Below are positions 1 to 22,624 of a stretch of DNA of 22,624 bases, in pieces. The stretch's first letter is position 1, and each line of letters opens with the position of its first letter. The stretch is from Candidatus Thorarchaeota archaeon (lineage in GTDB: Archaea > Asgardarchaeota > Thorarchaeia > Thorarchaeales > Thorarchaeaceae). The position numbers were made by a program, and so were the translations under genes. The notes under the pieces are model-generated. The model was not told the origin of the DNA. It made no database searches and saw only the letters and a list, made by a program, of their open reading frames with translations. The stretch covers positions 1 through 22,624 of the forward strand of contig SDNP01000038.1 in the NCBI GenBank assembly GCA_004524445.1. The letters are read 5' to 3'.

Positions 1-777
1 ATTCCGCGCGCGTATGATTTAGTTGGGGATATTGCAGTACTTGAGGTCCCAGAAGAACTTGATGCAGTTAAAGAGCAAATTGGGGAGCACTTCTTGAAGA
101 TCCACCCGAATTTTGAAACCGTTTTGAATAAGAAGGGTGCCATTTCTGGTGTTGTGAGAGTAAGAGAATACGAATTACTGGCCGGTGTCTACAAGACTGA
201 TACTATTCACACCGAATATGGCTGCAAAATTGCAGTGGATTTGGCAAAGGCATACTTTAGCCCTCGGCTGCTCGAAGAACATCACCAAGTTGCCCAGCAA
301 GTTGAGGACGATGAGCTAGTAATTGACTTATTTTGTGGCGTTGGTCCATTCCCCCTTCATATCACAAAAAGGTCAAGAGCTGGAGTTATGGCAGTTGACA
401 TAAATCCTGAAGCCATTCAACTCCTGAAGAAGAGCATTGAACTAAACCAACTCATAGGTGAAATACAGACCGTAGTGTCAGATGCACACAAGTTCGCTCA
501 GACATCGCCCCCACATATCGCCAATAGAATAATCATGAACCACCCCTCTGGAGCTGAGAAATTTGTTTCCGACGCTTGCCAGTTGATTAAGCCTGGGGGG
601 GTGATTCACTACTACGATTTCATGGCTGAACCCAATCCAGAAGAGCAGATGCTGACAAGGGCTCGAAATCTGATCGAGGCAAACAATAGAAAGTTGATGA
701 AGATTTCACGAGTAAGAAAAGTGCGTGACAGTGCTCCACACGAATATCAGATGGTGGCAGATCTTAAGATCCAGTAA
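1..777 (+). CDS. trm5: tRNA (guanine37-N1)-methyltransferase, Trm5/Met-10+ family (5' partial)
   Basis: Frame is open from base 1 (IPRAYDLVGDIAVLE, Trm5-like). Contains YFSPRL, the SAM motif DLFCGVGPF, VDINP, IMNHP and IHYY. The ORF-track start at 94 is internal. Confidence 0.88.
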   Translation: MPRAYDLVGDIAVLEVPEELDAVKEQIGEHFLKIHPNFETVLNKKGAISGVVRVREYELLAGVYKTDTIHTEYGCKIAVDLAKAYFSPRLLEEHHQVAQQVEDDELVIDLFCGVGPFPLHITKRSRAGVMAVDINPEAIQLLKKSIELNQLIGEIQTVVSDAHKFAQTSPPHIANRIIMNHPSGAEKFVSDACQLIKPGGVIHYYDFMAEPNPEEQMLTRARNLIEANNRKLMKISRVRKVRDSAPHEYQMVADLKIQ

Positions 778-1192
778 GGAACCTTAATTCGCAGTCAATC
801 TCAACATCAGACCTCGCAATTCTGTCAATGAATTTCCGACTCAAATCTGCTGCTGCCTTGTCAGCACCCACCATCAGTGTCCTATCACACTCGTATCCAC
901 TGGTTCTAGCCACCATACTAACAGAGTCTTTGTAGGTCAACCCTGGAGACCCATGCCCGATGACAATCTCCTTGATATTACCACTTCTCATTTCGAGTTC
1001 AATAACCGTCGCTCTTTTGGTAGCAATATACAGAACCTCTTCGGATAGGTCATTAAGTGCAATTGAACATCTTACTCCTACTATACAGGTGCCAGCTGTG
1101 GTTAGATAATCTTCCTTTGTTAGCTCCATTGTTGATTTGTGAGTGCTAAGGATATTTTCATGTCCCCGTGCAGAGAAAATGACTCGAATCAT
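764..1192 (-). CDS. DUF371 family protein
   Basis: ARGHENILSTHKSTMELTKEDYLT..GTCIVGV, SMVARTS and RTLMVGADKAAADL match the archaeal DUF371 pattern. ATG at 1192; GTG at 1198 is an alternative. Confidence 0.85.
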   Translation of the reverse strand: MIRVIFSARGHENILSTHKSTMELTKEDYLTTAGTCIVGVRCSIALNDLSEEVLYIATKRATVIELEMRSGNIKEIVIGHGSPGLTYKDSVSMVARTSGYECDRTLMVGADKAAADLSRKFIDRIARSDVEIDCELRFLTGS

Positions 1193-1249
1193 ACTCACTA
1201 TTATTTCTCAATGCTTTTATCAATCCAGTCATTATTAGAAATGATTCCT

Positions 1250-1927
1250 ATGAGTGAGAATGAGTTATCCCAGAAGAAACAACAGCTCATTGATAGCCTG
1301 AAAAAGAGGGGATATCTAGAGAGCGAAAATGTGATCCGTGCATTTAAGAAAGTACCTCGGGAGCAATTCATTCCCCCCGGAAAGCGGGGGATGGCGTATC
1401 GTGATCATCCGTTACCTATCGGGCATGGTCAGACTATTTCTGCTCCTCATATGTGCGCAATAATGTGTGAGCGCCTTGGCCTTGAAGAAGGGCACAAGTT
1501 ATTAGAGATTGGCGCTGGGTCGGGATACCATGCTGCCTTATGTGCAGAGATTGTTGCGCCAGCTGGCTCATCTAACCCCGGTCATGTCTATACTATAGAA
1601 ATCGTAGAAAGACTGATTGACTCTGCCCGTGATAGTCTTGAAAATGCTGGGTATTCCCAACATATATCATTGATACATGGAGATGGAGGACAGGGGTATC
1701 CTGTTGAGGCACCATTTGATAGAATTCTAGTCACAGCAGCAGCACCATCAGTTCCGCAACCTTTGATAGATCAATTGAAAAACAACGGTCGAATGCTGAT
1801 TCCTGTAGGGTCACGAGGCTTTTATCAAGAACTCATGATGATTGACAAGGATTCGAACGGCAAGATTAGCAAAAAGAAATGGGGTGGCGTTGCATTCGTT
1901 CCACTTACAGGTGAATTTGGCCACTAA
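1250..1927 (+). CDS. pcm: Protein-L-isoaspartate O-methyltransferase
   Basis: VPREQF, AYRDHPLPIGHGQTISAPHM, LEIGAGSGY, APFDRILVTAAA and VAFVPL motifs. Start is likely ATG 1250 (or 1241); the 1139 start would overlap DUF371. Confidence 0.95.
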   Translation: MSENELSQKKQQLIDSLKKRGYLESENVIRAFKKVPREQFIPPGKRGMAYRDHPLPIGHGQTISAPHMCAIMCERLGLEEGHKLLEIGAGSGYHAALCAEIVAPAGSSNPGHVYTIEIVERLIDSARDSLENAGYSQHISLIHGDGGQGYPVEAPFDRILVTAAAPSVPQPLIDQLKNNGRMLIPVGSRGFYQELMMIDKDSNGKISKKKWGGVAFVPLTGEFGH

Positions 1928-2604
1928 GTCGCGAGGTGCAAAGGAACCAAGGCGAGTTCTACTTTATCACCATCTTTCAAATTTAGTTTCTTGCGAATAT
2001 TCATGGGTGCAATGACCTCCAGAATATCCTTTCCATGATGAGTTCTTTGGGCAAGAACGATTGCGGCCTCGATCTTTCCATTAACAAGCACTCTGTAACA
2101 GATTACATCACCGAACGTTCGTCCCTCTTCTCTGAAACCTTGAACAACTAAAGGTGGAGAATGTTTCATTCTACTTACTGCCTGCTGAGCCGTTTCGCCT
2201 GAAACTTTTACGTTGAGAGTACCGAGATAGGGTTTGAATCCCAACGACTCCTCAAATCGGTCAGAATACATATCCACATAGTATGCCCCCTCTCCGAGAC
2301 CTCCTACAACAGTACCTTCAATTCTAATTTCATCCTTTGGTGGAGCAAAGGCAATCTCAAGGTTACTAAATACCCGTGCCAATTGATTGCGTCCTTTTTC
2401 TGTAAGTCTAATACTCATTCCACTAGCAGTGTGTACTCGCACTACATAGCCTTCTTCCAGAGATGTCGCAATCCGTCGTGATGCAGTTTGTTGGCTAACG
2501 CCGAGATCATCACCCAACTCACTGGTTTTTACTATGACACTCTCATGAATGGCTCCTTTCATTGCTAGTTTATACAACGCAAACCAGATTTCAGGCTCAA
2601 TCAA
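1924..2604 (-). CDS. ribK: CTP-dependent riboflavin kinase with N-terminal winged-HTH (RbkR-type)
   Basis: N-terminal HTH (ELGDDLGVSQQTASRRI). Kinase motifs GLGEGAYY, LGFKPYLGTLNV, RTHH and LEVIAP..IRKKLNLKDGD. TTG start preceded by GGAG. Confidence 0.92.
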   Translation of the reverse strand: MIEPEIWFALYKLAMKGAIHESVIVKTSELGDDLGVSQQTASRRIATSLEEGYVVRVHTASGMSIRLTEKGRNQLARVFSNLEIAFAPPKDEIRIEGTVVGGLGEGAYYVDMYSDRFEESLGFKPYLGTLNVKVSGETAQQAVSRMKHSPPLVVQGFREEGRTFGDVICYRVLVNGKIEAAIVLAQRTHHGKDILEVIAPMNIRKKLNLKDGDKVELALVPLHLAT

Positions 2605-2631
2605 TACAATCCATCTCCAGTAATCATATTC

Positions 2632-3264
2632 CTACTTTGTATCGAGCCGATTTTCAAAATTGGCTAGTTGCTCTATCAGCTTTTCTTGTCTCACCGCTGT
2701 CGTGACATCCCCTCTAGTTTTTTCGACGATTCTCCTTGCAACATCAGACTTCCTTCTTAGATTACGGACAAGCGAGTCAGGGAAGTCGAATGTCTGTAGT
2801 TCCTCGAGAATATCCTCCATGATGCTGAGAAGTCCTTTGGCGCCATCAACATCATCGCCTCTCAGAAGTTCCAGAGATGCACGTCTCAGCTCTCCTATTG
2901 TATCTGCAAGTCCAGTGAGGTACGGTCGGGCAGGAATACTATATTCTTCTGGGCCTGTCAATCTCCGTTCATTGAGTATGGAGAGGACATTTACTGCCTC
3001 AGTTAACTCTTGATATGCTGTATCGAAGTACTTTGAAACGGTAACAAACTTGCTCTCACTTGCTAGTTGTCTTCCTTTCTGAATCAGTTCGTACGCTTCA
3101 TCTACTTTCTTATGTGCATCATCGAACTGACCACGATGAGATGCCTTTACGGACTGACCGCATAGTCTGACAGCATCTCTAGAAACAGGAAGCACCTTCT
3201 CTCTAACCTCATCATCTGCTTCTATTTCTTTTCTAATCGGCTCTAGCAGTTTACCTATGTCCAT
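2632..3264 (-). CDS. Archaeal translin/TRAX (C3PO-like) RNA-binding nuclease
   Basis: All-helical 210 aa with REKVL..SR, YQELTEA, YLTGLADTIGELRR and LRRKSDVAR motifs. ATG at 3264 avoids overlap with tyw1. Confidence 0.88.
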   Translation of the reverse strand: MDIGKLLEPIRKEIEADDEVREKVLPVSRDAVRLCGQSVKASHRGQFDDAHKKVDEAYELIQKGRQLASESKFVTVSKYFDTAYQELTEAVNVLSILNERRLTGPEEYSIPARPYLTGLADTIGELRRASLELLRGDDVDGAKGLLSIMEDILEELQTFDFPDSLVRNLRRKSDVARRIVEKTRGDVTTAVRQEKLIEQLANFENRLDTK

Positions 3265-3283
3265 CCTTTTCCCCGTCGTATCT

Positions 3284-4267
3284 CTATCCGAGCCTCTTAA
3301 TTTGTTTTCGCCGCGACAAAAGCACAACTTTGCTCTCGATTTGTTCATCCAAAAGATAGTATCCCGTCAATGCCGCCAATTTTTCTGAGAATGCTCTGAT
3401 GTCATTATGTGATGGAGAATTGGTGATAGATAACCTCCCTCTGGATGAACCAATGTTCATGTATGCTTTAATCTCCACAAAATCCGGTTCTCCAACAAGT
3501 ATCATGTCGGCATAGGAGCGCACATCATGCATATTCCTCTGTGCGACCATGGTAAGACGATTCACAGTCCTGCAACTGATGCTCTGTAAAAGCTCTTGAC
3601 TTTGCAACAATTTCTGCCATGCATCATTAATCAGAGGGTGAAGAAGCTGCCGATGGGTTCTCTCATCAGGAGCAGCAATTGTAACGTATAGCTGAGTTGG
3701 AGGCGTGATTTCTTCTAGAACTTCAGGAAGAGTTCCATTCGAAACCAGAAAGGAAGTCATTCCTCTGTTATCAATTTCATCTATCAACTCACTTAAATCG
3801 GGATAGAGTGTAGGCTCCCCCGCAAGTGAGATTGCAACATGTTTCGGATTTCGTGCTTCACGATACATCCTCTCACTCACATCAGCACCAGCTTCCGGGT
3901 TATACCCGCCGAGTGAACGGAGATTTGCCATAATTGTAGCATCAAGCAACTCCTTTGCAGGAAGTGTGTCTTCAGGCTTTACATCAATCTGATTCCAATT
4001 GACTGAAATGTCTGCAGGTGTCACTCGCCAACAAAAGTCGCACACTTGTGTGCATTTATCAATTAGAGGCGTCATTTGAAGACAACGATGTGACTCAATC
4101 CCGTAGAATCGTTGCTTGTAGCAGGTATCCCCATACAAGAGGCTCTTTTTCTGCCACTGACACGCCTTGAATGCACCACGTTCGCCCAAGAGATGGTATC
4201 CTTGACCAAGGAGTTTCTCTCGTAGTTGGGATGGCATGGTGGTATCCAAGACTCTCATCAAATGCAT
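3284..4267 (-). CDS. tyw1: 4-demethylwyosine synthase Tyw1/Taw1 (radical SAM)
   Basis: CYKQRFYGIESHRCLQMTP, CTQVCDFCWR (CxxxCxxC), HVAISLAGEPTLYP, FLVSNG and FVEIKAYM..GSSR. Start may be 4258 or 4237. Confidence 0.95.
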   Translation of the reverse strand: MHLMRVLDTTMPSQLREKLLGQGYHLLGERGAFKACQWQKKSLLYGDTCYKQRFYGIESHRCLQMTPLIDKCTQVCDFCWRVTPADISVNWNQIDVKPEDTLPAKELLDATIMANLRSLGGYNPEAGADVSERMYREARNPKHVAISLAGEPTLYPDLSELIDEIDNRGMTSFLVSNGTLPEVLEEITPPTQLYVTIAAPDERTHRQLLHPLINDAWQKLLQSQELLQSISCRTVNRLTMVAQRNMHDVRSYADMILVGEPDFVEIKAYMNIGSSRGRLSITNSPSHNDIRAFSEKLAALTGYYLLDEQIESKVVLLSRRKQIKRLG

Positions 4268-4330
4268 GACTTATTGGCATCTATATCAGCATTTGGCAAT
4301 GTGCGATTTCTACCGGGGATAAAGAAATGG

Positions 4331-5575
4331 CTAGTTTTCTTCAAGTTGCTTTCCCAGCAATTCTTGGTTGTACCAAGACCCCGTCATCATACCTCTTCTT
4401 GAGAGGTCGCCCAACTTCGACCTTACCTGTTCAGGTAGTCTGCCTGCAGGCTCATGTTCAAACTCACTACCCGGCAAAGGCATGAAAATATGACCGTGTA
4501 TCTTTGCCCCCATTTCTACTAGTTCATAGCAAAGTTCAAGGGTCTTCTCAAGCCTTTTCTCAGATTCTCCTGGAAGCCCAAATATCATGTCAACATGAGG
4601 AGTGAAACCGTTCTGTAAGGCACAAACAACTGCATCTACTCCTTGTTCAACAGTGTGGTGTCTATTCGAAATCTGAAGTACTCGATTACTCCCCGATTGG
4701 ATGCCTATTTGCAGACTGTCATTTGCCACGTAATTTCGAAACATTTTGAGCAAAGAATGATTAACAAACTCTGGCCGTACTTCCGAGGGAAACGACCCAA
4801 AGTATAACTGATCCAGACCATCTACAGAGGTGGCCCTATTTAGAAGGGCTTCTAGTTTTTCCGGGTTTGGTTTTGCCCCTCTCCCACCGTAGCACAAAGC
4901 ATTCGGAGAAAGCAACCAAGCTCGCTCAAAGCCACTTCTCATTACTGCTTCTCGTAGCCAATGCACAATATTCTCGATACTGCGGTGTCTGACAATCCCT
5001 CCAGACAGGAATGGTGTGGCGCAAAATTTACATCGGAAAGGACACCCTCTTGTGACCTCTATTGGACCAACTACGTTCATTCCCAGCGCGAATGGAGGAT
5101 AGAGGTCAAGGTCAACCTGCATGAGATCTCTAGGTTTTGGCACATTTTTTGTACCGGTGGTGACCACTCCTGGGATATCACTCACATCACCTTCATCCAA
5201 TATTCTCCCAAGAAGAGCCGGAAAGGCATACTCCCCCTCTCCCACAACTACAAAATCAAAGCCCATTTCAAGAGCATCTCGGGGCCTTGCTGTGCTATGC
5301 GGTCCTCCTGCCACCAAAATTACATTGTTACCGTATTTTTTCCTAATCTGTTGTACTTCATTTCGGACTCGTGGAACTTGTGTGCTCATGACAGAGAAAG
5401 CGGCTATGACATGTCCGTGCTTCAGTCGGTTGGCGATGACCGAGTTAAAGCCCCTGACGGGAGCTTCAATGTGCAAATTTTCGAAACGCTCATCTACCTC
5501 GATAGCCCCTAATAATGCAGCAAGACTATATCTTGACTTATGATGGGCTCTAAAGACCAACGAATTAGATGTCAA
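4331..5575 (-). CDS. B12-binding domain / radical SAM protein (TIGR04013, MJ_1487-like)
   Basis: N-terminal cobalamin-binding-like domain (VAGGPH, VVVGEGE). IEVTRGCPFRCKFC, FPSEVRPE, GIQSGS, DMIFGLPGE and HIFMPLPGS motifs. Confidence 0.85.
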   Translation of the reverse strand: MTSNSLVFRAHHKSRYSLAALLGAIEVDERFENLHIEAPVRGFNSVIANRLKHGHVIAAFSVMSTQVPRVRNEVQQIRKKYGNNVILVAGGPHSTARPRDALEMGFDFVVVGEGEYAFPALLGRILDEGDVSDIPGVVTTGTKNVPKPRDLMQVDLDLYPPFALGMNVVGPIEVTRGCPFRCKFCATPFLSGGIVRHRSIENIVHWLREAVMRSGFERAWLLSPNALCYGGRGAKPNPEKLEALLNRATSVDGLDQLYFGSFPSEVRPEFVNHSLLKMFRNYVANDSLQIGIQSGSNRVLQISNRHHTVEQGVDAVVCALQNGFTPHVDMIFGLPGESEKRLEKTLELCYELVEMGAKIHGHIFMPLPGSEFEHEPAGRLPEQVRSKLGDLSRRGMMTGSWYNQELLGKQLEEN

Positions 5576-5589
5576 TTAAAACACAAGCA

Positions 5590-6183
5590 CTACTCTTCAA
5601 CGGTCTTTTCTTCAACGCCGTCCTCAGTAACAATCATGACTTGGATATCTCCGCCAGATTGTACGTCTCGTGCAATACCCGCCCGAACCGCATTGACAGA
5701 AATATCTTCAGCCTTTTTCAGAGTTAGGCCTTCCTCATATTCGTTCTCAAGGACACCAAGTGCAGTCCTGGTCCCAGTACCCACAGCAGTGAAATCGTCT
5801 GGCATCAGCGATCCGCCCATATCCAAAGAATACAATGCCGGGCCGTCTTCATCTACGCCTACGATGAGAGTCTGCACAAATAGTGGAGCAAATCTTCTCG
5901 CGTAGAGCGTGTTAGCAACCATCTTTGCGAGGGTCTTGACTGAAATGCTTTTCTCTCGCTCAAGTTCATAGAGTTTGATTTGTGCCTTTAGTCTATTAAC
6001 TAGCATCTGATAATCCGAGGTCAAACCAGCAGATGCAAGTACAATTGAATCAGTAAGCTTGAATGCTTTGACACCCTTTTCACTAAGAACCATGGTGCCC
6101 CAGCTGATGAGAGAATCAGTAGCGACTACTACACCATCTTCACACTTTATGCCCACTACAGTCGCGCCTGTTGGTAAACTCAT
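5590..6183 (-). CDS. psmB: Proteasome subunit beta, predicted non-catalytic (Thr1 replaced by Ala)
   Basis: G-ATVVGIKCEDGVVVATD, AGLTSDYQ, GPALYSLDMGG, AVGTG and RDVQSGG give an Ntn-hydrolase beta-subunit pattern. Confidence 0.93.
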   Translation of the reverse strand: MSLPTGATVVGIKCEDGVVVATDSLISWGTMVLSEKGVKAFKLTDSIVLASAGLTSDYQMLVNRLKAQIKLYELEREKSISVKTLAKMVANTLYARRFAPLFVQTLIVGVDEDGPALYSLDMGGSLMPDDFTAVGTGTRTALGVLENEYEEGLTLKKAEDISVNAVRAGIARDVQSGGDIQVMIVTEDGVEEKTVEE

Positions 6184-6300
6184 TATTCTTCATTCCTGCT
6201 CTGATTTGACTTCTACAATTTAGGGGCTGTTCCATTCCTTTTAAAAGATGTTCTATAACCTGTTTGAGTTGAGAAGCATACTCAATTGGTGGCGCATAAA

Positions 6301-7374
6301 ATGGCATCTCTTAATCCGTTCAAGGACATCCCCCCTATTTTGACAGCTGAGGAGATTATAGAGTATGCACATAAGCACTCAAAGAAGCTGAGCATGAAAA
6401 GTTCCTACCAGCTCACGAAGGTAGATCGTACAAAAATCCGTGAGGTTGCAAGGCTTCAGGAGTTTGTCAAGCTGGTCAAGACAAAACTGAAACAGATAGT
6501 AGAAGAGTTTCCATCACTTGATAACTTGCATCCGTTCTATATGGAATTGGCTGAGATCCTCATTGGAATTGATAAACTGAAACGGTCGCTAGGAGCGGTC
6601 TACAACTGCATTCCCCCTATCAATGATATTGCGGATAATCATCTTGAGGCCATCAAACTATCGAAGGATTACAAACGAATGAAATGGAGTCGCAGTGCAG
6701 CAAAAGGAAGAATTGCATCTATAGTAGAGAGCACATCTGAAAACATTGACTTCATAATCCACGCAAAAACCGCGCTATCGAAACTTCCAGGCATTCTTCC
6801 AGATTCTCCTACCATTGTATGTGCTGGGTTTCCAAATGTTGGGAAATCTACTTTGGTACGACAAGTTTCCACAGCTGAACCAGAGATTGCCTACTATCCA
6901 TTCACGACCAAGAACGTAATCATTGGTCATCTGAAAATAGGAGACCATATGGTGCAAATTGTTGACACCCCTGGTGTGCTAGACCGTCCAATGAGTAAAA
7001 GAAATGATATTGAAAAACAAGCAATAACTGCTCTCAAGTATCTTGCAGATGTCATAGTATTTCTAATCGACCCGTCTGAAACCTGCGGATGGAATATCAA
7101 CGATCAAATGGGTCTACTGAATGAAGTACGAAGAACATTTCCTCTTGTACCAACACTAACAGCTCTCAACAAAGTGGATATCACTCCTGAAGACAAATTG
7201 AAGGATGCCCGTGAACTACTCCCAAACGTCTATGAAATATCCGCCTTGAGCGGGGATGGTGTAGGAGTTCTTTTGAAAGATGCAACAGGAGAAGTGGACG
7301 TTAAATCAATGGATGAAGCTATAGAAGAGTACTTGGAATCAATCAAGAAGGGTGATTCCAACCCCTTTGATTGA
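6301..7374 (+). CDS. NOG1-family GTP-binding protein (ribosome biogenesis)
   Basis: FPSLDNLHPFY, G1 GFPNVGKS, YPFTT, DTPG.LDRP, DPSETCG, NKVD and ISA motifs. ATG at 6301. Confidence 0.93.
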   Translation: MASLNPFKDIPPILTAEEIIEYAHKHSKKLSMKSSYQLTKVDRTKIREVARLQEFVKLVKTKLKQIVEEFPSLDNLHPFYMELAEILIGIDKLKRSLGAVYNCIPPINDIADNHLEAIKLSKDYKRMKWSRSAAKGRIASIVESTSENIDFIIHAKTALSKLPGILPDSPTIVCAGFPNVGKSTLVRQVSTAEPEIAYYPFTTKNVIIGHLKIGDHMVQIVDTPGVLDRPMSKRNDIEKQAITALKYLADVIVFLIDPSETCGWNINDQMGLLNEVRRTFPLVPTLTALNKVDITPEDKLKDARELLPNVYEISALSGDGVGVLLKDATGEVDVKSMDEAIEEYLESIKKGDSNPFD

Positions 7375-8406
7375 GATAACTCCAGTACCATCCGGTTTCG
7401 TTTCAATCTTATTTTCAACACCTAGAATCTGTTCCGCCACCCATATATTGGTCTTAAGATGAGACGAAATCTCAGACACACCAATCCTACTAGTCCCTTC
7501 TGCGATTGCAAAATATGGTACAAGCATATCTGCCAAATGCATATCAACCGCCATCCCTGCTAAGATTTCTTCTAGCAGACGTTGGGCCGCCTCTTCTCCT
7601 ACTCTTTCGGCCCTTTTCCCTCTCTTGCCTAGACTATCAGCACCCAATCGACAGCCATCTCTAGATTCGGCCCAAAGAACAATACCACTTCCCGCTCCCA
7701 AATGAGGATCTTTCTTCTTGGAATATGTTTCAATCTCAATATCTATGTTTTCGATGCCTTGCTTCTCTAGCGTTTCCTTTGCTGCCTTTGCTTGCCTCTT
7801 GGCCACATGATTCGGAAGTCGAACACAGTGCGATATACCTCGGATGTGTTTCAATTCTCCAAATTCAATCATATCGAGCGGTTTGATATGTTCAACAGGC
7901 TCTATGGTGGCTATCACCTCACCACCCCCTCTTGGATAATGTCCCCTCTGCTCCACATCAAAATGAGTTCTTGGTCCCATTTTTTCCAGAACCCACGCAA
8001 AGACATGGTTCATATAATCCATTGGAGGACTCCATGCAACATCTGTTCCCCCTTTAAGATTGAATTGAACGGGATTCGGTGATAGAACTGCCGGTGGAAG
8101 CACTGCTTGTAGAAGCAATGATAGAGATCCTGCTGTTCCGACATCTTGAGTGAATTGTCCATGAGTCCGTTTCTTTGGAACAAATTCCACCTCTTTGGAG
8201 CCAACCTGTGCACCTTTGATTTCTGCGTTTACTAATTTGCCTGCCAGCTTTATGCCCGCCAAATGTTGTTTCTTCAATCCTGGTTTTGGTCTACCCGCGC
8301 GAATGCTTGTAATCCGAATTGAATTCATAGTTAAGGCTGCAAGTGAAATGGAGGTCCTCAGAATCTGACCTCCACCTTCTCCATGGGAACCATCAATCTC
8401 TATCAA
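7339..8406 (-). CDS. rtcA: RNA 3'-terminal phosphate cyclase
   Basis: IDGSHGEGGGQILRT, RAGRPKPGL..QHL, GGTDVAWSP, RGHYPRGGG and catalytic DMHLAD. TTG start after GAGGT. Confidence 0.96.
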   Translation of the reverse strand: MIEIDGSHGEGGGQILRTSISLAALTMNSIRITSIRAGRPKPGLKKQHLAGIKLAGKLVNAEIKGAQVGSKEVEFVPKKRTHGQFTQDVGTAGSLSLLLQAVLPPAVLSPNPVQFNLKGGTDVAWSPPMDYMNHVFAWVLEKMGPRTHFDVEQRGHYPRGGGEVIATIEPVEHIKPLDMIEFGELKHIRGISHCVRLPNHVAKRQAKAAKETLEKQGIENIDIEIETYSKKKDPHLGAGSGIVLWAESRDGCRLGADSLGKRGKRAERVGEEAAQRLLEEILAGMAVDMHLADMLVPYFAIAEGTSRIGVSEISSHLKTNIWVAEQILGVENKIETKPDGTGVISIKGVGITLLD

Positions 8407-8522
8407 ATTACGCGACCTCTATATTTGATTAGTACTGTAGTCTTTAGAAACCCTCCCCTCTCGTATAATCGACGGTGCCTAATCCTTATTTATATGACAA
8501 GGTTTCTTGACAGGGTGAAAAA

Positions 8523-9047
8523 ATGCGTTCGGTCTTCATAGGTCGTTTTCAACCGTTCCATAAGGGGCATCTACACACCGTTAGGCAGATTATTGAGAAG
8601 GATGAAGATCTCATAATCGTCATTGGAAGCTCTCAATATTCTCACACCCCGAACAATCCGTTTTCAGGAGGAGAACGCGTGATGATGATTAGAGCGGCTC
8701 TTCTTGAAGCTGGCCTTCCTATGGATCAAATCGACATAATTCCACTCTCTGATATCCACATCCATCCCCTTTGGGTATCACACCTCAAGAGTTTCGTTCC
8801 CTACTTCGATAAGGCATATACGCACAATCCATTGGTGCGACGTCTGTTCACTGATGCCGGTGTTCCAATCGATGAAACTGACCTGCTGAAGCGAACAGCT
8901 TACAGCGGCAATCATGTCCGGGACCTCATCAAATGGGAAAATGACGAGTGGGAGGCCCTGCTTCCGAATGCAGTGGTTGAGATAATCAAGAAGAATAAGC
9001 TGGATGAACGCATCAGGCAGATTGGTGACACCACTCTAAAGAAATAG
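8523..9047 (+). CDS. nadM: Nicotinamide-nucleotide adenylyltransferase (archaeal NMNAT)
   Basis: GRFQPFHKGH, IGSSQYSHTPNNPFSGGER, NPLVRRLF and WEALLP motifs. Confidence 0.93.
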   Translation: MRSVFIGRFQPFHKGHLHTVRQIIEKDEDLIIVIGSSQYSHTPNNPFSGGERVMMIRAALLEAGLPMDQIDIIPLSDIHIHPLWVSHLKSFVPYFDKAYTHNPLVRRLFTDAGVPIDETDLLKRTAYSGNHVRDLIKWENDEWEALLPNAVVEIIKKNKLDERIRQIGDTTLKK

Positions 9048-9199
9048 AATCGTACAAGACAGACTTTAAATAAGGAATTATATCGAGATAAAATCGGTGG
9101 ACGTTAATGCTAGGTGAATGCGTTCCGAATATTAGTTAGTCTTGTTCTCTGTCCTAGTCAGTATAATATCTTTAGAAAGAATTGCATAGAGATGATGGT

Positions 9200-10684
9200 A
9201 TGAACGGAAGTGAATCAGATAACAACGAGAAGCAGATTATATTCAATATCAGTAAAGAGGAGAACTTTCCCGATTGGTATACTGAGATCTGCAGAGTAGC
9301 AGAACTAGTGGACATCCGGTATGGCGTAAAAGGCTTTACTCCGTTCTTACCGTGGAGCTTCATGTCTATGGATATCATGTTTGACATCTATGAACGCACA
9401 CTGAAGGGAAAGAAACACCTACCCATGCTATTTCCTACGGTTATTCCTGAAGGAAATCTAACAAAGGAGGCTGACCATGTTGAAGGGTTCACTCCCCAAG
9501 TATTTTGGATAAAAGATATTGGCGAGGGAAAGGAGTTGGAAGAACCCTTGGCTCTGAGGCCTACTAGTGAAACAGCTATCTATCCACTATATTCTCTCTG
9601 GGTTCGTAGTTGGCGAGACTTACCAATGAAGAGGTATCAGAAATGCTCAGTCTTTCGCTCAGAGGTCAAGAGCACTCGCCCCTTTTTGAGAGGCAGAGAA
9701 TTCCTCTGGATTGAGAGTCATAATGTCTTTGCTACACATGAGGAAGGCAAGGCACAGGTCATGGAAGACCTTGAAACCACACAAGAAGTTGTGACCGGAG
9801 AGTATGGGATTCCCGTGATGATCTTTAGAAGAACTCAGTGGGACAAGTTTCCTGGTGGAGTAGATACCTATGCTGCAGACACCTTGATGCCTGATGGGAA
9901 GGTGATACAGCTACCATCCACTCATGACTTAGGTGACAACTTTGCTCGTGCATTCGACATCACATATCTCGATGAGAGCAATGAAGATGTATATGCCTTC
10001 CAGACCTGTTATGGTCCAGCGGTCTCTCGAATATATGGTGCCATGATCTCAATCCACGGTGATGACAAGGGTCTTCGCCTTCCCTTCAAAATTGCACCCT
10101 ATCAAGTGGTTATCATTCCAATTTTCACAGAAAAGACCGAGAAGAAAGTGATGGATTACTGTCACGGCATTGAAAGCCGTTTGACTAAGACGGCGATACG
10201 AGTTCACCTTGACGACTGCGACCAGACTCCTGGCTGGAAGTACAATTATTGGGAGATGAAAGGAGTGCCTGTCCGAGTTGAGGCCGGTCCTCGCGACATA
10301 AAGGGAGAAAAGGCTGTAGTCTTCCGCCGGGATACTATGAAGCGGGAATCCGTTTCAGTAGATGAATTGTCAGACCGAGTGAAGGAATTGGGTAAGGCGA
10401 TTGATGACAATCTTCGGAAGATAGCAGAATCGAAATTCGAGGATCTCGTTGTGGACGCGGAAACAATTGGCCAAGTTGATGAAGCACTGAATCGTGGTAA
10501 GATTGCTCGAATCGAGTTTTGCACTACTCAGATGGCCGGATTTGCCTGTGCTGAGCATATCAAAGACCAAACTGGTGGAGAGATTAGGGGTACTCGAATT
10601 GATATTGAAGAAGAGCCCACAAGTGTATGTCTTGTATGCGGAAAGCCTGCTGAGGAGATTGTCTACATAGCCAGATCCTACTAG
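9200..10684 (+). CDS. proS: Proline--tRNA ligase, archaeal/eukaryote type
   Basis: KEADHVEGF.PQV, LRPTSET, SWRDLP, FRSEVKSTRPFLRGREF.W.E, HGDDKGL.LP, anticodon domain PGWKYNYWEMKGVPVRVE, C-terminal Cys Zn motif and terminal ARSY. Confidence 0.97.
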   Translation: MNGSESDNNEKQIIFNISKEENFPDWYTEICRVAELVDIRYGVKGFTPFLPWSFMSMDIMFDIYERTLKGKKHLPMLFPTVIPEGNLTKEADHVEGFTPQVFWIKDIGEGKELEEPLALRPTSETAIYPLYSLWVRSWRDLPMKRYQKCSVFRSEVKSTRPFLRGREFLWIESHNVFATHEEGKAQVMEDLETTQEVVTGEYGIPVMIFRRTQWDKFPGGVDTYAADTLMPDGKVIQLPSTHDLGDNFARAFDITYLDESNEDVYAFQTCYGPAVSRIYGAMISIHGDDKGLRLPFKIAPYQVVIIPIFTEKTEKKVMDYCHGIESRLTKTAIRVHLDDCDQTPGWKYNYWEMKGVPVRVEAGPRDIKGEKAVVFRRDTMKRESVSVDELSDRVKELGKAIDDNLRKIAESKFEDLVVDAETIGQVDEALNRGKIARIEFCTTQMAGFACAEHIKDQTGGEIRGTRIDIEEEPTSVCLVCGKPAEEIVYIARSY

Positions 10685-10696
10685 TTTTCCACAAAG

Positions 10697-10729
10697 GGGG
10701 CGATATCAAACACGCCCCATTTTCTTTTT
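10697..10729 (+). terminator. Putative terminator after proS (hairpin plus T-rich tract)
   Basis: GGGGCG (10697-10702) pairs with CGCCCC (10713-10718), followed by TTTTCTTTTT. Confidence 0.55.
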
Positions 10730-10790
10730 CTCATAGACCACCGGTCTTATAGCCAGCTTCAGAAATTTAGTCTAACTGAGGTGCCATACA

Positions 10791-11777
10791 ATGAAAGTCT
10801 TGGTTCCCTATCGAGAGGAAATCGCCGACACCATCCAAACAATACTTGGAGATGAAGCCCAAGTAGTTAGGTCAGAAAGAACAGCGCAAGAAATGCTCGA
10901 GAAGGGGTCAGATGCTGTTGCTGTAGCCTCTGGGCGAGTCCCCTCTGAGTATATCAGGCGAGCCAAAAATCTCAGAATGATTCAGGCGTTTGGTGCTGGA
11001 GTGGATAAAATAGACCACGATGCAGTGCTTGAAAGAGGCGACCTTATAGTCTGCAACAATCATGTGAACGCAGACGAAGTGTCCGAGTATGCCGTAATGC
11101 TTCTGCTAGCGGTGGCGAAACATATCATTCCCAGCCATGAAAAACTACGAAAAGGTGACTGGAGTCTTGGATGGGGAAGCGACCGTCCTAACATAGAGAT
11201 TCGCAAAAAACGGCTCCTAATAATTGGTCTGGGTAATGTGGGCAGTGCAATTGCCAAACGATTACAAAGATTCGGTGTCGAAATAACTGCTGTAACTAGG
11301 ACTGGCGAATCAGATAACGAACATTTAGTGGATAAACTTGTATCTGTGGAGCGGATTGAAGAGGTTGTTCTGGCAGCCGATTTTGTCATCCTCTCACTCC
11401 CTCTTACAGACGAATCTGAAGGACTGGTTGATGAAGAATTCCTATCTTGGATGAAACCAACTTCTATACTTGTCAATGTATCACGTGGGCCAATCATCAA
11501 AGAATCCGCACTGTATCATGCATTGCAGGACAACAGGATTGCAGGCGCCGCAATTGATGTGTGGTGGGAATATCCCAAGGAATGGGGTGGCACTGATAAA
11601 TTTCCATCTGAAGAGTATGCATTTCATGAAATGGAGAATGTTGTTTTATCGCCTCACAGGGCCGGATATTCGGAACATATACACGAGGAACAACTGAGAT
11701 TCGTGGGAGAGAATATTCTGAGGTTCATTCGGGGAGAAGAACCCGAAAATCAGGTAGATCCGGAACAAGGATATTGA
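10791..11777 (+). CDS. D-isomer-specific 2-hydroxyacid dehydrogenase (NAD(P)-binding)
   Basis: GAGVDKID, Rossmann IIGLGNVG, LPLTDESEGLV, VNVSRG, GAAIDVW and SPHRAG motifs. GAGGTG lies upstream of the ATG. Confidence 0.92.
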   Translation: MKVLVPYREEIADTIQTILGDEAQVVRSERTAQEMLEKGSDAVAVASGRVPSEYIRRAKNLRMIQAFGAGVDKIDHDAVLERGDLIVCNNHVNADEVSEYAVMLLLAVAKHIIPSHEKLRKGDWSLGWGSDRPNIEIRKKRLLIIGLGNVGSAIAKRLQRFGVEITAVTRTGESDNEHLVDKLVSVERIEEVVLAADFVILSLPLTDESEGLVDEEFLSWMKPTSILVNVSRGPIIKESALYHALQDNRIAGAAIDVWWEYPKEWGGTDKFPSEEYAFHEMENVVLSPHRAGYSEHIHEEQLRFVGENILRFIRGEEPENQVDPEQGY

Positions 11778-11903
11778 ATAAGAGACTCTTTCAACTAGAG
11801 GAGATTATCTACTTCTCTTCCAACTAGTAATTTGATAAGTCGTAAAGCGGGATGATATTGTTGTTCTCTTTGTCCAAGAGTCAAAACTTTAAGGTGTAGC
11901 ACA

Positions 11904-14129
11904 TTGACGACAGATAATAGTACAAAGCTTGGGGACGGTACAGTGAGCATAGAAACACTCTCAGATATTCCTGGCGTAGGGTCTAAGCTAAGGAAGACAT
12001 TGGTTGATCACTTTGGAAGCGAAGCCGTGGCGCTCAAAGTAATACTTGATTTCCGTGTTGATCTGGTCGCATCTGTACCGGGAATAGGGGACAAACAAGC
12101 TGTAAACATAGTCAAGGCTGTCTATGAGAATCGCTTTGGCGTCAGCTCGTATGATATCCTCCGTAGTCCTGATATTAGAAAGATATTCGACGACCTCCTT
12201 GATATCATTCGTGGATACGCTAATACTACATATGCAAGAGACAAGCTCTTCCTATACTTCCCCCTTCCTCCTGAAAGAATTGACGAGATCCTGAAACGTC
12301 AGAAAATATTTGCTGATGCCGCCGATATGGCAAGGAATCTTAGTGACAATCAACGGGAATTATTGACCAAGAATCTGAGCAATGTGCGGAGCTTGTACTA
12401 CAAGTTAAAACCCCGACGAATCGAGGGACGAGTGGTCATAACAAACGACGAGAAAGTCTTCGACAAGCTAATCCAAGAGGGGATCGACAAGTGGTGCCCA
12501 GTCTATATTCTATCTGAAGGAGAAAACGCTGTTGACTATGCTCAGGGTTATGATTTGGTGTTCTATATCGCACCCTATGGCGACTTTGACGAAACCTTGG
12601 ACATACTCGACAACGTTGAAGTATTGGGGAAGGATTGGACACTGTCTGATATTCTTCCGGAACAAACAGTCAATTTCTATTCGAGAAACTACCGCGTGAT
12701 TGATGCGGCCTGCAAACTTGCAGATGCTTTCGAAAATCTCCCTCATAATGATTCCACAGATGAATACACCGACAACTTGGATTTCAACAGTCTCACACAG
12801 GTAGGTGAACTGCTGAAACTAATAGACGAGGATGGAAATGTAGCCGCACAGGTGAACAAGGAACTCGACCGATATAGGCATGCAGTGAAAACATTTCCAA
12901 CAGCAATGGCAGAAACGGAGGCATGGCTAAATGATGAGATCACCTCCCGTATATCAAAGAGTGAAGTGAAGCTTGGAGGTCAGCAAATCATCACTATTCT
13001 TCAATCTGCTGACATGGACGGTGCAGATGGTGGTGCCATGAGAAATATGCTTCCTGCTGAGATTGTTGAAACCTTTTCGTCAACAGCCAGAGAAGCAGAG
13101 GATAAACTCGTTGAGATGCTTGGCTTGACTGTGCGTGAGGCAGATTGGGTTACTGGAATCGTGAGTGAAGACATCTCTTTGCCTGTAAAGATGCTCACAC
13201 CCCAGATTAATGACCTTGAAGACAAGCTACGAAGGCGATTTGCAGATCTCAAATTCACTACAATCAAGAAGGTTGCAGGTCAATTAGATGATCTACAGGG
13301 TATTGTAAACGAAGCAGTCCAAACGCTGCTGGAGTTCGACCTATATCTGGCAGTGGGCCTATTTGCAGCGGACTATAATCTTCATACGCCCAATATCTCG
13401 ATGGAGTACGAAGGTATCGCGATAGAGAAGGCGCAAAACGTTTTCTTGGTTGAGAGCATGCTGAGAGGAAGGCACGGAAAAGTGCAACCAATAGACTATG
13501 AAATTGGTATAACCCCTCTTGCATCCAAGGGGACAAACGGAGAAAATTGTGCAATCCTGTCTGGAGCTAATAGCGGCGGAAAAACGACAACAATTCAGAC
13601 GCTAGCTCAAGTCATTACACTTGCTCAGTCAGGTTTTCCTGTTCCTGCTGAGAAATGCTATGTAAGAGTGTTTGAGGAGCTGTACTTCTTCTACAAGAGC
13701 AGAGGAATGGTCAGTGCTGGTGCTTTTGAGGCCACATTGAAGCAATTTGCCGATATTGTAGTGTCTGATAAGTCGAAATTGGCGCTATTTGATGAGGTAG
13801 AAGCCATAACAGAACCAGGCAGTGCCGCCAATGTAATTGCCGGGCTTATAGAAATCCTGCAACGTGACTCATCAAGTGTTACAGTCATCTGTAGCCATCT
13901 GGCACAAGAAATCCAAGAGGCTGCGTCTGTTCCAGTTCGAATAGATGGTATCGAAGCCAGAGGTTTAGATGAGAATCTGGAGCTCATTGTGGATAGGAGT
14001 CCGAGATTCGGAGTATTGGCACGTAGCACTCCCGAGTTGATTGTGGAGCGCCTTGCTAAACTATCTCGAGGAGAAAAGAAGCGGGTATACGAGAAGATTC
14101 TTGAAAACCTCATGAGGGATCGGGTATAG
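11904..14129 (+). CDS. MutS-related ATPase with N-terminal helix-hairpin-helix motifs (archaeal MutS5-like)
   Basis: Two HhH motifs (LSDIPGVG, ASVPGIG). Walker A SGANSGGKTT, LAQSGFPVPA, AGAFE, Walker B FDEVEAITEP, SH and RSTPELIVERL. No mismatch-binding or Smr domain is evident. Alternative GTG start at 11943. Confidence 0.85.
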   Translation: MTTDNSTKLGDGTVSIETLSDIPGVGSKLRKTLVDHFGSEAVALKVILDFRVDLVASVPGIGDKQAVNIVKAVYENRFGVSSYDILRSPDIRKIFDDLLDIIRGYANTTYARDKLFLYFPLPPERIDEILKRQKIFADAADMARNLSDNQRELLTKNLSNVRSLYYKLKPRRIEGRVVITNDEKVFDKLIQEGIDKWCPVYILSEGENAVDYAQGYDLVFYIAPYGDFDETLDILDNVEVLGKDWTLSDILPEQTVNFYSRNYRVIDAACKLADAFENLPHNDSTDEYTDNLDFNSLTQVGELLKLIDEDGNVAAQVNKELDRYRHAVKTFPTAMAETEAWLNDEITSRISKSEVKLGGQQIITILQSADMDGADGGAMRNMLPAEIVETFSSTAREAEDKLVEMLGLTVREADWVTGIVSEDISLPVKMLTPQINDLEDKLRRRFADLKFTTIKKVAGQLDDLQGIVNEAVQTLLEFDLYLAVGLFAADYNLHTPNISMEYEGIAIEKAQNVFLVESMLRGRHGKVQPIDYEIGITPLASKGTNGENCAILSGANSGGKTTTIQTLAQVITLAQSGFPVPAEKCYVRVFEELYFFYKSRGMVSAGAFEATLKQFADIVVSDKSKLALFDEVEAITEPGSAANVIAGLIEILQRDSSSVTVICSHLAQEIQEAASVPVRIDGIEARGLDENLELIVDRSPRFGVLARSTPELIVERLAKLSRGEKKRVYEKILENLMRDRV

Positions 14130-14150
14130 GACGAGTTTACGAATGAGTAA

Positions 14151-14738
14151 GTGGATGTTTCTCAAGTGAAGGTACTTGTTTTTGGCGATACGCATATGCC
14201 AACTCGCAGGCGCTCGATTCCACCTGAATTCTTCCAGCATATTGCAGCAATCAACTATGACCTTGCATTGGTAACGGGCGATCTTGTACGAGAAGAGGAT
14301 ATGAGAAAGGCTCTTCCAAGTCTGCCAAGAACAGTTATGGTCAGAGGCAATATGGATTATTCTAGCGGCCCTGAAAGCTTTCATCGAGAGATATCCCTTG
14401 AAGTATTCAACATACTACTCATTCACGGAACCCAACTGCGTCCACGTGGAAATATAGAACAGCTTTGGGAGATTGCAGAGAATATTGGTGCTGACATTAC
14501 CATTCATGGTCACACTCATAAGGCTGCAATTGACCTCTACAAGTCCAAACTATTTCTTAATCCTGGTACGCTCTCTGGTGCTTCAAGTGGTAGTGGAGGA
14601 CGTATTGATGCAAGTTTCATGGAGCTCGACCTCAAGAAGAAAGTCGTAGATGTAGTATTATTCAATACCAATTGGAAAGTCATGAAGCGCTCTTCGCTCT
14701 CTTTTGTGAAGGAAGATGGAATGAAAAATAGAGAATAG
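14151..14738 (+). CDS. Metallophosphoesterase, YfcE/MJ0936/Vps29 family
   Basis: GDTH, TGDL, VRGNMD, IHG, GHTH and NPGT motifs. Alternative GTG start at 14166. Confidence 0.9.
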   Translation: MDVSQVKVLVFGDTHMPTRRRSIPPEFFQHIAAINYDLALVTGDLVREEDMRKALPSLPRTVMVRGNMDYSSGPESFHREISLEVFNILLIHGTQLRPRGNIEQLWEIAENIGADITIHGHTHKAAIDLYKSKLFLNPGTLSGASSGSGGRIDASFMELDLKKKVVDVVLFNTNWKVMKRSSLSFVKEDGMKNRE

Positions 14739-14750
14739 CCAGACCAAAGA

Positions 14751-15374
14751 CTAGTTGCTCTCTCCCCAAGGATCTACACTAAGAAGGAGACGATATAGAT
14801 GTCTAAGTATCTCCGTAGCCTTTGGCATAGCAGCCTTTACAAGCACACTTGAGTTTGGTTTCCTACCGGCTTCCTCGTTTTTTCCCATAATTGAATTCCT
14901 CAAGCCCGCAAAGACACCTCTTTTCTTTTTGGATGGTGCATCCGTTTCTTCAGCAGCCAACACCATTTCTTCCCTCGGAATAATGTCTCTGGTGAATCTT
15001 AGGCGTTTGAAGAACCTCACGAGGGTTTCTCCAGTCCATTGGCCCTTATGGTCCTCGGATACCTTCGTTGCAACCATCTCAATGGCTCTCTTTCTGAGCT
15101 TATCTGAAACAATATCCTGCACTGTTTCCACCAGTGAACGATTCCGAGGGACAGCTATTCCTATTGAGATCATCAGCATTCTAACACGGTCAAGAAGCAT
15201 CCCCGCTCCAGCCTCTTCGCTTAACAGCCCCCTCATCTTAGTACGCCAATCATCATATGCACTGTTTATTTGAGATAGCTCTTCAGAGTAGTCTGTGAAA
15301 CGGCGAAGTTCCTCCGGCGGTAATAAGGGACACCAAATCATAGGGGTTTGGCCGTCATTATCTGACGATGGCAT
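14751..15374 (-). CDS. Hypothetical protein (207 aa, predicted helical)
   Basis: ATG-started ORF filling the space between flanking genes, with GGAG upstream. No motif recognised. Confidence 0.75.
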   Translation of the reverse strand: MPSSDNDGQTPMIWCPLLPPEELRRFTDYSEELSQINSAYDDWRTKMRGLLSEEAGAGMLLDRVRMLMISIGIAVPRNRSLVETVQDIVSDKLRKRAIEMVATKVSEDHKGQWTGETLVRFFKRLRFTRDIIPREEMVLAAEETDAPSKKKRGVFAGLRNSIMGKNEEAGRKPNSSVLVKAAMPKATEILRHLYRLLLSVDPWGESN

Positions 15375-15482
15375 GTACTAATGGCAACTCCAGGCTTTTT
15401 TCAGTGTTATGAGTCTGTATTGTTATTGTGGCAGCACCCTTACTAAGCGATATTTTCTCGAAGTGATAACAGAAGTGAATCA

Positions 15483-15857
15483 TCAGCAGCTACTGCATTT
15501 ACCATTTTTGGCAACAATGCTTCTGCACTCGTCAATTATATCCCCGAATGCCTGGTAGAAGTATTTGGCCGCAGCATCTCTCCCTTTTTCCCCCTTTTCT
15601 GTGAGTGTATAAATGATCTCTCGTCCGTCTCGTTTTCCCTTGATGAATCTCCCCTCTCTCAAATCCTTGATTGCTGGATAGATGGTCCCAGGAGTTGGTT
15701 TAGTTCCACGGCGTTCTTCAATTTTTTCTGCAATTTGCTGGCCATTCAGAGCTTCCTTTCCAATCTCCCACAGAATTTGGAATGTCAGGAAGCCCCTCAT
15801 ATCGCAACAGTCGGGGGGACAGCATAGTTCCTCATTTGGTTCATTCTCGGTTGACAT
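15483..15857 (-). CDS. PadR-family transcriptional regulator with Cys-rich termini
   Basis: RGFL..QIL, NGQQI, PTPGTIYPAIKDL and YTLTEKG form the PadR wHTH pattern. N-terminal CCPPDCC and C-terminal C-x9-CSSC. ATG at 15857 with GGAG upstream. Confidence 0.88.
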   Translation of the reverse strand: MSTENEPNEELCCPPDCCDMRGFLTFQILWEIGKEALNGQQIAEKIEERRGTKPTPGTIYPAIKDLREGRFIKGKRDGREIIYTLTEKGEKGRDAAAKYFYQAFGDIIDECRSIVAKNGKCSSC

Positions 15858-15912
15858 TGGGCACAATACTCCACATGGCCATCATTTGATGTATGCATAC
15901 CATCCAATACAG

Positions 15913-15953
15913 TTATATACATATTGGGTGCCCGATATATTGGATACCCGATA
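15913..15953. promoter_or_regulatory. TATA-like box followed by two tandem 16-bp quasi-palindromic operator boxes in the padR/arsM divergent region
   Basis: TTATATA at 15913-15919, TATTGGGTGCCCGATA at 15922-15937 and TATTGGATACCCGATA at 15938-15953. The boxes are 14/16 identical and both approximate the palindrome TATYGGGTACCCRATA. Confidence 0.7.
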
Positions 15954-15975
15954 AAATATTACAGAGTGATGACCC

Positions 15976-16839
15976 ATGTCCAAAAAGAAAAACGTACAGG
16001 AAATGACTACTGACGAAATCAAACACGAAGTAAGGAAGGCATACTCCATAGTGGCCGGACGTGGCACACAATCTTCTAGTCCTTGCTGTTCCAGCTCCAC
16101 TGCTTCTGAAGAGTCAAGTTCCTCACAATCCAGCTGTTGTGACTCTCTGAGAAATAAATCTGGAGAGGCCTCCAATGCCGATTGCTGTGGAACATCTGCA
16201 AGTCCACGTGCAGCAGAATACGCCAAATCCATGGGCTATGATTTATCTGAGATTCCAAATGCAGCAAGCGGATCTTTTGCTGGGTGTGGAAACCCAGTGG
16301 CACTAGCCGGACTCAAACAGGGTGAGGTTGTGCTTGACCTAGGAAGCGGTGCAGGTTTGGATGCATTTGTTGCAGCGAGAAGGGTTGGAAAGACCGGCCG
16401 TGTAATTGGCGTGGATATGACTCCTAAAATGCTGGCAAGTGCTCGTAGAAGTGCTGCTGAGATGGGGCTTGCCAATATTGAGTTCAGGGAAGGCGATATC
16501 GAGGACGTGCCAGTCAAAGACAACTCTATTGATGTGGTCATTAGCAACTGTGTGATCAACCTTGCGCCGGATAAAGCAAAGGTGTTCAAGGAATCTTATC
16601 GTGTACTTCGTCCTGGTGGTCGACTAATGGTATCCGACATTGTCTTGAATGAAGAGCTTTCAGAGGAAGACCGCAACAATATTGCAAAATACACAGGCTG
16701 CCTTGCTGGTGCAATATTGGAGGATAAGTACCTTAATTATATTCGAAACGCCGGTTTTGAAAAAGTGAGTGTTGTTGAAAAAGAAGGTTGGGGACAAGCA
16801 GTCAGCGCTAGAATCGAAGCATTCAAGCCTAAGGTTTGA
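15976..16839 (+). CDS. arsM: Arsenite S-adenosylmethionine methyltransferase
   Basis: VRKAYS..A, GCGNP (C104), VLDLGSGAGLD, GVDMTP.M, ISNCVINLAPDK (C192), VLRPGGRL.VSD and GCLAGA (C242). Confidence 0.9.
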   Translation: MSKKKNVQEMTTDEIKHEVRKAYSIVAGRGTQSSSPCCSSSTASEESSSSQSSCCDSLRNKSGEASNADCCGTSASPRAAEYAKSMGYDLSEIPNAASGSFAGCGNPVALAGLKQGEVVLDLGSGAGLDAFVAARRVGKTGRVIGVDMTPKMLASARRSAAEMGLANIEFREGDIEDVPVKDNSIDVVISNCVINLAPDKAKVFKESYRVLRPGGRLMVSDIVLNEELSEEDRNNIAKYTGCLAGAILEDKYLNYIRNAGFEKVSVVEKEGWGQAVSARIEAFKPKV

Positions 16840-17071
16840 CTGCCCTCTCAGATGAAGTCTATAACTTTCTTGATTTGTCTACTTAGAATTCAAACGTCTG
16901 CTCCCCCCGTTTTCTCCCGCTATTAGCCCCAGTATGCTGTTGTTTCCTACAGCAATCTTGGCTCTCTCAGAGTGAATACCGCCAAGAAGGCAGGTGTCGT
17001 TATCGCAATCAGAATCGCATAAGTGCTCTCATTCAGGAGAGAACATACACTTTGTTAATCCCGAAAAAAGA

Positions 17072-18220
17072 CTAGCCTTTTGCACTCCTTTCAACAGGTA
17101 TGTATTCAATGTCCCACCCAAAATGCCGGGGTCCGAATAGCGACAATCCTCTATCGTTTCTCCAACGAACATCATTGGCTATGCCAATCACCTCTACTCG
17201 ACTTCCTCGCGTTAGTTGATCCTCCCAAGGAGTCAGACCCTCTGCGGTTTCAGCATCCACAACACAGATGAGGTCAGGGGATGTTACAAAAGGCACTCCA
17301 TCAAGCCATGAACAAAGGTACTCATTCTTGTACCAAATACGTATCTCTGACTTCTGCGCATCACGGGTGGGTGACACTCCCTCGATGAACACATCGCCTG
17401 TGACAAACCCCCCTGCATCGTCTCGCTTGCACTCTTGGACTTCTCCTGTGAAGAGCCGGTACCCCTTTTCACAATCGATTACTGCATCAACAGGATCGCC
17501 TTTTGATTCCCGCGCATCATGGACCGCCCTTCCAAGATTAACTGAACGGGAAACAGAACCAGGGATTGCCGCTCGCTTCCAATCCGAACCGGATGCAGGA
17601 CACCGAGCCATACCCACTAAACCCCCCGATGCCACAGCAACCTGGCGAGCAATCCTCTCAGCCCTACTATCATCTACCACCTCTTCCAGCATCACAACAT
17701 CGCCAAAAGGAGAAACGATTGACATGGGTGTAATGGATAGTCCTACGAGATTCGTGGTTGAGCTCTCTATCTCCGGTTTTGCTCTACCGCAACAGTCCCC
17801 GTCAATAGTGACAAGACCGAGCTTCGCTGCAGCATACATGGGAGCTACACCATTAGCCGGACCAATCTCCGAGGCAATCAAACCATAGGGTTCCATGTCA
17901 ATGGCTGAGATGAGCCGTTTAGCAGCCAGAATCAACGGGTCCTGCTTGATGCGCTTCAAACCCGCAACCGACTGACGCATTTCTTCTGATACGCCTCCAC
18001 CAACAAGACCAACAATGAACACAAGTTGATTGTCAGGAATATCTTCGAGCGGGGCCACCTCGAATCCATCCCCTGACCCATATATACTCTCAATCTTCTC
18101 TCGAGCATCTGTTTCGCTTCCTCCACCACCGCAGCCCAAGATCTTCGATCCTGTGATGAAGTACTCGAGTTCCTCTCTTGTTAGCACCTGTATTACCCGG
18201 CTGCAATAGTATGTGCACAT
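17072..18220 (-). CDS. DUF917 family protein
   Basis: ILGCGGGG, EIGPANG, DGDCCGRAKPE, AIPGSVSR..LG, LFTGEV, GGFVTG, YKNEYL, PDLI, FGPRHFG..IEYIP. True start may be GTG at 18187. Confidence 0.87.
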   Translation of the reverse strand: MCTYYCSRVIQVLTREELEYFITGSKILGCGGGGSETDAREKIESIYGSGDGFEVAPLEDIPDNQLVFIVGLVGGGVSEEMRQSVAGLKRIKQDPLILAAKRLISAIDMEPYGLIASEIGPANGVAPMYAAAKLGLVTIDGDCCGRAKPEIESSTTNLVGLSITPMSIVSPFGDVVMLEEVVDDSRAERIARQVAVASGGLVGMARCPASGSDWKRAAIPGSVSRSVNLGRAVHDARESKGDPVDAVIDCEKGYRLFTGEVQECKRDDAGGFVTGDVFIEGVSPTRDAQKSEIRIWYKNEYLCSWLDGVPFVTSPDLICVVDAETAEGLTPWEDQLTRGSRVEVIGIANDVRWRNDRGLSLFGPRHFGWDIEYIPVERSAKG

Positions 18221-18394
18221 CTATTTCACGGTTATGCAATTTTCCCGGAGGGAACAGAATGTATCTCACAATTACGAAACCAAATCTGCATACCGATGAA
18301 ATTGAATTGATGAGGAAGAGAACATTCCCGTCTTGAACTATTATTGCTGCTGAGGTCAATTACACTTAAGTTTAGGTTTCAAACTGAGATAGTT

Positions 18395-18784
18395 ATGCAT
18401 AAAGAGAACTACTACAAATGGTTGTTCATTGTCGGGGCTGTATTCAACTGGATCATGGCGGTCTCTTTTCTTGTCGGCAGTGTTGCGGTTCCAGACATAT
18501 TCGCTTTGTTTGGTACTGCTACTCCCCCCACACTTTTCTTCTTACATGCCTTGCTTGGTTTGATATTTGTTTACGGAATCGGCTATTTTATTTTGGGTCT
18601 AGATATCCATAAAAATCGGGGCATTGTATGGCTAGGAGTTTTGAGTAAACTTTCCTTTTTTGGATTTTGCGTGATTTACTTTCTCTTGGGAGATCTGACC
18701 TTCACAATTGTCGCATTTGGTTTATTTGACTTCTTCTTTGCCTGTCTATTCTTGGAGTATATCATAAATTACGACAAATTGTGA
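18395..18784 (+). CDS. Hypothetical membrane protein (about 4 TM)
   Basis: Four hydrophobic segments; ATG at 18395. Confidence 0.8.
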   Translation: MHKENYYKWLFIVGAVFNWIMAVSFLVGSVAVPDIFALFGTATPPTLFFLHALLGLIFVYGIGYFILGLDIHKNRGIVWLGVLSKLSFFGFCVIYFLLGDLTFTIVAFGLFDFFFACLFLEYIINYDKL

Positions 18785-19041
18785 AAAGCAACCTGTTGCT
18801 CAAAATGAGAATGAGAGTCATTGTTTTAGGCTCACCGTTTCTAAGCGATATTATTAGCTGGAATCCTGTCTATTTGGCGGCTCGGGGCTCTCATTCTGGA
18901 TGTCTGTAGGTTTGAGGAGCTCCATTTTGTCCAGCTCACCACCCAGCAAATAAAGTTGAATTTGGACATGAGGATGCTTTGCATCAGCAACCCTCAAAGG
19001 TTTTATTGCAAAAACCAGAGGAATGAACGGAAGGGGTACTT

Positions 19042-19485
19042 TTGCAGACCACTGAAGCGGCGTTAGAAGACGAGTCACCAGCAGAACCACGTAGGTTCTT
19101 GGGTTCTCTGCTCATCTTGGGATTCCTGCAGGTTCTCCGTGGGGTATTCAACTGGTTGTTGTACTCCCGAAATTACAGGTTAGGTCCGCTAGCACCTCCG
19201 GGCATTGATGCTGGAGCGGTCATAAATCCTACTTTTTTGATTCTTGCCTTCACCGATATTGTCTTGATAGTGATGGTGCTCCTCCTCAGTAAACACAGGA
19301 TTGCCTTTTTCGTGCTATTCTTTTTAGATATCCCCTTGGTTCTTGAAATGTTCTGGTTTCGGATTGCCGTGTTTCGTCCGTACGACCGGCTCTCCCTGTG
19401 GTACGGCATTGGCGTTTCTATACTGTCACTCTTTCATCTTGCCGTGTTGCTAAGATTGGATATTGTCCAAACGAAGGAATCCTAA
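19042..19485 (+). CDS. Hypothetical membrane protein (about 4 TM)
   Basis: Four hydrophobic segments; TTG start after GAAGGGG, with TTTTATT upstream. Confidence 0.7.
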   Translation: MQTTEAALEDESPAEPRRFLGSLLILGFLQVLRGVFNWLLYSRNYRLGPLAPPGIDAGAVINPTFLILAFTDIVLIVMVLLLSKHRIAFFVLFFLDIPLVLEMFWFRIAVFRPYDRLSLWYGIGVSILSLFHLAVLLRLDIVQTKES

Positions 19486-19609
19486 AGCACTCAGTGTAAC
19501 TAGATTCGATACCGGCATACTCTCCTACAGCAATCTTAATATTGCAATGCTTGTGGTTGCAGAACAACGGTGCCGCCGTGGCTCAGTCCGGTAGAGCGAC
19601 AGCCTGTTA

Positions 19610-19639
19610 TGCCTCAAAACCCAGTTTTGAGCCGCAGAC
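19610..19639 (+). other. tRNA intron 1 (canonical position 37/38, 30 nt, BHB)
   Basis: Central helix CTGT/GCAG, bulges TA|T and AC|A, intron hairpin CTCAAAAC/GTTTTGAG. Confidence 0.88.
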
Positions 19640-19652
19640 AGTTGTTGGTCGG

Positions 19653-19682
19653 AGTGCAATACATTTCGTACTGTGCGGCCAA
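19653..19682 (+). other. tRNA intron 2 (non-canonical position 50/51 in the T stem, 30 nt, relaxed BHB)
   Basis: Central helix GGTC/GGCC, bulges GG|A and AA|A, intron helix GTGCA/TGTGC plus TAC/GTA. Removal restores GGAGG pairing with CCTCC. Confidence 0.8.
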
Positions 19683-19701
19683 AGGTTCAAACCCTCCCGG
19701 C

Positions 19702-19770
19702 GGCGCTTATTTCGAATTTTAAGCCATTATAGCCCCTTTTTTACAGTTTAAAGCATTATGGGGCGCTTAT
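19702..19770. repeat. Short direct repeats downstream of the tRNA 3' end, including a T6 terminator-like tract
   Basis: GGCGCTTAT at 19702-19710 and 19762-19770. TTTAAGCCATTAT at 19718-19730 versus TTTAAAGCATTAT at 19747-19759. TTTTTT at 19737-19742. Confidence 0.5.
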
Positions 19771-19809
19771 AGCTTCGTATATGATGAGGTTGCTTTTGTC
19801 ATCTTTGAG

Positions 19810-20403
19810 TTATTCATCATTCTCACTATCCAATCTCATAAAGCGCAGTTCTTTTTCCCACGCCCTTCTACTCATTTCTTCTAGTTTCTTCTTGTATTCC
19901 TCGGTCTTCTCATCCTCAGGAACCAAATAATACCATATTTCGTAACCATCATCTGTTGGGACGTATGAAATATCTAGCATATCCGATATCCATGGAACCT
20001 TATCCACTTCGTAGTCTGCATCCTGTAGCTCCTTGAGTGCATCCTCTTCTTTTATTGATCCAAGTCTTCCATTCCCCTCTGATTCATAGAGCATCTTGAG
20101 AAAGGCTTGCTGAACGGAAGAAAGATTCTTGAGTCGCATTCTCTCCTCTTTGCTTGGAATCTTTAAACACCACACTCGTCTATAGCTTGGCAAGTTGTAC
20201 TCGCTCTCAGGATAGGCTACCACCTTTTCCACAATCCAGTGTTCCAATGAATACTCGATTGCTTCCTTAGCGGAAACCTTTGGCGATTCCTCTAGAGTGT
20301 CAAACATTTGGGTCAATCTCTTTTCTACTATGACAAGTGGCATCGGCTCCCGCCCTTTCTCACTCAATAATCCGATAAGATGTTCTATATATTCATCTCT
20401 CAA
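19810..20403 (-). CDS. Hypothetical acidic protein, possibly tandem winged-helix domains
   Basis: 197-aa ORF with two helix-helix-helix/beta-hairpin-like segments and a charged C-terminal helix. The fold call is by eye only and the start is ambiguous. Confidence 0.7.
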   Translation of the reverse strand: MRDEYIEHLIGLLSEKGREPMPLVIVEKRLTQMFDTLEESPKVSAKEAIEYSLEHWIVEKVVAYPESEYNLPSYRRVWCLKIPSKEERMRLKNLSSVQQAFLKMLYESEGNGRLGSIKEEDALKELQDADYEVDKVPWISDMLDISYVPTDDGYEIWYYLVPEDEKTEEYKKKLEEMSRRAWEKELRFMRLDSENDE

Positions 20404-20409
20404 AAAACA

Positions 20410-20754
20410 TCATTCCTCCATCCACCATTTTTGTATCCTTATGCCTCTGCCTTCTAAATCCTGCATTGCATCAAATACCTCTTCTGGATGCTTTGTTAGC
20501 ATCTTTTTCACTATGTTTCTCTTTCTTAGGTCATTTAAGGGTGCCAAAATACCAAGCTTGACCGGTTCATAGAGGTCCTTGGGTACTGCATACCATGCCA
20601 CAGACACTCTCCCTGTTCGCTTATGAAACCGAGTTGTATATGGCTTGATATCAATCTCAATGCCAATAGCCTTCAGCATTCTTCTTCCACTCGTAATCAT
20701 CCGATTTGGATCTCCATGATTTTCTTCTGTAAGGTTCGTGCGGAATCGGCACAA
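20410..20754 (-). CDS. Hypothetical basic protein, probably a 5'-truncated gene remnant
   Basis: 114-aa ORF with no convincing start or SD; the frame stays open for about 18 more codons upstream without a start codon. The C-terminal part reads as globular protein. Confidence 0.5.
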   Translation of the reverse strand: MCRFRTNLTEENHGDPNRMITSGRRMLKAIGIEIDIKPYTTRFHKRTGRVSVAWYAVPKDLYEPVKLGILAPLNDLRKRNIVKKMLTKHPEEVFDAMQDLEGRGIRIQKWWMEE

Positions 20755-20852
20755 TGAATTGCTGCTTTCATACTTAGAAAACGAAATGAAGACCCGATGC
20801 GAGATGCTTTATTAGGCGTCAAAATTAGAAGAGTATTTGGTGGGGACGAAGG

Positions 20853-21104
20853 ATGAATTCAAATCTTACCAATATTGAAGAACTTGGCAAAGCCGTAACA
20901 TTACTCGGATTAGTTTCACTCATCGGTGCGGCTGTGTCATATATTCAGATTATGAACATGGCGCAAACTCTGAAGGACACGGGAGTAGTTACGGATATGA
21001 CTCCTTACTTGTTGCTTACATTGGTACAGCTTGCTTTGGTTGTAGTTTATGCTGTAGTCATCATGCTGGCATACGGGGTAATGAAGAGAGTCAGAAACCA
21101 ATAA
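20853..21104 (+). CDS. Small hypothetical membrane protein (2 TM)
   Basis: 83 aa, two hydrophobic helices, GGTGGGG upstream of the ATG, TTTATTA about 40 nt upstream. Confidence 0.75.
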   Translation: MNSNLTNIEELGKAVTLLGLVSLIGAAVSYIQIMNMAQTLKDTGVVTDMTPYLLLTLVQLALVVVYAVVIMLAYGVMKRVRNQ

Positions 21105-21806
21105 TCAGGACTGAGCGTTTCTTGTGAGTATGACAGTGTAACTAGATGGATTATTGTAGTAGAACTCCCAAAAGTACTCTACATAATTTGGGAGCCCGGT
21201 TGTTCTATTAACCAAACCATATGTAGAAGAGTAATACTGGCCATGACCTGACCCAGGCATTCTCCATTCCCGATACAAGCTATACTCTCCACTGAGCGTT
21301 ATCGTCCCGTTGTATTCATATCGACTCGGGAACTGTCCGCCCTCATATACTATCTCCAATTTGGTATCAAAGAGGGACTCTATGAATGTCCAGTCTCCCA
21401 CTGGAAATATCAAGAAAGATACCAAATTCTCAATCGGCACCTCGCTATGGGAGTGGATATCTGGGCCATCCAGAAAACTTGCATTCACTTTTCTGGGATT
21501 TGCTACCTCTTCTATGAAAACCCTTGGAGTAACGTTGTTGGGAAGATCTGGTAGGCTGAGTATATCAATCACGATTTGAGAATTATTCCAGGGAACCCAA
21601 TTATCTGCTACCTCACTGTTAGCATTATTCACATAGATTATGAAGTCATATATGACAGTGGTATCAGCGATATCCGCCCATTCGAGTTCGTGATTCTTTT
21701 CCTCGATGGGCTCAAGAGGATCATCCACAACGAGAATCGTGATTCCGGATGCGATGATGATAATTGATACAATTACAGCCAGTAGATATTTTCCGCGTTT
21801 CTGCAA
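21105..21806 (-). CDS. Hypothetical membrane-anchored extracellular protein
   Basis: KRGK followed by a TM anchor, then a Tyr/Trp/Asn-rich beta-type domain with several N-x-S/T sequons (NNS, NVT, NAS, NGT, NRT). Likely TTG start at 21806 after GAGGG; the ORF extends to ATG 21845. Confidence 0.78.
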   Translation of the reverse strand: MQKRGKYLLAVIVSIIIIASGITILVVDDPLEPIEEKNHELEWADIADTTVIYDFIIYVNNANSEVADNWVPWNNSQIVIDILSLPDLPNNVTPRVFIEEVANPRKVNASFLDGPDIHSHSEVPIENLVSFLIFPVGDWTFIESLFDTKLEIVYEGGQFPSRYEYNGTITLSGEYSLYREWRMPGSGHGQYYSSTYGLVNRTTGLPNYVEYFWEFYYNNPSSYTVILTRNAQS

Positions 21807-21915
21807 GTCCCTCAATCCACACCAATACTGAGCTGTTATCTCCATATTAGTCTAGGCATCAATTGTAAGTATGGCAATAGCTTTTTGACTAGAAGCCAAT
21901 CATTTTGATGCTGCG

Positions 21916-22624
21916 ATGGAAATGAGAGCAGTCGCCCGAAAGGTTGCATACGTGGTCTTCTGGTATGTCATCTATCTGAACCTCGTATTGTATATCTTCA
22001 TCCCAGTCATCTTCACTCAATTGGAGTATCAGCTTCTCATTCTAAATATGATTGCAACGGGGACTATCGACACTGTTCTTCGTCCCTTGTCTGAGAGGGG
22101 GAGTGCACGGGATAAATACAGCATACTGATGCTAATCCTATTCCTTCTCACGCCATTCCTTTGGATTCTATCTTATTATGAGAATAATCTGATAATTTCC
22201 GCACTCGCCCCTTTTTGGGATGCAGATATCGTCAGTTATGCGGGGCTCATCATCTTCATAGGTGGCAGTGCAATCTCAATTGTGGGAAGAATGCAGTTGA
22301 AATCATTTGGAAGCGGCTGTATAGTTATTGAGGAGAAACATGAACTCGTACAGAGCGGCATCTATTCCAAAATCAGACATCCTATCTATCTGGGTGGTTT
22401 GATTGGTGCTCCTGCCATGCTCTTGGTATTCCGGGCTGTATTGATACCACTTCTAGCGCTCCTAGTCTATTTCGTAGTTCTTCGAGGACGGATGCAGAAA
22501 GAAGAGGAGATATTGAAGGATGAATTCCCCAAGAGTTATGTTTCGGAATGGATGCCGAGAGATACAAGAAATTACAAAGCTGTTTTAAGAGTTTGGGATT
22601 TGAAAGAACAACCTTTAGAAAATG
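21916..22624 (+). CDS. Isoprenylcysteine carboxyl methyltransferase (ICMT/Ste14/PEMT) family membrane protein, 3' partial
   Basis: Absent from the ORF track because it has no stop in the window. Manual translation from ATG 21916 gives several TM helices, then HELVQSGIYSKIRHPIYLG and RMQKEEEILKDEF. Confidence 0.88.
   Translation, partial: MEMRAVARKVAYVVFWYVIYLNLVLYIFIPVIFTQLEYQLLILNMIATGTIDTVLRPLSERGSARDKYSILMLILFLLTPFLWILSYYENNLIISALAPFWDADIVSYAGLIIFIGGSAISIVGRMQLKSFGSGCIVIEEKHELVQSGIYSKIRHPIYLGGLIGAPAMLLVFRAVLIPLLALLVYFVVLRGRMQKEEEILKDEFPKSYVSEWMPRDTRNYKAVLRVWDLKEQPLEN

Follow-up and report, generated by a model that had tools for sequence, protein, structure and literature searches.

A tetracysteine-tagged PadR-family regulator divergent from arsM in Thorarchaeota as a candidate arsenical-responsive repressor

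To our knowledge, repressors of ars resistance genes that respond to arsenite or methylarsenite have been established in a single protein family, ArsR/SmtB. Its members (e.g., R773 ArsR, AfArsR, CgArsR1, and SpArsR) are small dimeric winged helix-turn-helix (wHTH) autorepressors that are encoded beside ars genes and act by derepression, and two or three cysteine thiolates, often including a vicinal pair, serve them as ligands for As(III) or MAs(III); in CgArsR1 this is an N-terminal CC together with one more cysteine. The protein we describe here, a short PadR-family regulator encoded divergently from arsM in a Thorarchaeote, appears to share this general design, but it is a PadR protein by both Pfam profile and fold and lacks an HTH_5 match, its tetracysteine lies ahead of helix 1, its operator reads TATYGG-N4-CCRATA, and its only predicted target is arsM. 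We propose that it works much as an ArsR protein does, but it is not an ArsR, because the domain that defines that family was searched for and not found.

In fold and length, and in its modeled dimerization through the C-terminal helix, the protein resembles the short PadR regulators LmrR, RosR, TA0346, Rv3488, and ChrI, which repress nearby detoxification genes from palindromic operators. For no member of this group has arsenic sensing or a CC-x3-CC motif been reported, and the classical PadR box, ATGT-N8-ACAT, differs from the TATYGG-RYRY-CCRATA palindrome of this family. Vicinal cysteine pairs that chelate trivalent arsenic are found in ArsD, whose As(III) site is formed by C12-C13-x4-C18, and in the synthetic CCxxCC tag, which binds biarsenicals. 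The spacing of two vicinal pairs a few residues apart makes the PadR tag comparable to both, which we take as a lead and not as a test; ArsD and PadR have no kinship in sequence or fold, and ArsD passes As(III) to ArsA, whereas PadR is a predicted DNA binder. A third point of comparison is provided by QsrR and YodB, whose regulons include nitroreductase, flavin reductase, and glyoxalase-family genes. These regulators share with PadR a conserved cysteine at the N-terminal end of wHTH helix 1 and a similar set of detoxification genes, but they belong to another wHTH family and use a single cysteine, whereas the Thorarchaeote PadR has four and arsM as its invariable target.

PadR proteins can be tied to inorganic stress, as illustrated by Rv3488, which was solved with a bound metal, and by ChrI, which is induced by chromate (PMC2936356). 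Asgard archaea have been reported as major carriers of arsM in sediments, and a cold-seep survey of arsenic genes found arsM and acr3 in these archaea and did not discuss their regulators (PMC10060404). Our full-text literature searches recovered no paper that ties PadR to arsM, arsenite sensing, or arsenic methyltransferase.

We analyzed a window of 22,624 nucleotides that constitutes an entire contig (C44) of a Candidatus Thorarchaeota genome, and computed the family and fold of the regulator, its gene linkage, its operator and the locality of its regulon, and its co-occurrence and co-loss with arsM. The features of the locus are as follows.

15483 to 15857, minus strand: padR, encoding a 124-residue short single-domain PadR-family regulator (stop codon at 15483 to 15485).
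15486 to 15527, minus strand: codons of C111, C121, and C124 of PadR, accessory cysteines that are lineage specific.
15804 to 15824, minus strand: codons of the tetracysteine tag C12-C13-P-P-D-C17-C18, directly ahead of helix 1, the proposed sensing site.
15858 to 15975, no strand: divergent control region of 118 bp.
15900 to 15909, no strand: CCATCCAATA, a degenerate half-site located between padR and the TATA element, read from the sequence.
15913 to 15919, no strand: likely shared TATA element TTATATA, which reads TATATAA towards padR; this role is assigned from the sequence.
15922 to 15937, no strand: predicted operator O1 TATTGGGTGCCCGATA, an exact match to TATYGGNNNNCCRATA.
15938 to 15953, no strand: predicted operator O2 TATTGGATACCCGATA, contiguous with O1 and situated between the TATA element and the ATG of arsM.
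15976 to 16839, plus strand: arsM, encoding an arsenite S-adenosylmethionine methyltransferase of 287 residues with an N-terminal region rich in cysteine pairs.

The original prediction for this locus, made from the DNA letters alone, described a PadR-type wHTH protein with seven cysteines, transcribed divergently from arsM across about 118 bp. The spacing is exactly 118 bp (15858 to 15975), translation places the cysteines at residues 12, 13, 17, 18, 111, 121, and 124 as stated, and the assignments of both genes have held up, that of PadR through its Pfam score, its predicted fold, and its structural neighbors, and that of arsM through its match to a dedicated methyltransferase profile. The ATG start of the padR reading frame gives 124 residues, and an in-frame TTG at 15866 would add 3 more.

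The protein scores 35.2 bits against the Pfam PadR model (PF03551; cutoff, 27), and a profile built from the family matches solved PadR proteins with E values of 1.7e-8 and weaker. An AlphaFold2 (AF2) model based on a 69-sequence alignment has a mean pLDDT of 86.9 and consists of helices at residues 22 to 34, 39 to 50, and 56 to 68, a strand pair at 72 to 85, and a long C-terminal helix at 87 to 118; this is the architecture of the short PadR proteins, in which a wHTH domain is followed by one long C-terminal helix within about 110 to 125 residues. Its nearest solved folds (RosR, TA0346, LmrR, and Rv3488; Foldseek probability 1.00) are all short PadR proteins. The cysteine segment is modeled with moderate confidence only (pLDDT of about 67). 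Other regulator families were also considered: there was no HTH_5 match (PF01022 or NF033788) at an E value of 0.01 or below, the score against the Penicillinase_R domain of CopY and BlaI (PF03965) was 19.5 bits and thus under the cutoff of 22.6, and the Pfam-type domain search returned no ArsD match.

A homodimer model of PadR reached an ipSAE of 0.56 compared to 0.00 for the best control, a value that may mirror nothing beyond likeness to known structures since PadR dimers have already been solved. In our benchmark this mark was attained by 20 of 30 proteins whose solved structures are pairs of one chain, but by just 1 of 23 whose structures are single chains. The dimer runs had no fewer than 92% of contacts in common, the partner pLDDT was at least 79, and the predicted interface comprises residues 11 to 20, 92 to 115, 118 to 119, and 121.

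We compared the cysteines of PadR across its 120 closest homolog clusters (57 to 100% identity). The CC-x3-CC tag is kept in 118 of these, 108 of which read CCPPDCC, and none of the arsM-linked genome loci lacks it; both alignments examined (A1 and A2) show C17 and C18 as invariant, and the two exceptions among the close clusters lack the first CC pair. An equivalent of C111 is present in only 24 clusters and a terminal CxC or CxxC in 94, and many PadR members from Hermodarchaeota and Promethearchaeota have exactly four cysteines, all within the N-terminal tag. The expectation that the cysteines would be conserved is thus borne out for the N-terminal group and fails for the C-terminal one. In the aligned sequences the universal feature is the N-terminal tetracysteine, with the C-terminal cysteines as lineage-specific extras; given this variation by lineage, any universal sensing site would have to consist of the tetracysteine alone. 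The tag sits in the family context CC-D-M-R-G followed by helix 1, and an exhaustive profile search of the wider family recovered many members with only C-DMRG or CC-DMRG. The tetracysteine therefore looks like an elaboration of an older single-cysteine position, and this expansion is specific to the arsenic-linked clade.

The partner gene product scores 299.2 bits against the NCBIfam arsenite methyltransferase model (NF008823; cutoff, 263). Its GCGNP, SNCVINL, and TGCLAGA segments align with the solved CmArsM, such that three of its cysteines correspond to catalytic cysteines of that enzyme, and all four cysteines of the CmArsM set (C44, C72, C174, and C224) have counterparts here, the first one shifted by a few residues. 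Cys71, Cys104, Cys192, and Cys242 are kept in at least 75 of 77 orthologs, and CC pairs occur at residues 37 to 38, 54 to 55, and 70 to 71. Two metatranscriptome libraries from one study each yielded a single short contig that matches an internal part of arsM at 99% identity or more (16057 to 16253 and 16391 to 16638), and no contig from these libraries covers padR or the control region. These contigs are uninformative on transcription, start sites, or expression levels, carry-over of DNA is possible, and we did not count them as evidence.

To examine the genomic context of this regulator, we scanned one genome per prokaryotic species and recovered 80 padR loci, distributed among Thorarchaeota, Hermodarchaeota, Promethearchaeota, and a few Bathyarchaeia. 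An arsM ortholog (41 to 88% identity) is directly divergent from padR in 78 of the 80, which is the linkage between CC-x3-CC PadR homologs and arsM that the original prediction had proposed to look for. When all flanking reading frames were clustered, any other neighbor family was present in at most 26 loci, and the remaining neighbors of the pair are unrelated housekeeping or detoxification genes. Several were considered as partners and discarded: the 207-residue protein encoded downstream of padR, Metallophos, a MutS-like ATPase, and an S-Me-THD-like protein occur in only 1 to 3 of 80 loci, and TBP, an aspartyl protease, a hydrolase, CbiQ, DHODH, and serine dehydratase are lineage-specific neighbors. 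Genes for metal ATPases, CopZ, mer, or czc are linked to padR in none of the 80 loci. A distant relative with the tag CCPPPECC is also divergent from arsM.

The same association is apparent at the level of whole genomes. In an evenly drawn sample of 151 Asgard genomes, padR is present as a single copy in 42 and arsM in 84; arsM is found in 41 of the 42 PadR-positive genomes, and the two genes are adjacent in 38 (one of the 42, G038, was counted on a weak match to a cysteine-free PadR from outside this family). In the family to which the window's genome belongs (f1), the seven genomes without padR, which are 91 to 98% complete, all lack arsM as well. The sole genome with padR and no arsM encodes a protein that lacks the first CC and is fused to an upstream reading frame, with neither promoter nor operator, and this gene looks like a remnant. 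Because the sampled genomes are related, we give these counts as a description and not as a statistical test.

A by-eye alignment of the intergenic regions revealed a 16-bp palindrome, TATYGG-RYRY-CCRATA, as the candidate operator. When the core ATYGG-N4-CCRAT alone was searched for, 99% of the sites had T and A on their flanks, and the spacer alternates purine and pyrimidine. Of 73 intergenic regions, 67 contain one or more copies and 53 contain two or more, and the site density in these regions is 206 times that in 1.05 Mb of flanking DNA, where nearly all sites trace to misassigned start codons or to a second cluster ahead of a nitroreductase gene. A palindromic operator beside its own gene and a divergent target is characteristic of short PadR regulators, and the predicted sites in 67 of 73 intergenic regions follow this arrangement. 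In the window, 0.10 chance matches to the motif are expected and two exact ones are observed, O1 and O2, with O1 starting 2 bp after TTATATA; in related loci an A/T-rich TATA-like element occupies the equivalent place and abuts an operator.

Apart from O1 and O2, the 2.79-Mb genome contains no perfect site, and the sole site with one mismatch (C56:5715) lies between convergent gene ends; we therefore considered and rejected a wider regulon in this organism. The motif is kept ahead of padR at four loci that lack arsM (L014, L073, L118, and L119), and there were no sites in 102 kb covering 16 Asgard arsM loci without this PadR; in these sequences, the motif tracks padR and not arsM. In the clade of the window the padR side has the half-site only, and in most other lineages a full site lies between a TTTAAA element and padR. 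Another candidate for a padR operator, GTATGCATAC (15891 to 15900), was discarded because conservation is already lost in the nearest relatives of the locus (L001 and L002).

The original prediction also placed weight on the lack of an ArsR gene. This holds for the window, where no HTH_5/ArsR match was found anywhere on the contig, but not for the organism: in the same genome assembly (2.79 Mb, 90% complete), contig C53 carries an acr3 gene (281.5 bits, 1.3 bits below the cutoff), followed by an ArsR/SmtB gene whose product scores 67.3 bits (cutoff, 55) and has the motif EICQCEI, and then a permease. The presence of this acr3-arsR pair indicates that PadR is no substitute for ArsR in this organism but an arsM-specific addition, alongside a classical ArsR that serves as the As(III) sensor for efflux. 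An ArsR for As(III) is present in this cell already, which leaves a second As(III) sensor in need of explanation; with As(III) read by ArsR, selectivity of PadR for methylarsenite is an attractive possibility.

We also inspected Asgard arsM genes that lack this PadR. Of 10 small upstream reading frames scanned, 7 encode AbrB/MazE-type proteins in which a CC is nearly invariant just before the DNA-binding domain and a second CC lies upstream of or inside it, and CC pairs are likewise present in a MarR-like protein, another PadR-like protein, and an ArsR protein that adjoin arsM. To judge from their sequences, the CC-tagged AbrB-type proteins look like a design convergent with that of PadR. In f21, the one family where padR is unlinked from arsM, the gene next after padR encodes an ArsN2-like acetyltransferase (115 bits; cutoff, 125).

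On this basis we propose that PadR is a dimeric single-domain repressor whose dedicated target is arsM, joined in most lineages by padR itself. Two PadR dimers would bind the abutting palindromes O1 and O2 directly downstream of the TATA element, lie over the expected arsM transcription start, and so block assembly of the archaeal preinitiation complex; covering the transcription start is the usual mode of archaeal repressors. The effector would be a trivalent arsenical, As(III) or possibly MAs(III) or Sb(III), held as thiolates by C12-C13-x3-C17-C18 at the modeled dimer interface, and its binding would reposition the wHTH domains and release the DNA, such that arsM would be made only when arsenic is present, with Acr3-mediated As(III) efflux in the same cell under the separate classical ArsR. 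There is good support for PadR as a dedicated, autoregulated repressor of arsM that has a defined operator, and we place high confidence in this part; that PadR represses, which ligand it binds, and that it derepresses are steps we infer. A trivalent arsenical is the probable effector, with appreciable room for doubt, and the case for it draws on arsM as the invariable target, the two vicinal cysteine pairs, the convergent CC-tagged regulators, and the ArsN2-like neighbor in family f21. As(III) is bound by three thiolates and MAs(III) by two, and by analogy with ArsD, CgArsR1, and the CCxxCC tag, arsenical sensing through the PadR tetracysteine is plausible. The explanation as a whole, an arsM repressor with an arsenical effector at the tetracysteine, is the one we favor, with moderate confidence.

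The main rival to an arsenical sensor is a broader thiol-reactive sensor of the QsrR, YodB, or NemR style, in which cysteines before helix 1 undergo alkylation or oxidation by thiol-reactive compounds such as quinones and aldehydes. On this view arsM would only be part of a larger detoxification regulon, and arsenite would be no more than one inducer among several. Some neighborhoods agree with such a role, and in Hermodarchaeota and Promethearchaeota the regulon also takes in nitroreductase and flavin reductase genes: a nitroreductase gene is preceded by two to three operator copies in 10 loci, and in family f21 it lies divergent from padR; a flavin reductase gene comes next after arsM in about 13 loci, an arrangement seen in many loci of Hermod type; and DinB comes next after padR in 5 loci. 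Single-cysteine C-DMRG relatives are found beside glyoxalase, GNAT, aldo-keto reductase, and thioredoxin-like/protein-disulfide oxidoreductase genes (most of these distant relatives are on contigs of <2 kb, and the context comes from P0126 and P0124 only), and RosR, the closest solved fold, is described as an oxidative-stress regulator. None of these partners is conserved across all lineages, as arsM is (78 of 80 loci), the genome of the window has the operator nowhere besides O1 and O2, the tetracysteine expansion is confined to the arsenic-linked clade, and unrelated regulators adjoining arsM have vicinal cysteine pairs too. The tetracysteine clade and the CC pairs on unrelated regulators are better explained by a metalloid that needs two or three thiolates than by alkylation of a single cysteine, and we therefore regard a general electrophile or redox sensor as unlikely. 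The two ideas can also be joined, and a reasonable synthesis is that an electrophile-type cysteine sensor was elaborated into an arsenic-selective tetracysteine.

The tetracysteine could instead be structural, holding Zn or an Fe-S cluster for folding or dimerization, with PadR acting as a constitutive or otherwise controlled regulator of arsM. Residues 11 to 20 do fall within the predicted dimer interface, and the tag is conserved as strictly as the wHTH core, but solved PadR proteins dimerize without any cysteine motif, vicinal CC pairs are poor ligands for a single Zn or a single Fe-S cluster, and a similar tag recurs on unrelated scaffolds beside arsM, which makes a structural role improbable. 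We give still less credence to a role in sensing some other soft metal, such as Cu(I), Cd(II), Hg(II), or Zn(II), in the manner of CopY, with the inducing metal displacing a Zn-thiolate site of the DNA-binding form: a cysteine-rich tag on a wHTH protein, the weak Penicillinase_R match (19.5 bits versus 22.6), and the metal bound in Rv3488, a structural neighbor, are in keeping with it, but the 80 loci link no metal ATPase, CopZ, mer, or czc gene to padR, and the invariable target is arsM.

The Thorarchaeote PadR may plausibly be, by analogy with known thiolate sensors, a thiolate-based metalloid repressor on a new scaffold. It is possible, and we put it forward tentatively, that control of arsM in Asgard archaea and Bathyarchaeia relies on ArsR-independent sensors in which a vicinal-cysteine tag (CC-xn-CC) was grafted several times onto the N terminus of unrelated scaffolds (PadR here, AbrB/SpoVT in Heimdall-type genomes, MarR-like proteins elsewhere) as a convergent recipe for sensing trivalent arsenicals, and the PadR type, with the two cysteine pairs of its tetracysteine, might read methylarsenite, the product of ArsM, in place of arsenite, for which the cell already has its ArsR. 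A second scaffold for such sensing, and probably a third, would suggest that metalloid sensing evolves easily. The defined pair of a 124-residue protein and a 16-bp operator could serve in orthogonal arsenic biosensors, and the system is small enough for full testing in vitro or in a heterologous host; for uncultured Asgard archaea, it would also be the first regulatory circuit of arsenic methylation that can be put to the test.

Extra copies of the operator, the 16-bp palindrome TATYGG-RYRY-CCRATA that is the predicted site of the padR product, are present in 10 loci from Hermod- and Promethearchaeota, where the interval that separates the end of padR from a nitroreductase-family gene contains two or three of them. 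Five of these clusters are as follows (coordinates are local to each genome locus, L), with the remainder in five more loci:

L037:2449-2509, additional operator copies
L047:10422-10483, additional operator copies
L056:1779-1840, additional operator copies
L057:8897-8957, additional operator copies
L061:2686-2746, additional operator copies

In L118 and L119, padR carries CC-x5-CC and is divergent from this nitroreductase-family gene, with an ArsN2-like GNAT gene next after padR. The nitroreductase-family gene is probably a second member of the padR regulon.

On a different contig (C53; L089:503-3952), the window's own genome also encodes an ars island of the conventional kind, in which a nitroreductase-like gene is divergent from acr3. 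After acr3 come the genes for an ArsR that carries the motif EICQCEI and for a permease that weakly matches SO_0444-type Cu/Zn efflux transporters. The sole sampled genome with padR and without arsM contributed a reading frame (L120:2995-3795) that looks like a decaying remnant, since it is fused to ∼157 unrelated N-terminal residues, is missing the first CC pair, and has no operator close by.

The ArsM N-terminal region in the window (16080-16190) is Ser-rich and of low complexity, with CC pairs at residues 37-38, 54-55, and 70-71, of which only the last is kept among orthologs. In some Thorarchaeota (L021, L031, L046, and L060), where the arsM-padR spacers reach 420 to 490 bp, the first ∼55 ArsM residues, including the CC pair, form a small separate ORF 5' of arsM that adjoins a second, Cys-containing ORF of ∼46 aa; this arrangement could reflect a gene that has been split, a frameshift, or microproteins that are genuine. 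Several Asgard arsM matches (in genomes G064, G088, G070, G047, G065, G145, G017, G003, G038, and G025) have a single in-frame TAA or TAG inside the model-matched region, which may mean that the match extends 5' of the true start, or something else. Downstream of arsM in the window is the following gene:

17072-18220, strand opposite to arsM, S-Me-THD-like (DUF917-type) protein

Its product scores far under the NCBIfam thiohydantoin desulfurase cut-offs, and the gene is kept beside arsM in just one other locus.

Cys pairs also occur in further regulators adjoining Asgard arsM, among them MarR-like, PadR-like, and ArsR proteins:

L107:3923-4399, MarR-like protein with CCC and NCCEG, flanking arsM
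L114:2383-2775, PadR-like protein distinct from the tetracysteine PadR, with C-terminal SCCPDG, flanking arsM
L111:4168-4548, ArsR with N-terminal SCCKDYC plus CVC, flanking arsM

Asgard genomes without the tetracysteine PadR have an AbrB/MazE/SpoVT-type protein (PF04014) of 93 to 125 aa encoded 5' of arsM on the same strand:

L110:3860-4156, AbrB/MazE/SpoVT-type ORF
L115:2671-2958, AbrB/MazE/SpoVT-type ORF
L116:2642-2983, AbrB/MazE/SpoVT-type ORF
L117:3881-4255, AbrB/MazE/SpoVT-type ORF
L122:2675-2971, AbrB/MazE/SpoVT-type ORF
L123:3751-4041, AbrB/MazE/SpoVT-type ORF
L125:3889-4176, AbrB/MazE/SpoVT-type ORF

These arsM-adjoining proteins, whose homologs are named as Heimdallarchaeota, share a near-invariant CC, in the motif GCCH[VI]EG, directly N-terminal to the DNA-binding domain, together with another Cys pair, either a CC 7 to 9 residues upstream or an internal VCCI. 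The CC-bearing AbrB-type protein may be a second arsenic regulator outside ArsR.
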